Shown here: in pieces, positions 1 through 64,000 of the stretch | Numbering within the stretch: the first letter of the stretch is position 1 | Layout of the letters: each line of letters starts with the position of its first letter | NCBI GenBank assembly: GCA_900617105.1 | Contig: UYFQ01000001.1 | Span: forward strand, 3,720,001 to 3,784,000 | DNA: 64,000 nucleotides | Reading direction: 5' to 3' | Source: Hydrurus foetidus | Lineage: Eukaryota | Translations under genes and position numbers: made by a program | The notes under the pieces: model-generated | Database searches by the model: none | Told to the model about the DNA's origin: nothing | The model's input: only the letters and a program-made list of their open reading frames with translations

Positions 1-850
1 CCTGGCTTTCGCCGCCAATGTAGATGCGCACGCCTTCGGCTCGGCTAGACACGTCAAGCAATTTCATGAGCTGGGCTTTTTGTTCAAACAAGTCAAACAG
101 CTTGCGCAAATTGCCCATGTCGCTTGCAAAATCGCTCACCGTCAGCAAATTTCGTTCGCCTGATATGACGACTTCGTCGCGTGACTCAATGGCTTCGGAG
201 CTGACCTGCACAGCGGTTTGCATCAGCGTGGCGATTTCCCCGCGCAGTGCCTCCACTTCGTTTTTAAGGCGCTCTCGCACCTCTTCAATGGCCATGCCGG
301 CGTAATGTGAATTTAAAAAATTGGCCGCCTCGATGAGCTGCGACTGCGTGTAGTCGGCTTCAGTAAAAATCACACGGTTTTGCACATCGCCTTCGGGCGA
401 AACGATGATGACTAAAAAGCGCCGCTCAGACAATCGCAAAAACTCAATGTGCCTAAATACCGAACTGCGCCGGGGCGCCATCACCACACCCACAAACTGC
501 GACAGGCTGGACAGCATGTGTGCAGCGCTGCTAAGTACTTTTTGTGGCTGGTCAGGGGCCAGACGTGCTGCGCCCAAGCCCGGAGCATTCAGAAATGGGT
601 CGGACTGAGTCGTCAGCATGGTGTCTACAAACAGCCGATAGCCTAGCGCCGTGGGTATGCGGCCGGCCGAGGTGTGGGGGCTGACGATCAGGCCCAACTC
701 TTCCAGATCGCTCATCACATTGCGGATGGTGGCGGGGGACAGCTCTAGCCCAGAGGCTTTGGACAGCGTGCGCGAACCTACCGGCTGCCCATCGGCGATG
801 TAGCGCTCAACGAGCGCTTTTAACAACAGTCTTGCACGATCGTCCAGCAT
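1..850 (-). CDS. hrcA: Heat-inducible transcription repressor HrcA (3' end runs off the window)
   Basis: Manual minus-strand translation from ATG at 850: [67 protein letters not shown]; divergent from nadK; absent from the ORF track because it is truncated. Confidence 0.96.
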
Positions 851-898
851 TCATTTATTCTACGAAGCTTGCCGCCCTTCTTGTGATGTAATTTGACA

Positions 899-1774
899 AT
901 GAAATCGCAATTTCGTCATGTCGCGCTCGTCGGCAAATACCACGCCCAAGGCTCGCGCCTGGCTTTAGAGAGCATTGCGCAGTTCTTAAACGTCCAGGGT
1001 TGTGACGTTGCGATTGAAAAAGACACTGCCAACAACACCGGCCTGACCCAATACCCGATTTTGGACGTGGCCGGCATAGGCGCGCACTGCGACCTGGCCT
1101 TAGTGGTGGGAGGGGACGGCACCATGCTGGGCATTGGCCGTGTGCTGGCCAAGTTTGGCGTGCCGCTGATTGGCATTAATCAGGGTCGGTTGGGGTTTAT
1201 CACGGACATTGCATTTGACGACTACCAAAGCGTTTTAAGCCCCATGCTGCGCGGCGATTTTGAAGAAGACCGCCGCTGGATGATGCAAGCGCAAGTTGTG
1301 CGTGATGGGCGCTGTGTGTTCAACGCCACTGCCATGAATGATGTGGTGGTCAATCGCGGCGCAACCTCGGGCATGGTGGAGCTGCGGGTGGAGGTCGATG
1401 GCCGTTTTGTGGCTAACCAGCGTGCTGACGGTTTGATTATTGCGTCGCCGACAGGCTCAACAGCCTATGCGCTGTCGGCGGGCGGACCGCTTTTGCATCC
1501 TTCAATTGCGGGTTGGGTGTTGGTGCCGATTGCCCCGCATACCTTGTCAAACCGGCCCATTGTCCTTTCAGACATAGGGGAAGTAGCTATTGAAATAGTA
1601 GCGGGCCGAGACGCCAGCGCCAACTTTGACATGCAGTCCTTGGCGAGCTTGATGCTGGGCGACCGGATCACAGTCAAACGCTCTGAGTACCAAATGCGCT
1701 TTTTGCACCCCAAGGGCTGGAGCTATTTTGACACGCTGCGCAAAAAGCTGCACTGGAACGAAGGCGTAGCGTGA
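899..1774 (+). CDS. nadK: NAD kinase
   Basis: [18 protein letters not shown] and ASPTGSTAY motifs; hrcA-nadK-recN synteny. Confidence 0.97.
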
Positions 1775-1799
1775 CCTATTTTCTTTTGGTTGTCTGGCC

Positions 1800-3443
1800 A
1801 TGAGCCTCAAGCGAATATCGTTACGCGACTTCGTGATTGTTCGCGAAGTCGACCTTGATCTGACGTCAGGGTTCACCGTTTTAACGGGCGAAACCGGCGC
1901 CGGCAAATCAATTTTGATTGATGCGGTTCAGCTCGCGCTTGGCGCGCGCAGCGATGTGGGTATGGTTCGTGAAGGCGCTTTGCGCTGCGAGATAAGCGTC
2001 GAGTTTGACAATCAATTGGCGGTGACAAGCTGGCTTGAAGGTGCGGGCTTTTTGCCTGGCGAAAGCTTGCTGCTGCGCCGCACGATTGATGCGCAAGGGA
2101 AAAGTCGCGCGTGGATAAACGGAAGTGTGGCTACGGTTGCGCAGCTCAAAGACCTTGCCGATAAGCTGGTGGACATTCACGGTCAGCACGCTTGGCAAAG
2201 CTTGACTCGCCCCGATTCAGTCAGAGGCCTGCTAGACGCTTACGCCGGTGTCAACACCGAAGCACTGGCAGCGGCCTGGCAGCTGTGGCGATTGGCACAA
2301 AAAGCTTTGGCAGATGCACGGGGCGCACAAGACAACTCTCAACGCGAGCGCGAAAGACTCTCTTGGCAAATTGCCGAACTCGACAAGCTGTCGCCCGGGT
2401 TAAATGAATGGGACGATCTGAACGCGCAGCACAGCCGCTTGTCAAACGCTCAAACCCTGCGCGATGCCGTGCAAACCGCGCTTGATGCGCTGGTCGATGC
2501 CGACAGCAATGCGCAGGCCTTGCTGGCCAGAGCAGTGGCAGAACTTCAAAATTCTGCGCAATACGAAACGCAATTTGGCCCAATGATTGAAGTTTTAACC
2601 AATGCATCAGCCCAGATTGACGACGCCGCGCATTCTCTGAACCTATACGCTAGACACGCGCAGCTCGAGCCGCAGCGACTGAGCGAACTGGATGAGCGCG
2701 TGGCGCTGTGGATTGGTTTGTCGCGTCGTTATAGGCGCCAACCGGCCGAGCTGCCTGAGCTGGCGGCATCGTGGCGCAATGAACTTCAAGCACTGAACGA
2801 AGCGGCCGATCTTGAGTGGCTTGAAAAAGCGCAAAAAGTCGCTGAGGCTGCATACGTGCGTGAAGCGAAGCTGATTTCAGCGCTGCGTACAAAGTCTGCG
2901 CCGGTTTTGTCGCGTGCCATTTCCAAGTCCATGCAAGGGCTGGGAATGCAAGGCGGCGTTTTTCAGGTTGCGCTGGTGGCGGGCACCGAGCCAACTCAAT
3001 ACGGTTTGGAACAAGTGGAGTTTTTAGTAGCTGGCCACAGAGGCAGCACGCCACGTGCAATTGGCAAGGTGGCTTCTGGTGGTGAGCTGTCTCGAATTGC
3101 TTTGGCCATTGCAGTGACTACCAGCCAGCTCGGCGAGGCGCAAACGCTGATCTTTGATGAAGTTGATTCAGGCGTGGGCGGCGCTGTGGCAGAAACCGTC
3201 GGACGGCTGATGAAGCAACTCGGTAAAGACCGCCAGGTGATGGCAGTTACGCACCTGCCGCAGGTGGCTGCGTGCTCAGACCAGCACTTGCTGGTAGCCA
3301 AACAGACTGAAAACGGAAAAACCTTCAGCACGGTTGATGGGGTGACTGGGCAAGCCCGCGTCCTAGAGATAGCACGCATGCTGGGCGGCGAAAAGCTGTC
3401 TAACACCAGCTTGGCGCATGCCCGGGAAATGCTGAATTCATGA
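1800..3443 (+). CDS. recN: DNA repair protein RecN
   Basis: Walker [11 protein letters not shown], coiled coil, ASGGELSR signature, [15 protein letters not shown]. Confidence 0.97.
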
Positions 3444-4336
3444 AAGGCCCTGCAAAAATTAGCGGTGATGCGCCTTTAGAAATGGTGCTGATTACCGGCA
3501 TGTCCGGTTCTGGAAAATCGGTGGCTTTGCGCGCATTGGAAGACGCTGGCTTTTACTGTGTAGACAATCTGCCGCCTGAACTTCTCGTATCGTTTATTGC
3601 GCTAGAGATGCAGCATGGCGCCAGAAAAGTTGCCATTGCAATGGATGTGCGCAGCGCAACATCTTTGCCGCTGGTGCCCGGACAACTTGCGCGTTTGCGC
3701 GAACAAGGGGTGGCGATTCAGTCGCTGTTTTTAGACGCGACTACCGAAACGCTGGTGCGACGTTTCTCCGAGACCCGGCGCTTACACCCGCTGTCGCGGG
3801 CAGGCGCGCCGAATCACCATCGGGCGCTGGTCGATGCGATTGAGCTCGAGCGTGAGCTGCTGGGCGAGCTTCAGCAGCAAGCGCACGTACTCGACACCAG
3901 CATGATTCGGTCGTCGCAACTGCAGGGTTATGTGAAGTCTTTGATTTCTATCGCCAGAACGCAGTTGACGCTGGTGTTTCAGTCATTCGCGTTCAAGCGG
4001 GGTGTTCCTCTCGACGCTGACTTCGTGTTTGATGTTCGCATGTTGCCCAACCCGCACTACGAGCCGGGCCTTCGCGAGCTCACTGGAAAAAACGCGGCGG
4101 TTGCTGATTATTTACGCGGCTATTCGGAGGTGGGTGACATGCTGTGTGATGTCGATGGATTTATTCGGCGCTGGCTCGCGGCAATGGTCAAAGATCACCG
4201 AAGCTATGTCACCGTAGCGATAGGTTGCACAGGCGGACAACATCGCTCGGTTTACTTGGTTGAGGAACTGGTGCGGGCGTTTGCGAACGATTGGCCCACC
4301 CTGAAGCGGCACCGCGAGCTTGACAGCAGCGCATGA
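3440..4336 (+). CDS. rapZ: RNase adapter RapZ (P-loop nucleotide-binding protein)
   Basis: [43 protein letters not shown]. Confidence 0.95.
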
Positions 4337-4355
4337 GGCAGACTAGCCTGTAGCG

Positions 4356-5423
4356 TTAATGGGCTGATAACAAGGCGCGAATAGGCGCAGGCAACCCCAG
4401 CTGCAGGTACTGAGGCGGAAGCAGCCAGCAAGTATCCATAACCGCTGCGTGCTTCAACAATTTATTTTTACCGCTCAAATTCGCAATGACGACGTTGAGT
4501 TGCAGATCTTTATGTGTCAAAACATGTTTAATAGGCGGCAGTAACTCAGCCCGATCGCGGTCTGATGTTGGTAACGCAGCCTTGAGGTCTGCTTCACTTT
4601 CAAATAGTGGGAAGCAATACAACCCACCCCACACGCCGCTTTCAGGACGCTTAGCCAAACACACTTCACCCACCGCGTTTTGAGCCCATAGCAGCCACAA
4701 ACTTTGGGCACTGCGCTTTATTTTTTTGGTTTTAACCGGGTACTTTTCTGGATTGCCGTCACGATGGCTAAGGCACATTGACTGCACTGGGCAAATCGTG
4801 CAAGAGGGCCGAGTTCCCTTGCAAACAGTTGCTCCCAAGTCCATGATGCCTTGGGTGTAGCGCGGCATCGACTCCGTCAATGCGTGTTTTGGAAGCAGGT
4901 GATTGGCGATGATCAGCAGAGCCTTCTCACTTGCTTGTTGGCTCATGTCTTCTTGCACAGCCAAAACCCGGGTGAGCACGCGTTTGACGTTTCCATCCAA
5001 AATCGCAACGCGCTCGGAGTAGCAAAACGAAGCAATGGCCGCTGCGGTAGACGGTCCAATTCCCGGCAAGGTTTGTAATTGCAATGCGGTCTTTGGGAAA
5101 GCCCCGGCGTGCAGGCTCACCACTTGCTGCGCGCAGCGATGCATGTTGCGGGCGCGGCTGTAGTAGCCCAGGCCGCTCCATAAGCCGAGCACATTGTCGA
5201 TTGGCGCTTCAGCCAGAGCCACTACGTTTGGAAAGCGCGTTAAAAACCTGTCGAAATAGCTCAGCACTGTAGTCACTTGTGTCTGCTGAAGCATAATTTC
5301 AGACAGCCACACGCGATAGGGGTCGCGGGTGTTTTGCCAAGGCAGGGCATGCCTTCCGTGTTGCTTTTGCCAATCGATTACTTTGCTGGCAAAGTGCGCC
5401 GCAGCGCCAGAACTCAATTCCAC
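4356..5423 (-). CDS. mutY: A/G-specific adenine DNA glycosylase
   Basis: WLSEIMLQQTQV, GLGYYSRARN, HhH LPGIG, DGNVKRVL, Fe-S cysteines CKGTRPSCTICPVQSMC. Confidence 0.97.
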   Translation of the reverse strand: MELSSGAAAHFASKVIDWQKQHGRHALPWQNTRDPYRVWLSEIMLQQTQVTTVLSYFDRFLTRFPNVVALAEAPIDNVLGLWSGLGYYSRARNMHRCAQQVVSLHAGAFPKTALQLQTLPGIGPSTAAAIASFCYSERVAILDGNVKRVLTRVLAVQEDMSQQASEKALLIIANHLLPKHALTESMPRYTQGIMDLGATVCKGTRPSCTICPVQSMCLSHRDGNPEKYPVKTKKIKRSAQSLWLLWAQNAVGEVCLAKRPESGVWGGLYCFPLFESEADLKAALPTSDRDRAELLPPIKHVLTHKDLQLNVVIANLSGKNKLLKHAAVMDTCWLLPPQYLQLGLPAPIRALLSAH

Positions 5424-5424
5424 T

Positions 5425-7419
5425 TCAAGCCATGGCAGCCAGTTGCGAATTCGGCTTAGGCGAAGGCAGGTTTGCTTTTGGCGATTGCAGCTTGTCGTCC
5501 ACTGGCACTGGCGTTCCTGCCAGATGTGCTGTCAGCTCAGTCAGCTTGTTGTCCAAGGCGTTGAGCTTGTCTTCTTGGATGTTGATTTCTGCAATACGCT
5601 CATCGAGCCCAGATGCTGCACTTTGAATGCGCTCTATCGCCTCAATACGGCGGACAAAGTTTTTCCGGCGCTCCCTGAGCTGCGCGTCAAGCTGAGAAGC
5701 GGCTGACTTGTTCCACAGCTCAAGCTCGCTCAATGCTGACTCGTAGATCACCCGCAGCCGTGTAGACAGTGCGCGCACCAAACGCTCAGAAAAGTTGGGT
5801 TGTGACAACTTCAAAATGTTATTGACACCCAAATACTGCAAGTGACTGAGCTCAATCAACTCGAGGTCACGTTTGAAATGGGCAAGTTCGGGCTCTTTCG
5901 GCGCTTGCAGTGAAAATCCAAATTCGGCGTTCAGAAGCTTGAAAGACGCGACCAGCATGGAGTGGATTTCAGCGCTCGTTGCCTGGGATTTTTGAAGGCT
6001 TGCGCGCAGCTTGGAAAAGGTCTGGCCGTAAGCTTTTTTTACGCCAAATTTAATTCCTGGCTGCTTGAGTCTGGAAGTCAAATCGGATAGCTCCAACTTG
6101 AGCGCTGGTGATCCCAATAATTTGAACACCTCACGCAATAGTTTGAGGTGAACCGACCTGACGGCATGAATTTTGGCGCCACTTTTGTCAAATTCAGCCC
6201 GCTCAAGTTCAATGCGTGAGCGCATGTGCCGGATCACAGATGAATTTTTTCCTCGCAACCCGCGCAGTTCATCCGTTTGTTCGGCTAAATCGCGTCTGCG
6301 TATGTGTATCGACCGTCCGGCTTCAATACGCAACTCGCTAATGCCGCCAGCAACTGCCAAGCGCAGAATTTTTTGACGCTGACCCATCACGCCCTCGGCT
6401 AACGCCAGCTCCAGGTTAGGCAATGCGCTGGCCTCAAGCAAGGCATCGTCTCCGGTGACTTTCGCGACCAAGCCTTTTTGCGCAGAAACCGGAATCACCT
6501 GTGCAACAGGCAATCCCAAGATTTCAGCAGAGCTCTGTCGCTGCCGGTCAATTTGCGCTTTGATTTGCTCGGGCGAACTTAGCTCGTCCCACAGCGTGTC
6601 GATCTTGTTCAAGACCACCAGCCTGGAAATGCTTTCTGAATCGCCAGTGATCAGGTGCTCGCGCCATATAGACAGGTCGGATTTGGTAACGCCCGTATCC
6701 GCAGCCAAAATAAACACCACGGCGTGCGCTTGTGGAATCAAGCTAACTGTTAATTCAGGCTCGGCACCAATCGCATTCAAGCCAGGCGTGTCCAAAATCA
6801 CCAAGCCTTGCTTGAGCAACGGATGTGCAATATTGATAAGTGCGTGCCGCCACCGCGGTACTTCAATCAGTCCGTCTGGCCGAACGAGCGGGTTATCGTC
6901 AATGTTTTCATCGTGCCAAAAGCCCAATGCTGTGGCTTCTTCTTTGGTAACGTGGCGAACTTCAGCCACCTTTTCCAATGCTTGTGCCAGCTGCGCAGGG
7001 TCATTGACGTCGAGGTCGACCCGAGTCCATTTTTCAGGAACAGCTCGCCACTCCATGAGTGCCTGCGTTTGCAGACGCGTCTCAATTGGCAAAAGCCTTA
7101 AGCAGGGGGGAACGTCGGCGTCGTAGCCCAGTTCGGTCGGGCACATGGTGGTTCGGCCAGCACTGGCCGGCATGATGCGCCGGCCGTAGCCAGCGAAAAA
7201 TATGGCGTTGATCAGCTCTGATTTGCCGCGCGAAAACTCCGCTACGAAAGCCACCATGACCTTGTCAGACCGAACTTGAGTTTCCAGGCGATGCAGTCTC
7301 TCCTCGACAGCTGCATCGATCAGGTCGTGATCTTTCATCCACTCTGCAAGCAGCTTCAAACGCAGCGCAAACTCTCGCCGCCATGCGCCGTGCTGGTCGA
7401 ATTGTTCATTAAAGGTCAT
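5425..7419 (-). CDS. Dynamin-like GTPase family protein
   Basis: G1 AEFSRGKS, G2 TTMCPT, G3 DTPG, G4 NKID, long helical C-terminus. Confidence 0.88.
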   Translation of the reverse strand: MTFNEQFDQHGAWRREFALRLKLLAEWMKDHDLIDAAVEERLHRLETQVRSDKVMVAFVAEFSRGKSELINAIFFAGYGRRIMPASAGRTTMCPTELGYDADVPPCLRLLPIETRLQTQALMEWRAVPEKWTRVDLDVNDPAQLAQALEKVAEVRHVTKEEATALGFWHDENIDDNPLVRPDGLIEVPRWRHALINIAHPLLKQGLVILDTPGLNAIGAEPELTVSLIPQAHAVVFILAADTGVTKSDLSIWREHLITGDSESISRLVVLNKIDTLWDELSSPEQIKAQIDRQRQSSAEILGLPVAQVIPVSAQKGLVAKVTGDDALLEASALPNLELALAEGVMGQRQKILRLAVAGGISELRIEAGRSIHIRRRDLAEQTDELRGLRGKNSSVIRHMRSRIELERAEFDKSGAKIHAVRSVHLKLLREVFKLLGSPALKLELSDLTSRLKQPGIKFGVKKAYGQTFSKLRASLQKSQATSAEIHSMLVASFKLLNAEFGFSLQAPKEPELAHFKRDLELIELSHLQYLGVNNILKLSQPNFSERLVRALSTRLRVIYESALSELELWNKSAASQLDAQLRERRKNFVRRIEAIERIQSAASGLDERIAEINIQEDKLNALDNKLTELTAHLAGTPVPVDDKLQSPKANLPSPKPNSQLAAMA

Positions 7420-7499
7420 AGGGGTCCATTTTCAAGCGAATTCAATATAGCATTGCGGCCCGTAAATGCCTAGTTTATTGGGCCCGCGCCGTCTTCGGC

Positions 7500-8315
7500 T
7501 TAAGGTTTTTGGCATTTCGGGCAATAAAAGGTGGAGCGCTGGCCCTGCCGAATAGTTTTGATGAGCGTGCTGCACAGCCGGCAGGGCAGGTTTGCACGGT
7601 CGTAAACGCTGGCGTGCAGCTGGAAGTGACCTGTCTCGCCGCTGGCGTTAGAGAAATTCTGCAGCGTACTACCGCCTTGCCTGACTGCCTCTGCCAGTAT
7701 CTGCCGAATAGCGGCATGCAGGCGAATTGCGCGTGGCTTGCTTATTTTGCTGGCAGCCGTAGTAGGCCGTATGCCCGCTAAAAAGAGCGTTTCTGACGCA
7801 TAAATGTTACCCACACCGACGACGATTTCCCCGGCCAAAAGTACTTGTTTGATGGGTGATTTCCTGGGGCGAAGTGCTGCATGAAACGCCAAATTGTCAA
7901 ACTCGTCGCTTAACGGCTCAACACCGAGTCTGCCGAGTAACTTTTTTGCTGCGGCGCTGTCTTCACCTTCGGCGTACACCACCGCCCCAAATCGTCTGGG
8001 ATCATTCAGGCGTAAGGTTCCCTGCGTGGTTTGCATTTCAAAATGGTCATGTTTGCCCGGGGCAGGCAGACTGGCTGCAAAACTGATGCTGCCCGACATG
8101 CCCAGATGAATCAGCAGCAAACCGTTACTCAAATCCACCAGCAGGTATTTGCCTCGACGGCGTACACCCGAGATATGTTGGCCGTGCAGTGCCTGCGTCT
8201 CGCAATTGATCGGCCAGCGCAGCGCCTTACCCAAGGTGACGGACAACACGGTTGCACCAGCGATGCGATCGGCAAAACTCAGTCGGGTGACTTCAACTTC
8301 GGGAAGTTCTGGCAT
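7500..8315 (-). CDS. mutM: Formamidopyrimidine-DNA glycosylase
   Basis: Begins MPELPEVE at ATG 8315; [22 protein letters not shown]-terminal zinc finger. Confidence 0.97.
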
Positions 8316-8399
8316 GCGGTCCTTAGGGCTGGGGGCGGTTGAAACTGGCTTTACGCGAGCGCCTGCGCGCCGCTGTAAAGCTTCAATTATCATGACACG

Positions 8400-10184
8400 A
8401 TGAAAAAAGCTGTTTTTGTGCTTTGTGGCTTATGCATCATGGCTCCTCTGGTGTTGGCGCAACCGGCAGCACCCCGCAAAGCGCCAGTCACGCAAACCAG
8501 GCCGGCGGCAGTTGAACCCGCGCAGGCTGCCGCGCCGGAAGCCTCTTTACTTGACGCCGATCTGTTTTATCGCCTTTTGGTCGGTGAGCTAACTGCCCGG
8601 GAGGGCGACCTTGGCGCTGGCTACGCTTTGATTCTGGATGCTGCGCGAAAATCCAATGATCCACAGCTGTACCAAAGAGCGTCTGACTTGGCCTTGCAGT
8701 CAAGGGCCGGAGACGCCGCGCTGCAGTCTGCGGTTGCCTGGAAAAAAGCTTTCCCTGCGTCAAGTGATGCCAATCGCTATGTGCTTCAAATTCTGGTTGC
8801 CCTGAACCGGTTAAGCGAAACGCTTGAACCACTTAAAATCGGGATTTTGCTTGTCTCCCCGGCTGATAGAAATGCAACCATTGCGGCTGTGCCGCGCGCT
8901 TATGCACGCGTGGGCGATAAAAAGCTGGCTACCAGCGTGGTTGAAGAAGCTCTGGCCACCTACGTTATCAACCCAACAACGTCGGCCGCAGCGTGGTCTG
9001 CAATAGGCCGAATGCGCCTGATGGCGAACGACGCTGTGGGCGCTCTCGCGGCGGCTAAAAACGGCCAGGCTGCAGACGGCTTGGCCGAAGGGCCGATTTT
9101 GGTCGCGCTAGAGGTCATGAGCCCGCAATTTGCCGATGCTGAGGCGATGGTCAAAAAATACCTGGCCAGCCCGAAACCGCAGCCTGAAATTCGGATGGGT
9201 TATGCGAGGGCGTTGATCGACGATCAGCGTTTAGGAGACGCAGCAGCCCAGCTTAAATTGGTCAATATCGACAAGCCCGAGTTCGCGCCTGCGTGGTTGG
9301 TGCTGGGGTCGTTGCAGTTGCAAGAACTGAAGCTGGCACCGGCCCAAACGTCTTTTGAGAGGTACGTTGCGCTCAGCCTGAAAGCCCAAGAAGCTAGCGA
9401 TTCGGACGAGCCAGACCGCGGCTTGGCACAGGCTTATTTGTCGTTGGCGCAAATTGCAGAAAAGCGCAAGGATTTCGCTGCCGCCGAAGGCTGGATAAGC
9501 AAAATCGACAACGCCGCAGAAATGGTTCAGGCGCAGTCCCGGCGTGCATCTATTCTTGCCAATCAGGGCAAGTTGGCAGAAGGGCGGCAGTTGATTCGCA
9601 GCCTGCCTGAGCGCGAACCCGGTGATGCACGGCTGAAACTGCTGGCTGAGGCGGGCCTGCTGCGCGACCGCAAGGAGTTCAAGTTAACCTACGAATTGCT
9701 TGCCAAAGCGGCACTGGCTTTTCCGCAAGACAGCGAGATTTTGTACGACCAGGCCATGATGGCGGAGAAGCTGGGCCAGTTGCCCGAGATGGAGCGCCTG
9801 TTGCGCCAGGTTATCGCTGCCAAGCCCGACGCCTACAACGCCTATAACGCTCTGGGTTACTCGCTGGCAGAGCGCAACATTCGCCTGGTAGAGGCAAAAC
9901 AGCTGATTCAAAAAGCGCTTGAGTACGTGCCGAATGACCCGTTTATTCGTGACAGTTTGGGTTGGGTTGAATTTCGCATGGGTAACCTTGCAAGCGCCAG
10001 CCAGATTTTGGCCGACGCCTTTAAAACCAAGCCCGATGCCGAAATTGCGGCGCACTATGGTGAAGTGTTGTGGGCGCAGGGCCAGCAAGACAAAGCCATT
10101 GGCATCTGGCGTGAGGGAATGCTGTTGAACTCTGAAAACGAGACTTTGCTAGAGACCGTTAAACGCCTGAAGGCCAAGCTCTGA
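8400..10184 (+). CDS. Exported tetratricopeptide-repeat protein
   Basis: Signal peptide; TPR motifs ([27 protein letters not shown]); usual position between mutM and lolB. Confidence 0.88.
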
Positions 10185-10216
10185 AGTCCCCGCTTGCTGC
10201 TGTAGTTGCACGGCGT

Positions 10217-10714
10217 TTGCTGCTGGCTTCGGGCTGCTTATTTGCTATTAATATGCTAGCTGCTTGTGCCCATAAAATAAGCGCTACAGGCCAAAGTGAT
10301 GCTATTTCTAAGGCGCTTTTGGATGTTTGGACGGGTCGAATCAGCCTGAAGGTTCAAAGCGATCCGCCACAAGCTTTTTTTGCTGCTTTTGAACTCAACG
10401 GCCGGCCAGATTTTGGCGACTTGACCTTGATCAGCCCGTTGGGCAGCATTTTGGGTGTGCTGCGATGGTCGCCATCGTCCGCAACGCTGGAGTCGACTCA
10501 AGGCACCAAACGCTCTGCCACTGTCGAGGAGCTACTGGAGCAAGTGACAGGTGCTGCCATCCCGACAGTTGCGCTATTCGACTGGTTGGCTGGTAAACCG
10601 ACTGCCTTGAGCGGCTGGACCGCTGATTTGTCGCAGCAATCCGCTGGCCGCATTGTTGCCACGCGCGCGCTGCCTTCGCCGCCAGTCGAATTGCGTATTG
10701 TTTTGGACCGTTAG
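10217..10714 (+). CDS. lolB: Outer-membrane lipoprotein LolB (start uncertain; an in-frame CTG at 10181 overlaps the upstream stop)
   Basis: Lipobox LAAC, WTGRISL, LISPLGS, IP...LFDWL; position upstream of ispE. Confidence 0.85.
   Translation: MLLASGCLFAINMLAACAHKISATGQSDAISKALLDVWTGRISLKVQSDPPQAFFAAFELNGRPDFGDLTLISPLGSILGVLRWSPSSATLESTQGTKRSATVEELLEQVTGAAIPTVALFDWLAGKPTALSGWTADLSQQSAGRIVATRALPSPPVELRIVLDR
10244..10292 (+). repeat. GCTAT-N7-ATAGC palindromic repeat, copy inside lolB
   Basis: GCTATTAATATGCTAGCTGCTTGTGCCCATAAAATAAGCGCTACAGGCC resembles the intergenic copies at 14492, 34329 and 49336. Confidence 0.75.
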
Positions 10715-10729
10715 TCCGGGCGCATCACC

Positions 10730-11599
10730 ATGAAGGCTCTTTACGACGTACCCGCGCCGGCCAAGCTCAACGTGTTTTTGCACGTTACGGGCCGGCGAAG
10801 TGACGGCTACCATTTAATCCAGTCCGTTTTCATGTTGATTGACTGGTGCGATATCTTGCATTTCGAGCTGCGCACCGACGGGCTTATTCACCGCACCGAC
10901 TTGCTGGCCAGCAGCAACCACGAGCTGCCTGCTGAAGACCTGACCGTGCGCGCCGCCACGGCGCTACAAGCGGCTTGTGGCACGTCGTTTGGAGTTGACA
11001 TCCACCTCGAAAAGCGAATTCCCGCGCAGGCGGGAATGGGCGGCGGCTCGTCTGATGCGGCCAGCTGCCTGCTGGCGCTCCAACGCTTGTGGGGCGTTAC
11101 CTTGCCGCGCGAAAAGCTGATGGCGATTGCGATAAGTCTGGGTGCAGATGTGCCGTTTTTCTTGTGCGGCGGCAATGCTTGGGTAGAAGGCATCGGCGAA
11201 AAGATAACCCCAATTGATTTGCCTCCAGCTGATTTTTTAGTGATCAAACCTGCGCAAGGGCTCTCAACGCAGGGCATTTTCAGCTCCGCCTTGCTCAAGC
11301 ACGACACTGAAACTGCTACAATACAGGGCTTTGCTGCAAAATTTCGGGGGGAAACTTTCGATTTTGGTCGTAATGATCTGCAACCAGTAGCCGTTCAGCT
11401 TTGCCCGGAGATTGTTCAGTCGCTTGACTGGCTGTCTAGTAACAAACTAAGAGGCAGAATGACCGGGTCAGGCAGCGCAGTTTTTGCTGAAGTAAAAAAC
11501 GATGGAAATTTGCACGAGGTAAATCTTGCAAGCGTTCCCGGTGATTGGAAGATTCGCAGATGCAGTAATTTGCAAATGCATCCTCTGGCTATTTGGTAA
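10730..11599 (+). CDS. ispE: 4-diphosphocytidyl-2-C-methyl-D-erythritol kinase
   Basis: PAPAKLN, KRIPAQAGMGGGSSDAA, LGADVPFF, MTGSGS. Confidence 0.97.
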   Translation: MKALYDVPAPAKLNVFLHVTGRRSDGYHLIQSVFMLIDWCDILHFELRTDGLIHRTDLLASSNHELPAEDLTVRAATALQAACGTSFGVDIHLEKRIPAQAGMGGGSSDAASCLLALQRLWGVTLPREKLMAIAISLGADVPFFLCGGNAWVEGIGEKITPIDLPPADFLVIKPAQGLSTQGIFSSALLKHDTETATIQGFAAKFRGETFDFGRNDLQPVAVQLCPEIVQSLDWLSSNKLRGRMTGSGSAVFAEVKNDGNLHEVNLASVPGDWKIRRCSNLQMHPLAIW

Positions 11600-11694
11600 A
11601 TCGTAAGTCAGCAAGAGTTTTGTAGTAAACGAGTTATGGGTTTGTTGCAGCGGCAGGTCGAGTTTTCGTCAAGCCGGTTGCAGTAGTCCCGTGT

Positions 11695-11771
11695 AGGGGT
11701 GTCGCCAAGTTGGTTAAGGCACCGGATTTTGATTCCGGCATTCGCAGGTTCGACTCCTTCCACCCCTGCCA
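11695..11771 (+). tRNA. tRNA-Gln(TTG)
   Basis: Acceptor AGGGGTG/CACCCCT, anticodon arm CCGGA-TTTTGAT-TCCGG, TTCGA loop, encoded CCA; canonical ispE-tRNAGln-prs position. Confidence 0.96.
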
Positions 11772-11818
11772 AAATTTTTAGTAATTGTGGGCAAACGCCT
11801 CTGGCTTTTGCCTTTAGT

Positions 11819-11864
11819 TTTAAAAATTCCAAACCCGCTGAATTGCGGGTTTGGAATTTTTAAA
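11819..11864. terminator. Long perfect hairpin, probable bidirectional terminator
   Basis: TTTAAAAATTCCAAACCCGC-TGAATT-GCGGGTTTGGAATTTTTAAA, a 20-bp perfect stem. Confidence 0.7.
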
Positions 11865-11923
11865 CAGCGTTTTTTAGAAAATTTTTTCGGTCACCTCCAA
11901 TGTCGTCAAACGCTGGGCCTCAC

Positions 11924-12904
11924 ATGCAGCCACAACACTCGGACTTCATGCTTTTTACCGGCAATGCCAATCCCGGCATGGCCCTTGAAATAGCGGAGCA
12001 CTTGGGTATTGCGCTAGGTGCAGCGCACGTGGGGCGTTTTTCAGACGGTGAAGTGACTGTTGAAATCCAGCAAAACGTGCGAGCACGTGACGTGTTTGTG
12101 GTGCAGTCCACCTGTGCGCCCACCAACGAAAACCTGATGGAATTGCTGATCATGGTCGACGCACTCAAACGTGCATCGGCTGAACGCATTTCCGCAGTTA
12201 TTCCTTATTTTGGCTATGCCCGGCAAGATCGCCGCCCGCGATCAGCCCGCGTACCCATTACAGCCAAAATGGTTGCCAATATGCTGCAGGCAGTTGGTGT
12301 GTCACGCGTGTTAACGATGGATTTGCATGCCGACCAGATTCAAGGTTTTTTTGATATTCCGGTAGACAATATTTACGCGTCACCTGTGTTGTTAGGTGAT
12401 TTGCGGCAAAAAAACTATTCAGATTTGATGGTGGTTTCGCCCGACGTCGGCGGCGTGGTTCGTGCACGCGCTTTGGCCAAGCAACTGGGCTGCGACATGG
12501 CAATTATTGACAAGCGGCGGCCTAAAGCCAATGTGTCTGAAGTCATGCACGTGATTGGGGACATTGAAGGGCGCAATTGCGTCATCATGGACGACATGAT
12601 TGATACGGCCGGCACGCTGGTCAAGGCGGCCGAAGTGCTTAAAGAGCGCGGTGCCAAAAAAGTTTATGCGTATTGCACGCACCCGATTTTTTCAGGCCCT
12701 GCCATCGACCGCATTGCCCAAGGCGACGCGCTTGATGAAGTCGTGATCACCAACACAATTCCGCTTAGCCAGAACGCCATGGCATGCAAAAAAATCCGTC
12801 AGCTCTCGGTTGGGCCATTGATCGCTGAAACCATTCAGCGAATTGCCAAGGGAGAGTCGGTGATGAGTTTGTTTTCAGATCAAGACCAAGCGGTTTTGCT
12901 TTGA
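11924..12904 (+). CDS. prs: Ribose-phosphate pyrophosphokinase (alternative start 11900)
   Basis: [43 protein letters not shown]. Confidence 0.97.
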
Positions 12905-12950
12905 ATCAAAAAGCGGTTGCATCGGCGTTTTCGCCAGCGCAGCCTTTTTA

Positions 12951-12995
12951 TGTCGGGGAAAGCTGGTCGCGGCCTACCCCTTTAAGGAGAAGTTT
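12951..12995 (+). promoter_or_regulatory. Possible rplY (L25) autoregulatory leader
   Basis: GGGGAAAGCTGGTCGCGGCCTACCCC hairpin with a CTGGTCGC core just before the rplY RBS; recalled resemblance to proteobacterial L25 leaders. Confidence 0.45.
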
Positions 12996-13697
12996 ATGAA
13001 ATTCGTCGCTTTTGAGCGCGCCAAGCAGGGTACGGGTGCGAGCCGCCGTCTCCGCATTACGGGCCGCACACCCGGTATCGTTTATGGTGGCACGGGCGAG
13101 CCAGCGTTGATCGAAATCGATCACAACGCTTTGTTCCATGCCATCAAAAAAGAAGCTTTCCACGCGTCCATCCTTGAGATGGAACTGGGCGGCAAAGAAC
13201 ACAAAGTGCTATTGCGCGATTTGCAAATGCACCCGTTCAAGCAGCAAATTTTGCACATTGACTTTCAGCGCGTGGAAGCCAAAACCCGCATGACCGTTAA
13301 AGTGCCGCTGCACTACAGCGGCGAAGAGAATTCACCGGCTGTCAAAACCGAAAACTGCCTGGCCAACCACGTGTTGACTGAGTTGACCATTTCGTGCTTC
13401 CCAGCTGATATTCCTGAGTCTATCGATGTTGATTTGAGCAACTTGAAAAAGGGTTCATCGCTGCATGTTAAAGACATTACGCTGCCAAAAGGCGTCAAGT
13501 TTGTTGCCAAGGGCCAGGTCAACCCGGTTTTAGTGTCAGTAACCGCCATCGTTGAAGAAGTTGAAGCAGTAGCGCCCCTAGCTGACGCTTCTGGCGGCAA
13601 AGATGCTAAAGCTGCTGCCGGTAAGGCCGCTGCTGCTGCAAAAGATGCCGCTAAACCCGCAGCTAAACCCGCAGCCAAGCCTGCTGCCAAGAAGTAA
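12996..13697 (+). CDS. rplY: 50S ribosomal protein L25 / general stress protein Ctc
   Basis: [29 protein letters not shown]; Ala/Lys-rich tail. Confidence 0.96.
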
Positions 13698-13737
13698 GCG
13701 TTCGCGTTACGAGCTTAATCGCCTAGTTGAGCTTCAA

Positions 13738-13772
13738 GGCTCCTGCATTCGCAAGACTGCAGGAGTTTTTTT
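13738..13772 (+). terminator. Rho-independent terminator after rplY
   Basis: CTCCTGCA..TGCAGGAG stem followed by T7. Confidence 0.75.
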
Positions 13773-13808
13773 ATTGGGCTTTAAAATTCAGGGCATGGAC
13801 TTTTTGGC

Positions 13809-14408
13809 ATGATTAAACTGTTTGTTGGCTTGGGCAACCCCGGTGCCGAGTACGAAGCGACCCGTCATAACGCGGGATTTTGGTGGATAGAAGCGCTTTC
13901 GCGCGAGCTCAAAGCGCCGCTAAGTTTCGATAAAAGTTATTTTGGGCAGGTAGCCAGAACCACCGTGAGCGGGCAGGCAGTTTGGCTGCTTGCGCCACAG
14001 ACTTTTATGAACTTGTCGGGCAAATCAGTTGCTGCACTGGCACGTTTTTTTAAAATCAAGCCTGAAGAAGTACTGGTGGCGCACGATGAGCTCGACATAC
14101 CGCCAGGGCAAGTCAAGCTGAAGTTTGGCGGAAGCCACGCGGGGCATAACGGCCTGCGCGACATTCATGCGCAGCTGGCCACTGGCGACTATTGGCGGCT
14201 TCGTTTGGGCGTAGGTCACCCGGGTAGTAAAGACGAAGTTGTCGATTGGGTACTCAGAAAGCCAATGGCGGAACATCGTCTGGCCATTGAGGAGTGCATT
14301 GCGCGCTCGCTCAAAAGCGTTCCTGCCATGTTAAATGGTGAAATGGACAAAGCCACCATGATGATTCACACCAACACACCCGTCAGGCCCAAGCCGCCCC
14401 GAAAATAA
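13809..14408 (+). CDS. pth: Peptidyl-tRNA hydrolase
   Basis: GLGNPG..Y..TRHNAGF, TFMNLSG, HDELD, GHNGL. Confidence 0.97.
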
Positions 14409-14491
14409 GTGGCAGTGCCGGCTGAGTCCGAAAATGAAACTCCAGAAAAGCCAGCTTAAGTAGCTGGATTGCAAGGTTAGGGTTAATTTAT

Positions 14492-14540
14492 GCTATTAAT
14501 ATAGGAGCTGCTCGCGCCCGTATTTATTGGCTAAACGGCA
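14492..14540 (+). repeat. GCTAT-N7-ATAGC palindromic repeat, intergenic
   Basis: GCTATTAATATAGGAGCTGCTCGCGCCCGTATTTATTGGCTAAACGGC between convergent pth and ffh. Confidence 0.85.
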
Positions 14541-14578
14541 CTTTATGAGTCTAAATAGAGGCTAAAAAGGTCGTTTTC

Positions 14579-15937
14579 TCAAAATTTCGGCATGCCCTTC
14601 ATGCCGCCCATTTTTTTCATCATTTTCATCATCCCGCTGCCCGACATTTTTTTCATCATGCCTTGCATTTGCTCGAACTCATTGAGCAAACGGTTTACTT
14701 CCTGTACGTGAACGCCCGAACCCGCTGCGATGCGGCGTTTGCGGGTGGCTTTAATAAGTTCTGGCTTGCGGCGTTCTAGCGGCGTCATGCTTTGAATAAT
14801 GCCTTCTTTGCGTTTGATGTCTTTTTCGGCCTTGTCCATATCAACCTGACCGGCTTTTGCGGTCATTTGCGCGGGCAGCTTGTCCATCAGGCTGGACAGA
14901 CCGCCCATGCTTTTCATTTGCTGCAATTGGCCTAAAAAGTCTTCCAGGTCAAAGCCGCTGCCTGATTTGAGTTTGGCGGCTAGCTTTTGGGCGGCGGCCA
15001 CGTCAACGCCAGCCGTGACTTGCTCGACCAGCGCCACGATGTCGCCCATGCCCAGAATGCGGCCCGCGTGGCGCTCGGCGTCGAAGACTTCAAGGCCGTC
15101 CAGCTTTTCGCTGGTACCCGCAAATTTAATGGGCGCACCCGTGATTTGCCTCACGCTCAGCGCCGCACCGCCCCGCGAGTCGCCGTCGAGTTTAGTCAGG
15201 ATAATGCCAGTTAAAGGCAGCGCGTCTTTGAAGGCTTTCGCGGTATTGACTGCGTCTTGGCCCTGCATCGCGTCAACGATGAACAAGGTTTCAACGGGAT
15301 TTAAAACCGAGTGCAGCTCTTTGATCTCGGCCATCAACGCTTCGTCAATCGCCAGGCGACCCGCCGTGTCGACCAAGAGCACATCAAAAAAATGGCGCTT
15401 GGCGTAATCAATCGCCGCGCGGGCGATATCGACCGGCTTTTGGTCAGGTGAGCTGGGAAACCACTCCGCGCCCGCCTGCGCGGTAACAGTTTTTAGCTGT
15501 TCGATGGCGGCCGGGCGGTACACGTCGCCCGACACAGTCAGCACTTTTTTCTTGCGTTTCTCAATCAGGTGTTTTGCGAGTTTGGCGGTGGTGGTGGTTT
15601 TTCCAGCGCCCTGCAGACCGGCCATCAAGATGACTGCTGGCGGTTGCGCAGCCAGGTTGATGTCGCTGACTCCTTCGCCCATGGTGGCAGCCAACTCTTT
15701 GCTGACAATACTCACCAGCACCTGCCCGGGCTGGAGCGAGCCCATCACCTCGGCGCCAAGTGCTTTGTCCTTTACGCGGGCGATAAAGTCCCGCACCACT
15801 GGCAACGCCACGTCTGCCTCTAAAAGCGCCACCCGAACTTCCCGGAGCATGTCTTGCACGTTCGCCTCGGTGATGCGGGCTTGCCCCCGCATTTCTTTAA
15901 CCAGGCGGGAGAGTTTGTCTGTGAGGGCTGAGGCCAT
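14579..15937 (-). CDS. ffh: Signal recognition particle protein
   Basis: GLQGAGKTTT, DVYRPAA, DTAGR, TKLDGD, Met-rich M domain. Confidence 0.98.
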   Translation of the reverse strand: MASALTDKLSRLVKEMRGQARITEANVQDMLREVRVALLEADVALPVVRDFIARVKDKALGAEVMGSLQPGQVLVSIVSKELAATMGEGVSDINLAAQPPAVILMAGLQGAGKTTTTAKLAKHLIEKRKKKVLTVSGDVYRPAAIEQLKTVTAQAGAEWFPSSPDQKPVDIARAAIDYAKRHFFDVLLVDTAGRLAIDEALMAEIKELHSVLNPVETLFIVDAMQGQDAVNTAKAFKDALPLTGIILTKLDGDSRGGAALSVRQITGAPIKFAGTSEKLDGLEVFDAERHAGRILGMGDIVALVEQVTAGVDVAAAQKLAAKLKSGSGFDLEDFLGQLQQMKSMGGLSSLMDKLPAQMTAKAGQVDMDKAEKDIKRKEGIIQSMTPLERRKPELIKATRKRRIAAGSGVHVQEVNRLLNEFEQMQGMMKKMSGSGMMKMMKKMGGMKGMPKF

Positions 15938-16015
15938 GAAGGGGCTCCGGTGCGGCGGAGTGGTTGAAAAGCTGAAAAAACTGACTGGGCGCCCGTCAAA
16001 GGCTAAACTCAGTGC

Positions 16016-16816
16016 ATGATTTTAGCTATGAGCCAATGGTGGGGACAATTTATTGCATTGAGCTCATTCGTGTTCTATGTTGTTGCTGCCGCCTGCCATC
16101 GCCGCATGGCGCCCGACATGCTTCGCTTGATGCTTTTTGCCGCCTGGGTTTTGCATGGCTTGATGCTCGCTGAAGGTCTGCTGGGCAACCCACCCCGGTT
16201 CGGATTCGCGCCAGCGCTGTCCATGACGATGTGGTTGGTACTTGCGGTTTACGCCGTGCAAAGCAGGTTGTTTCCGCAGCTCAAAGCGCATTGGGCTTTG
16301 GCCGGCTTGGGTGGGGCGTCAGTGGTGTTGGCGAGTTTTTTCCCCGGCTCCAGTTATCTTCATGTAGCTTCCATCTGGCTGCCATTGCATTGGGCGCTGG
16401 GTATTGCGTCGTATGGCCTCTTTGCCGCAGCTTTGGTGCACGGCGGCATGATGCGGCGTACTGAGCGGGCTATGCGAGAAGCCACCCAAAGCGACGCCGG
16501 CCTGCCATTGATGACTTTGGAGCGTCTGACGTTTCGATTCGTCGAGGCTGGCTTTGTGCTCTTGTCGGCAACCTTACTGGTAGGCTGGCTTTTTAGTGAA
16601 CAACTCTACGGTGCAGGCCTGTCCTGGAAGTGGAACCATAAAACCATATTTTCTGTATTGGCCTGGGCAGTGTTTGCGGGCCTGCTCATCGGCAGAGCCA
16701 AGCTCGGCTGGCGCGGGCTCAGGGCGGTACGCGTTTTGTACGTGGGTTGCGGGCTGCTGTTGCTAGGCTACGTGGGCTCCAGGTTCGTGATGGAAGTTGT
16801 GCTGGATCGCGTGTGA
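16016..16816 (+). CDS. Cytochrome c assembly (CcsA/YpjD) family membrane protein
   Basis: Multiple TM helices; LPLMTLE, HKTIFS.LAW, GWRG, YVGSRFV; divergent from ffh. Confidence 0.88.
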   Translation: MILAMSQWWGQFIALSSFVFYVVAAACHRRMAPDMLRLMLFAAWVLHGLMLAEGLLGNPPRFGFAPALSMTMWLVLAVYAVQSRLFPQLKAHWALAGLGGASVVLASFFPGSSYLHVASIWLPLHWALGIASYGLFAAALVHGGMMRRTERAMREATQSDAGLPLMTLERLTFRFVEAGFVLLSATLLVGWLFSEQLYGAGLSWKWNHKTIFSVLAWAVFAGLLIGRAKLGWRGLRAVRVLYVGCGLLLLGYVGSRFVMEVVLDRV

Positions 16817-17073
16817 AATACGCCGTTCTGATCGCATTCGTGGCCCTTGGGCTTTGGCTTTGGCAACGAAATCGGGCAATAAACCGGCGCGACAACGCCC
16901 GGGGTGACAGAGACGCGAGCGCGTCGGCAGCTAAACCCAAGGCCAGAGGGAGCACTGTTACGCAAATGGTGGCCTGCAGAACTTGCGGCCTTCATCTCCC
17001 TAAAGCTGACGCCTTGCTGGGCACGCGCGGGGTTTATTGTTGTGCGGGCCATCAGCGCCAGGCTGACGATTGA
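16813..17073 (+). CDS. PP0621-family small membrane protein
   Basis: GTG start overlapping the upstream stop; N-terminal TM helix, MVAC..CGLHLP..DAL....YCC..H. Confidence 0.8.
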   Translation: MKYAVLIAFVALGLWLWQRNRAINRRDNARGDRDASASAAKPKARGSTVTQMVACRTCGLHLPKADALLGTRGVYCCAGHQRQADD

Positions 17074-17089
17074 ATTGACTGATCAGCGC

Positions 17090-18808
17090 ATGACTGACGT
17101 GCTGGGATTGGCGCCTGAGCAAGCCGAAGGGCGTGCCAAGAGCTGGAGCGTCGAACAAGAATACGCGTCCTTTGGCCGGATGTGGCGCACTTTTATGACG
17201 GCCCGCGTTTTGATTGCGGTAGTGCTGGTTGCGCTGCAAAGCCTGATTTACTATTTCGGGAACGCGCCAGATAAATGGCCCATCGTTATATGCGGCCTGT
17301 ACCTGGTTGCCACGCTTGCTGTCAGGGTGCTTTCCATGCCGAGGCCGCCCAGTGGCGTTTTCGATGCGCAGTGGTTATTGACGATCGGCGTCGACGTTTT
17401 AGCCTTCACTGCACTGAACTTTTTGCAGTCAAGCAGCCTGTATTACACGCCATTGTTCGCATTGCCCGTGCTATTGGCTTCTGTGCTGGGCCCTTTGTTG
17501 CTGGCACTCGGTACCGCAGCCAGCGTGACTATTTTTTTACTTGTCGACGCGTGGAGGCTTTCGTCTCAAGTGCTGGGCGATACATCGGGGCGATTTTTAC
17601 AAGCCGGTCTCAGCGGTTCCGGTTTTTTTGCGGTGGCGCTGCTGGCTAACCAGCTAGCTTTGCGCCTTGCAAGAGAAGAGCAATTGGCCAAGGCAAGCCA
17701 AGCCGTTGCTCGCACACAGACGGAAGTCAATGAGTTGATTGTGGAGACGCTAACTGACGGCGTTTTAGTGATTGACGCCCACGGCATAGTCCGATCGGCC
17801 AACCCGGTTGCCAGGCGACTGCTGACAACGCGCGAGGTTCCGCGGGTGGCGCCATTTGTTCTGGCCGTAGAGCCAGCATGGCAACCCCTGGTTGAAATCA
17901 TGAGCAGAACCATGACGCACGGCCAGCAAGTTGAGGCAGAAGTTAACCTGATTCATGCGGGCAGCAATGCCAGACGGTTGCGCGTACGCACACGACTGGC
18001 AAACGCGCACGATAGTCGCGGAGGTGCGTTGTGCGTGATGTTTCTTGAGGATTTGCGTGAAGTGCAAGCCCGCGTGCGCGTTGAAAAAATGGCAGCAATG
18101 GGCCGAATGTCGGCTGCAGTGGCGCACGAAATCCGCAATCCACTGGCCGCAATTTCACAAGCTAATGCGTTGTTAGGCGAAGACTTGGTGGACAAGGGCC
18201 AACTGCGACTAACCGAGATGGTGCAGCAAAACGTGCACCGGCTGTCAAAAATAGTGGACGACATTCTCAATGTTTCGCGCGTGCAGGTAGTAAACCCGGA
18301 GCAAGTGGCGCTTAGTGTTTTGCTAGATGCCGTCGCCGCCCGAATAACCAACGATTGGGTAAGCCAGACGGCTTCGTCTAATCTCGTTCACGTGTCTCTG
18401 GCCGCAGACAAAAGCGAAGTAATCTTTGACCCCGAGCATTTGCGGCGGGTGCTGATCAACCTTTTAGACAACGCGCTGCGTTACGTCAAACCGTCAGCGC
18501 AGGCCATTCAAATAGAAACTCGCCAGCCACTAAACAGCCCCGCCCGATTGACCGTGTGGAGCAATGGCGAACCGATTGAGAAAACCGTTGAGGCGCATTT
18601 GTTCGAGCCTTTTTTTTCGTCCGAGAGCCGTTCAAGTGGCTTGGGGCTGTACATTTGCAGAGAGCTGTGCGAGCGGTACGGCGCACTGATTGGCTACCAG
18701 CGCGCAGCGCGCCAGTCTGTTCAGGGGAACGAATTTTTTGTAATCTTTAAAACCGCAAGTTTGAAAGCCGTTGCCGCCGGGGGCAAGCCAGACGACTTGT
18801 TTTCCTAG
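17090..18808 (+). CDS. pilS: PilS-like sensor histidine kinase
   Basis: TM region, PAS, H-box AHEIRNPL, N-box NLLDNA, FEPFFS, GLGLYI. Confidence 0.85.
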   Translation: MTDVLGLAPEQAEGRAKSWSVEQEYASFGRMWRTFMTARVLIAVVLVALQSLIYYFGNAPDKWPIVICGLYLVATLAVRVLSMPRPPSGVFDAQWLLTIGVDVLAFTALNFLQSSSLYYTPLFALPVLLASVLGPLLLALGTAASVTIFLLVDAWRLSSQVLGDTSGRFLQAGLSGSGFFAVALLANQLALRLAREEQLAKASQAVARTQTEVNELIVETLTDGVLVIDAHGIVRSANPVARRLLTTREVPRVAPFVLAVEPAWQPLVEIMSRTMTHGQQVEAEVNLIHAGSNARRLRVRTRLANAHDSRGGALCVMFLEDLREVQARVRVEKMAAMGRMSAAVAHEIRNPLAAISQANALLGEDLVDKGQLRLTEMVQQNVHRLSKIVDDILNVSRVQVVNPEQVALSVLLDAVAARITNDWVSQTASSNLVHVSLAADKSEVIFDPEHLRRVLINLLDNALRYVKPSAQAIQIETRQPLNSPARLTVWSNGEPIEKTVEAHLFEPFFSSESRSSGLGLYICRELCERYGALIGYQRAARQSVQGNEFFVIFKTASLKAVAAGGKPDDLFS

Positions 18809-18813
18809 ACATC

Positions 18814-20322
18814 ATGCCGATAAACGCCAGTACGACTTCGCTTCAACCCGCCCAGATATTGGTGATTGATGACGAGCCAGATTTGCGCACGCTGTACGAG
18901 CTGACGCTGCTGCGCGAGGGCTACAGAGTTGAAGCGGCCGGTGACTTGGCCCATGCGCGGCAGTTGCTGGAGACAAAAGGCTTTGACGCGGTAATTACAG
19001 ACATGCAACTGCCAGATGGCCTCGGCCTTGAGTTGCTGCGCGAGATGGTTGTGCAACAGCGAACGGAGCGCTGCGTGGTGATTACAGCGCATGGCTCTGC
19101 TGAAAACGCCGTTGAAGCGCTGAAAGCGGGCGCCTTCGACTATTTGACCAAGCCTGTTGACCTCAAGCAGTTCAGAAGCGTAGTAGCGTCGGCTGTGCAA
19201 GGCACCAGAACGCTGCTGAGCGACAACACGAAATCTCTACCAGCGTCGGTACCCGCAGACACCCGTGATACTCCTCTGTCCGATCTCACTCCGTCTCGCG
19301 TTGACCCTTCGGCGCTAGAGCGCTTGGTTGGTCAGTCAGCAAGCATGCAGTCGGTCAAAGCCAGAATCGTAAAGGTAGCCGGAAGCATGGCCCCGATTCT
19401 TATTCAAGGTGAATCTGGCACCGGAAAAGAGCTGGTGGCGCGGGCGGTTCATGCTTGCAGTCACCGCAGCAGCGGCCCCTTTGTAGCAGTTAACTGCGGT
19501 GCGATTCCCGAAAATCTGCTTGAAGCGGAATTCTTTGGCGCTCGTAAAGGTGCTTACACCGGTGCCAACCAAGACCGCGAAGGTTACTTTCAAGCCGCAA
19601 AGGGCGGGACCTTGTTTTTGGACGAGATTGGTGACTTGCCTTTGGCCATGCAATCAAAGTTGCTCAGGGCGATTCAGGAGCGAGCAGTCAGACCACTGGG
19701 TTCCTCGCAGGAGGAGCCGTCTGATGTGAGGGTAGTCAGCGCCTCTCACAAAGATCTTGCCAGTGCAGTGGCAACAAACGATTTCCGTCAGGACCTGTAT
19801 TACCGGCTGAACGTCATCGTGGTCAAAATCCCACCGCTGCGTGAGCGGCCTGAGGACTTGCCTGAATTGTGCGCGGCGCTGCTGATGCGGATTTGTCGAG
19901 AGTCCGGGTTTCGCGTCCCCGTCCTGGCCCCGGAAGTACTTTCACAACTAAGTGGATATGCATTTCACGGAAACGTGCGCGAGCTAGAAAACATATTGCA
20001 TCGCGCCGTTGCGCTCAGCGACGGAGGTGAGCTGCACCTGGACGATCACGTGAGCAGTGCGGCGCTGGTGGTTGAGCCAGGCGGTGAGGTGATCACGGCC
20101 AGCGCTGAGCCGTTCGACATACCCGACAACTTGCAGAATTACCTCGACGAAAAAGAACGCGCCATACTGTGCAAGGTGCTCGATGAGTGCCGTTTTAACC
20201 GCACTGCGGCGGCGGCCAGATTGGGCTTGACCTTAAGGCAGATCCGCTACCGAATTGCACGGTTGAACATTGCGATGCCTGATGGTGATGTATCGGCTGA
20301 AGCGTCTGGTCAATATGTCTAA
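18814..20322 (+). CDS. pilR: PilR-like sigma54-dependent response regulator
   Basis: Receiver domain, GESGTGKE, GAYTGA, FLDEIGDL, GNVRELEN, Fis-type HTH. Confidence 0.88.
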   Translation: MPINASTTSLQPAQILVIDDEPDLRTLYELTLLREGYRVEAAGDLAHARQLLETKGFDAVITDMQLPDGLGLELLREMVVQQRTERCVVITAHGSAENAVEALKAGAFDYLTKPVDLKQFRSVVASAVQGTRTLLSDNTKSLPASVPADTRDTPLSDLTPSRVDPSALERLVGQSASMQSVKARIVKVAGSMAPILIQGESGTGKELVARAVHACSHRSSGPFVAVNCGAIPENLLEAEFFGARKGAYTGANQDREGYFQAAKGGTLFLDEIGDLPLAMQSKLLRAIQERAVRPLGSSQEEPSDVRVVSASHKDLASAVATNDFRQDLYYRLNVIVVKIPPLRERPEDLPELCAALLMRICRESGFRVPVLAPEVLSQLSGYAFHGNVRELENILHRAVALSDGGELHLDDHVSSAALVVEPGGEVITASAEPFDIPDNLQNYLDEKERAILCKVLDECRFNRTAAAARLGLTLRQIRYRIARLNIAMPDGDVSAEASGQYV

Positions 20323-20893
20323 GCGCAGCGACGCCCCCGGCCTTTGGCAGCACGGCTGGTACCGCTTCGCTAAAGCGTCAGCGTCTCCCAACTTTGAGCT
20401 CAGGCCCGCCGATACAGCTATCGATCTGGTGGTTATTCACTCAATTAGCCTGCCGCCCGGTGAATTCGGAAATGGCAAAGTTCAAAATCTGTTTGCCAAC
20501 CAGCTCGATTGGGATGCGCATACGTACTTCCAGACAATTCGCGGTTTAAAGGTATCCGCGCACTTTTTCATCAGCCGAAGCGGCGAGCTTTGGCAGTTCG
20601 TAAGCTGCGACCACCGCGCGTGGCACGCAGGGCAGTCAAGCCACAATGGCCGCAGCGACTGCAATAACTTTTCGGTTGGAATTGAGTTGGAAGGCGTGGA
20701 AGGCGGACGCTTTGAGTTGCCCCAGTACGAGACTTTGAGCGCGCTGAGTGCGGCAATTGCCGCCAACTACCCGATTCGGTATTTCGCGGGTCACGAGCAC
20801 GTTGCGGCCAGCCGCAAGTCAGACCCAGGCGCAGGTTTTGATTGGCGCTATCTTCAGCGCAGCATAGGTTTGAAGCCGGGCGCTTTGCCTTAA
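20315..20893 (+). CDS. ampD: 1,6-anhydro-N-acetylmuramyl-L-alanine amidase
   Basis: IHSISLPPG, VSAHF, RAWHAG, SVGIELEG, GHEHVA..RKSDPG. Confidence 0.95.
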   Translation: MSKRSDAPGLWQHGWYRFAKASASPNFELRPADTAIDLVVIHSISLPPGEFGNGKVQNLFANQLDWDAHTYFQTIRGLKVSAHFFISRSGELWQFVSCDHRAWHAGQSSHNGRSDCNNFSVGIELEGVEGGRFELPQYETLSALSAAIAANYPIRYFAGHEHVAASRKSDPGAGFDWRYLQRSIGLKPGALP

Positions 20894-21103
20894 GGTCGGC
20901 CAGCCTGATTCGACGCGCCCAGCCGAGCCAAAATGCTCTGCAATCGCCGCAAACGCTGGACTTTTTTCGTGAGCCTCAACATCCGCAACGGTTGTAGGGC
21001 TGCTGCCGTTTTTGTTGGTTGAAGGCGATCTCGCCCGCAGCTGGCAGGCGCCTCTGCTCCCAAGGAATTCGTAAAAACACGTTTCGCTGCAAACAAGCAA
21101 AAA

Positions 21104-21150
21104 ACACTACCGGTAGTGCTTGAATTCTTCAAATACCCTAGGTATAGTGT
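21104..21150 (+). promoter_or_regulatory. Tandem NrdR boxes
   Basis: ACACTACCGGTAGTGC (21104-21119) and ACCCTAGGTATAGTGT (21135-21150), 31 bp apart, fitting acaCwAtATaTwGtgt upstream of nrdAB. Confidence 0.85.
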
Positions 21151-21405
21151 GTTGAGTGCCAAAAATAAAACCAAAGGCATTACATTTAGCTCAACGTAAA
21201 TCTGCATAAAAAAAGCGGCTTTTTAGATCGAGCCTTGGTGATTGCGAGATTCGACGACGCAGTCAGTTCAGGTATTCGACGACGACCCGGCTACAAGAAG
21301 TTATTAAGAACTGAAAAGACAGACAACACAGTTAAAAAGCGAACTGCTTCAGATACAGGCACAAGCTGCCAGCAAAAAATTCAAGAAAAATTCAAGAGGA
21401 AATCG

Positions 21406-24327
21406 ATGCAAACTGCACAACAAGTTAGCCCTTCAACCAGCTCGCCAAATCTCGTTTCAACCAGTGGTGGACAAAGCAGCCCCTCAAACCCAATCAACAG
21501 CTACCAAATTATTAGGCGCAATGGTGCGGTTGTACCGTTTGCTCCTAATAAGATAGCTGTTGCCATGATGAAAGCGTTTCTTGCCGTGCACGGCACGCAA
21601 GGCGCTGCCTCGGCCAGCGTTCGCCAAACAGTAGACGAGCTGACCCAAGCGGTCATGCGCGCCATGATGCGCTCCCGCCCCGGTGGCGGCACTTTCCACA
21701 TTGAAGATGTACAAGACCAGGTAGAACTGGGCTTGATGCGCGGCGGGCACCACGAAATTGCACGCGCCTATGTGCTTTACCGGGAAAAGCGCACCCAAGA
21801 GCGCGCTCGTCTGCCACAGAACCAAGCACCTGCGGCCGCGACTCTGCATGTCATGGACGGCGGCAAAAAGGTCGCCCTGGATATTCGAAACCTTGAAACG
21901 CTGATCGAGGCGTCCTGCGCCACGCTGGGCGCCGACATCACGCCAGGTCCTATCGTGGCCGAAACAATGCGCAACCTGTACGACGGGGTACCGATTGATG
22001 AGGTGTACAAGGCGTCCATCTTGGCTGCCAGAACTTTGATTGAAAAAGATCCTGACTACACCTACGCGACTGCGCGCCTCTTGATGCACACCATTCGCCG
22101 TGAGGTGCTGGGCGAAGAAGTTACTCACGAAGAAATGAGTACTCGCTACGCTGACTACTTTCCGGGTTTCATCGCAAAAGGGGTTCAAAACGAGCTGCTT
22201 GACGAGAAATTGCAGCAGTTCGATCTGGCGCGCCTGGGTGCCGCTCTGAAGCCAGAGCGCGATATGCAGTTCGATTACTTGGGACTGCAAACACTGTTTG
22301 ACAGGTACTTTCTGCACGTCCGAAAACAGCGCATCGAATTACCCCAGGCATTTTTTATGCGGGTCGCGATGGGTCTGTCGCTCAACGAAATCAATCGTGA
22401 AGAACGCGCCATTGAGTTTTACGAGCTGCTTTCATCGTTTGATTTCATGTCCAGCACGCCTACCCTGTTTAATGCGGGCACGCTTCGGTCACAGTTGTCG
22501 TCTTGCTACTTGACTACTGTCGCTGACGACCTTGGTGGCATTTACGACGCCATCAAAGAAAACGCATTGTTGTCCAAGTTCGCAGGTGGTTTAGGCAACG
22601 ACTGGACGCCAGTTCGTGCCTTGGGCGCACACATCAAAGGCACTAACGGCGAGTCCCAAGGTGTTGTGCCATTCCTGAAGGTGGTCAACGATACCGCGGT
22701 AGCCGTGAACCAAGGCGGCAAGCGCAAAGGCGCCGTGTGTGCGTACCTTGAGACATGGCACCTGGACATTGAGGAGTTTTTGGAGCTGCGCAAAAATACC
22801 GGTGACGATCGTCGCCGCACCCATGACATGAACACCGCTAACTGGATTCCAGACTTGTTCATGCGCCGGGTCATGGAAAAGGGCAGCTGGACTCTGTTTT
22901 CCCCATCCGACACGCCTGACCTGCATGACAAGTTCGGTAAGGAATTCGAGGCAATTTATACCGCTTATGAGGCTAAAGCAGAGCGCGGTGAAATCAAACC
23001 TTCCCGGAAACTGCAGGCTACCGACATGTGGAGGAAGATGCTGTCGATGCTGTTTGAAACTGGTCACCCCTGGATCACTTTTAAAGACGTTTGCAATATT
23101 CGGTCGCCCCAGCAGCACACGGGCGTGGTGCATTCCTCCAACCTGTGCACCGAGATCACCCTGAACACCAGCGACACAGAAACAGCTGTTTGCAATCTTG
23201 GCTCGGTCAATTTGGTTCAACACTTAAAGGACGACTCAAACGGCGCCAAAGTGCTTGACCACGCCAAGTTGCAAAAGACCATCACTACCGCCATGCGCAT
23301 GCTCGATAACGTGATCGACATCAATTACTACGCGGTTAAAAAAGCGCGTGACTCCAACATGCGCCACCGACCCGTAGGGCTGGGCATCATGGGTTTCCAG
23401 GATTGCCTGTACGAGCTGCGCGTGCCGTACGCGTCGCAAGAAGCGGTTGAGTTTGCAGACACTTCCATGGAAGCGGTCTGCTACCACGCCTACTGGGCAT
23501 CAACCGAGCTGGCCAAAGAGCGGGGCAAATATGCAACTTACAAAAACTCCCTTTGGGACAAAGGGATCTTGCCGTTAGATACGCTGGACCTGCTCTCGCA
23601 AGAACGCGGAGGCTATGTGGAAGTAGACCGTTCGGTCACGCTCGATTGGGACGCCTTGCGCAAGAAGATTGCTCTTGACGGAATGCGCAACTCCAATTGC
23701 GTCGCCATCGCCCCCACTGCCACTATTTCAAACATCATTGGTGTTGATGCTTGCATTGAGCCGTGCTTTGGCAACCTGTCCGTCAAATCCAATTTGTCAG
23801 GCGAGTTCACGGTCATCAATCACTACCTCGTACGTGACCTGAAGCGTTTGGGTTTGTGGGACGACGTGATGGTGGTTGACCTCAAGCATTTCGACGGCTC
23901 CTTAAAGCCTATTGACCGTGTGCCGCAGGACATTAAGGCCCTGTACGCAACGGCCTTCGAAGTAGAAACCACCTGGATCGTTGAGGCAGCGTCACGCCGT
24001 CAAAAATGGATTGATCAGGCCCAGTCGCTGAACATTTACATGGCTGGTGCGTCAGGCAAGAAACTCGATGAGACCTACAAGCTGGCTTGGTTGCGTGGAC
24101 TGAAGACAACCTATTACCTCCGCACGCAGAGCGCAACGCATGTTGAGAAATCAACAGTAGCGGCAGGCAAAATGAACTCGGTGGCTTCAAGCACGGCGAC
24201 CGCGGCCAGTGCAGTCAGCGCCTTGGACGCAGCCGCAGCTGCCGCGCAAATTCAATTGAGTTCATCGCCCGCGACGGACATTAAATTTTGTGCGATTGAT
24301 GATCCGGGCTGCGAGGCTTGCCAGTAA
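21406..24327 (+). CDS. nrdA: Class Ia ribonucleotide reductase alpha subunit with N-terminal ATP-cone(s)
   Basis: GAGGA RBS before ATG 21406; TPTLFNAG, SSCYL, SNLCTEI, APTATIS, KTTYY, C-terminal CEACQ. Confidence 0.97.
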   Translation: MQTAQQVSPSTSSPNLVSTSGGQSSPSNPINSYQIIRRNGAVVPFAPNKIAVAMMKAFLAVHGTQGAASASVRQTVDELTQAVMRAMMRSRPGGGTFHIEDVQDQVELGLMRGGHHEIARAYVLYREKRTQERARLPQNQAPAAATLHVMDGGKKVALDIRNLETLIEASCATLGADITPGPIVAETMRNLYDGVPIDEVYKASILAARTLIEKDPDYTYATARLLMHTIRREVLGEEVTHEEMSTRYADYFPGFIAKGVQNELLDEKLQQFDLARLGAALKPERDMQFDYLGLQTLFDRYFLHVRKQRIELPQAFFMRVAMGLSLNEINREERAIEFYELLSSFDFMSSTPTLFNAGTLRSQLSSCYLTTVADDLGGIYDAIKENALLSKFAGGLGNDWTPVRALGAHIKGTNGESQGVVPFLKVVNDTAVAVNQGGKRKGAVCAYLETWHLDIEEFLELRKNTGDDRRRTHDMNTANWIPDLFMRRVMEKGSWTLFSPSDTPDLHDKFGKEFEAIYTAYEAKAERGEIKPSRKLQATDMWRKMLSMLFETGHPWITFKDVCNIRSPQQHTGVVHSSNLCTEITLNTSDTETAVCNLGSVNLVQHLKDDSNGAKVLDHAKLQKTITTAMRMLDNVIDINYYAVKKARDSNMRHRPVGLGIMGFQDCLYELRVPYASQEAVEFADTSMEAVCYHAYWASTELAKERGKYATYKNSLWDKGILPLDTLDLLSQERGGYVEVDRSVTLDWDALRKKIALDGMRNSNCVAIAPTATISNIIGVDACIEPCFGNLSVKSNLSGEFTVINHYLVRDLKRLGLWDDVMVVDLKHFDGSLKPIDRVPQDIKALYATAFEVETTWIVEAASRRQKWIDQAQSLNIYMAGASGKKLDETYKLAWLRGLKTTYYLRTQSATHVEKSTVAAGKMNSVASSTATAASAVSALDAAAAAAQIQLSSSPATDIKFCAIDDPGCEACQ

Positions 24328-24456
24328 ACCCATCTTCATTTAAAAATTCGGTCTTATGAATCGATGTAATTGAGCAACACTAATTGGCTGTGAAATGCAT
24401 GAAAACTTTTCATTCTTCTCTGCAGCTTTCATAATCACTATCGAACGGAAATAATC

Positions 24457-25716
24457 ATGTTGACTTGGGACGAAGAAGTTAAACCATCATTGCAAAATTC
24501 TCTTGGCAGCGAGATATTTAATACTCGCCTGGAAGAACTGACTCCACTGGTTGCCGATGCGATGGTTGCATCGCCAGCCGCCGGCGTGCGCATGCTGCAT
24601 GACGGCCCGTTTTCACCAGCTGCAGTTGCTGCACTAATTATTTCAGCAGCTCCTTCACAGAGCACCGAAGCGCAAACCCAAGCGCCCGCTGCGGTGATGA
24701 AGCGCGTCAAGGCCTCAGACAAACGAATCATTAACGGACAGACTGACGTTAATCAGTTGGTGCCGTTCAAGTACAAGTGGGCGTGGGAAAAATATTTGGC
24801 TACTTGCGCTAACCACTGGATGCCGCAAGAAGTCAACATGACGCGCGACATTGCTTTGTGGAAAGACCCGAACGGTTTGACCGAAGACGAGCGGCGCCTG
24901 GTTAAGCGCAACCTCGGCTTTTTTGTTACTGCCGATTCATTGGCCGCCAACAACATCGTGCTGGGTACTTACAGGCACATCACAGCCCCAGAGTGCCGGC
25001 AGTTTTTGCTTCGTCAGGCTTTTGAAGAAGCTATTCATACCCATGCCTACCAGTACATCACTGAATCCCTGGGTTTGGACGAGGCTGAGATTTTCAATGC
25101 CTACAACGAAGTCCAATCCATTAAGGACAAAGATCAGTTTCTGATCCCGTTCATTGAAGTTATTTCAAATCCGCACTTCAAGACCGGCACCCACGAAGCT
25201 GACCAAACACTGCTCAAGTCATTGATTGTTTTTGCCTGCCTGATGGAAGGCCTGTTCTTCTACGTCGGCTTCACGCAAATTCTGGCGCTCGGCCGCCAAA
25301 ACAAAATGACTGGTGCAGCTGAACAGTACCAGTACATCTTGCGCGACGAGTCGATGCATTGCAACTTTGGCATTGACCTGATCAATCAGCTCAAGCTGGA
25401 AAATCCAGGACTCTGGACAGCTGAGTTCAAAGCTGAAATCAAAGCCTTGTTTATGAAGGCAGTGGAGCTGGAGTATCGCTACGCTGAAGACACCATGCCG
25501 CGCGGCGTGTTGGGCTTGAATGCGTCCATGTTCAAAGGCTACTTGCGTTACATCGCGAACCGCCGCGCTACCCAAATTGGCTTGGAAACTTTGTTCCCAA
25601 ATGAAGAAAATCCGTTTCCCTGGATGAGCGAAATGATTGACCTGAAAAAAGAGCGCAACTTTTTTGAAACCCGAGTGATTGAATATCAATCGGGTGGTGC
25701 TCTTTCTTGGGATTAA
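24457..25716 (+). CDS. nrdB: Class Ia ribonucleotide reductase beta subunit
   Basis: [15 protein letters not shown] (radical Tyr retained), EGLFFY, RDESMH, NFFETRV. Confidence 0.96.
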
Positions 25717-25913
25717 TCAGTAGTCGCTCTGAATAAAACTAAAACTGCATGTTTTTTAGAATTGCAACACCCAACAGTTTGGCCGTAGAGTCAACGCTGG
25801 GTTTTGCTCCTGTGTTCGCGGTGCTGGGCCAGATTATTTCTCGGCCCAACACCTCGAATCGCTTTGCGTACTCCAAACGCAAAGCGCAATTTGCAACGTA
25901 AAAGGAGAAATCT

Positions 25914-26366
25914 ATGGCAACTGCAAAAAAACCAGCGGCAAAAAAAGCTGCTCCAAAGAAGGCCCCGGCAAAAAAAGTAGCAGCGAAAAAAGCACCAGCG
26001 AAAAAAGCTGCTGCCAAAAAAGCGCCAGCTAAAAAAGCCCCGGCAAAAAAAGTAGCAGCGAAAAAAGCACCAGCGAAAAAAGCTGCTGTCAAAAAAGCGC
26101 CAGCTAAAAAAGCGCCAGCGAAAAAAGCTGCAGCCAAAAAAGCCCCGGCCAAAAAAGCCGCAACTAAAAAAGCGCCAGCAAAGAAAGCCGCAGCAAAAAA
26201 GGTAGCGAAGAAACCCGCTGCCAAGAAAGCCGCGAAAAAACCTGCTGCCAAGAAAGCCGCGAAAAAACCCGCTGCCAAAGCACCCGCTGCACCGGCTGCC
26301 CCTGCGGCTCAGACAACTCTGAACCCGCAAGCCGCCTGGCCGTTTCCAACAGCCAGCAAGCCGTAA
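25914..26366 (+). CDS. Histone H1-like Lys/Ala-rich nucleoid protein
   Basis: AGGAG RBS; repeated [10 protein letters not shown] units; C-terminal [11 protein letters not shown]. Confidence 0.9.
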
Positions 26367-26388
26367 GCAGTAAGGTACTTCTGCTTAG

Positions 26389-26421
26389 AAAGCCCAGCAT
26401 TAACAATGTTGGGCTTTTTTT
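26389..26421 (+). terminator. Rho-independent terminator
   Basis: AAAGCCCAGCATT-AAC-AATGTTGGGCTTTTTTT. Confidence 0.8.
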
Positions 26422-26444
26422 ATGAACGATGGCGCTGGTTCGGC

Positions 26445-26493
26445 GCTATAAAATTAAGAGCTTCTTGCGCCCGTATTTATTGGCGAAAAGCCC
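26445..26493 (+). repeat. GCTAT-N7-ATAGC palindromic repeat, intergenic
   Basis: GCTATAAAATTAAGAGCTTCTTGCGCCCGTATTTATTGGCG. Confidence 0.8.
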
Positions 26494-26508
26494 AAAAAAG
26501 CCCAAAAA

Positions 26509-27405
26509 TTAGCCTGTTATGGCATCAAGAGAGTAATTTTGTCCACCCCTGAATGCGATTTTGTGGGCGCCCACGCGGTTGCCCAGTTCTGCGCAGCGAA
26601 CCAGCGTCCATCCCTTTTCCAGGCCAAAAAGTAAAGCCCCGCGAAATGCGTCACCGCAGCCGGTGGGGTCAACGACTTCTACAGCCTTCACAGGTGCGAC
26701 AGCGGTTTTTTCTCCGTTTACCCAGACTTCGCTTCCTTCCGCTCCCAAAGTCACGATCAATCCCTCGACTCGCCGTGACAGCTCTGCGCAGTTAAGGCCG
26801 GTGCGGTCACATAACAGCTTGGCTTCATAGTCATTTACGGCCACCCAAGTGGCCAGCTCCACAAAATGCAAAAGCTCCGCGGCGGCAAACAAGGCCAGGT
26901 TTTGTCCTGGATCAAATACAAATGGAATGCCCGCTGCCTTGAATTGTTCGGCATGTTGCAACATGCCATCCCGCCCATCCGGCGCCACAATCCCAATATT
27001 GATATCGTTGCGCGCCGCAATGGTAGTGGTGTGCGATTGCATCATTGCACCGGGGTGAAACGCGGCGATCTGGTTGGTGTCTTGGTCCGCCATGATCATT
27101 GCCTGGGCGGTGTAGCTGCCCTCTATTTCGCGAATGAACTCGGTGTTGATTCCCATCTCATTAAGGCGGTTCACGTACTCGGCCCCGTCGCTGCCTATCG
27201 TTCCCATCGGCAGCGGGTTCCCGCCGAGCTGCTTGAGTGCATACGCGATGTTGCCTGCGCAGCCGCCGTAATCGCGCCGCAGCGTAGGGACGATGAACGA
27301 AAGGTTAAGAATATGGATTTGATCTGGCAATATCCGGTCAGAAAATCGACCGTCGTAACTCATGATGGTGTCAATGGCGATAGAGCCACAAATTAAAGCA
27401 GGCAT
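26509..27405 (-). CDS. PfkB-family carbohydrate/nucleoside kinase
   Basis: GGCAGNIAY, FDPGQ, VNDYE, DPTGCGDAFRG. Confidence 0.92.
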   Translation of the reverse strand: MPALICGSIAIDTIMSYDGRFSDRILPDQIHILNLSFIVPTLRRDYGGCAGNIAYALKQLGGNPLPMGTIGSDGAEYVNRLNEMGINTEFIREIEGSYTAQAMIMADQDTNQIAAFHPGAMMQSHTTTIAARNDINIGIVAPDGRDGMLQHAEQFKAAGIPFVFDPGQNLALFAAAELLHFVELATWVAVNDYEAKLLCDRTGLNCAELSRRVEGLIVTLGAEGSEVWVNGEKTAVAPVKAVEVVDPTGCGDAFRGALLFGLEKGWTLVRCAELGNRVGAHKIAFRGGQNYSLDAITG

Positions 27406-27557
27406 AGTTTTTAGTTAAAAGTTATAAAAAGATTACAGGGACGAAAAACGGGTGACTTGGATTCGACTCGACTCGACTCGACTCGAATTAGCCGGAAAAT
27501 CTTGCATGCTCAGGTCTTGTGGGCAGCGGCAAGACCATTGCAGCGTGCCCATGCTGA

Positions 27558-28550
27558 TCACGGGTAAAACGCCAACAGGCGATAACCAGCCACGCGTGAG
27601 TTGGGCGAACCAACGCCGCCCGGTAACGCGGAGGCAGAAACGTCAAGCACTACTGCCCCCTGAAAATCTGCCGCCGCCGCTAACAGCGCAGCACTTGCAC
27701 CGAACTGTGCCGGGGCCAGCACGCGCCTTATTACTGCTTGGTCCTGCGTATCAGTCAATGTCACCTCTAAAGACGGCATGGCTACTGCAATGGCCCCCAG
27801 GTTTTTAATGGAGAAACTGAGCTTGTAGCTGTCTGTACCCAGCTTGGTGAAGGTAGAGCTGTCGATAACAACGGCGTCAATTTTTCTAAGCGGGCCAAGC
27901 TCGCATTCCATAAAACTACACAACGCTTGCACAGTGGGTTGGAGCCGTGGCTCTAGCAGCACCAGGTGGTCTTTTTGCTGAAGCACTATTTGCAGCAACA
28001 GGCCGACTAGAAGCAGTATTGCAACAAAGGCTAGCGCCACCCGAACCCAGAGCTTTTTCCAAAACGCCTGACGCCGTGCGTGCTGCACAAACGACACGCC
28101 GTTAGCTGCTGCGGCGCTTTCCTCGGCTTTTATTTCTTCGTTAAGTAAACTGCCTGGCGATTGGGTCAAAGACGACTTGACTGCGGGTGCGACCACTGCA
28201 GGGGGCGGCAGCGACGGTGGCACTTCCTCCCGCTCGTCACCCCTTTCTTTGGCGGCAGTGGACGCCATAACCGCCGCACGCAGGGAGCTTTCAAAATCGT
28301 CTTCTAAATCAGCCTCATCTGCTGGGTTGGCTGTGACCTCGGTGATGGGGGGTGTATTGATGGCTTGTGTTGCATTGCCTGCTTGGCTGCCGTGCAGCAC
28401 GTCTTGAAATTCTTGTTCGTCTTGCAGGTGCATCGATGCGTCAAACACGTCTGAACATTGCCCACAGCGAACCCAGCCTTGAGAGACTTTTAATTGGTCA
28501 GCTACGACGTTGAACATCGTGCCGCAAGCGGGGCAGCGCGTAATAATCAT
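27558..28550 (-). CDS. Zinc-ribbon / DUF3426 membrane protein
   Basis: N-terminal CPAC...VRCGQC, central TM helix, C-terminal YRLLAFYP; usual position after prmA. Confidence 0.85.
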   Translation of the reverse strand: MIITRCPACGTMFNVVADQLKVSQGWVRCGQCSDVFDASMHLQDEQEFQDVLHGSQAGNATQAINTPPITEVTANPADEADLEDDFESSLRAAVMASTAAKERGDEREEVPPSLPPPAVVAPAVKSSLTQSPGSLLNEEIKAEESAAAANGVSFVQHARRQAFWKKLWVRVALAFVAILLLVGLLLQIVLQQKDHLVLLEPRLQPTVQALCSFMECELGPLRKIDAVVIDSSTFTKLGTDSYKLSFSIKNLGAIAVAMPSLEVTLTDTQDQAVIRRVLAPAQFGASAALLAAAADFQGAVVLDVSASALPGGVGSPNSRVAGYRLLAFYP

Positions 28551-28617
28551 GAACCCATTTATTGTAAGTGGGTGTAGCGCGTGCAGCGCAGGCTAACAAC
28601 GCAGTCAGCCATCGCAA

Positions 28618-29553
28618 CTACAGCCTGGCTGTCATTAAAACCCAGCCGTCTTCGCTGTCTGCTACGTGCAGTGAACACCAAGGCAAATAAGCGGCTTTAA
28701 GTTCATCTGCCTGGCGCTCCAAAATGCCGGCCAGTATCAAGTGGCCTCCTTTTTCTACGCGACCGCACAGCAAAGGCGCCAGCACTTTAAGCGGCGTAGC
28801 CAAAATGTTGGCCAACACGGTTTGATAAGCGCCTTCAGCCGTATCAGGCAACCCGGTACGGAGCTGTGTCTGGTTGGCGTCGGCATTGGCGCGGGTGGAC
28901 TCCACCGCTGCTGGATCAATGTCCACCGCATCAATCCGTGAAGCGCCAAACATGGCTGCGCCAATGGCCAAAATACCTGACCCGCAGCCGTAGTCCAGCA
29001 CTCTGCCAAATGGATTAGCCTCGGCTTGACCACTGATTGCCGTATCGCTGCTGTTGAATAGTGCCCCACGGTTTGCAATCCACCGCAAACACATCCTGGT
29101 AGTAGGGTGGGTTCCGGTACCAAACGCCAGACCGGGATCGAGCCGAATGACGCGCACCGCTTGCTCTGGCGGCTCATGCCAAGTCGGCACAATCCAAAAA
29201 TCAGGTGTGATCTCCACTGGCGCGAATTGCGACTGCGTCAGCCGTACCCAGTCTTGCTCTGGCACCGTGCGAATCGCCACCACGCTGCAGCCCGCAAAGA
29301 AATCTTGTACAGCGAGCAGGTCAGCCGCTTCGCGCGCCAAGACCTCGCTCGGGAACAAAGCCACCAGCCGCGAGCGCTGCCAGCCCGATTTGGGCGGCGG
29401 CATGCCCGGCTCGCCGAAAAGCGCTTGTTCGGCTGGCGTGTGCGCATCGGCGTCTTCCAGCGACACGCTCAGTGCATCCAGCGCTTCCAGGGCGTCGCTA
29501 ACAGGCTCAAAAGCGCTTTCAGGAACCAACACAACCAGCTCGAAAATACTCAT
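28618..29553 (-). CDS. prmA: Ribosomal protein L11 methyltransferase
   Basis: LDPGLAFGTGTHPTT, LDYGCGSGILAI, ANILA. Confidence 0.96.
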   Translation of the reverse strand: MSIFELVVLVPESAFEPVSDALEALDALSVSLEDADAHTPAEQALFGEPGMPPPKSGWQRSRLVALFPSEVLAREAADLLAVQDFFAGCSVVAIRTVPEQDWVRLTQSQFAPVEITPDFWIVPTWHEPPEQAVRVIRLDPGLAFGTGTHPTTRMCLRWIANRGALFNSSDTAISGQAEANPFGRVLDYGCGSGILAIGAAMFGASRIDAVDIDPAAVESTRANADANQTQLRTGLPDTAEGAYQTVLANILATPLKVLAPLLCGRVEKGGHLILAGILERQADELKAAYLPWCSLHVADSEDGWVLMTARL

Positions 29554-29571
29554 GTGCTGCGCTTTTTACGG

Positions 29572-30921
29572 TTAGCGAATGCGCTTGGACAGCCACTCTT
29601 CCAGGTAGTGAATGTTTGTGCCACCGTCGATAAATTTTGCGTCCACCATTAACTCGCGGTGCAGCGGAATATTGGTATTGATGCCCTCAACCACGGTCTC
29701 GGCCAGTGCAGTGCGCATGCGTGCCAACGCTTGCTCTCGCGTGTCGCCATGCACAATGATTTTGCCAATCATGGAGTCGTAGTTGGGCGGCACAAAGTAG
29801 TTGGCGTAAATATGTGAATCCACCCGCACGCCCGGCCCGCCTGGCGTGTGCCAAGTGGTGATGCGCCCCGGAGACGGCGTGAACTTGTACGCGTCTTCGG
29901 CGTTGATCCGGCATTCAATCGAATGGCCTTTAATCTCAATCTGCCGCTGGGTAAACGGCAGCTTTTCACCCGCTGCAACCATGATTTGCGTACGCACAAT
30001 ATCCACGCCGGTCACCCACTCAGTCACAGGATGCTCCACCTGCACCCGGGTGTTCATTTCAATGAAGTAAAACTCGCCGTTTTCGAATAAAAATTCAAAG
30101 GTACCCGCGCCCCGGTAGCCAATTTTTTTGACGGCTGCCACGCAGCGCTCACCAATTCGCTCAATCAGCTTGCGCGGAATTCCCGGCGCTGGCGCTTCTT
30201 CAATGACCTTTTGGTGGCGGCGCTGCATAGAGCAATCGCGCTCACCCAGCCATACGGCGTTTCGGTGCTGGTCGGCCATGATTTGAATTTCGATATGCCG
30301 CGGGTTCTGCAGGAACTTTTCCATGTAGACCTCCGGGTTGCCGAATGCCGCCGCTGCCTCAGCTTTAGTCGTTTGCACCGCGTGCAGCAGCGCCGCCTCG
30401 GTATGCACCACACGCATGCCTCGCCCGCCGCCGCCGCCTGCCGCCTTGATGATGACGGGGTAACCCACCTGCTTGGCGGTGCGTTTGATGAAGGCGGCGT
30501 CATCGGGCAGCGCGCCCTCTGAGCCCGGCACACAGGGCACGCCGGTTTTGATCATGGTTTGCTTGGCCGAAACCTTGTCACCCATGATTCGAATGGATTC
30601 GGGTGAGGGGCCAATAAACTTGAAGCCGCTTTTTTCAACCCGCTCCGCAAAGTCGGCGTTTTCGCTTAAAAAGCCGTAACCCGGGTGAATTGCCTCGGCG
30701 TCGGTCACTTCAGCAGCTGAAATAATCGCCGGCATGTTCAAGTAGCTGTCTTTAGAAGGCGCTGGCCCGATGCAAACCGATTCGTCGGCCAATCTGATGT
30801 ATTTCGCGTCGCGGTCAGCTTCAGAGTAAACCATGACGGCTTTGATGCCGAGCTCCCGGCAGGCGCGCTGAATGCGCAGAGCAATTTCACCGCGATTAGC
30901 GATCAGTATTTTTTTAAACAT
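29572..30921 (-). CDS. accC: Acetyl-CoA carboxylase biotin carboxylase
   Basis: [34 protein letters not shown]. Confidence 0.98.
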
Positions 30922-30933
30922 GCCGCCTCGCCG

Positions 30934-31386
30934 TCAATCGATCAAATACAAAGGCTGCCCATACTCCACTGCTTGGCCGTTTTCACACAAAATTTTCCTG
31001 ACGGTGCCAGACTTGTCGGCCTCAATCTCGTTCAAAATTTTCATCGCCTCAATGATGCAGATGGTCTCGCCTTCTTTAACGACGCTGCCCACTTCTACAA
31101 ACGGCTTGGCGCCAGGGCTGGCAGACCGATAAAACGTGCCAACCATGGGTGACTTGACTGAATGGCTGGTGGATTCCGCTGGTAAAGCCTCTGGTGCCAG
31201 CGCTGCGGCTACAGGTGCTGCCGCCATTGCTGGGGCTGCCATCGTCATGGCGGGCTGCTGCATTACCAACGGCGCGCCGCTTGATTTAACGATGCGAACC
31301 TTGCCTTCTGCTTCAGTGATTTCGAGTTCAGACACATTAGAGTCTGACACCAGGTCAATCAGTGTTTTGAGTTTTCTCAGGTCCAT
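30934..31386 (-). CDS. accB: Biotin carboxyl carrier protein
   Basis: [22 protein letters not shown]. Confidence 0.97.
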
Positions 31387-31678
31387 GCAGTAGTCTCCAG
31401 CTGTTTGCAGATGATTGTCGACCGTGTCGGCAATTTGGCATCTTTGGGTGCTTACTTTTTGCTTTTGCGCTTTAAAGCCGTCAAAAGCCGATTACTTTTT
31501 TGGGTTTGTGAAGCCCCGAAATGTTGCTGCGCAGAGTGTACTCGACGTAGAAACGGATTGAATCACAAAAGACAAGTTGATTCAGGCGATGTTGAAGTCG
31601 GTTTAAGCTAAATTAGCTACTTTTAGCTATTAATGCAGCCAGTTATCGAAAAATGCAATTCTTATTGGCAACCCGCCG

Positions 31679-32212
31679 TTATTTCAACTTTGCCCAGGTG
31701 GCCAGGTCATCTTTCGAGACTTTACCCGTCTTGCGCACCAGCAAGTCGCCAGACGAGCCCAGCACCACCGTGAACGGCAAACCGCCTGCAATGTTGCCCA
31801 GCGTTTTGCTCAGTTCGGTTCCGTCAAGCCCCGCCATGCCGACTGCATAACTCAATGGCCGGGTTTGCAGCCACCTGCGCACCATGCTGGGCTGGTCCAC
31901 CGCCAGGCCTAGCACCTGCCAGCCCTTGGCTTTTTGTTCTTGGTAAAAAGCGTCAAGCAGCGGAAGCTCTTCGACGCAGGGCGGGCACCAGGTCGCCCAA
32001 AAATTAAGCAGCAACGGCTTGCCCCGAAAACTGCTCATGGCTTGTGGTTTGCCGTCTGGCGTGTCAAAGCTCATGGCCCACAGTGCGTCGGTGGCGGCTT
32101 TGCTTTGTGGGGTGGAAAGCGTCGCGGGCTCGTACTTCAGCCAAGCCGCGCCAACGCCTGCCAGCGCGGCAGCTGCGCCAGAGCCGATGTAGAGCAGGTT
32201 TCGGCGGTTCAT
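31679..32212 (-). CDS. TlpA-family thiol:disulfide oxidoreductase
   Basis: NFWATWCPPC, GLPFT. Confidence 0.92.
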   Translation of the reverse strand: MNRRNLLYIGSGAAAALAGVGAAWLKYEPATLSTPQSKAATDALWAMSFDTPDGKPQAMSSFRGKPLLLNFWATWCPPCVEELPLLDAFYQEQKAKGWQVLGLAVDQPSMVRRWLQTRPLSYAVGMAGLDGTELSKTLGNIAGGLPFTVVLGSSGDLLVRKTGKVSKDDLATWAKLK

Positions 32213-32823
32213 GACGCGGGGGCTTTTTCGTTAACTGAATTCATAACCTTGAATTTTTGCACAGCCGCCACATCGCCGCGCGGCTTGCGGCCCTTGTCGT
32301 CAGGCTTGAGTGCACCGCGCAGGTCGTCATGGTCGTACACCATGAAGTGCACGCCGATGTTTTCGTTCAAAGGTTTGCACAGGCTGCTCAAGCTCAGCGC
32401 TTCGACTTTGCCGCCAGTAAAGCCGGTCACCGTGCGCGGTTCGTAGTCAACGTTGTACTCAATCAGTGCAATTTCTGCTGACTTGGAGTCATCACAAAAC
32501 AGCTGAATGTAAATATCACTCAGCCGCGTAGCCGTGCCACGCCACACCGCTCCAGCCAAATGCGGCCTGAAATCTGCCATGCGCTGCATCCAGACCAAAG
32601 CCAGCTCCCGCAGCGCCGCCAGCTCAGTAGGTTGGGTATCAGCACAAAACACCGCGATGTACTCAATCACCGCGTCTTCAATTTCAGCGTTGTCAGGCAG
32701 CGCAGTTCGGGCAGGCAAGCCCATCTGTTTGACAGCACGCCGCTTGGCCGGGCCGTATTCAAGGCCTTCTTCCACCACCAGGGCGGCGGCCGTGGCGGCT
32801 ATTTCGGATTGGAGGGTGGTCAT
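32209..32823 (-). CDS. Conserved hypothetical protein (nucleotidyltransferase-like)
   Basis: Intact 204-aa ORF coupled to the TlpA gene; G.VW.GTA...SDI motif. Confidence 0.7.
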   Translation of the reverse strand: MTTLQSEIAATAAALVVEEGLEYGPAKRRAVKQMGLPARTALPDNAEIEDAVIEYIAVFCADTQPTELAALRELALVWMQRMADFRPHLAGAVWRGTATRLSDIYIQLFCDDSKSAEIALIEYNVDYEPRTVTGFTGGKVEALSLSSLCKPLNENIGVHFMVYDHDDLRGALKPDDKGRKPRGDVAAVQKFKVMNSVNEKAPAS

Positions 32824-32901
32824 GAAAACACTGGCAAAAAACGTAACTCATGAAGTTTAGGCCAAGCGTGCAAAACTGCGTTTGACTCCTAGAATACCTC
32901 G

Positions 32902-34326
32902 ATGCACATACACATACTCGGAATTTGCGGCACGTTCATGGGCGGCTTGGCTGCTCTGGCTGTGGAGGCGGGGCACAAAGTGACGGGCTGCGACACCGGC
33001 GTGTACCCGCCCATGAGCGACCAGCTGCGCGCCCTCGGCATTGAGTTGATTGAAGGCTACGGCGCAGATCAGTTGGCCTTGAGCCCCGATGTGTTTGTGG
33101 TGGGAAATGTGGTTTCACGGGCGCACGTTGACGGCAAACCCAAATACCCATTGATGGAAGCCATCCTCAACGCGGGCCTGCCCTACACCAGCGGCCCACA
33201 GTGGCTCAGCGGCCATGTGCTGCATCACCCCACGCACCACGCCACGGGCACGCGCCATGTGCTGGCTGTGGCGGGCACGCATGGCAAAACTACCACCACG
33301 GCCATGCTGGCGTGGATTTTGGAATGCGCTGGGTTGCAGCCGGGCTTTTTGGTCGGCGGTGTGCCGCTTAACTTTGGCGTGTCGGCCCGGCTGGGCGTGG
33401 GCAACACCTTCGTTATAGAGGCAGACGAATACGACACCGCGTTTTTCGACAAGCGCAGCAAGTTTGTGCACTACCGCCCGCGCACGGCGATTTTGAACAA
33501 CCTCGAATTCGACCACGCCGATATTTTTGATGACCTGGCCGCCATAGAGCGGCAGTTTCACCACTTAGTGCGCACCGTGCCGTCAACTGGGCGGGTGGTG
33601 GTGAATGCTACTGAAGAAAGTTTAGAACGCGTTATTGCCCAAGGCTGCTGGTCTGAACAAGTCCTGTTCGGCAAAGCCTGGGGCAATAAAGACGGCTTTA
33701 CCGCACACGGCGAGCCGGGCGACTTTGCGGTGCTTAAAGCCGGCAAGCAGGTGGCGCGCGTTGAGTGGGCGGTTAGCGGCGTGCACAACCAGCTCAACGC
33801 GCTGGCCGCAATTGCCGCCGCCGAGCATGTGGGCGTCGCCCCACAAACTGCCGCAGACGCACTGGCCAGTTTTCAAAACGTCAAGCGCCGCATGGAAGTG
33901 GTGGGCGTTGTCCGAAAAGACGGCGGCAACATCGCCGTATACGACGACTTTGCGCACCACCCCACGGCCATGCACACTACGGTGGACGGCCTGCGCCGCC
34001 AGCTCAATGCGGCAGGCAATGCGGCTGACCGCATATTGGCCGTGTTTGAGCCGCGCAGCAACACCATGAAGCTTGGCATGATGACGGCGCAGTTGCCGCG
34101 CGCGCTAGAGTCAGCCGACATCGCCTTTTGCCACGCAGACGGCCTGGACTGGGACGCCAAAGCCGCGTTGGCGCCGATGGTTGACCGGGCCATGGTCGCT
34201 GGCAGCATTGACGAGCTGGTGGCCCAAGTCAAAGCCAAAGCGCAGCCGGGCGACCATATTCTCTGTATGAGCAATGGCGGCTTTGGCGGTGTTCATGCCA
34301 AATTGTTGCTGGCTTTGGGTAGCTAA
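32902..34326 (+). CDS. mpl: Murein peptide ligase
   Basis: HILGICGTFMGGLA, GTHGKTTT, EADEYDTAFFDKRSKF, DDFAHHPT, EPRSNTM. Confidence 0.96.
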   Translation: MHIHILGICGTFMGGLAALAVEAGHKVTGCDTGVYPPMSDQLRALGIELIEGYGADQLALSPDVFVVGNVVSRAHVDGKPKYPLMEAILNAGLPYTSGPQWLSGHVLHHPTHHATGTRHVLAVAGTHGKTTTTAMLAWILECAGLQPGFLVGGVPLNFGVSARLGVGNTFVIEADEYDTAFFDKRSKFVHYRPRTAILNNLEFDHADIFDDLAAIERQFHHLVRTVPSTGRVVVNATEESLERVIAQGCWSEQVLFGKAWGNKDGFTAHGEPGDFAVLKAGKQVARVEWAVSGVHNQLNALAAIAAAEHVGVAPQTAADALASFQNVKRRMEVVGVVRKDGGNIAVYDDFAHHPTAMHTTVDGLRRQLNAAGNAADRILAVFEPRSNTMKLGMMTAQLPRALESADIAFCHADGLDWDAKAALAPMVDRAMVAGSIDELVAQVKAKAQPGDHILCMSNGGFGGVHAKLLLALGS

Positions 34327-34328
34327 AC

Positions 34329-34377
34329 GCTATATATTCAATAGCTGCTTGCGCCCGTATTTATTCGGCTAGAAGCA
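34329..34377 (+). repeat. GCTAT-N7-ATAGC palindromic repeat, intergenic
   Basis: GCTATATATTCAATAGCTGCTTGCGCCCGTATTTATTCGGCTAGAAGC. Confidence 0.88.
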
Positions 34378-34426
34378 AAAATAGCTTGTAAAAATCACAA
34401 AGTGCCAAGATTGGCACAATACTGCC

Positions 34427-35146
34427 ATGCACACAGATGCCATTCACAAAACCGCGTTAGTTTTATTTTCAGGCGGACAAGACTCGACCACTTGCCTGGC
34501 ACAAGCCTTGTCTAAATACGAACGGGTCGAAACCGTGGCTTTTGACTACGGTCAGCGGCACATTGTGGAGCTCCACGCGCGGCTTGATGTGCTGCGTGAA
34601 ATCAAAGCGCAGTTTCCGCAGTGGGCCAACAAGCTCGGTGCAGACCACCTGCTTGACCTGGCGGTGCTGGGCCAGGTTAGTGACACCTCACTCACGCGCG
34701 ATGTGGCTTTTAAAATCGAAAGCTCGGGCTTGCCCAATACCTTTGTGCCCGGCCGCAACCTGCTGTTTTTAACGCTCGCAGCCGCGCTGGCGTACCGGCG
34801 TGATTTGCAGGTGCTGGTCACTGGCGTGTGTGAAACCGACTTTTCAGGCTACCCGGATTGCCGCGACGACACCATCAAGGCCATGCAGCTGGCGCTGTCG
34901 CTCGGCATGGACAAACGCTTTTTGATTGAAACGCCGCTGATGTGGATTGACAAGGCCGACACCTGGGTGCTGGCCTATTTACTGGGCGGCCAGCGGCTGG
35001 TTGATTTGATTGTGGAGCACACCCACACCTGCTACATGGGCGACAGGTCGCGTCGGCATGCCTGGGGCTACGGCTGCGGCACTTGCCCCGCCTGTGAGCT
35101 GCGGGCGCGCGGCTATGCCAGGTATTCAGAACAAATTGCCAGATAA
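34427..35146 (+). CDS. queC: 7-cyano-7-deazaguanine synthase
   Basis: [33 protein letters not shown]. Confidence 0.96.
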
Positions 35147-35169
35147 CACGCTGGCAAATAGGCGGGCAA

Positions 35170-36804
35170 CTATGCTGACTGTGGCTTGCCTGCCGTTTCA
35201 ACCACGCACCGCGTAATCAAGGGCGGCTCAGCGCCGACATGAAAGGCCAGCTTGCGCTCACGCAGCGTGACGTCGCTGGCGGTCACGCGGTCAAACCGGC
35301 GCAGGTGTTCGGTCCAGGTGTCATCAATAATCTGCTCAATGTAGTGGCCGGGCTTGCCCATGTCGCGCAGCAGCGACCAACCCAATGCGCCCTGGCGCAG
35401 GCGGCTGCTGCGGCTTGTCTGCATCAGCGCTTTGAACTCACTGGCGTGCAGCGGGTCAATCTGGTAGGCAATCGTCACCACCACGCGGCCCTCGCCGGGC
35501 GGCGAGTCAGCCACTGGCGCCTTGAATTCGCGCGACGGGCTCAAGTCCTCTTCCAGGCTCAGGTCCAGCACAAACCGCTGGGCCAGCAGCATGGCGATCG
35601 TGCCGCTGGCAGCAGCCGCTACCAGCGCCGCCGTTACGCTGGCGCTGGTGGCCACTTGGCCCCACAGCGCCGCGCCCACCGCACTCGCGCCCATGATGGC
35701 CATTTGGTACATCGACATGCCGCGTGCCCGCACCCAGTCGGGCAGCGCCAGCTGGGCCGACACACTCAGTGAGTTGGCACACGCTATCCACGCCATACCG
35801 TTCAACACCATCGCCGGCACGGCCACCCAGGCGCTGTGCGAAACCGCCATGACTGCAGTAGAGGCCGATTGCAGCATGGTGGCGCGCAGCACCAGCGTTT
35901 CGCGCGGCATCAGTTGGCGCAGGCGCGGCAAATACAAAGCGGCGGCGATAGCACCCGCGCCCATGGCAGCCAGCAGCAGTGTGAAGGTGCCTGCACCGCC
36001 GCCCGTCAGGTTGCGCGCAATCAGCGGCAGCAACGCCAGCAGGGCAGTCGAGTGAAAGAAAAACAGCGCAATTTGCAGCAGCGTCATGCGCAGCCGGCTC
36101 GACTGCGCCACGTACTGCATGCCCACCCGCATGGCGCTAACCAGCCGCTCGCGTCCCAGCGGGCTAGGCGTGTGCACGCGCCGCCAGCGCATGATGACAA
36201 AGCCTGAAATCACCGACAACACGGCATTCAAAACAAACACATACTGCGTTCCAGCACTGGCAATCAGCGCACCGGCCACCAGTGGGCCGACGATGCGCGA
36301 CGCATTCATCGCCACGCCGTTCAGCGCCAGCGCGGCGGGGAGCTGGTTGCGCGGCACCAGCTCGGGCACGATGGCGGCAAACACCGGCCAGCGCATGGCC
36401 AGGCCCACGCCGTTGGCAAACGTCAGCGCGAGCAGCAGCGGCGGGTTGAGCACATCAGCAATTACGGCAACGCACAGCAGCACGGCCACGGTGGCTATCC
36501 AGAACTGCGTGGCAATAAAGTAGCGCCTGCGGTCCAAAATATCCGCCAGCGCGCCGCTGGGCAAGCCCAGCAAAAACACTGGCAGCGTAGCAGCGGTTTG
36601 CACCAGCGCCACCCACAGCGGCGTGGTGGTCATGGACGTCATCAGCCACGCGGCGGCAACGTCGCTCATCCACATGCAGATGTTGGCCGTGAGCCAGGTG
36701 GCCCACAACATGCGAAACACCGGCAACTTGAGCGGGCCCAGGGCCGACAAGTCAGCGTTGCTGGGCGGTGTGGCCTTTTCGGCTTGGGCAGGTTCGTCAG
36801 GCAT
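35170..36804 (-). CDS. MFS transporter with soluble C-terminal domain
   Basis: 12-TM pattern, GALADILDRRR motif A. Confidence 0.9.
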   Translation of the reverse strand: MPDEPAQAEKATPPSNADLSALGPLKLPVFRMLWATWLTANICMWMSDVAAAWLMTSMTTTPLWVALVQTAATLPVFLLGLPSGALADILDRRRYFIATQFWIATVAVLLCVAVIADVLNPPLLLALTFANGVGLAMRWPVFAAIVPELVPRNQLPAALALNGVAMNASRIVGPLVAGALIASAGTQYVFVLNAVLSVISGFVIMRWRRVHTPSPLGRERLVSAMRVGMQYVAQSSRLRMTLLQIALFFFHSTALLALLPLIARNLTGGGAGTFTLLLAAMGAGAIAAALYLPRLRQLMPRETLVLRATMLQSASTAVMAVSHSAWVAVPAMVLNGMAWIACANSLSVSAQLALPDWVRARGMSMYQMAIMGASAVGAALWGQVATSASVTAALVAAAASGTIAMLLAQRFVLDLSLEEDLSPSREFKAPVADSPPGEGRVVVTIAYQIDPLHASEFKALMQTSRSSRLRQGALGWSLLRDMGKPGHYIEQIIDDTWTEHLRRFDRVTASDVTLRERKLAFHVGAEPPLITRCVVETAGKPQSA

Positions 36805-38620
36805 TCAGCGTGGGTTTCAATTCGCTCTGGCGCACTGCATAGCTCGCTTCAGCGTTGTCTGCCTGCTTGACAAGTGCCCACTGCTGGTCGTGAAAAGCCG
36901 CGACGCTCGGCCGGTGCGCAATCGACACAAGGCTGCCGCCCGCAGCCGTTACCTGCGCCAGCAATTTGCCGTACAGCGTGTTTTCAGCGGTGGTGTCTAG
37001 CGCGCCGGTGGCCTCGTCTGCAAAAATCCAGCTCGGTTTTTTAAGCAGCACCCGCGCAATTGCCAAACGCTGCTGTTCGCCGCCTGAGAGTTTTTGGCCC
37101 CAAGCGTCCGACTCGTCCAGTTTGCTACATAGACTGGGCAGCAGCGCGTCAGTCAGGGCTTGGGTCAACTCAGCATCTGTGTAGTCGGTGGCGGGTTGCG
37201 GGTAAGCCAACGCATTGCGTAGCGAGCCTTCCGGAAAGTACGGCCGCTGCGGAATAAACATGGCGTTGGCGGGCAACTGGGTGCGCCCGGTGCTAAATGG
37301 CCAAATGCCCGAAAACACCCTGAACAAGCTTGATTTACCGCTGCCCGATGGCCCGCTTAGCAAAACATTATTGCCCGGCTTGGCTACCAGGTTAACGCCG
37401 CTCAGGAGTGTTTTTCCGTTGGGCAAACGTACCGCCATGTCGCTGGCCTGCAAAGCATTGCCTGCTACCAAATGCGTAGCTTCTGACGCCCGATCTTGCT
37501 CGGCCAGGCGCACAAAAGTCTCTTCAAAACCCGACAAACGCTGCGTGGTGGCGGCCCAGCTGGCCAGGCTTGAATAGTTGTCTACAAACCAGCTGAGTGA
37601 GTCTTGCACTTTGCCAAAAGCCGTGGCAATTTGCATCAATTGGCCGAGCTGAATTGCGCCGCTGAACAAACGCGGTGCGGCCACCACAAACGGAAAAATA
37701 ATGGCCGCTTGGCCAAAAAACGACGTGAACCACACCAGGTTTTTTTGCGCCCGAATCAGCTGTAAATAGTTGGTCAGCACATCTGCAAAACGCAGGCCCA
37801 GCTGCTTTTTTTCAACCGCTTCACCCTTGTCAAGCGCAATCGACTCGCTGAACTCCCGCACCCGCACCATGCGATGCCGAAAGTCGGCTTCATAGCGCTC
37901 TTGAAAAAAGTTAAGCACAACCTGCTTTTTACCAATCAGGTGGCTGAGCACACTGCCCACCAGGCAGTACAGCACCGCTGCCCACACCATGTAGCCTTGA
38001 ATCGTGAAATTCTGACCACCCAAACTGAAGCTGATCGGGCCAGACAGCGCCCACAAAATGCCGATAAAACTCACCAACGTGACCACGGCGTTCAGCAGCC
38101 CCATGCTGAGCGACACCGAAAAAGAGGTGAACTTGTTGATGTCTTCCTGAATGCGCTGGTCGGGGTTGTCTGGGGTGGATGTAGCGCCGCCTTCAACTGG
38201 CGCCGCACTGAATCGGGCCAGCTCCATCGTGTAAAAAACCTGGCCGGTCAGCCAGCGGTCAAGGTAAAAGTTCGTCATCCACGCGCGCCAGCGCACCTCG
38301 AGCAGCTGGGTTAAATAAAACTTGTAAACCGCAATCACGATTCCGCCAAACGCAAGGTAAGTAAACACACCCATTTGCTGCCAAAACACGGGCTGGTCGC
38401 GCTTTTCCATGGCGTTATAAAAGGCGCCGTACCAGTCATTAAACAGCACCGCCACGTAAACCGTGGCCAGGTTCAACGCGACGATGGCGGCGAGCAGCCC
38501 GCGTGCTTTCCACTTGTCTTCTGAGTTGAAGTACGGGCCGGCCAATGCGCGAATTTGCCGCACAAACTTTCGAAATGCGCCCCAGTTTGAGCTGGTGGGC
38601 GATGCGGCGGTGTTGTTCAT
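36797..38620 (-). CDS. Fused ABC permease/ATPase (YddA/BacA-like, ABCD type)
   Basis: DNPDQRIQED, EADFR, GPSGSGKS, LSGGEQQR, DEAT. Confidence 0.9.
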   Translation of the reverse strand: MNNTAASPTSSNWGAFRKFVRQIRALAGPYFNSEDKWKARGLLAAIVALNLATVYVAVLFNDWYGAFYNAMEKRDQPVFWQQMGVFTYLAFGGIVIAVYKFYLTQLLEVRWRAWMTNFYLDRWLTGQVFYTMELARFSAAPVEGGATSTPDNPDQRIQEDINKFTSFSVSLSMGLLNAVVTLVSFIGILWALSGPISFSLGGQNFTIQGYMVWAAVLYCLVGSVLSHLIGKKQVVLNFFQERYEADFRHRMVRVREFSESIALDKGEAVEKKQLGLRFADVLTNYLQLIRAQKNLVWFTSFFGQAAIIFPFVVAAPRLFSGAIQLGQLMQIATAFGKVQDSLSWFVDNYSSLASWAATTQRLSGFEETFVRLAEQDRASEATHLVAGNALQASDMAVRLPNGKTLLSGVNLVAKPGNNVLLSGPSGSGKSSLFRVFSGIWPFSTGRTQLPANAMFIPQRPYFPEGSLRNALAYPQPATDYTDAELTQALTDALLPSLCSKLDESDAWGQKLSGGEQQRLAIARVLLKKPSWIFADEATGALDTTAENTLYGKLLAQVTAAGGSLVSIAHRPSVAAFHDQQWALVKQADNAEASYAVRQSELKPTLNA

Positions 38621-38627
38621 GGCACAT

Positions 38628-39572
38628 TCAACCTGGTGAATTGGGCAGTTTTGCTGCTACGGGTGAAATTGGTGGTGAGGGGTTAGACACGCCGCTGGCC
38701 ACATGCCCGGCAGGCACATGCAGCGCAGCTGAATCAACATGGCCGGTCTGGTCGTCAAAGAAAAAGTCGGGCTCAAATTCGCGCAAAAACTCGCCCTTAT
38801 CCAAGCCACCTAAAAACATGGCCTGGTCAACTTCAATGTTCCAGTCCATCAGCGTGCGTATCGCTCGTTCGTGCGCTGGGGCACTGCGGGCGGTGACCAG
38901 CGCGGTGCGAATGCGCATGTGCTCGTTGCTGTCTTGCTGCAGCCGGTGCAACGCCTTGAGCAGCGGCATAAAAGGCCCCGGCGGTAGCGGCTTGCCGGAG
39001 TGTTTTCGTTCGTGTTTCTGGAAGGCGTCAAGTCCGCCTAATTGGTAGACCCGCTCGGCCTGGTCTGAAAATAAAACAGCGTCACCGTCAAAGGCAATCC
39101 GCACTTCGTTGGGGTAAGTGGTTTTGGCGTGCACGGCGTGGGTAGCCACAGTTGCAGCGGCAAAACCGTTGCCAAGCGCCGAGCGAACGTCGCCTGATTG
39201 GGCCGACAAAAACAGGTTCGCTTTCAGCGGCCTGAGGTAGCGCCAAGGTGCCTCTCCCCGCGTAAAGGTGCAGCGGCTGATGGCAAGCTTGTAGTGCTCT
39301 GCAGATCGCATGACTCGCAGGCCACTGACCGGATCGTTGCGGGACAAAATGACCACCTCGACCCGCTGAACACCGGGCGTATTAAAGGCCAGCAGTTTTT
39401 TAACCAGCGAAAAAGCCACACCCGGCTTGGCGGGTTGTTCGACGCGCTGCAACTGCATCTGCATGTACGCCTTGTCATCGTGCAACTCAAAAATTTGATT
39501 TTCTTCTTCGAAGTCAAACAGCGCCCTGGATGAAATGGCGACTACAAGTTGTCCGTCAAGATTGCTGGCCAT
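38628..39572 (-). CDS. 5'-nucleotidase (cN-I-like family)
   Basis: VAISSRALFD, IAFDGDAVLF, TARSAPAHER, FFDDQ. Confidence 0.92.
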   Translation of the reverse strand: MASNLDGQLVVAISSRALFDFEEENQIFELHDDKAYMQMQLQRVEQPAKPGVAFSLVKKLLAFNTPGVQRVEVVILSRNDPVSGLRVMRSAEHYKLAISRCTFTRGEAPWRYLRPLKANLFLSAQSGDVRSALGNGFAAATVATHAVHAKTTYPNEVRIAFDGDAVLFSDQAERVYQLGGLDAFQKHERKHSGKPLPPGPFMPLLKALHRLQQDSNEHMRIRTALVTARSAPAHERAIRTLMDWNIEVDQAMFLGGLDKGEFLREFEPDFFFDDQTGHVDSAALHVPAGHVASGVSNPSPPISPVAAKLPNSPG

Positions 39573-39596
39573 GGTCCGTTGCCCTTATTTTGCTTT

Positions 39597-40235
39597 TTAC
39601 GAGTTGACCGTCAGTTTGCACCATTGTCCATAGGCGGGTGCAGCAATTGGCCATTGGTCAGCGCGGGTGATGCTGCGGGCGCCGCTGGCAATCAGGCTGG
39701 CGGCGCGAATCACGCCTGCGTGGGTGATCCACAGCGTGTCTCGACTCATGTCCAGCTCGTCAAACGCGGCGGCGACGCGGGCCATGAACTGCGTCACGCT
39801 TTCGCCGGTTTGCCCGGCTGGGTAGTTGGCAAAGTCATCGGTCCACGCGTCGAGCTCGGCTTTGGCAATGTCTGCCCAAGCGCGGCCTTCCCACTGCCCA
39901 AAGTTCATTTCTTGCAGTTTAGGGTCTGTTTTAGGGCTTAAATCAGGCCGTAGCCCAATTAATACGGGCGCGAGCAGCTCACATCTTTGTAGCGGTGAGG
40001 TGACGACGGTGACGCCGCCCGGCAGAATTTTGGCCAGTTGCGCCGCGCAGGCTTGCGTGGCTTCGGCGTCGGCGGGCATGTCGAGCTGGCCGTAGCAAAT
40101 TCCGGGCTCGATCAGTGGCTGCGCATGCCTGACCAACCACAAAAATTTTGCCCCCACGCTTCTCACTTCGTGTGTACGCTGCCCCCCGAGGGGGCTAGCC
40201 TTGCTAGGGGCGGCCCGTCGCTGCGGCGGCGTCAT
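39597..40235 (-). CDS. cobC: Histidine phosphatase family protein (CobC-like alpha-ribazole phosphatase)
   Basis: LVRHA, SPLQRC, EMNFGQWEG, GES, THAGVIR; ATGA-coupled to cobS. Confidence 0.82.
   Translation of the reverse strand: MTPPQRRAAPSKASPLGGQRTHEVRSVGAKFLWLVRHAQPLIEPGICYGQLDMPADAEATQACAAQLAKILPGGVTVVTSPLQRCELLAPVLIGLRPDLSPKTDPKLQEMNFGQWEGRAWADIAKAELDAWTDDFANYPAGQTGESVTQFMARVAAAFDELDMSRDTLWITHAGVIRAASLIASGARSITRADQWPIAAPAYGQWCKLTVNS
39946..39993 (-). repeat. GCTAT-N7-ATAGC family repeat inside cobC
   Basis: TAGCCCAATTAATACGGGCGCGAGCAGCT matches the groES-groEL intergenic copy at 27 of 29 positions. Confidence 0.85.
40150..40231. repeat. CCCCCCGAGGGGGC-type palindromic element forming the CobC N-terminal extension
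   Basis: GCTGCCCCCCGAGGGGGCTAGCCTTGCTAGGGGCGGCCC with nested hairpins; single copy in the window, family recognised from recall. Confidence 0.6.
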
Positions 40236-41080
40236 AAAGCGATTGCCAAACCCAGGTAAAAAGCAATCTCACAAACCTGCTGCGTAGCGCCGAGGCAGTC
40301 GCCGGTAAAGCCTTGCAGTCGGCGCTTGAACAGCCGGTGCATGTAGAGCAGGGCGATGAAGGCGAGGCTGCAAGCTACTATTAAATCAGTAGCTGCTTGC
40401 GCCCATGAAACAAGGGCTAGAGCCGTAAAACACCATAAAAAAGCAGCTAAAAGGCTGTTTAAACTGATGTTATCTGCCAGCGGCTTTGACTTCGATGCCG
40501 CTGCATCGCCGACATGCGGCAGCCAGAAAATCAGCAGCAACGGCAGCGTACGTGACACCACGTGCCCTGCCAACAAGGCGCTGGCCACGTACCAGGCCTT
40601 GAACGGCGCGCCATCACTAAAGTCGCCCCAGCCCGTTGGGTCGCCTTCAACGCCCCCCAGCAACGACAACAGCGCCACTTTGGCTAGCACCGCCAGCACA
40701 AGCGCCAACGCACCGAATGCGCCTACGCGCGAGTCTTTCATGATCTCTAACGCGCGATTCCGGTCATAGCTGCCGCCCAGGCCGTCGGCCACATCGGCCA
40801 AGCCGTCTTCATGAAAAGCGCCAGTCAGCAGCACGGTGGCGGTGATCGACAACACGGCCGCAATCAGTGGCGTGAAAGTGCTGTCGGGTAGCAGGGAAGC
40901 CAGCGCAACATAAACCAATGCCGCCACCATGCCGACCACCACGCCCACCCCCGGAAAGTGCGCCGCGCTGGCCCGCAGCATGGCGGGGTTAAAACCCACC
41001 CAGTCGGCGAGTTTGCCGGTGATGGGGATGCGGGTGAAGAATTGGATGGCCAGCAAAAAGTGGCGGATGAACTGGGTCAC
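40232..41080 (-). CDS. cobS: Adenosylcobinamide-GDP ribazoletransferase (start 41080 GTG or 41107)
   Basis: QFFTRIP, TGAFHEDGLADVADG, IMKDSRVGAFG, GFTGDCLGA. Confidence 0.95.
   Translation of the reverse strand: MTQFIRHFLLAIQFFTRIPITGKLADWVGFNPAMLRASAAHFPGVGVVVGMVAALVYVALASLLPDSTFTPLIAAVLSITATVLLTGAFHEDGLADVADGLGGSYDRNRALEIMKDSRVGAFGALALVLAVLAKVALLSLLGGVEGDPTGWGDFSDGAPFKAWYVASALLAGHVVSRTLPLLLIFWLPHVGDAAASKSKPLADNISLNSLLAAFLWCFTALALVSWAQAATDLIVACSLAFIALLYMHRLFKRRLQGFTGDCLGATQQVCEIAFYLGLAIAL
40377..40424 (+). repeat. GCTAT-N7-ATAGC family repeat inside cobS
   Basis: ACTATTAAATCAGTAGCTGCTTGCGCCCATGAAACAAGGGCTAGAGCC, an AT-rich patch in a GC-rich gene. Confidence 0.78.
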
Positions 41081-41090
41081 GCCATTTGCC

Positions 41091-42131
41091 TTAAGCGTCT
41101 TTCCCACTCACCCCAGCAGACTCAAAACTCGCCATCTCGTTCATCAAATTAACTGCCGACTGCACAAGCGGCCAAGCCAGCAGCGCGCCGGTGCCTTCGC
41201 CCAAGCGCATACCTAGGTCGAGTAGCGCTGTGGCCCGCAAATGCGCCAGCAAAGCATGGTGGCCGCGCTCAGCCGAGCGGTGACAAAACACCATGTAGTC
41301 TTTGGCTGCGGGAGTTACTTCACAGGCCACCAGGGCTGCGCTGCCAGCGATAAAACCGTCAACCAAAATCACCCGCCGCTCCGCCGCGGCTTGCAGCATG
41401 GCGCCCACCATCATGGCAATTTCAAAACCGCCCATCGCAGCCAGAGCGCCCAGCGGCGACGTGGCAGCCGCGTGCAAATCAGCGACCTTGTCAAGCACGG
41501 CTTGCTTGTGCGCCAGCTGTGGGTCAGTCAAGCCCGTGCCGCGCCCGGTGGCGTCTTCAATCGATACACCTGTCAACCGATGCAGCAGCAGCGCCGCCGC
41601 TGACGTGTTGGCAATGCCCATTTCACCAAAAGCCACCACGTTGCCAGGCAGAGTTTTAACCACATCAGCACCCGCTTGCAATGCAGCATCGCACTGCTCA
41701 GCAGTCATCGCCGCGTCTTGCGCCGAGTTGCCCGTGCCCATCGCGATTTTGCGTTTGATCAACTGCGGGTGGTCAGCAAACTCGCCCGCCACGCCTGCAT
41801 CAACCACGTGCAGCGCAAAACCATGTTGGCGCGCCAGCACATTGATGGCCGCGCCGCCCGCCAGCATGTTGCCGACCATTTGCACCGTGACAGCTTGCGG
41901 AAAGGCTGATACACCTTCAGCCGCAATACCGTGGTCCGCTGCAAACACCACCATTTGCGGTTGGTGTAGTTTTAGCGATTCGCTGCGCTGAATCAAACCC
42001 AGTTGCAGCGCCAAATTTTCAAGCTGGCCCAGCGCGCCCAGCGGTTTAGTTTTGTGGTCAATTTTGTGCTGCAGCTGTTGCGCGAAAGCCGTGTCAACTA
42101 CTGAGTCAATTTTCGGTATTTGAAAGGTCAT
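41091..42131 (-). CDS. cobT: Nicotinate-nucleotide--dimethylbenzimidazole phosphoribosyltransferase
   Basis: KTKPLGALG.LE, FAADHG, GEMGIANT, GRGTG, GGFEI, RLGEGTGA. Confidence 0.96.
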   Translation of the reverse strand: MTFQIPKIDSVVDTAFAQQLQHKIDHKTKPLGALGQLENLALQLGLIQRSESLKLHQPQMVVFAADHGIAAEGVSAFPQAVTVQMVGNMLAGGAAINVLARQHGFALHVVDAGVAGEFADHPQLIKRKIAMGTGNSAQDAAMTAEQCDAALQAGADVVKTLPGNVVAFGEMGIANTSAAALLLHRLTGVSIEDATGRGTGLTDPQLAHKQAVLDKVADLHAAATSPLGALAAMGGFEIAMMVGAMLQAAAERRVILVDGFIAGSAALVACEVTPAAKDYMVFCHRSAERGHHALLAHLRATALLDLGMRLGEGTGALLAWPLVQSAVNLMNEMASFESAGVSGKDA

Positions 42132-42312
42132 TTTTATCAATTAATGGTTGAAGGCAGGCCGGGCACAAGCAGCTCGCTGGTTGTGTGGGTTCAAGGGACG
42201 GTACAGGCACCACACGCGGCATGTCAAAGCACCAGCAACTTTCCTCACCTGAGGCTACCCCGCAGCGCAAGCCGTTGCCACATTGGGGGCAAATTGACGA
42301 GTCTGCGGGCAC
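42106..42312 (-). CDS. Cysteine-rich CWC family small protein
   Basis: CPQCG...C...SCWC...CLCPACL. Confidence 0.8.
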   Translation of the reverse strand: MPADSSICPQCGNGLRCGVASGEESCWCFDMPRVVPVPSLEPTQPASCLCPACLQPLIDKNDLSNTEN

Positions 42313-42318
42313 GAGTTT

Positions 42319-43872
42319 TCAGCTTTGCAAAAACAGCTGGTACGCCGGGTTGGCGGTTTCTTCCACATGCGGGTAGCCCACGGTAGCCAGGAATTTTTTA
42401 AACGATTTGTCGTCAACATCGGGCACCTGCAACCCAACCAAAATACGGCCAAAGTCCGCGCCCTGGTTTCGGTAATGGAACAAGCTGATGTTCCAGCCCG
42501 GCTGCATGGCGGCTAAAAACTTCATCAGCGCGCCGGGCCGCTCAGGGAACACAAAGCGCAGCAGCCGCTCGTTTTCCGATAGCGCGCTGTGCCCGCCCAC
42601 CATGTGCCGAATGTGCTCTTTGGCCAGCTCATCATGCGTCAGGTCTAGCGCCTTAAAGCCGTGGCGGGTAAAACTGCTGGCGATTTTCACGCTCTCGCCC
42701 TTAAACGTCGTCAGGCCCACAAACACATGCGCTTTGGCGCTGTCGCTGATGCGGTAATTGAATTCAGTCACGCTACGCTGGCCGCCCGGCAGCTCACCAA
42801 TCAGCTCGCAAAAGCGTTTGAAGCTGCCGCGCGCTTCAGGAATAGTCACTGCAAACAAGGCTTCGCGTTCTTCACCCACTTCAGCCCGTTCAGCCACAAA
42901 GCGCAGGCGGTCAAAGTTCATGTTGGCCCCGCACAGCACGGCGGCGTAGGTTTCGCCTTTGGTTTTGTTGGCGGCCACGTATTTTTTAATGGCCGCCACT
43001 GCCAGCGCGCCTGCGGGCTCGACGATGCTGCGGGTGTCTACAAACACGTCTTTAATCGCCGCGCACACGGCGTCGGTATCTACGGTCATGAATTCGTCAA
43101 CCAGCTCGCGGCTGATGCGAAAGGTTTCTTCGCCCACCAGCTTGACTGCCGTGCCGTCTGAAAACAGGCCCACGTCTGGCAACGTCACGCGCTTTTTCGC
43201 TGCTACCGATTGCATCATAGCGTCAGAGTCATTCATCTGCACGCCAATTATCTTGATGTCTGGGCGCAGCGCCTTGATGTAATTGGCCATGCCTGAAATC
43301 AAACCGCCGCCGCCGATGGCAATAAACACGGCATGCAGCGGCCCCGTGTGCTGGCGCAGCATTTCCATGGCAATCGTGCCTTGCCCGGCAATCACGTCGG
43401 GGTCGTCAAATGGGTGCACAAAGCTCAAGCCGCGTTTTTTACCCAGCGCTGACGCGTGGGTGTACGCGTCTGAATAACTGTCGCCAAACAAAACAACGTC
43501 GCCGCCGAGTGCCTTAACAGCATCAATTTTGAGCTGCGGCGTGGTGGTGGGCATCACAATCACGGCGGTGGTGCCCAGCTTTTGCGCAGACATCGCCACA
43601 CCCTGCGCGTGGTTGCCAGCAGATGCGCAAATCACGCCTTTTTTCAGCTGCGCCAGCGGCAAATTGGCCATTTTGTTGTACGCTCCGCGCAGCTTGAAGC
43701 TGAACACCGGCTGCTGGTCTTCACGCTTAAGCAGCACGGTGTTTTTTAGCCGGGCGCTCAGGTTTTTGGCGGGCTCGAGGTTCGACTCAATCGCCACGTC
43801 ATAGACCTTGGCAGTCAGGATTTTTTTCAGGTAGTCCGCTGGGGTGAGTTCGGTCGTTGGTTGTTTGGTCAT
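42319..43872 (-). CDS. ilvA: Biosynthetic threonine ammonia-lyase
   Basis: KRED.QPVFSFKLRGA, SAGNHAQGVA, GGGGLI, two ACT-like domains (FPERPGAL). Confidence 0.97.
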   Translation of the reverse strand: MTKQPTTELTPADYLKKILTAKVYDVAIESNLEPAKNLSARLKNTVLLKREDQQPVFSFKLRGAYNKMANLPLAQLKKGVICASAGNHAQGVAMSAQKLGTTAVIVMPTTTPQLKIDAVKALGGDVVLFGDSYSDAYTHASALGKKRGLSFVHPFDDPDVIAGQGTIAMEMLRQHTGPLHAVFIAIGGGGLISGMANYIKALRPDIKIIGVQMNDSDAMMQSVAAKKRVTLPDVGLFSDGTAVKLVGEETFRISRELVDEFMTVDTDAVCAAIKDVFVDTRSIVEPAGALAVAAIKKYVAANKTKGETYAAVLCGANMNFDRLRFVAERAEVGEEREALFAVTIPEARGSFKRFCELIGELPGGQRSVTEFNYRISDSAKAHVFVGLTTFKGESVKIASSFTRHGFKALDLTHDELAKEHIRHMVGGHSALSENERLLRFVFPERPGALMKFLAAMQPGWNISLFHYRNQGADFGRILVGLQVPDVDDKSFKKFLATVGYPHVEETANPAYQLFLQS

Positions 43873-43907
43873 TGTTTTCTCTCAGGCCTTGAATCATAGA
43901 GGCCAAG

Positions 43908-44007
43908 AAAAAAGGCCCAAACCGTGAGGTTTGGGCCTGTAAATCCACCCTTTAAGGAGGTGGAGGAGACAACTGGAAGACAATCAGGCGGTGAGGCTTT
44001 GTCGGTA
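43908..44007 (-). ncRNA. Betaproteobacteria toxic-sRNA-like small RNA (5' end estimated)
   Basis: Minus strand GTTGTCTCCTCCACCTCCTTAAAGGGTGGA followed by terminator GGCCCAAACC-TCAC-GGTTTGGGCCTTTTTT; candidate -10 TATACT at 44019-44014. Confidence 0.75.
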
Positions 44008-44113
44008 GAAACCAGTATAGCCACACTATGCTGCACTGCACAATACCCCAGAGCCAAAATTAGGGATTTGAGTCAATTCGGGCGGCTTACCGTCATCAAA
44101 AGGAGTTGTTTTT

Positions 44114-44584
44114 ATGGAATGCACAGTGAACTGGGCAGGGCCCGCCAGCGAGCAAGTCAACGCGGCTGGCCACGTATCAGGCATGTCGTTTGTGGCCACT
44201 ACAGGCAGCGGCTACACTTTAGCAATGGACGGCGCGCCAGATGCAACCAAGCCAGAAAACGGCGGCGCCAACCTGGCCCCGCGCCCCATGGAAACCGTGC
44301 TGGCAGGCACCGGCGGCTGCACCGCTTACGACGTGGTGTTGATCCTCAAGCGCGGCCGACACGACGTGCGCGGCTGCAGTGTCAAATTAACGTCAGTGCG
44401 CGCAGAAGTGGACCCCAAAGTGTTCAACAGCATTCACATGCATTTTGTGATCACAGGCAAAGCGCTGGCACCAAGCGCAGTAGAGCGCGCAATCGCCATG
44501 AGCCACGAAAAATATTGCTCAGCCACCATCATGCTGGGGAAAACGGCTGAGATTACAACCAGTTTTGAGGTTTTGGAGGTTTAA
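44114..44584 (+). CDS. OsmC/YhfA family protein
   Basis: PRPME.VL...GGCTAYDV, S.EKYCSA. Confidence 0.9.
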   Translation: MECTVNWAGPASEQVNAAGHVSGMSFVATTGSGYTLAMDGAPDATKPENGGANLAPRPMETVLAGTGGCTAYDVVLILKRGRHDVRGCSVKLTSVRAEVDPKVFNSIHMHFVITGKALAPSAVERAIAMSHEKYCSATIMLGKTAEITTSFEVLEV

Positions 44585-44598
44585 GGTAAATTACATCT

Positions 44599-44841
44599 AT
44601 GAGCACTATTACTTTTGGTTCATTAAAGCTTGCAGACAAGCTAAAGACAGCAGGCTTCACTGCCGAGCAAGCTGACGCAATCGTGCGCGTCATCGCTGAA
44701 GCTCAAGACGATTTGGTTACCAAGAAAGATTTGGATATTTCACTTGCGCCGCTCCGCTCAGACCTACTTGTTTTGAAATGGGCGGTCGGCTTGAACACCG
44801 CGCTTTGCTTGCTAATTTTGGGCAAGCTGTTTAACAACTAG
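44599..44841 (+). CDS. Small DUF1640/CCDC90-like protein
   Basis: KL..AGF..EQA.AI, LVTKKDL, LKW followed by a C-terminal TM helix. Confidence 0.7.
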   Translation: MSTITFGSLKLADKLKTAGFTAEQADAIVRVIAEAQDDLVTKKDLDISLAPLRSDLLVLKWAVGLNTALCLLILGKLFNN

Positions 44842-44855
44842 TTCCCCGTCTTATT

Positions 44856-44889
44856 CCCTCTCCCTCTGGGAGAGGGCTAGGGTGAGGGC
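44856..44889. repeat. CCCTCTCCC-GGGAGAGGG (BoxC-like) palindromic repeat
   Basis: CCCTCTCCCTCTGGGAGAGGGCTAGGGTGAGGGC. Confidence 0.75.
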
Positions 44890-44913
44890 TTCCCGGCCTC
44901 CTAATTTAGCCCT

Positions 44914-45555
44914 CTAAACCCGGTGCGCCACGGTAGTCATCACCTTAGCCGCAACCCCCATCAGCGCTTTAACCGGTGCTGGCAATTCAATAGCACCAGC
45001 CGCCTGCGCCTCCAGCGCGTGCCGCGCTTCGTCGCCCTTCATGTGCGACACAATCGCCCGTGATTCATGGTCGCCCGCAGGCAGGCGCTCCATGTGCTCG
45101 GCCAGGTGCGCCTCTACTTGCCGCTCAGTCTCCACCACAAAGCCCAGGCTGACTTTGTCACCCATTCGCGCAGCCAGCAAACCGAGTCCAAATGATCCGG
45201 CGTACCACAGCGGGTTCAGCAGGGAAGGGCGCGCGCCCAGCTCGTCTAGCCGCTGGCGCGTCCACGCCAGGTGGTCGCCTTCTTCTTTGCTGGCGTCTAA
45301 AAATTTCTTTTTCAATGCAGGGTCTTGCGTGCCCAGCGCTTGCGCAGCGTACAGCGCCTGCGCGCAAACCTCACCCACATGGTTGACCCGCATCAGCGCG
45401 CCCGCTAGCGCTTTTTCTGGCGCTGACAGCACCGTGGCGTCGCCCGCCACAGTAGGGCAGGGCCTGCTGGCAGGCGGCTTGGCAAACAGGGTGCGCAGGG
45501 CGTTGTCGGTGGTGGTGATGACTGATGAAAGGACAGTGTCTTGAGGATTTGTCAT
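44914..45555 (-). CDS. coq7: Demethoxyubiquinone hydroxylase Coq7
   Basis: [38 protein letters not shown] di-iron motifs. Confidence 0.95.
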
Positions 45556-45625
45556 GAGCTTTGGTACCCGTGTGGACGTTAAAAATACAGTAGCTTGAAA
45601 TTACTCTTAAGCGTAAACTAAAACT

Positions 45626-45862
45626 ATGGAAAACGTTGAAAATCTCATTCTTGAACACCTCAGAGCCATGCGCGCTGACTTAGCTGGCATCCGCGAAGAC
45701 ATGCAAGAAGTCAAGCAGCGCCTAAGCGGGCTTGAAGCTGGCGTAGGTGGTTTAAAACGCGATGCGGGTGATCTGTACACCGAAAACGCCAGCCAGCATG
45801 TGCGGTACGACCGTTTGGCAGCGAGGATTGAAAAAATAGAGCGACGGCTAGAGCTGAATTAA
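45626..45862 (+). CDS. Small coiled-coil hypothetical protein
   Basis: 78-aa heptad-rich ORF followed by a terminator. Confidence 0.7.
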   Translation: MENVENLILEHLRAMRADLAGIREDMQEVKQRLSGLEAGVGGLKRDAGDLYTENASQHVRYDRLAARIEKIERRLELN

Positions 45863-45875
45863 GAATTTCCACAAC

Positions 45876-45902
45876 AAAAAAGCCGCTAACAAGCGGCTTT
45901 TT
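45876..45902. terminator. Bidirectional terminator
   Basis: AAAAAAGCCGCT-AACA-AGCGGCTTTTT. Confidence 0.8.
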
Positions 45903-45923
45903 GCTGGCCGCCAACCGTCGAAT

Positions 45924-46169
45924 CTACCGGTGCAGAGGTGTGCGGGGCGTAACTGTTTTGCTGCCGACTTGACCGGCGGCGCGATTCATCCTTTTGCTAT
46001 CCAACATCGCCTGCACTTTCGCCATTACTTCGTCATGCGCAATAGTAGGTTTTTTGCTGTCCAAAGCCTCTTGCACCTTGGCGCGAAACCACGTGTCGTA
46101 GCTGTCGGCGTCTGCTTGCGTAGCAAACTCTGAAATTAACGGGTCAAGTTGTTTTGGCTGTGCGTTCAT
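45924..46169 (-). CDS. PaaA2/stability-determinant-like antitoxin, orphan
   Basis: LDP.ISEF.T...ADSYD.WFRAKVQEAL....P.I.HDEVMA; no intact toxin downstream. Confidence 0.75.
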   Translation of the reverse strand: MNAQPKQLDPLISEFATQADADSYDTWFRAKVQEALDSKKPTIAHDEVMAKVQAMLDSKRMNRAAGQVGSKTVTPRTPLHR

Positions 46170-46407
46170 TTCTCAAGGCCATCACAGCTAGCTGCGCAGT
46201 GAAAGCGCCCAATTTGTGCCCTGCTGCCAACAGTTGCCTTCCAGTTTGTTGCCTGCTTGCAACGAAAACGGCTTTTATGTGCATTCGTTGTCCATTTTCT
46301 TTGCCACAGTCGCTTTGGTCTGGTTCAATTACATCAACTTCCTAACGGAGGTTGGCCCGGGGGTCCAAATCCTGGAGCCCTATGTTTAACCTTGGAGAAA
46401 CTCTCAA

Positions 46408-47787
46408 ATGAAAAAATCCCTAATCGCATTGGCAGCACTCGCAGCCACCGGCGCATTCGCTCAGTCAAGCGTAACTCTGTATGGCCGCGCCGAAGCTGGT
46501 GCGGACGTTGGTTACAGCAGCAAGACTAATTTGACGGTAGTAACTGGTGCTTCAACCAACGGCGTCGTGACAGGCAGCGCCGTTACCACCAACACTACCT
46601 CGAAGCCAGGTTTCCGTTTGCAAGACGGTAACGATCAAGGCCAAGGCACTTCACGCATCGGCTTTCGCGGTACGGAAGATCTCGGTGGTGGTTTGAAAGC
46701 CAATTTCGTAATGGAAATGGGCGTTCGCATCGACGAAGGCTGCGTCAACGGCAATGGCGTGGGCGGTTCATGCACTTCTGGTAACAGTGGCGGTGGCGCT
46801 GCTGGCACGAACGCTCTGTTCGGTCGCGCGGCATGGGTTGGTTTGTCAGGTGGCTTTGGTGAAGTTCGCCTCGGTCGTCAAGTGTTGGGCTCGTTCGGCG
46901 TGCACGCCAACGGTTTGGCAGCAGGTGCAGCAAGCGGCTTGTACGAAGCTGGTGCAAATATTGTTCAAGGCGGTGTGCGCTTTTCTAACGCCATTCAGTA
47001 CCGCAGCCCAGACTTTGGCGGCATTTCAGGCACCATTTCATTGGCTGCACCTGAAGGCAAAACAGAGTCGGCTGCTAACAATACCAGCCTTACTGGTGTA
47101 GTGACCCCAGGTACTTCAACCAGCACCAGCCCAAAAACTGGAATTGATCTGTCAGTTGCTTACGCAAATGGTCCGATTTACGTTGGTTTTGGCTACAACC
47201 GTACAGGTGCTGCATCGGCATCAAACAATAACCAAGCTGGCCCAGTGCCGGCAAGCGTTGTTATTGGTGCTGATACAAAAGTTACTGATTACGCGATCAG
47301 CGCTTCGTACAACTTCGGTGTTGCTCAACCTTTCTTCAGCTACGTGAACCGCAAGAATGATGCTACCGGCTTCACAACAACCAATGGCGTCGTTGTCAGC
47401 GGTGTATCAGCTATTACTGGTGCGGGTACTGCATTGAACGGCAACAACACCAAATCACGTCAATACACCCTGGGTGTGAAAGTGCCAGTGGGCCCAGCTA
47501 CGTTGATCGCTGCTTACGGTAATTTGAAAGACACTGGTGGTTCTACGCTGACCAACGGCGGCGCGATTGTTAGCGCTAACACGGTCGAAGGTAAGACTAC
47601 CGCCTTCCAAGTTGGTGCCCAGTACCCATTGTCAAAGCGTACCACCCTGCAAGCTAACTACGGTATCAACAATCGTAAAATCCAGGGCGCAACTGTTACC
47701 GCTAACCCAACTGGTGGTACGGCAGTAGGTTTTGCTGGCGAAACCAAAGTCCGTGCTTTGAACTTCGGCGTTGCACACGCTTTCTAA
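46408..47787 (+). CDS. Gram-negative trimeric porin
   Basis: MKKSLIALAAL signal, SVTLYG, SRIGFRGTEDLGGGLKANF, Y.LSKRT, C-terminal Phe. Confidence 0.95.
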   Translation: MKKSLIALAALAATGAFAQSSVTLYGRAEAGADVGYSSKTNLTVVTGASTNGVVTGSAVTTNTTSKPGFRLQDGNDQGQGTSRIGFRGTEDLGGGLKANFVMEMGVRIDEGCVNGNGVGGSCTSGNSGGGAAGTNALFGRAAWVGLSGGFGEVRLGRQVLGSFGVHANGLAAGAASGLYEAGANIVQGGVRFSNAIQYRSPDFGGISGTISLAAPEGKTESAANNTSLTGVVTPGTSTSTSPKTGIDLSVAYANGPIYVGFGYNRTGAASASNNNQAGPVPASVVIGADTKVTDYAISASYNFGVAQPFFSYVNRKNDATGFTTTNGVVVSGVSAITGAGTALNGNNTKSRQYTLGVKVPVGPATLIAAYGNLKDTGGSTLTNGGAIVSANTVEGKTTAFQVGAQYPLSKRTTLQANYGINNRKIQGATVTANPTGGTAVGFAGETKVRALNFGVAHAF

Positions 47788-47826
47788 TTTAAGGCTGGCG
47801 TAGGCCAGCTTTGAGTTTAGATTTAT

Positions 47827-47861
47827 AAAAACCGCCCTGCTGCAAAGCCGGGCGGTTTTTT
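47827..47861 (+). terminator. Rho-independent terminator after the porin
   Basis: AAAAACCGCCC...GGGCGGTTTTTT. Confidence 0.8.
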
Positions 47862-47911
47862 AATGCTCGTTTGGTCTTGTTGTTGACGCCGGTTTTCGCT
47901 ATCTTTTGTTT

Positions 47912-48679
47912 ATGAAGCCTCAATTTTTTAGCCACTACCCAATTTGGTTTTCTTTGCTGGCCGCACTTTTGTTAAGCGCATGTGCAGCTCCCAAGCCAGC
48001 TGACGATCATGGCAGTGCCATTGCAGCCAACCCGTGGGCATTGGCTTCATGCGAAGCACCCGGCGCGGGTGCGTGGTCTACCTACCGGCTGCCGGGGAAA
48101 AAGCCGAGTGAGTTCAACTACCAGTTGGTCGACGGCCGTGCGGCTATGGCGGCCACGGCGAAAGCGTCTGCCAGCGCGCTGCGCCGCACGGTGCGTGTAG
48201 AGCCAGCTGACTTGGGCAGCGTCAAGTTTTCGTGGAAGCTGCCGGGCTTGATTCAATACGCGGATTTGGCGAATAAAGAATTTGATGATTCTCCTGTGCG
48301 CGTGGTTTTGGCGTTTGAGGGTGACCGCAGCAAATTTTCAAGTAAAAACGCCATGTTGTCTGAGCTGGCCTTGCTGCTAACCGGCGACGAGCTGCCCTAC
48401 GCCACGCTGATGTACGTGTGGTGCAATGCCTGCGAGGCGAATTCAGTCATCATGAACCCGCGCACTGACCGTATTCGCAAATTACCGCTTGAATCTGGCC
48501 CGGCAAAGTTAAACCGCTGGCTGGACTACGAGCGAGATGTGCGCCGTGACTTTGAAAAAGCCTTCGGTGAAGCGCCCGGCGCGCTGACCAGCGTGTCGAT
48601 CATGACCGACAGCGACAACACCGCCAGCCTGGCCAAAGCCTGGTACGGCCCAGTTACGTTGACGCTACGAAAACCGTAG
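47912..48679 (+). CDS. DUF3047-family lipoprotein
   Basis: Lipobox LSAC; DDSPVRV, LMYVW, IMTDSDNT. Confidence 0.8.
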   Translation: MKPQFFSHYPIWFSLLAALLLSACAAPKPADDHGSAIAANPWALASCEAPGAGAWSTYRLPGKKPSEFNYQLVDGRAAMAATAKASASALRRTVRVEPADLGSVKFSWKLPGLIQYADLANKEFDDSPVRVVLAFEGDRSKFSSKNAMLSELALLLTGDELPYATLMYVWCNACEANSVIMNPRTDRIRKLPLESGPAKLNRWLDYERDVRRDFEKAFGEAPGALTSVSIMTDSDNTASLAKAWYGPVTLTLRKP

Positions 48680-48780
48680 CAGCCCGTGGCGGCGCGTGGT
48701 AACGGCGCCAAAGCAGCATACCTAAAGTACCCTGCAATCAATCTGCAGGGGTAAGCCGGAGTCGCTTTACTCCAAGCTCG

Positions 48781-48808
48781 ATACAATGAATGCGTGTATT
48801 CAATGTAT
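48781..48808. promoter_or_regulatory. Probable autoregulatory operator of the relBE-type module
   Basis: Imperfect inverted repeat ATACAATGAATGC-GT-GTATTCAATGTAT just upstream of the antitoxin RBS. Confidence 0.6.
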
Positions 48809-48825
48809 TTTTAAAGGAGCAGCAC

Positions 48826-49053
48826 ATGGCAACTTCAATCAGGTTAGACCCCGCCATTGAGCAACGGCTTGACCGGTTGGCGCAAATGACCGGCCGCACC
48901 AAAGCGTATTACCTGCGCGAGCTGGTTGAGGCCGGCTTGGATGACTTGGAAGACCTCTACATTGCCGAGCAGCGTTTGATTGACATCCGGGCAGGGCGCA
49001 GTGAAACAGTGAGTCTGGAAGCCGTGATGAAGCGTTATGACCTGGGCCATTGA
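48826..49053 (+). CDS. RHH (RelB/CopG-like) antitoxin
   Basis: AAGGAG RBS; MATSIRLD...RL..LA..TGRTKAYY.RE...LEDLY.A. Confidence 0.88.
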   Translation: MATSIRLDPAIEQRLDRLAQMTGRTKAYYLRELVEAGLDDLEDLYIAEQRLIDIRAGRSETVSLEAVMKRYDLGH

Positions 49054-49306
49054 GTTAGACCGTGCCGCAGAGCGAGAGCTCGACAAACTCGACCCCCCAG
49101 TCGCGCGGCGGATCTTGGCTTTTCTTTACGGCCGGCTTGCGCAGATAGAAGACCCGCGCAGCATTGGCGAGGCATTGACTGGTGCAAAGCTTGGCAGTTT
49201 CTGGAAGTACCGCGTTGGGGACTATCGGTTGATCAGCAGCATTGAAGACAATACGCTGGTGATATTGGTGGTGAGAATCGGAAACCGGCGCGACGTGTAC
49301 CAGTAG
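49037..49306 (+). CDS. RelE/ParE family toxin
   Basis: A.REL.KLD, DPRSIGEAL.G, WKYRVGDYR, IGNRRDVY; overlaps the antitoxin. Confidence 0.9.
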   Translation: MTWAIELDRAAERELDKLDPPVARRILAFLYGRLAQIEDPRSIGEALTGAKLGSFWKYRVGDYRLISSIEDNTLVILVVRIGNRRDVYQ

Positions 49307-49335
49307 CAAAACCAAGGTTGGCTGGCGCTGAAAAC

Positions 49336-49384
49336 GCTATTAATATAATAGCTGCTCGCGCCCGTAATAATTGCGCCTAAGGCT
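49336..49384 (+). repeat. GCTAT-N7-ATAGC palindromic repeat, intergenic
   Basis: GCTATTAATATAATAGCTGCTCGCGCCCGTAATAATTGCGCCTAAGGC. Confidence 0.88.
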
Positions 49385-49419
49385 TATTTGGCACCAAATC
49401 CGCAACTGAAACCTGCTTT

Positions 49420-49533
49420 TTACTCCTTCCCCTTCCGGGGGAAGGTTGGGATGGGGGCACGCGCGGTACTGGCAATTGCTCTGCACATGCCCCCACCCCC
49501 GCCCTCCCCCTCCCCCGGCAGGGGAGGGAGTAA
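49420..49533. repeat. Inverted pair of BoxC-like repeats (REPIN/MITE-like)
   Basis: TTACTCCTTCCCC..GGGGAAGGTTGGGATGGGGGCA, spacer, TGCCCCCACCCC..GGGGAGGGAGTAA. Confidence 0.75.
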
Positions 49534-49563
49534 GACAACATCAACCTGAATAGCTACAAAAAT

Positions 49564-50421
49564 TCAAGCGTAGCGCTTGCTGCGCAAATTATTTTTCATC
49601 TCTTTAAGCAGCGGCTGCAGCTTGCCGCCAATTCGCAGCGCCAGGCAGGTTGCCAAAATATCCACAATCATCAAGTGCAGCAGGCGCGACACCATCGGGC
49701 TGTAGCGGTCGTAGCCTTCAGGGTGGTCAGCCGCCAAATGAATGTGCCCGGCCTCTTTAGCCAAATGCGCCAACGGTGAGCCACTGGCGGTAATCACAAT
49801 CGTCGTTGCGCCGTTTTTCCGCGCAATGTCGCAAGCGTCCATCAAATCACGGGTACGGCCCGAGTTTGAAATCACGATCAAGCAATCCCCCGCGCCCAGC
49901 ATGGACGCGCTCATCACCTGCATGTGCCCGTCGCTGTAGGCAATGGTGTTGACACCCAGGCGAAAGAACTTGTGCTGCGCGTCTTGCGCCACGATGCCCG
50001 AGTTGCCCACGCCGTAAAACTCGATTCGCTTGCCATTTGCGGCGGCCGCCGCCAGTGCATCAGTGGCTTTTTGAATGGCAAACGATGACGCGTCGTTGCG
50101 GTACTTCAAAAACGCCGCCACCGTGTTGTCAATAACCTTGACCATCACGTCAGCGGTTTTGTCGTCAACATCAACGCTGCGGTGCACAAACGGCACGCCT
50201 TCGCTTACGCTGCCCGCCAGTTTGAGCTTGAAGTCACTCAGGCCGTCGTAACCCACGCTGCGGCAAAACCGCACCACGGTGGGTTTGCTGACGTGGGCCC
50301 GATCGGCTAGCTCGGTAATGGGCAGGTTGGCGAATGCGCGCGGGTCGGCTAAAACGAGCTTGCCTACGCGTTGCTCGGCTGGGGCGAGGGACGCCAAAGA
50401 TGCCTTGATTCGGTCAAGCAT
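49564..50421 (-). CDS. hexR: RpiR-family regulator HexR
   Basis: Begins MLDRIKASL at 50421; HTH VSKPTVVRFCR, SIS domain; downstream of zwf. Confidence 0.9.
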   Translation of the reverse strand: MLDRIKASLASLAPAEQRVGKLVLADPRAFANLPITELADRAHVSKPTVVRFCRSVGYDGLSDFKLKLAGSVSEGVPFVHRSVDVDDKTADVMVKVIDNTVAAFLKYRNDASSFAIQKATDALAAAAANGKRIEFYGVGNSGIVAQDAQHKFFRLGVNTIAYSDGHMQVMSASMLGAGDCLIVISNSGRTRDLMDACDIARKNGATTIVITASGSPLAHLAKEAGHIHLAADHPEGYDRYSPMVSRLLHLMIVDILATCLALRIGGKLQPLLKEMKNNLRSKRYA

Positions 50422-50437
50422 CTCGAACTTTCTGGAC

Positions 50438-50556
50438 TTGCTCCCTCTCCTTCCGGGGGAAGGCTGGGATGGGGGCTCTTGGCATGGTGGAAAGGGGCAA
50501 GAATTGATCTTGTGCTTGCCCCCATCCCTGCCTTCCCCCAAGAGGAGAAGGAGTAA
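50438..50556. repeat. Second inverted pair of BoxC-like repeats
   Basis: TTGCTCCCTCTCC..GGGGAAGGCTGGGATGGGGGC, spacer, GCCCCCATCCC..GAAGGAGTAA. Confidence 0.75.
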
Positions 50557-50562
50557 ATGCGC

Positions 50563-52035
50563 TCAACACTCTTCAGTCCAGCAGTAACCATCACGCGCAA
50601 TCATCGCGCTGCTGGCGCTCGGCCCCCAAGTCCCCGCCGCATACGGCCGTGGCCCCGTCGATTCAGCCGCCCAGCTCTGCATGATCGGCTCAACCCAGCG
50701 CCAGGCTTCTTCTTGCTCGTCGCTGCGCACAAACAGATTCAGGCGCCCGTCGATGACGTCGAGCAGCAATCGCTCGTAAGCGCCCACTCGCTCGGAGCCG
50801 AAGCGTTTGTCAAAGTCCAGGTCAAGCTGAACTGGCGACAGCACCGAATCACTGGTTTGCGCGGCGAGTCGATTTTGCTGACCCTGCGCGAGCAAATGCA
50901 GCTCCAGCCCGTCTTTGGGTTGCAGGTGAATCACGAGCCGGTTGGCAGCACCAACTGGCGACTTGTAAATAGCGTGCGGCGCAGGCCTGAAGTTCACTTC
51001 AATGTACGCACTGCGCCCAGCCAGGCGCTTGCCGGTGCGAATGTAAAACGGCACGCCCGCCCATCGCCAGTTGGCAATCTCGCAGCGCAGCGCAACGAAC
51101 GTTTCGGTGGCGCTTTGCGCCGGTACGCCTTTTTCCTGGGTGTAGGCCACCGCAGGCGCGCCTTCAATCGTGCCCGCCGCGTACTGCCCGCGCACCACGT
51201 GTTGCCGCAGGGTTTCTGGTGTCCACGGCTTCAAAGACCGCAACACCTTGAGCTTTTCGTCGCGTATGGCGTCTGCATGCGCGTTAATCGGCGGCTCCAT
51301 CGCCACGGCGCACAGCAGTTGCAGTGCGTGGTTTTGCACCATGTCGCGCAGCGCGCCCGTACTGTCGTAAAACGCGCCGCGTTTTTCAATGCCCAGGTCT
51401 TCAGCAATCGTGATCTGAATATTGGCGATGTCCTCGCGCCGCCAGAGCGGCTCAAACAACGCGTTGCCAAAACGCAGCGCAAACAGGTTTTGCACCGACG
51501 GCTTGCCCAGGTAGTGGTCAATTCTGAAAATCTGCTTTTCTTCAAACACCTTGCGCACGGCGCTATTGATGGCGCGGTTTGATTCAAGGTCATGGCCCAG
51601 CGGCTTTTCAAGCACCACGCGCACGTTGGGCTGGTTAAGCCCAGCAGCCGCAATGTTTTCGCAAAATACAGTGAATAACCCCGGGGCCGTGGCCAGGTAC
51701 ATCACCACGGTGTCGGCTGCGCGGGTTTTTAGCGTGGCCGACAAGGCTGCGTAGTCGCTGGCGTTAGACAAGTCCATTCGCAAGTACGTCAGCAATGCCG
51801 CAAAGCGTGCAAATTCGTCGTCGCTGGGGCGCTTCGCCAGCTCCACATCGTCAAAGCGCGACTTGATGAGCGCGCGGTAGGCGTCTTCAGTCAAATCGTC
51901 TCGCGCCACGCCCACAATGCGGCCGCCCGCGGGCAGCGATCCGTGCCTGAATGCCTGGAACAGCGCGGGCAAAAGCTTGCGCCACACCAAATCGCCTGTG
52001 CCACCGAACAAAATGAGGTCAAATCCCATGGTCAT
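50563..52035 (-). CDS. zwf: Glucose-6-phosphate dehydrogenase
   Basis: FGGTGDL, EKPLG, RIDHYLGK, RDMVQNH, RWAGVPFY.RTGK. Confidence 0.97.
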   Translation of the reverse strand: MTMGFDLILFGGTGDLVWRKLLPALFQAFRHGSLPAGGRIVGVARDDLTEDAYRALIKSRFDDVELAKRPSDDEFARFAALLTYLRMDLSNASDYAALSATLKTRAADTVVMYLATAPGLFTVFCENIAAAGLNQPNVRVVLEKPLGHDLESNRAINSAVRKVFEEKQIFRIDHYLGKPSVQNLFALRFGNALFEPLWRREDIANIQITIAEDLGIEKRGAFYDSTGALRDMVQNHALQLLCAVAMEPPINAHADAIRDEKLKVLRSLKPWTPETLRQHVVRGQYAAGTIEGAPAVAYTQEKGVPAQSATETFVALRCEIANWRWAGVPFYIRTGKRLAGRSAYIEVNFRPAPHAIYKSPVGAANRLVIHLQPKDGLELHLLAQGQQNRLAAQTSDSVLSPVQLDLDFDKRFGSERVGAYERLLLDVIDGRLNLFVRSDEQEEAWRWVEPIMQSWAAESTGPRPYAAGTWGPSASSAMIARDGYCWTEEC

Positions 52036-52077
52036 TGCTTGCCGTCGTGTTGAGTTGTGTTGAGTTGTGCAAAGGTA

Positions 52078-52092
52078 TGTAATTTAGTTTCA
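52078..52092. promoter_or_regulatory. Candidate HexR operator
   Basis: TGTAATTTAGTTTCA resembles TGTAAT-N3-ATTACA, between divergent zwf-hexR and tal-pgi. Confidence 0.55.
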
Positions 52093-52139
52093 CAGTATAT
52101 TGGCATAATGGTAACTCGCAAAATCCGGATGCATCAGCC

Positions 52140-53087
52140 ATGAACCAACTCGACGCCCTCAAACAATTCACCACCGTGGTTGCCGATACGGGCGACTTCA
52201 AGCAGCTTGCGCAGTTCAAACCGCAAGACGCCACCACCAATCCGTCGTTGATTTTGAAGGCCGTACAAAAGCCCGATTACCAGCCGCTGATGGCGGGTGT
52301 GGTGGGTAAATTCAAGGGCCGCCCGCTTGATGAAGTAATGGACCGCCTGCTGGTGCGCTTTGGCTGCGAGATTTTGGCCACTATTCCAGGGCGCGTGTCC
52401 ACCGAGATTGATGCGCGCTTGAGCTTTGACACCAACGCGACGTTGACACGCGGCGAACGCATCATCGAGCTGTACCAAGCCGAGGGAATCCACATCGACC
52501 GCGTGCTGATCAAGGTCGCGGCGACGTGGGAAGGCATTCAAGCCGCAGAAAAGCTGGAGCAGCGCGGCATACACACCAACCTCACGCTGCTGTTTGCGTT
52601 TTGCCAGGCGGTGGCGTGCGGGCAAGCCAAGGTGCAATTGATATCGCCCTTTGTAGGCCGCATTTACGACTGGCACAAAAAAGCCTGCGGCGCGGCGTGG
52701 GTAGAAGCAGACAACGTCGGCGCTAATGACCCCGGCGTGGAGTCGGTGCGCGACATTTACCGGCATTTCAAACACTTCGGTATTGCTACCGAAATCATGG
52801 GCGCCAGCTTTCGCAATGTTGGTCAAATTACCGCGCTGGCGGGCTGTGATTTACTGACCATCAGCCCTGAGCTCTTGGGCCAACTGGCAGCAGCCGATGC
52901 GCCTTTGTCGCAAGCGCTGGATGCTGACGCCGCCAAAGCACTTAAATTGCCTGCCATTAATTTCGATGAAGCAGGCTTCAGGTTTGCACTTAACCAGGAC
53001 GCAATGGCCACTGAAAAGCTGGCCGAGGGCATTCGAGGTTTCGTGACCGATGCTGTTCTGCTTGAGCAACTGATGCAGGCGTTGTGA
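52140..53087 (+). CDS. tal: Transaldolase
   Basis: [38 protein letters not shown]. Confidence 0.97.
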
Positions 53088-54664
53088 TGCGCACCCGCTG
53101 CGACAAAACGCCTGACTGGGCTTTGCTAAAAAGCGCGTTTGAAAAAACCGGTAAATCGTTTGACTTAAACGCCGCTTTTGCAGCTGACTCTCAGCGCTTC
53201 AGTAAATTCAGCCAAGACGCGCCGCATGTCTTTGCAGACTTGTCTAAAAACCTGATCGACGCCGCAACCGAATCTTTGTTGTTTGACCTGGCTCGCCAAT
53301 GCGGTGTGGAGCAACACAGAAATGCCATGTTTGCGGGCCAGGCCATCAACAGCACTGAAAACCGTGCCGTAATGCATTTTTTACTAAGAAATACGCCTGC
53401 AGCCCAATATATACAGGCGCAAACAGCTATTAATAAAATAGCAGATAAGCAAGCTGAAGTCGAAGCAACGCTTAACGCCATGCTGGCCTTCGCAGACAAA
53501 ATCCGTGCTGACAGCCGCATCACTGACGTAATCAATATCGGCATTGGCGGCTCAGACTTGGGCCCGCAAATGGCGGTGCTGGCGCTTAATGAGTTTGCCG
53601 ACACAACCGGGTCAGTTACCAGGCGTTTTCACTTTGTGTCGAATGTTGACGGGCAAGAGCTGGCTGATGTACTGGCGCAATGCAAGCCGCACAGCACGCT
53701 GTTTTTAATTGCGTCCAAAACCTTCACCACCACTGAAACCATGACCAACGCGCAATCAGCGCGAGACTGGTTTGCCAGCAATGGCGGCAAAAACGTAGCC
53801 GAGCATTTTGCGGCACTCACCACCAACGTGGCCGCAGCCAATGCGTTTGGCATTGCCAGCACTTTTGGTTTTTGGGACTGGGTGGGTGGGCGTTATTCGC
53901 TGTGGTCGGCGATTGGTTTGCCGATTGCCATTGCGATTGGCAGCGCGGGCTTTCGTGATTTTTTGGCCGGCGCGCACGCGATGGACGAGCACTTTCAACA
54001 CGCGCCGCTTGAGCAAAACCTGCCCGTGCGATTGGCATTGCTAGACATTTGGTACCGCAATTTTCACCACTTCAGCAGCCGCAGCATTGCCCCGTACAGC
54101 AGCGCGCTGCGCCGCTTGCCCGCGTACTTGCAGCAGCTGGAAATGGAAAGCAATGGCAAGCGGGTGGATGTGGAAGGCAACGCATTGCCCTATGACACCG
54201 CGCCCGTGCTGTGGGGCGAGCCCGGCACCAACGGCCAGCATGCGTATTTTCAAATGCTGCACCAGGGCACGGCGGTTGTGCCGGTCGAATTTATTGCGGT
54301 CAAAAATGCCGGGCATTCTTTACCCGGCCACCACAGCAAACTGCTCGCCAACGCACTTGCACAGGCGCAAGCACTGATGGTGGGCAAGGCAGACAGCGGT
54401 GGCCACAAGCACTTTCCGGGCAACCGGCCCAGCACGTTTTTGCTGCTCGACAGGCTCACCCCCGCCAGCCTGGGCGCGCTGCTGGCGCTGCAAGAGCACC
54501 GCGTGTTTGTCAGCGGCAGCATCTGGGGCATCAACAGCTTTGACCAGTGGGGCGTAGAGCTGGGTAAGGTGCTGGCGCAAGATATTGAGCATCGCTTGCA
54601 GAGTGGGGATTTGGCTGGGCTGGATGCTTCTACGGCTGGTTTGCTGGCCCGCCTGCGCAAGTAA
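53084..54664 (+). CDS. pgi: Glucose-6-phosphate isomerase
   Basis: [48 protein letters not shown]. Confidence 0.97.
53395..53442 (-). repeat. GCTAT-N7-ATAGC family repeat inside pgi
   Basis: GCCTGCAGCCCAATATATACAGGCGCAAACAGCTATTAATAAAATAGC, closely similar to the 61666-61713 copy. Confidence 0.88.
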
Positions 54665-54816
54665 GCGGGTGGGTTAGAACAAAAAGCCGCCTGAAGCCCG
54701 AGCCTGTCGCGGATGCATCATTTCACTCGGACTTACCCTGTCCCGTTGTCGCCCAGTAATGGCTACGATGTGTTGTGGAAAAAAGTACGGTCGTTCTATT
54801 ATTCAAAGGATTCATC

Positions 54817-56034
54817 ATGAGACAACAGAAAAAAGTTCTTTTAACGCTGGCGTTCACTGCTTTGCTGGCCAGTTGCGGTGGCGGTGGTGGTGGCGACGCC
54901 CCCCCGTCAACGCCTTTTAAGTTCAGCCAAATGATCACCTTCGGCGACAGCTTGAGTGACGTGGGGACTTACAAAGTGGGAGCGATTGCTGCCTCGAAGG
55001 GCGGGCAATTTACCGTTAATTCACCTACCGCAAAAAACTGGACTGAAGTACTCGCAGCCAAGTATGGTTTGCCAGCGCCTTGCGCGGCGCAAACGGGGTT
55101 TAATTCATTGATTCCCGGTTTTGATGGAGAAGCAACCAAAAACATCACCACGTGTCGCAACTATGCGCAAGGCAGCGCACGTGTAACCAACGTGTTTGGC
55201 CCCAACAGCAAAGCGATTCAGGATGTTGCCCCTTCAGCCGCGCCGCTGGGATTCACTGCACTTCCAGTATTCAACCAAATCAACAACCACCTCGCTGCTG
55301 CAGGAGGTGTTTTCAGCCCTACGGAATTAGTTGTCGTGCTGGCAGGCGGAAATGACGTGTTTTTGAACCTTGGAGCCGTAGGAAGCCTCGGTACAACTGG
55401 CTTTGTGGGCGCAGCCAGTTTTGCTGGATGGAGCGCAGCCCAGCTCGCTGCCGTGAAAGAAGCTACAACGCCGGCCGATGCAGGTTTAGCAGCCCAAACG
55501 GCAGCACTGCAAGGCATGACCAAGGCCGGCACAGAACTGGCCACGTACATCAAAACGCTGATCGTGGCTAAAGGCGCGAAGTTCGTGGCTGTCGTCAACT
55601 TGCCAGACGTGGGTCAAACCCCATTAGCCGCCAGTTTGGGCACGACAACGGCCGCCTTGTTAACTGCGCTCTCCACCACCTTCAACTCGGCTGTAGCGGC
55701 TGGGCTGGCAGGTGTACCCGAGGTGACCATCGTTGATGCGCTGACCCAAGGTCGCGCTCAAGTGGCCAACCCTGCAGCATTTGGTTTGACGAACGCAACA
55801 TCGCCAGCTTGCGCCGTCGGACCAGCTCTTGTCTCCGGCAACCCATTAGGCAGCGCGACGGGCGGACCGTCGATCACCTGCACCACCGCAAGCACATTGG
55901 GCATGGTAACCCCGCCGGCCGTTGACGTCAGCCGCTACAACTTCTCAGACGATGTGCACCTGACCCCATACGGCAACGTATTGTTGGCTGATTTTGTGTA
56001 TGGCCGCTTGTCTGCAGCGGGCTTCCCGAAATAA
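54817..56034 (+). CDS. SGNH/GDSL esterase lipoprotein
   Basis: Lipobox LASC; FGDSLSD, NYAQG, GGND, DDVHLT. Confidence 0.9.
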   Translation: MRQQKKVLLTLAFTALLASCGGGGGGDAPPSTPFKFSQMITFGDSLSDVGTYKVGAIAASKGGQFTVNSPTAKNWTEVLAAKYGLPAPCAAQTGFNSLIPGFDGEATKNITTCRNYAQGSARVTNVFGPNSKAIQDVAPSAAPLGFTALPVFNQINNHLAAAGGVFSPTELVVVLAGGNDVFLNLGAVGSLGTTGFVGAASFAGWSAAQLAAVKEATTPADAGLAAQTAALQGMTKAGTELATYIKTLIVAKGAKFVAVVNLPDVGQTPLAASLGTTTAALLTALSTTFNSAVAAGLAGVPEVTIVDALTQGRAQVANPAAFGLTNATSPACAVGPALVSGNPLGSATGGPSITCTTASTLGMVTPPAVDVSRYNFSDDVHLTPYGNVLLADFVYGRLSAAGFPK

Positions 56035-56084
56035 CAGCGCAACGCGAATCGGCTGGCGGTTGTTAACGCAACCGGCTCAGACGC

Positions 56085-56123
56085 AAAAAAGGCAGCAACA
56101 AAAGTTGGCTGCCTTTTTTTTTT
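56085..56123. terminator. Bidirectional terminator at the left edge of the accessory array
   Basis: AAAAAAGGCAGC..GCTGCCTTTTTTTTTT. Confidence 0.8.
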
Positions 56124-56133
56124 CGAATTGCGA

Positions 56134-56351
56134 GCCGCGCTGCCCGGCCCTGACTCGGCTGTGTTTTTTTGGCCGTCAACGACGTTGCCAGAGCTCGCGG
56201 TGTGAGTCAGCTAGCTAAAACCATCCAGCCAGGCCGCGAGAGTTGGTACAAAGCGCTAAGCGCTGGTGCCAAGCCAATGTATGACACGATGATCAGTGCG
56301 ATTAATGCTTTGGGTGTTCAGCAACAGGTGGTGCAGGTAAGTGCGCCTTGA
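56134..56351 (+). pseudogene. 5'-truncated, frameshifted copy of the addiction-module antidote
   Basis: Aligns with 58753-58971 (DVARARG.SQLAK..Q.GRES.YKALSAGAKP.YDTMI..INALGVQ); no N-terminus; 1-nt loss in a T run. Confidence 0.88.
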
Positions 56352-56367
56352 ATGCAGTGTCTAATTT

Positions 56368-56574
56368 TTATGGCTTGCCCGCCGTGAGGCCAGTCTTGTT
56401 ACCGGGTGGCCTGTAGAACTTAAATCCGAGTGCCAGGGCATTAGCTGTTGCAGCCTCGGAATATGCATGCAAATCACCGTGGTATTTGTCATTCAGTTGC
56501 TGCCTGACTGAATGTATTTCAGCAATGATGGGATCACGCCAATTGGCTGACGGGGGTGGTTGAAGTGTTTGCAT
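56368..56574 (-). CDS. Small putative antitoxin downstream of the PIN pseudogene
   Basis: ATG 2 nt after the PIN stop; WRDPIIAEIH..R......Y..DL.A motif recalled from partners of this PIN family. Confidence 0.68.
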   Translation of the reverse strand: MQTLQPPPSANWRDPIIAEIHSVRQQLNDKYHGDLHAYSEAATANALALGFKFYRPPGNKTGLTAGKP

Positions 56575-56576
56575 GT

Positions 56577-57057
56577 TTAGCTCTCCAGCATTTCTAGCGG
56601 TGAAACCAGCTCGGGTAGTCTGTAGCCTTTGGCCGCGCAAAGTCCCCGCATGGTGGGCAACTGGACCGGGTTCGCGATGTGTTTAAAGTTCCAAGTCAGC
56701 AAGATATTGACTGAATGAAAAGCTGCACAAGCGATATGAAGCGCATACAGCCGTGCCTTTTGCGGAAGACCGCCCTAACAACAAGTAGTCGGCGATAGCT
56801 TCAATGTCGGCATTTATTTCTAACACTGGTAAAGCACGCACTGCATCAATGCGCTCTTTGGCGGCGTTTGCATCTCCGCCTTGTATTTCTTGAATCACGA
56901 AGGGTGAAATACAAGCCGTTACCGAGTCAAGCTTGGTTGTCCACCATTGTTGCGTGACTGCTTGCCATGAATTTCTAATCTGGTCGCTTGATGGCCTAGC
57001 TGTCAGATAGCTAACCACCGAGGATTCAATATAGACAAGCGGTTTCTTGGCGTCAGT
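56577..57057 (-). pseudogene. PIN-domain (VapC-like) toxin pseudogene
   Basis: KPLVYIESSVVSYLTARPS directly preceded by TAA (no start codon); frameshift near 56773, then LYALHIACAAFHSVNILLTWNFKHIAN...ELVSPLEMLES*. Confidence 0.85.
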
Positions 57058-57080
57058 TTAGTTTGAATTGTTAGCCTGCT

Positions 57081-57282
57081 CAAAAAAAGCCGCAAGGTTT
57101 GCACCGTGCGGGGTTCACTTGAGGACTCAGACGCTCGGTCTGAAACCTCAAAGCTGCACTACCTGCAACCTTAGGCGTATTACATATCCATGCCGCCCAC
57201 ACCACCCATGCCGTTCATGCCACCACCCATGCCGCCGCTTGGGGCGTCGTCTTTGGGTGCTTCTGCAATCATGGCTCGCCGT
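57081..57282 (-). repeat. Displaced groEL 3' end, distal copy (last ~31 codons plus 3' hairpin and terminator)
   Basis: 57180-57276 encodes [31 protein letters not shown]; 57081-57150 matches the groEL terminator and hairpin. Confidence 0.93.
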
Positions 57283-57322
57283 GTTTACCGCTGTCGTATT
57301 CAGTAACGCCAGTGGCGGCACA

Positions 57323-57712
57323 TCAAAAGGCTTGCGCTGTGTAGCCTGATTCTGTTGTGCCCAACTTGAGCAGCACGGCATCGTTGGTAATGACGGTGGC
57401 ATCGTGCAGTGCTGCGCTAGCCATCACAATGGCATCAGGCAGTTTGACAGCACGGGTTTTTCTTAACTCCGCTACTTGCTCCATCAATGCGGTGTTGCTG
57501 TAGTTCGAGTCAACAACCGTGATCCGGCTTAACAGGTCTGTGAATATGAGGCGATCTGGCTCAGTGAGACCACCGAAACCTAGGAACTCCAGCACATGGA
57601 TGACAGAAACCCCAAGCCAACCGGCATCTTTGATCAGAGCAATTAGAGCTTCGTGGCCTTCCAGCAATGCCACCAAGGCATTGGTGTCCAGCAGATAGCG
57701 TTCACCACGCGT
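57323..57712 (-). CDS. PIN-domain VapC toxin (start codon uncertain)
   Basis: RYLLDTNAL, SVI...E.L, KLPDAIVMASA, VITND. Confidence 0.85.
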   Translation of the reverse strand, partial: TRGERYLLDTNALVALLEGHEALIALIKDAGWLGVSVIHVLEFLGFGGLTEPDRLIFTDLLSRITVVDSNYSNTALMEQVAELRKTRAVKLPDAIVMASAALHDATVITNDAVLLKLGTTESGYTAQAF

Positions 57713-57920
57713 CGCGCTGCGCACGTTGTGCAGCCACTGCATCGCCACGCCACGCCAGGCGGCCCACCAGGTCCGAAAAATCGTAGCGCACGGGCTCAGC
57801 AGCGGGCTGCGGCGTATTTTCTATAACAACCAAAACAGGCTGTCGCTTGAGATTTTTCGGCGGCTCGTCTATCCAGATGAGCTGTGAGCCGCTGATTTCT
57901 GCGCTGTAGCTTTTAAGCAT
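57702..57920 (-). CDS. Putative VapB-like antitoxin
   Basis: GGAG RBS; MLKSYSAEI.G..L.W.D..P; ends DAVAAQRAQRDAW* overlapping the PIN gene. Confidence 0.8.
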   Translation of the reverse strand: MLKSYSAEISGSQLIWIDEPPKNLKRQPVLVVIENTPQPAAEPVRYDFSDLVGRLAWRGDAVAAQRAQRDAW

Positions 57921-57994
57921 GGGTCACTCCGAGTTTGAATGTGCGAGCGGTTTAGTACGTAACGTTGAATCAAATTTTTATTCTAGATGATGCA

Positions 57995-58266
57995 GTAAAA
58001 AACCCCGCAAGGTTTTCACCGTGCAGGGTTCGCTTGAGGACTCAGACGCTCGGTCTGAAATCTCATGGGTGCATTACATATCCATACCGCCCATACCACC
58101 CATACCGCCCATACCGCCACCACCCATGCCGCCGCCTGGAGCGTCGTCTTTTGGTGCTTCTGCAATCATGGCTTGTAGTGGTCAACATCAAGCTGGCAAC
58201 AGACGCTGCGTTTTGCAGTGCGGTGCGGGTCACTTTGGTTGGGTCCAGAATGCCCATTTCAATCAT
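57995..58266 (-). repeat. Displaced groEL 3' end, proximal copy (last ~64 codons plus 3' hairpin and terminator), frameshifted
   Basis: 58074-58266 is near-identical to 59954-60145 ([29 protein letters not shown]...); 57995-58065 matches the terminator and hairpin. Confidence 0.96.
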
Positions 58267-58309
58267 CTACAACCTGATGTTTATCGTATTACTTCGGATA
58301 CAATAAATT

Positions 58310-58618
58310 ATGAATGCATTTCACCGCACATCAGTTTTTGATGAGTGGTTGAGCCTGCTGAAAGACAAAACAGGCAAAGCGTTGATACTGAAGCGCATCC
58401 GCTCAGCTGAAGCGGGAAACCTCGGCGACTGTCGGCCTGTCGGTCAAGGCGTGAGTGAAATGCGTGTGCATTACGGGCCGGGCTACCGCGCCTACTTCAC
58501 GCGAACTGGCGGCGTGGTGTACGTGCTGCTTTGCGGTGGTGACAAAAGCAGCCAACAAAGCGATATTGCCCAAGCCATTGAAATAGCCAAATTGTTAAAG
58601 CAAAGGAAGCCGAAATGA
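58310..58618 (+). CDS. Addiction-module killer protein (HI1419-type, RelE/HigB-like)
   Basis: F..WL..LKD, RI.....GNLGD..PVG.GVSEMRVHYGPGYR.YF, LLCGGDKSSQ..DI. Confidence 0.92.
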   Translation: MNAFHRTSVFDEWLSLLKDKTGKALILKRIRSAEAGNLGDCRPVGQGVSEMRVHYGPGYRAYFTRTGGVVYVLLCGGDKSSQQSDIAQAIEIAKLLKQRKPK

Positions 58619-58971
58619 AAACCAAATCAGCCGCGCTAAAAGCCTTGGCCAGCACCAAAGCCAAAGTCAGCAAAGCCATCAAAATCGAAACAGCACCCTT
58701 TGATGCTGCCGACTACCTGGACGACAACGAAACCATTGCCGCCTACCTGACTGCTGCACTGACAGACCCTGACCCTGATGTGTTTTTGGTTGCAGTGAAA
58801 GACGTTGCCAGAGCCCGCGGCATGAGCCAGTTGGCCAAAGACACCCAGCTAGGCCGCGAGAGTTTGTACAAGGCGTTGAGCGCCGGTGCCAAGCCGCGTT
58901 ATGACACGATGATCAAAGTGATCAATGCCCTGGGTGTGCAGTTGCAGGTCGTGCCTGTGGTTGCGGCTTGA
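58615..58971 (+). CDS. Addiction-module antidote (HI1420-type HTH)
   Basis: FDAADYL...E.IAAYL, DVARARGMSQLA..T.LGRESLYKALS...PR..T..KV. Confidence 0.92.
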   Translation: MKTKSAALKALASTKAKVSKAIKIETAPFDAADYLDDNETIAAYLTAALTDPDPDVFLVAVKDVARARGMSQLAKDTQLGRESLYKALSAGAKPRYDTMIKVINALGVQLQVVPVVAA

Positions 58972-59857
58972 TGTTGAATTGGAACCAAGTTTCATTTCGA
59001 TTTCCCACTTCGCTGGCTTCAGTTCTAGTTTCAAACTGGCCCGATCGCTTCAATACTTGTCGCCAAGTCTTGCAACGATATTTAGACGGTGTTTGTTCTA
59101 CATGTTGTTTACCAATCCACGCGATCGCTGTATTTAGTAGAGTCCAGCCGTTTAATCCGCAGGCTGCTTCAGCTTCGCGCAACACCTGCACGATAGCGCT
59201 TGACGACCAATCTACTGTGCCATTCGGATTGATTCCGTCAAAAAGATCTTGCACAACCTGGCTTTGCATGAAGTAGGCGGACAGCGCCCTGGTGTTCAGC
59301 ATGCTTGCCGACCACTCACTGAGTTGCGTGAAGTTTGATTCAAAGGTGGTTTGACAAGTACCAAGGTAAGTTAACGCCACGGAACATCCCTCTTCTGTTT
59401 TAAGGCTAAATCTGTCAAGAAAGTGGTGCACCATGTCGTTGCGTGTTACCCGCATTTCTTCAAGCTCCTTACTTGTGATCTCGAGCTTTTCAGGAGTCAT
59501 CACAATTTGATGGCGAGACTTGAAGTAGGGCTGACCTGTTGCAATTACAAGGCTCTCTAAATCCGAATCTGCGCCATGCTCATCGAAATCGTGGGTGACG
59601 TTAACAACCAAGTCTTTCAGGAGATGGTCTTTGATGAGTACGCCAAGAGGCTTGTCATGCAAATGGTTGGCTCTTTCAACTCCATTGCTTTCGATGGTTT
59701 CAGCGCTACCCTCGATATTTGCAATTGCCAGCAGATTCTTCAATAAATGCTCGTATTGCTGAATTTGAAGCAGACAAGCGCCAAGCGTGCACTGCACTTC
59801 GCGTTGCATTTCCGCAAGTAAGTTAAGTGGAGATGAGCGTACGGCGGTTTTCAACAT
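58922..59857 (-). CDS. HEPN-like / OST-HTH (LOTUS) domain protein
   Basis: RNDMVH (Rx4H) in a helical N-terminal region; C-terminal GWTLL..A..WI......TP.KY.C.TW..VL.....FE resembles OST-HTH; visibly more AT-rich than groEL. Confidence 0.68.
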   Translation of the reverse strand: MLKTAVRSSPLNLLAEMQREVQCTLGACLLQIQQYEHLLKNLLAIANIEGSAETIESNGVERANHLHDKPLGVLIKDHLLKDLVVNVTHDFDEHGADSDLESLVIATGQPYFKSRHQIVMTPEKLEITSKELEEMRVTRNDMVHHFLDRFSLKTEEGCSVALTYLGTCQTTFESNFTQLSEWSASMLNTRALSAYFMQSQVVQDLFDGINPNGTVDWSSSAIVQVLREAEAACGLNGWTLLNTAIAWIGKQHVEQTPSKYRCKTWRQVLKRSGQFETRTEASEVGNRNETWFQFNIKPQPQARPATAHPGH

Positions 59858-59874
59858 GGCATTGATTAAAGCGT

Positions 59875-59908
59875 AAAAAACCCCGCAAGGTTTACACCGT
59901 GCGGGGTT
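59875..59908 (-). terminator. groESL terminator
   Basis: Minus strand AACCCCGCACGGT-GTAA-ACCTTGCGGGGTTTTTT. Confidence 0.85.
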
Positions 59909-59953
59909 CGTTTTGAGTACTCAGGCATCGCTGCCTGAAAGCTCAAGCGGTCA

Positions 59954-61615
<1,662 letters not shown>

Positions 61616-61665
61616 CTAAAAAGGGTTAAAAAGCTTGAAAAAGGCTAAAAATAGGTATTAAAAGT

Positions 61666-61713
61666 GCCTGCAGCCCAATAAATACGGGCGCGAGCAGCTA
61701 TTAAATAAATAGT
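61666..61713 (-). repeat. GCTAT-N7-ATAGC palindromic repeat between groES and groEL
   Basis: GCCTGCAGCCCAATAAATACGGGCGCGAGCAGCTATTAAATAAATAGT. Confidence 0.88.
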
Positions 61714-61730
61714 GACTTGAGGTGAAGAGA

Positions 61731-62021
61731 TTACTTCTCGACAACAGCAAACAAGTCTTCTTCTTTCATGACCAGCAACTCGTCGCCGTCAACTTTGACA
61801 GTCTGGCCGCTGTATTTGCCGAACAAAACGCGGTCGCCAACTTTGACGCCAACAGGCTGAACTTCGCCTTTGTCGTTCTTTTTGCCAGGGCCAACAGCCA
61901 GAATTTCGCCTTGATCAGGCTTTTCAGCAGCGCTGTCAGGAATGACGATGCCAGAGGCGGTTTTGGTTTCGTTTTCGACGCGTTTGACAATTACGCGGTC
62001 GTGCAAGGGGCGAAGTTTCAT
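61731..62021 (-). CDS. groS: Co-chaperonin GroES
   Basis: [34 protein letters not shown]. Confidence 0.98.
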
Positions 62022-62112
62022 GGTTTCTCCAGTTGTAAAAAGGGTTGTATCAATCAAAAAGCGCCAGCAACAGGGTGCTGAACTTAACGATCTGTCGGGC
62101 TGGGGTGCAGTG

Positions 62113-62139
62113 TTAGCACTCAAACCCGTAGAGTGCTAA
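62113..62139. promoter_or_regulatory. CIRCE element (HrcA operator)
   Basis: Perfect TTAGCACTC-N9-GAGTGCTAA upstream of groES. Confidence 0.97.
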
Positions 62140-62140
62140 T

Positions 62141-62168
62141 AATAGGGGCAAACCATGTCAATTTCAAG
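62141..62168 (-). promoter_or_regulatory. Sigma32-type promoter of groESL
   Basis: Minus strand CTTGAAA-N13-CCCCTATT immediately upstream of CIRCE. Confidence 0.8.
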
Positions 62169-62282
62169 TCTGGGCACCGAAATCGGCCGCAATGATGCGG
62201 AATCATGGCTTTTCCGAATACCCAAGCCATCGCGGGTAGATTAAAAACAGAGCTTGCCTTTTTTACACCCACAGGATTTTGA

Positions 62283-63275
62283 ATGCACTTCGACCCTAGC
62301 CACAAGCTTTCTCGCCGCCAAGCGCTTACCGTCACCGCTAGCGCTGCCTTGCTGGCCGCCCCGTGGACGCGCGCGCAAAGCTTTCCAGAGCGCCAGCTCA
62401 GCATCGTCGTGCCCGCGCCACCGGGCGGCACGGCAGACATTTCAGCCCGCGCTATTTCTGACCCGCTGGCCAAAGCACTCGGGCAGCCTGTAGCGGTCGA
62501 CAACCGCGGCGGTGGCAATGGCGCAGTTGGCGCGCAGGCAGTGCTGGCAGCCCGGCCAGACGGGCACACGCTGCTGATGGCGTACTCGGGATTTCATTGC
62601 ATGAGCCCGCATTTGGTCAAGCTGCCGTATGACCCGCTAAAAGACTTGCAGGCCATTGCCAATGTGTACTCAGCCCCGCAAGTGATGGTGGTGCGGTCTA
62701 ACTTAGGCATTAAAACCGCGCAAGAATTGATTGCCTACGCCAAGAAGAACCCTGGCAAATTGAACTACGGCAGCTCGGGCAACGGCAGTGTGCAGCACAT
62801 CGCTACAGAGCTGTTCAAGCAACTCTCGGGCACTTTTATGACGCATATTCCGTACCGCGGATCTGGCCCCACGATTTCTGATTTGCTGGCCAGCCAAATT
62901 GACCTGACGGTAACGACCGCGCCCTCGCTGATGCCGCATATTCAAAGCGGCCGCTTCATACCGCTGGTGGTGGCCGGCCCGCGCCGCCTGGCCAGCTTGC
63001 CTAACGTGCCGACTGGCGCAGAAATTGGCTTGAAAGGCTATGAGGTGGATGCGTGGTTCGCGTTGTACACCCACGCGCAAGCGCCCAAAGCTGCGGTTGA
63101 CCGCGTTGCCAGCGAGGTGCAAAAAATCATGGCTGTGCCCGCCTTTAAAGAGCGCGCCAACAGCCTGGGCGCTGAAGCCAACTTTATGGGCCCGCGTGAC
63201 ATGATGGCCTACGCGCAGGCTGAATACGACAAGTGGGGCAAGGTCATCAAAACCGCCAATATCAAGGCGGATTGA
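62283..63275 (+). CDS. Bug-family tripartite tricarboxylate transporter substrate-binding protein
   Basis: Tat-like SRRQAL leader, VP.PPGG.AD..AR, NYGSSGNGS..H, HIPYRGSG. Confidence 0.93.
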   Translation: MHFDPSHKLSRRQALTVTASAALLAAPWTRAQSFPERQLSIVVPAPPGGTADISARAISDPLAKALGQPVAVDNRGGGNGAVGAQAVLAARPDGHTLLMAYSGFHCMSPHLVKLPYDPLKDLQAIANVYSAPQVMVVRSNLGIKTAQELIAYAKKNPGKLNYGSSGNGSVQHIATELFKQLSGTFMTHIPYRGSGPTISDLLASQIDLTVTTAPSLMPHIQSGRFIPLVVAGPRRLASLPNVPTGAEIGLKGYEVDAWFALYTHAQAPKAAVDRVASEVQKIMAVPAFKERANSLGAEANFMGPRDMMAYAQAEYDKWGKVIKTANIKAD

Positions 63276-63307
63276 TCAAAAAAGGCCTGAAACAGGAGTC
63301 TAAACAA

Positions 63308-63354
63308 GCTGTAGCCCAATTTATACGGGCGCGAGCAGCTATATAATAAATAGC
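63308..63354 (-). repeat. GCTAT-N7-ATAGC palindromic repeat, intergenic
   Basis: GCTGTAGCCCAATTTATACGGGCGCGAGCAGCTATATAATAAATAGC. Confidence 0.88.
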
Positions 63355-63452
63355 ATACTGCCGTGCCTGCAAATGCGCCCATCGCCTACACGCTGCCCTC
63401 AACGCCCAGTCAATAATTCGGTTTTGTTTTTATTGACCTCAGGAGAAAACCC

Positions 63453-63854
63453 ATGATGCAGTACGCTGGCCTTTACCTGGCCGTGTTTTTAACGATGTTT
63501 GTTATTGATGCCGTCTGGCTTGGCGTCATTGCCAAGTCGACTTATGCCAACGCGATGGGCGGCCTGCTAAGCCCCAACCCGAACTTGTGGGCTGCTGCTG
63601 CTTTTTATTTGCTGTTTCCGGTAGGGCTGGTGATATTTGCCGTGTTGCCGCAGGCCGACAGCCCGGTGTGGAAGGCAGCTTTGATGGGCGCGCTGTTCGG
63701 TTTTTTTGCTTATTCAACCTATGACTTGACCAACTTGGCCGTTGTTAAAGACTGGCCGCTGGGCTTGACGTTCATTGACATGGCGTGGGGCACGCTGGTC
63801 AGCGGCATTGCGGCAACGGCGGGCAAGCTGGCGCTGAATTATTTGAATAAGTAA
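63453..63854 (+). CDS. DUF2177-family membrane protein
   Basis: ID.VWLG, GALFG..AY.TYDLTNLA...DWP.....IDMAWG. Confidence 0.85.
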   Translation: MMQYAGLYLAVFLTMFVIDAVWLGVIAKSTYANAMGGLLSPNPNLWAAAAFYLLFPVGLVIFAVLPQADSPVWKAALMGALFGFFAYSTYDLTNLAVVKDWPLGLTFIDMAWGTLVSGIAATAGKLALNYLNK

Positions 63855-63881
63855 GGCGCTGCGGTTAGCAACAACCCACGC

Positions 63882-63916
63882 AAAAAATCCGGCAGCCCCC
63901 AAAGGTGCTGCCGGAT
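63882..63916 (-). terminator. Terminator hairpin for a transcript entering from the right edge
   Basis: AAAAAATCCGGCAGC..GCTGCCGGAT. Confidence 0.65.
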
Positions 63917-64000
63917 GATTGAATGTTGAGCCGCCTGCTGATCAAGTCCTCAAGTCCTCAAGCCCTCAGGCGCCCAAGTCTGCAGAGCCTTCACAACGCC

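Follow-up and report, generated by a model that had tools for sequence, protein, structure and literature searches.

The interval between groEL and pgi in the DNA analyzed here (the window, i.e. the whole stretch of 64,000 nucleotides) is probably a variable gene-gain site that works without an integrase, in which blocks carrying their own groEL end would have entered by homologous recombination. The window carries three such blocks of 1606, 712 and 955 bp, stacked behind an intact groEL (Table 1). The comparisons made point to ordinary homologous recombination as the most likely origin of the stack, which would be a known kind of insertion scar, not a new integron-like enzyme system.

Table 1. 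Features of the groEL array and its flanks (positions in the window)
Feature	Position	Strand	Description
groEL	59954..61606	-	intact, 550 aa, anchor gene; 100% self match
functional groEL 3' end, post-stop hairpin and terminator	59873..60145	-	BLASTN, folding
311-aa cargo gene	58922..59857	-	helical N-terminal domain with invariant RNxxVHH, weak C-terminal OST-HTH
HI1420-type antidote (antitoxin)	58615..58971	+	TIGR02684, 112 bits vs cut-off 53.7
HI1419-type RelE/ParE-family toxin (putative)	58310..58618	+	TIGR02683, 125 bits vs cut-off 62.85
displaced groEL tail copy 1	57995..58266	-	192 bp coding, UTR and terminator; +1 frameshift near 58175
72-aa putative antitoxin	57702..57920	-	by position
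PIN-domain (VapC-like) gene	57323..57748	-	PF01850, E 1.3e-11
displaced groEL tail copy 2	57081..57282	-	~100 bp coding, UTR and terminator; more decayed than copy 1
broken PIN-like gene	56577..57048	-	without start codon, frameshifted
small partner ORF of broken PIN-like gene	56368..56640	-	also after the PIN-like gene in G121 and G137
5'-truncated second antidote gene	56134..56351	+	77% identical to 58753-58971
GDSL lipase gene and terminator	54775..56124	+	distal flank; conserved pgi-tal-zwf block next

A previous reading of this DNA, made from the sequence only, had described the groEL 3' end with its hairpin and terminator as present three times in direct orientation, and the BLASTN comparison against the window bears this out: copy 1 is 90.9% identical to the native end over 274 nt (E 8e-105), and copy 2 is 79.4% identical over 199 nt (57082-57276, E 3e-41). 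The post-stop hairpin and the terminator are kept in the native end, copy 1 and copy 2 (folding z of -6.1, -5.0 and -3.0, respectively), and a terminator profile built from relatives matches, within the window, these three sites only. No second duplicated gene end besides that of groEL was found in a self-comparison of the 64 kb. Rfam gave one match, at chance level, as were the results of a promoter/terminator consensus scan that missed the groEL terminators. Copy 2 starts at the same spot where copy 1 carries its frameshift, and the UTRs of both copies are 88% alike.

Misassembly of the array was rejected given that the copies are 9-21% diverged, the depth is even, and junctions appear in contigs of another study. 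Contigs from run X1, which may be the source sample and whose pieces each cover part of the array, match positions 56050-57662, 57694-58134, 58145-58228 and 58218-59991 with 0 differing letters, at a depth of 1096-1158. From X6, a run of another study, one contig spans the junction of copy 1 and the toxin gene (58225-58387, 5 differences) and another the junction of the native tail and the cargo (58943-59981, 8 differences). No circle or excision junction was seen in these data, which are contigs, in which rare forms drop out. Joints between tail copies were discarded as evidence of excision, given that the metagenome contigs in which they occur have short sides and were matched at a threshold of 85%.

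The cargo of the three blocks agrees in large part with what had been proposed for it. The killer/antidote pair of block 1 was confirmed as adjacent genes above the curated cut-offs of their families, a predicted type II toxin-antitoxin (TA) pair. Its neighbor, the 311-aa gene (GC content of 47.5%), had been called HEPN-like/OST-HTH. The weak OST-HTH match, which is also present in 11 of 16 homologues, agrees with this description, and so does the motif R-N-x-x-V-H-H, in which R139, N140, H144 and H145 are invariant in 16/16 aligned sequences; HEPN RNases have a conserved R-x4-6-H motif, and we take the RNxxVHH motif to be HEPN-like. Fold searches with a model of the protein (pLDDT 70) matched generic helical bundles only, and the leads obtained from an atlas, MtlR and DUF4145, both scored under 0.9. 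The four closest genome matches of this gene all lie directly behind groEL. Of the VapBC-like pair proposed for block 2, the PIN protein holds, whereas the 72-aa partner showed no family match and owes its VapB label to position alone. The decayed PIN module and the antidote fragment of block 3 were both recognized as such, the former by comparison with the G121 allele (intact alleles of 157 aa are found in G121 and G137) and the latter as a 3' piece of the antidote gene; the small partner ORF of the PIN-like gene had no family match. PADLOC returned only weak matches (E 0.005-0.006) for 2 of 8 array ORFs, and no restriction-modification R or M gene family was matched in the array. Across the genomes compared, the slot directly behind groEL gathers further candidates for defence, i.e. 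HEPN-like/OST-HTH, OLD-type ATPase-TOPRIM, TIR-TPR (in G269) and unannotated 455-aa proteins.

A comparison is provided by the sister genome G121, in which the array is present except for the proximal block and copy 1 is replaced by a single functional groEL followed by the copy-1 UTR. The two sequences share 95-98% identity over positions 56200-58266, compared with only 69-84% in the GDSL gene at the flank. This fits a proximal block that was gained or lost as a unit together with a groEL tail. It is plausible that the newest block is the proximal one, but a loss in G121 fits as well as a gain in the window; G121 could represent a post-excision rather than a pre-insertion state. Further pairs with and without a block are G085/G080, G126/G120, G137/G094 (contig C195) and G122/G120; in G126 only a terminator was displaced. 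An empty site with a single repeat is found in G121 for block 1 and in G080 for the insert of G085, while no exact empty site for blocks 2 and 3 was found in the relatives examined. As had been anticipated, cargo varies between related genomes, which have different blocks or none. The expectation that it would be limited to TA or defence genes failed, given that the insert of G085 (5.6 kb) is a two-component/redox cluster; the insert of G269 measures 2.8 kb.

Of the 161 matching genomes of the genus, 5 have an orphan groEL tail, as does one genome of another genus. As a control, the tail of nrdB gave a second match in 1 of 178 genomes; this control of gene specificity is thin, being limited to a single informative gene and to no more than 3 scored candidates in each genome. 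The tail of accC was uninformative as a control, given the second matches, presumably paralogues, that it gave in many genomes. In 21/21 close relatives, identity to the window is higher for the groEL tail than for the nrdB tail (mean of 93% vs 85%). Most of the genomes surveyed are fragmented assemblies, and the contig with the array in G001 may be misbinned. Among the 15 genus genomes with at least two matches, the second match was discarded on inspection in 10: full-length or probable second groEL genes (G072, G076, G094, G099, G216), chance matches to Gly-Gly-Met repeats (G080, G086, G093), a fragment at a contig end (G133), and an inverted junction taken for an assembly artefact (G095). 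Of the 20 family genomes with two matches, just 1 had a displaced tail adjacent to groEL; the other 19 were discarded, G591 from its sequence and 18 by coordinates and identity alone.

The structure of the tails bears on how they arose. Seven displaced tails keep 100, 166, 173, 192, 197, 277 and 302 bp of coding sequence, which speaks against a fixed crossover point. The tails are also mosaic: in G269, the displaced tail is identical to the groEL of the same genome at 232/233 positions in its 3' part and at 61/80 in its 5' part, the latter being up to 72/80 identical to other lineages. The frameshift of copy 1 occurs in dead copies alone, namely those of the window, G001 and G121, and in 0 of 66 functional ends that could be parsed (69 in total); the dead tails that carry it adjoin three different cargo genes. 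In other genomes, each UTR type follows a functional groEL and is accompanied by the same cargo: the copy-1 UTR matches that of the functional groEL of G121, and in G001 and G116 the native type likewise precedes the OST-HTH gene. Copy 2 has an orthologous copy in G121. These pairwise results suggest that the blocks, each with its UTR and cargo, would come from different donor lineages.

We propose that entry of a block by homologous recombination in groEL would leave the previous groEL end as a dead copy. Donor DNA from a related cell, including a groEL end, UTR, terminator and cargo, would pair with the conserved groEL 3' end, while the far end of the incoming DNA would join the chromosome at an arbitrary point. 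A joint located 100-300 bp upstream of the stop codon would give rise to a displaced tail, and a joint just downstream of it would displace the terminator only, as in G126. Subsequently, RecA could excise, swap or re-insert a block flanked by two tails, because both of its ends are homologous to the groEL of any relative; this second step would account for the common frameshift in dead tails beside three different cargo genes, and old tails are likely reused as homology arms. Finally, TA modules would probably accumulate at the array, because post-segregational killing would counter the loss of DNA between direct repeats.

A recombinase acting in trans, either an integron integrase or a Xer-type protein, might use the groEL tails or their hairpins as cassette sites; the UTRs are strongly structured, and among the tail-bearing genomes tested 3 of 5 encode an integron integrase above the cut-off, as do 49 of 204 genomes of the genus. 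Nevertheless, these genes are on other contigs, none was found in the tail-bearing genomes G085 (100% complete) and G001 (81% complete), and the empty-site genome G120 has one; next to the array, no intI was detected in the window or in the intervals of relatives. A simple scan for core motif and hairpin, which could miss a divergent attC, gave 0 attC-like and 0 dif-like sites in the array (0-2 attC-like sites in each of 13 control windows), and the boundaries vary. We regard this explanation as the least probable of all; homologous recombination, the other option that the sequence-only reading had offered, is better supported, and its term integron-like is not supported, given the missing attC-like sites and the variable tail boundaries. 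A tandem duplication of the groEL end and downstream DNA in one lineage, followed by replacement and decay of the cargo and with no tail-carrying DNA from outside, is very unlikely. It would account for the likeness of the copy 1 and copy 2 UTRs, for the antidote genes (77% identical) with which blocks 1 and 3 both end, and for the PIN genes present in both blocks 2 and 3; yet the two PIN proteins are only distantly alike, the UTR types occur with the same cargo behind functional groEL genes elsewhere, and the cargo of G085 and G269 has no paralogue in the interval.

A third possibility, which we consider unlikely although less so than the other two, is that site-specific integrative elements accreted in tandem at an att site in groEL and decayed to CIME-like remnants, their integrases having since been deleted. 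Tandem accretion decaying to integrase-less CIMEs is described in PMC5704250, and the groEL 3' end is the att site of staphylococcal PICIs (PMC8125051). In both the window and G121, copy 2 starts at the place of the copy-1 frameshift, and the tail boundaries at 192/197 and 166/173 form pairs only 5-7 bp apart; these coincidences could indicate preferred sites, and the variable tail starts could result from erosion of a longer, fixed att remnant. Against this, an integrase-bearing element at groEL was found in 0 of 58 relative intervals closed by pgi (0.1-6.3 kb). The PICI att, as given in PMC8125051, overlaps the last 18 bp only, compared with tails of 100-302 bp with seven different starts, and the mosaic tracts switch inside the repeat and not at a single core. 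The reported lack of an integrase or transposase in the window was upheld: neither was listed as a best family for 45 long ORFs of the window or for the array ORFs, and a scan of 176 ORFs located behind groEL in relatives gave no integrase, transposase or resolvase family. In G119, a pair of IS-type transposase genes lies less than 1 kb from the displaced tail.

The array most probably belongs with insertion with long target duplication (Nobusato et al. 2000, as cited in PMC2654758). As described by Furuta, Abe and Kobayashi in 2010 (PMC2853133), these are inserts of <20 kb with a variable duplication of >30 bp, no other mobile element and an empty site in a related genome, whose repeats often run across a stop codon, which keeps the target gene intact; beta-proteobacterial cases, Acidovorax among them, are listed. 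The groEL array shares the variable repeats of >30 bp, inserts of <20 kb, the lack of mobility genes and the empty sites of G121 and G080, and the suggestion of an undescribed system is not supported. In contrast, the cases presented in that paper are single inserts of restriction-modification genes and its main text has 0 mentions of groEL, whereas the inserts at groEL are stacked and bring TA, putative defence or metabolic genes, and a marked dead tail is likely reused.

Similarities with other systems are partial. The hotspots of Oliveira et al. 2017 (PMC5635113), as far as their description goes, also show high turnover in the space between conserved genes, no mobility proteins and signs of recombination in the flanking core gene; their model invokes double crossovers in both flanks, which would therefore leave no duplicated gene ends, unlike the groEL array. 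In the Vibrio T6SS effector-immunity arrays and in rhs C-terminal displacement (Kirchberger et al. 2017, PMC5361080), a new module is likewise placed at a conserved anchor and the old one pushed downstream without an integrase, and homology-facilitated illegitimate recombination followed by ordinary homologous exchange was proposed in that account; there, the system displaces its own variable toxin tip or immunity gene, whereas groEL is a housekeeping anchor that retains its protein and has no relation to the cargo. Accretion of ICE/IME/CIME (PMC5704250) and groEL-targeting PICIs (PMC8125051) resemble the array in 3'-end stacking with restoration of the gene and in the use of groEL as target; according to these sources they depend on a site-specific integrase and on an att that is short and fixed (18 bp in PICI), neither of which was found at the groEL array. 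In the literature, we found no account of such tail-flanked stacking at groEL, and PMC2884548 and PMC10270631 offered nothing that bears on it.

The locus reveals no new enzyme and no new element class. Integrases are missing from many gene-gain hotspots, and the entry of the first foreign block is poorly tested; the locus is a handy test case for insertion with long target duplication and for stabilization by TA modules, because it offers several natural pairs with and without a block, dead tails whose descent can be followed by a frameshift, and blocks of PCR size. A broader reading, which we advance only tentatively, is that dead groEL tails are heritable and reusable homology arms and that tail-flanked TA/defence blocks circulate among Comamonadaceae as units excised by RecA. 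Within it, groEL might, with similar doubt, serve by its conservation as a cross-species docking site while addiction modules hold the blocks in place. This reading predicts the common frameshift, the identity of 95-98% in the blocks against 69-84% in the flanks, and the sharp mosaic of G269; if true, it would imply enzyme-free cassette traffic rather than one-off scars. A metagenome scan with the GroEL C-terminus, covering 1/64 parts, retrieved mostly distant groEL loci and one close contig.

The array behind groEL is real and well documented, and it belongs to a known kind of locus, the integrase-free hotspot with long target duplications. The 3' end of groEL occurs three times in it, and the post-stop hairpin and the terminator are retained in the native end and in both displaced copies; within the 64-kb window, matches to a terminator profile are confined to these three places. 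Copy 1 carries a +1 frameshift near 58175, the same spot at which copy 2 starts, and the frameshift motif is limited to the dead copies of the window and of two relatives, G001 and G121, next to three different cargo genes. No integrase or transposase family appeared among the best five families of each of the 45 long window ORFs outside the array, nor for the array ORFs, and a scan with simple attC-like and dif-like patterns found no such site in the array. A dispersed intergenic repeat of 40-75 nt, REP-like by appearance, was observed in at least eight places of the window and in about 40 scored places of G001.

Features of the groEL array and the dispersed repeat (window coordinates)
Feature	Position or length	Orientation	Description
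groEL	59954-61606	minus strand	anchor of the array
Copy 1 of groEL 3' end	57995-58266	direct	90.9% identity over 274 nt
Copy 2 of groEL 3' end	57082-57276	direct	79.4% identity over 199 nt
Block 1 (native tail to copy 1)	1606 bp		311-aa gene and convergent HI1419/HI1420-type toxin-antidote pair
Block 2 (copy 1 to copy 2)	712 bp		small ORF and PIN gene
Block 3 (copy 2 to GDSL lipase gene)	955 bp		broken PIN-like gene, small ORF and truncated antidote gene
REP-like repeat	53367-53441, 61638-61712, 63279-63353, 34330-34370, 14493-14544, 39941-39979, 49336-49376, 26444-26498

The contigs of sequencing run X1, which may be the source sample, reproduce the array in four stretches with zero letter differences at a depth of 1096-1158. 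The gap between X1 contigs at 57663-57693 is covered by run X3 of the same study, and contigs of run X6, from a different study, span the copy-1/toxin and native-tail/cargo junctions; none of the matching contigs listed spans the whole array.

Furuta et al. 2010 (PMC2853133) describe inserts of less than 20 kb whose target duplications are long and vary in size, often with repeats across a stop codon and with no other mobile element; the groEL array shares these structural features but, unlike those inserts, has no restriction-modification genes. According to Oliveira et al. 2017 (PMC5635113), an integrase is encoded in fewer than half of hotspots, and core genes flanking hotspots recombine more; Kirchberger et al. 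2017 (PMC5361080) propose that displacement arrays arise via homology-facilitated illegitimate recombination. CIME accretion (PMC5704250) and groEL-targeting PICIs (PMC8125051) both require an integrase and a fixed att site. Searches of open-access literature listings turned up no description of TA cargo next to displaced groEL tails; further targets are named in the supplementary figures of PMC2853133, and groEL could be among them.

The groEL tail was matched in 161 of the 204 genomes that belong to the same genus as G001, and the named records with this locus type are Polaromonas sp. or Comamonadaceae. Downstream DNA was analyzed in 68 stretches, 67 from 66 of these genomes and one metagenome contig, a non-random set picked by similarity or multiple matches. 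The interval measures 0.1-6.3 kb and is closed by pgi in 58 of them. Integrase, transposase and resolvase families were absent from the best five families of each of 176 ORFs behind groEL (175 of the 192 predicted and one added by hand). TA-like and candidate defence genes (BrnT/BrnA, HI1419/HI1420 and DUF433 pairs, PIN, an OLD-type ATPase) are concentrated in close relatives of the window; the remaining genomes have transport or metabolic genes in the interval, or nothing.

Orphan displaced tails were found in 5 of the 15 genus genomes with several groEL-tail matches, on the groEL contig in G001, G121, G137 and G085 and on another contig in G119. In a family sample (345 of 401 genomes matched, two candidates scored per genome), one of the 20 two-match genomes has a displaced tail; this is G269, of a different genus, in which the order downstream of groEL is 849-aa TIR/TPR gene, displaced tail (334 bp), toxin-antidote pair. 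For the nrdB tail, used as control, a second match was scored in 1 of 178 genomes, and of the two tails that of groEL is the better conserved in all 21 close relatives compared. The unpublished genome G032 is counted in the genus tallies for the groEL, nrdB and accC tails and the integron integrase; no other claim depends on it.

With a terminator profile trained on 50 of the same loci on which it was run, 18 extra groEL-type terminators were scored in 111 kb of intervals, after dropping 5 clipped native ones, and the 512 kb of DNA flanking the intervals gave 3, all weak; by score, 8 of the 18 are oriented like groEL and 10 oppositely. A convergent gene of the metallo-beta-lactamase fold ends in a terminator that looks like the groEL one reversed (L044:3290-3330; similar in L152 and L069). 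In G095, two inverted groEL 3' halves lie back to back (L161:9335-10027), probably an assembly artefact.

Comparison of related genomes gave several pairs with and without an insert. In G121 the order is groEL, block 2, copy 2, block 3 and GDSL; the UTR on its functional groEL is that of copy 1 of the window, and the two loci differ by exactly block 1 and one tail, which the window may have gained or G121 may have lost. G085 holds a 5.6-kb two-component/redox cluster, with G080 as empty counterpart; in G126 and G122 the terminator alone is displaced (counterpart, G120), and in G137 the block-3 genes stand immediately behind groEL and are followed by a displaced tail. Between the window and G121 the distal 2 kb are 95-98% identical and GDSL 69-84%. 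The nrdB end is 96% identical and the accC end 86% (window 25500-25716 and 29572-29790), which suggests patchy exchange between these two lineages. Right of groES and at accC, G001 and the window share 99-100% identity, but from zwf to GDSL only 65-94% (51400-64000 against L041 and L068); this step is due either to interspecies recombination over a long tract that begins in groEL or to misbinning of a contig.

From these comparisons we infer that groEL would act as the homologous anchor for incoming DNA, whose far end would join at a variable point; old tails could afterwards provide second homology arms, and addiction modules would be favoured between the direct repeats, a stabilising role of TA systems being discussed in a review (PMC2654758). 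No recombination intermediate was seen in the contig data, which are blind to rare circles. The coding sequence retained by the displaced tails is 100, 166, 173, 192, 197, 277 or 302 bp long; two pairs of boundaries almost coincide, and erosion could have hidden a fixed att site. Also counted against the groEL-homology mechanism are an IS-type transposase pair near the G119 tail and the frequency of integron integrases in the genus (49 of 204 genomes above the cut-off), including 3 of the 5 tail-bearing genomes tested; however, none was found in the tail-bearing G085 or G001, and one occurs in the empty-site genome G120. The G269 tail is a mosaic relative to its own groEL (3' part 232/233 identical, 5' part 61/80), and the functional gene loses identity to a same-genus genome over the region of the 5' part; both the arrival of a foreign groEL patch and subsequent homogenisation are therefore likely. 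A bolder reading, tentative and rather doubtful, is that TA and defence blocks move between species with dead tails as their reusable arms.

The 311-aa protein, putatively HEPN-like, has an RNxxVHH motif that is invariant in 16 of 16 aligned sequences; OST-HTH is matched weakly by 11 of 16 homologues. Fold searches gave no specific match, the atlas yielded leads only, and PADLOC had no match; that the protein serves in defence is guesswork based on its context. Its four closest genome matches all lie directly behind groEL, one with the same toxin-antidote pair and no displaced tail; beyond these, groEL is near 1 other of 80 loci. The 849-aa gene of G269 (L216:8377-10926), whose product combines a TIR domain with TPR repeats, is a candidate defence gene with no PADLOC match. 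ORFs of 454-455 aa lie directly behind groEL, ahead of TA-like pairs, in three close relatives (L042:773-2137, L044:816-2183, L045:451-1818); none matched Pfam, and two had no PADLOC match. An OLD-type ATPase-TOPRIM gene occupies the groEL slot of G122 (L150:727-2544), and one in G119, split by the IS-type transposase pair, adjoins the displaced tail (L213:1930-2748).
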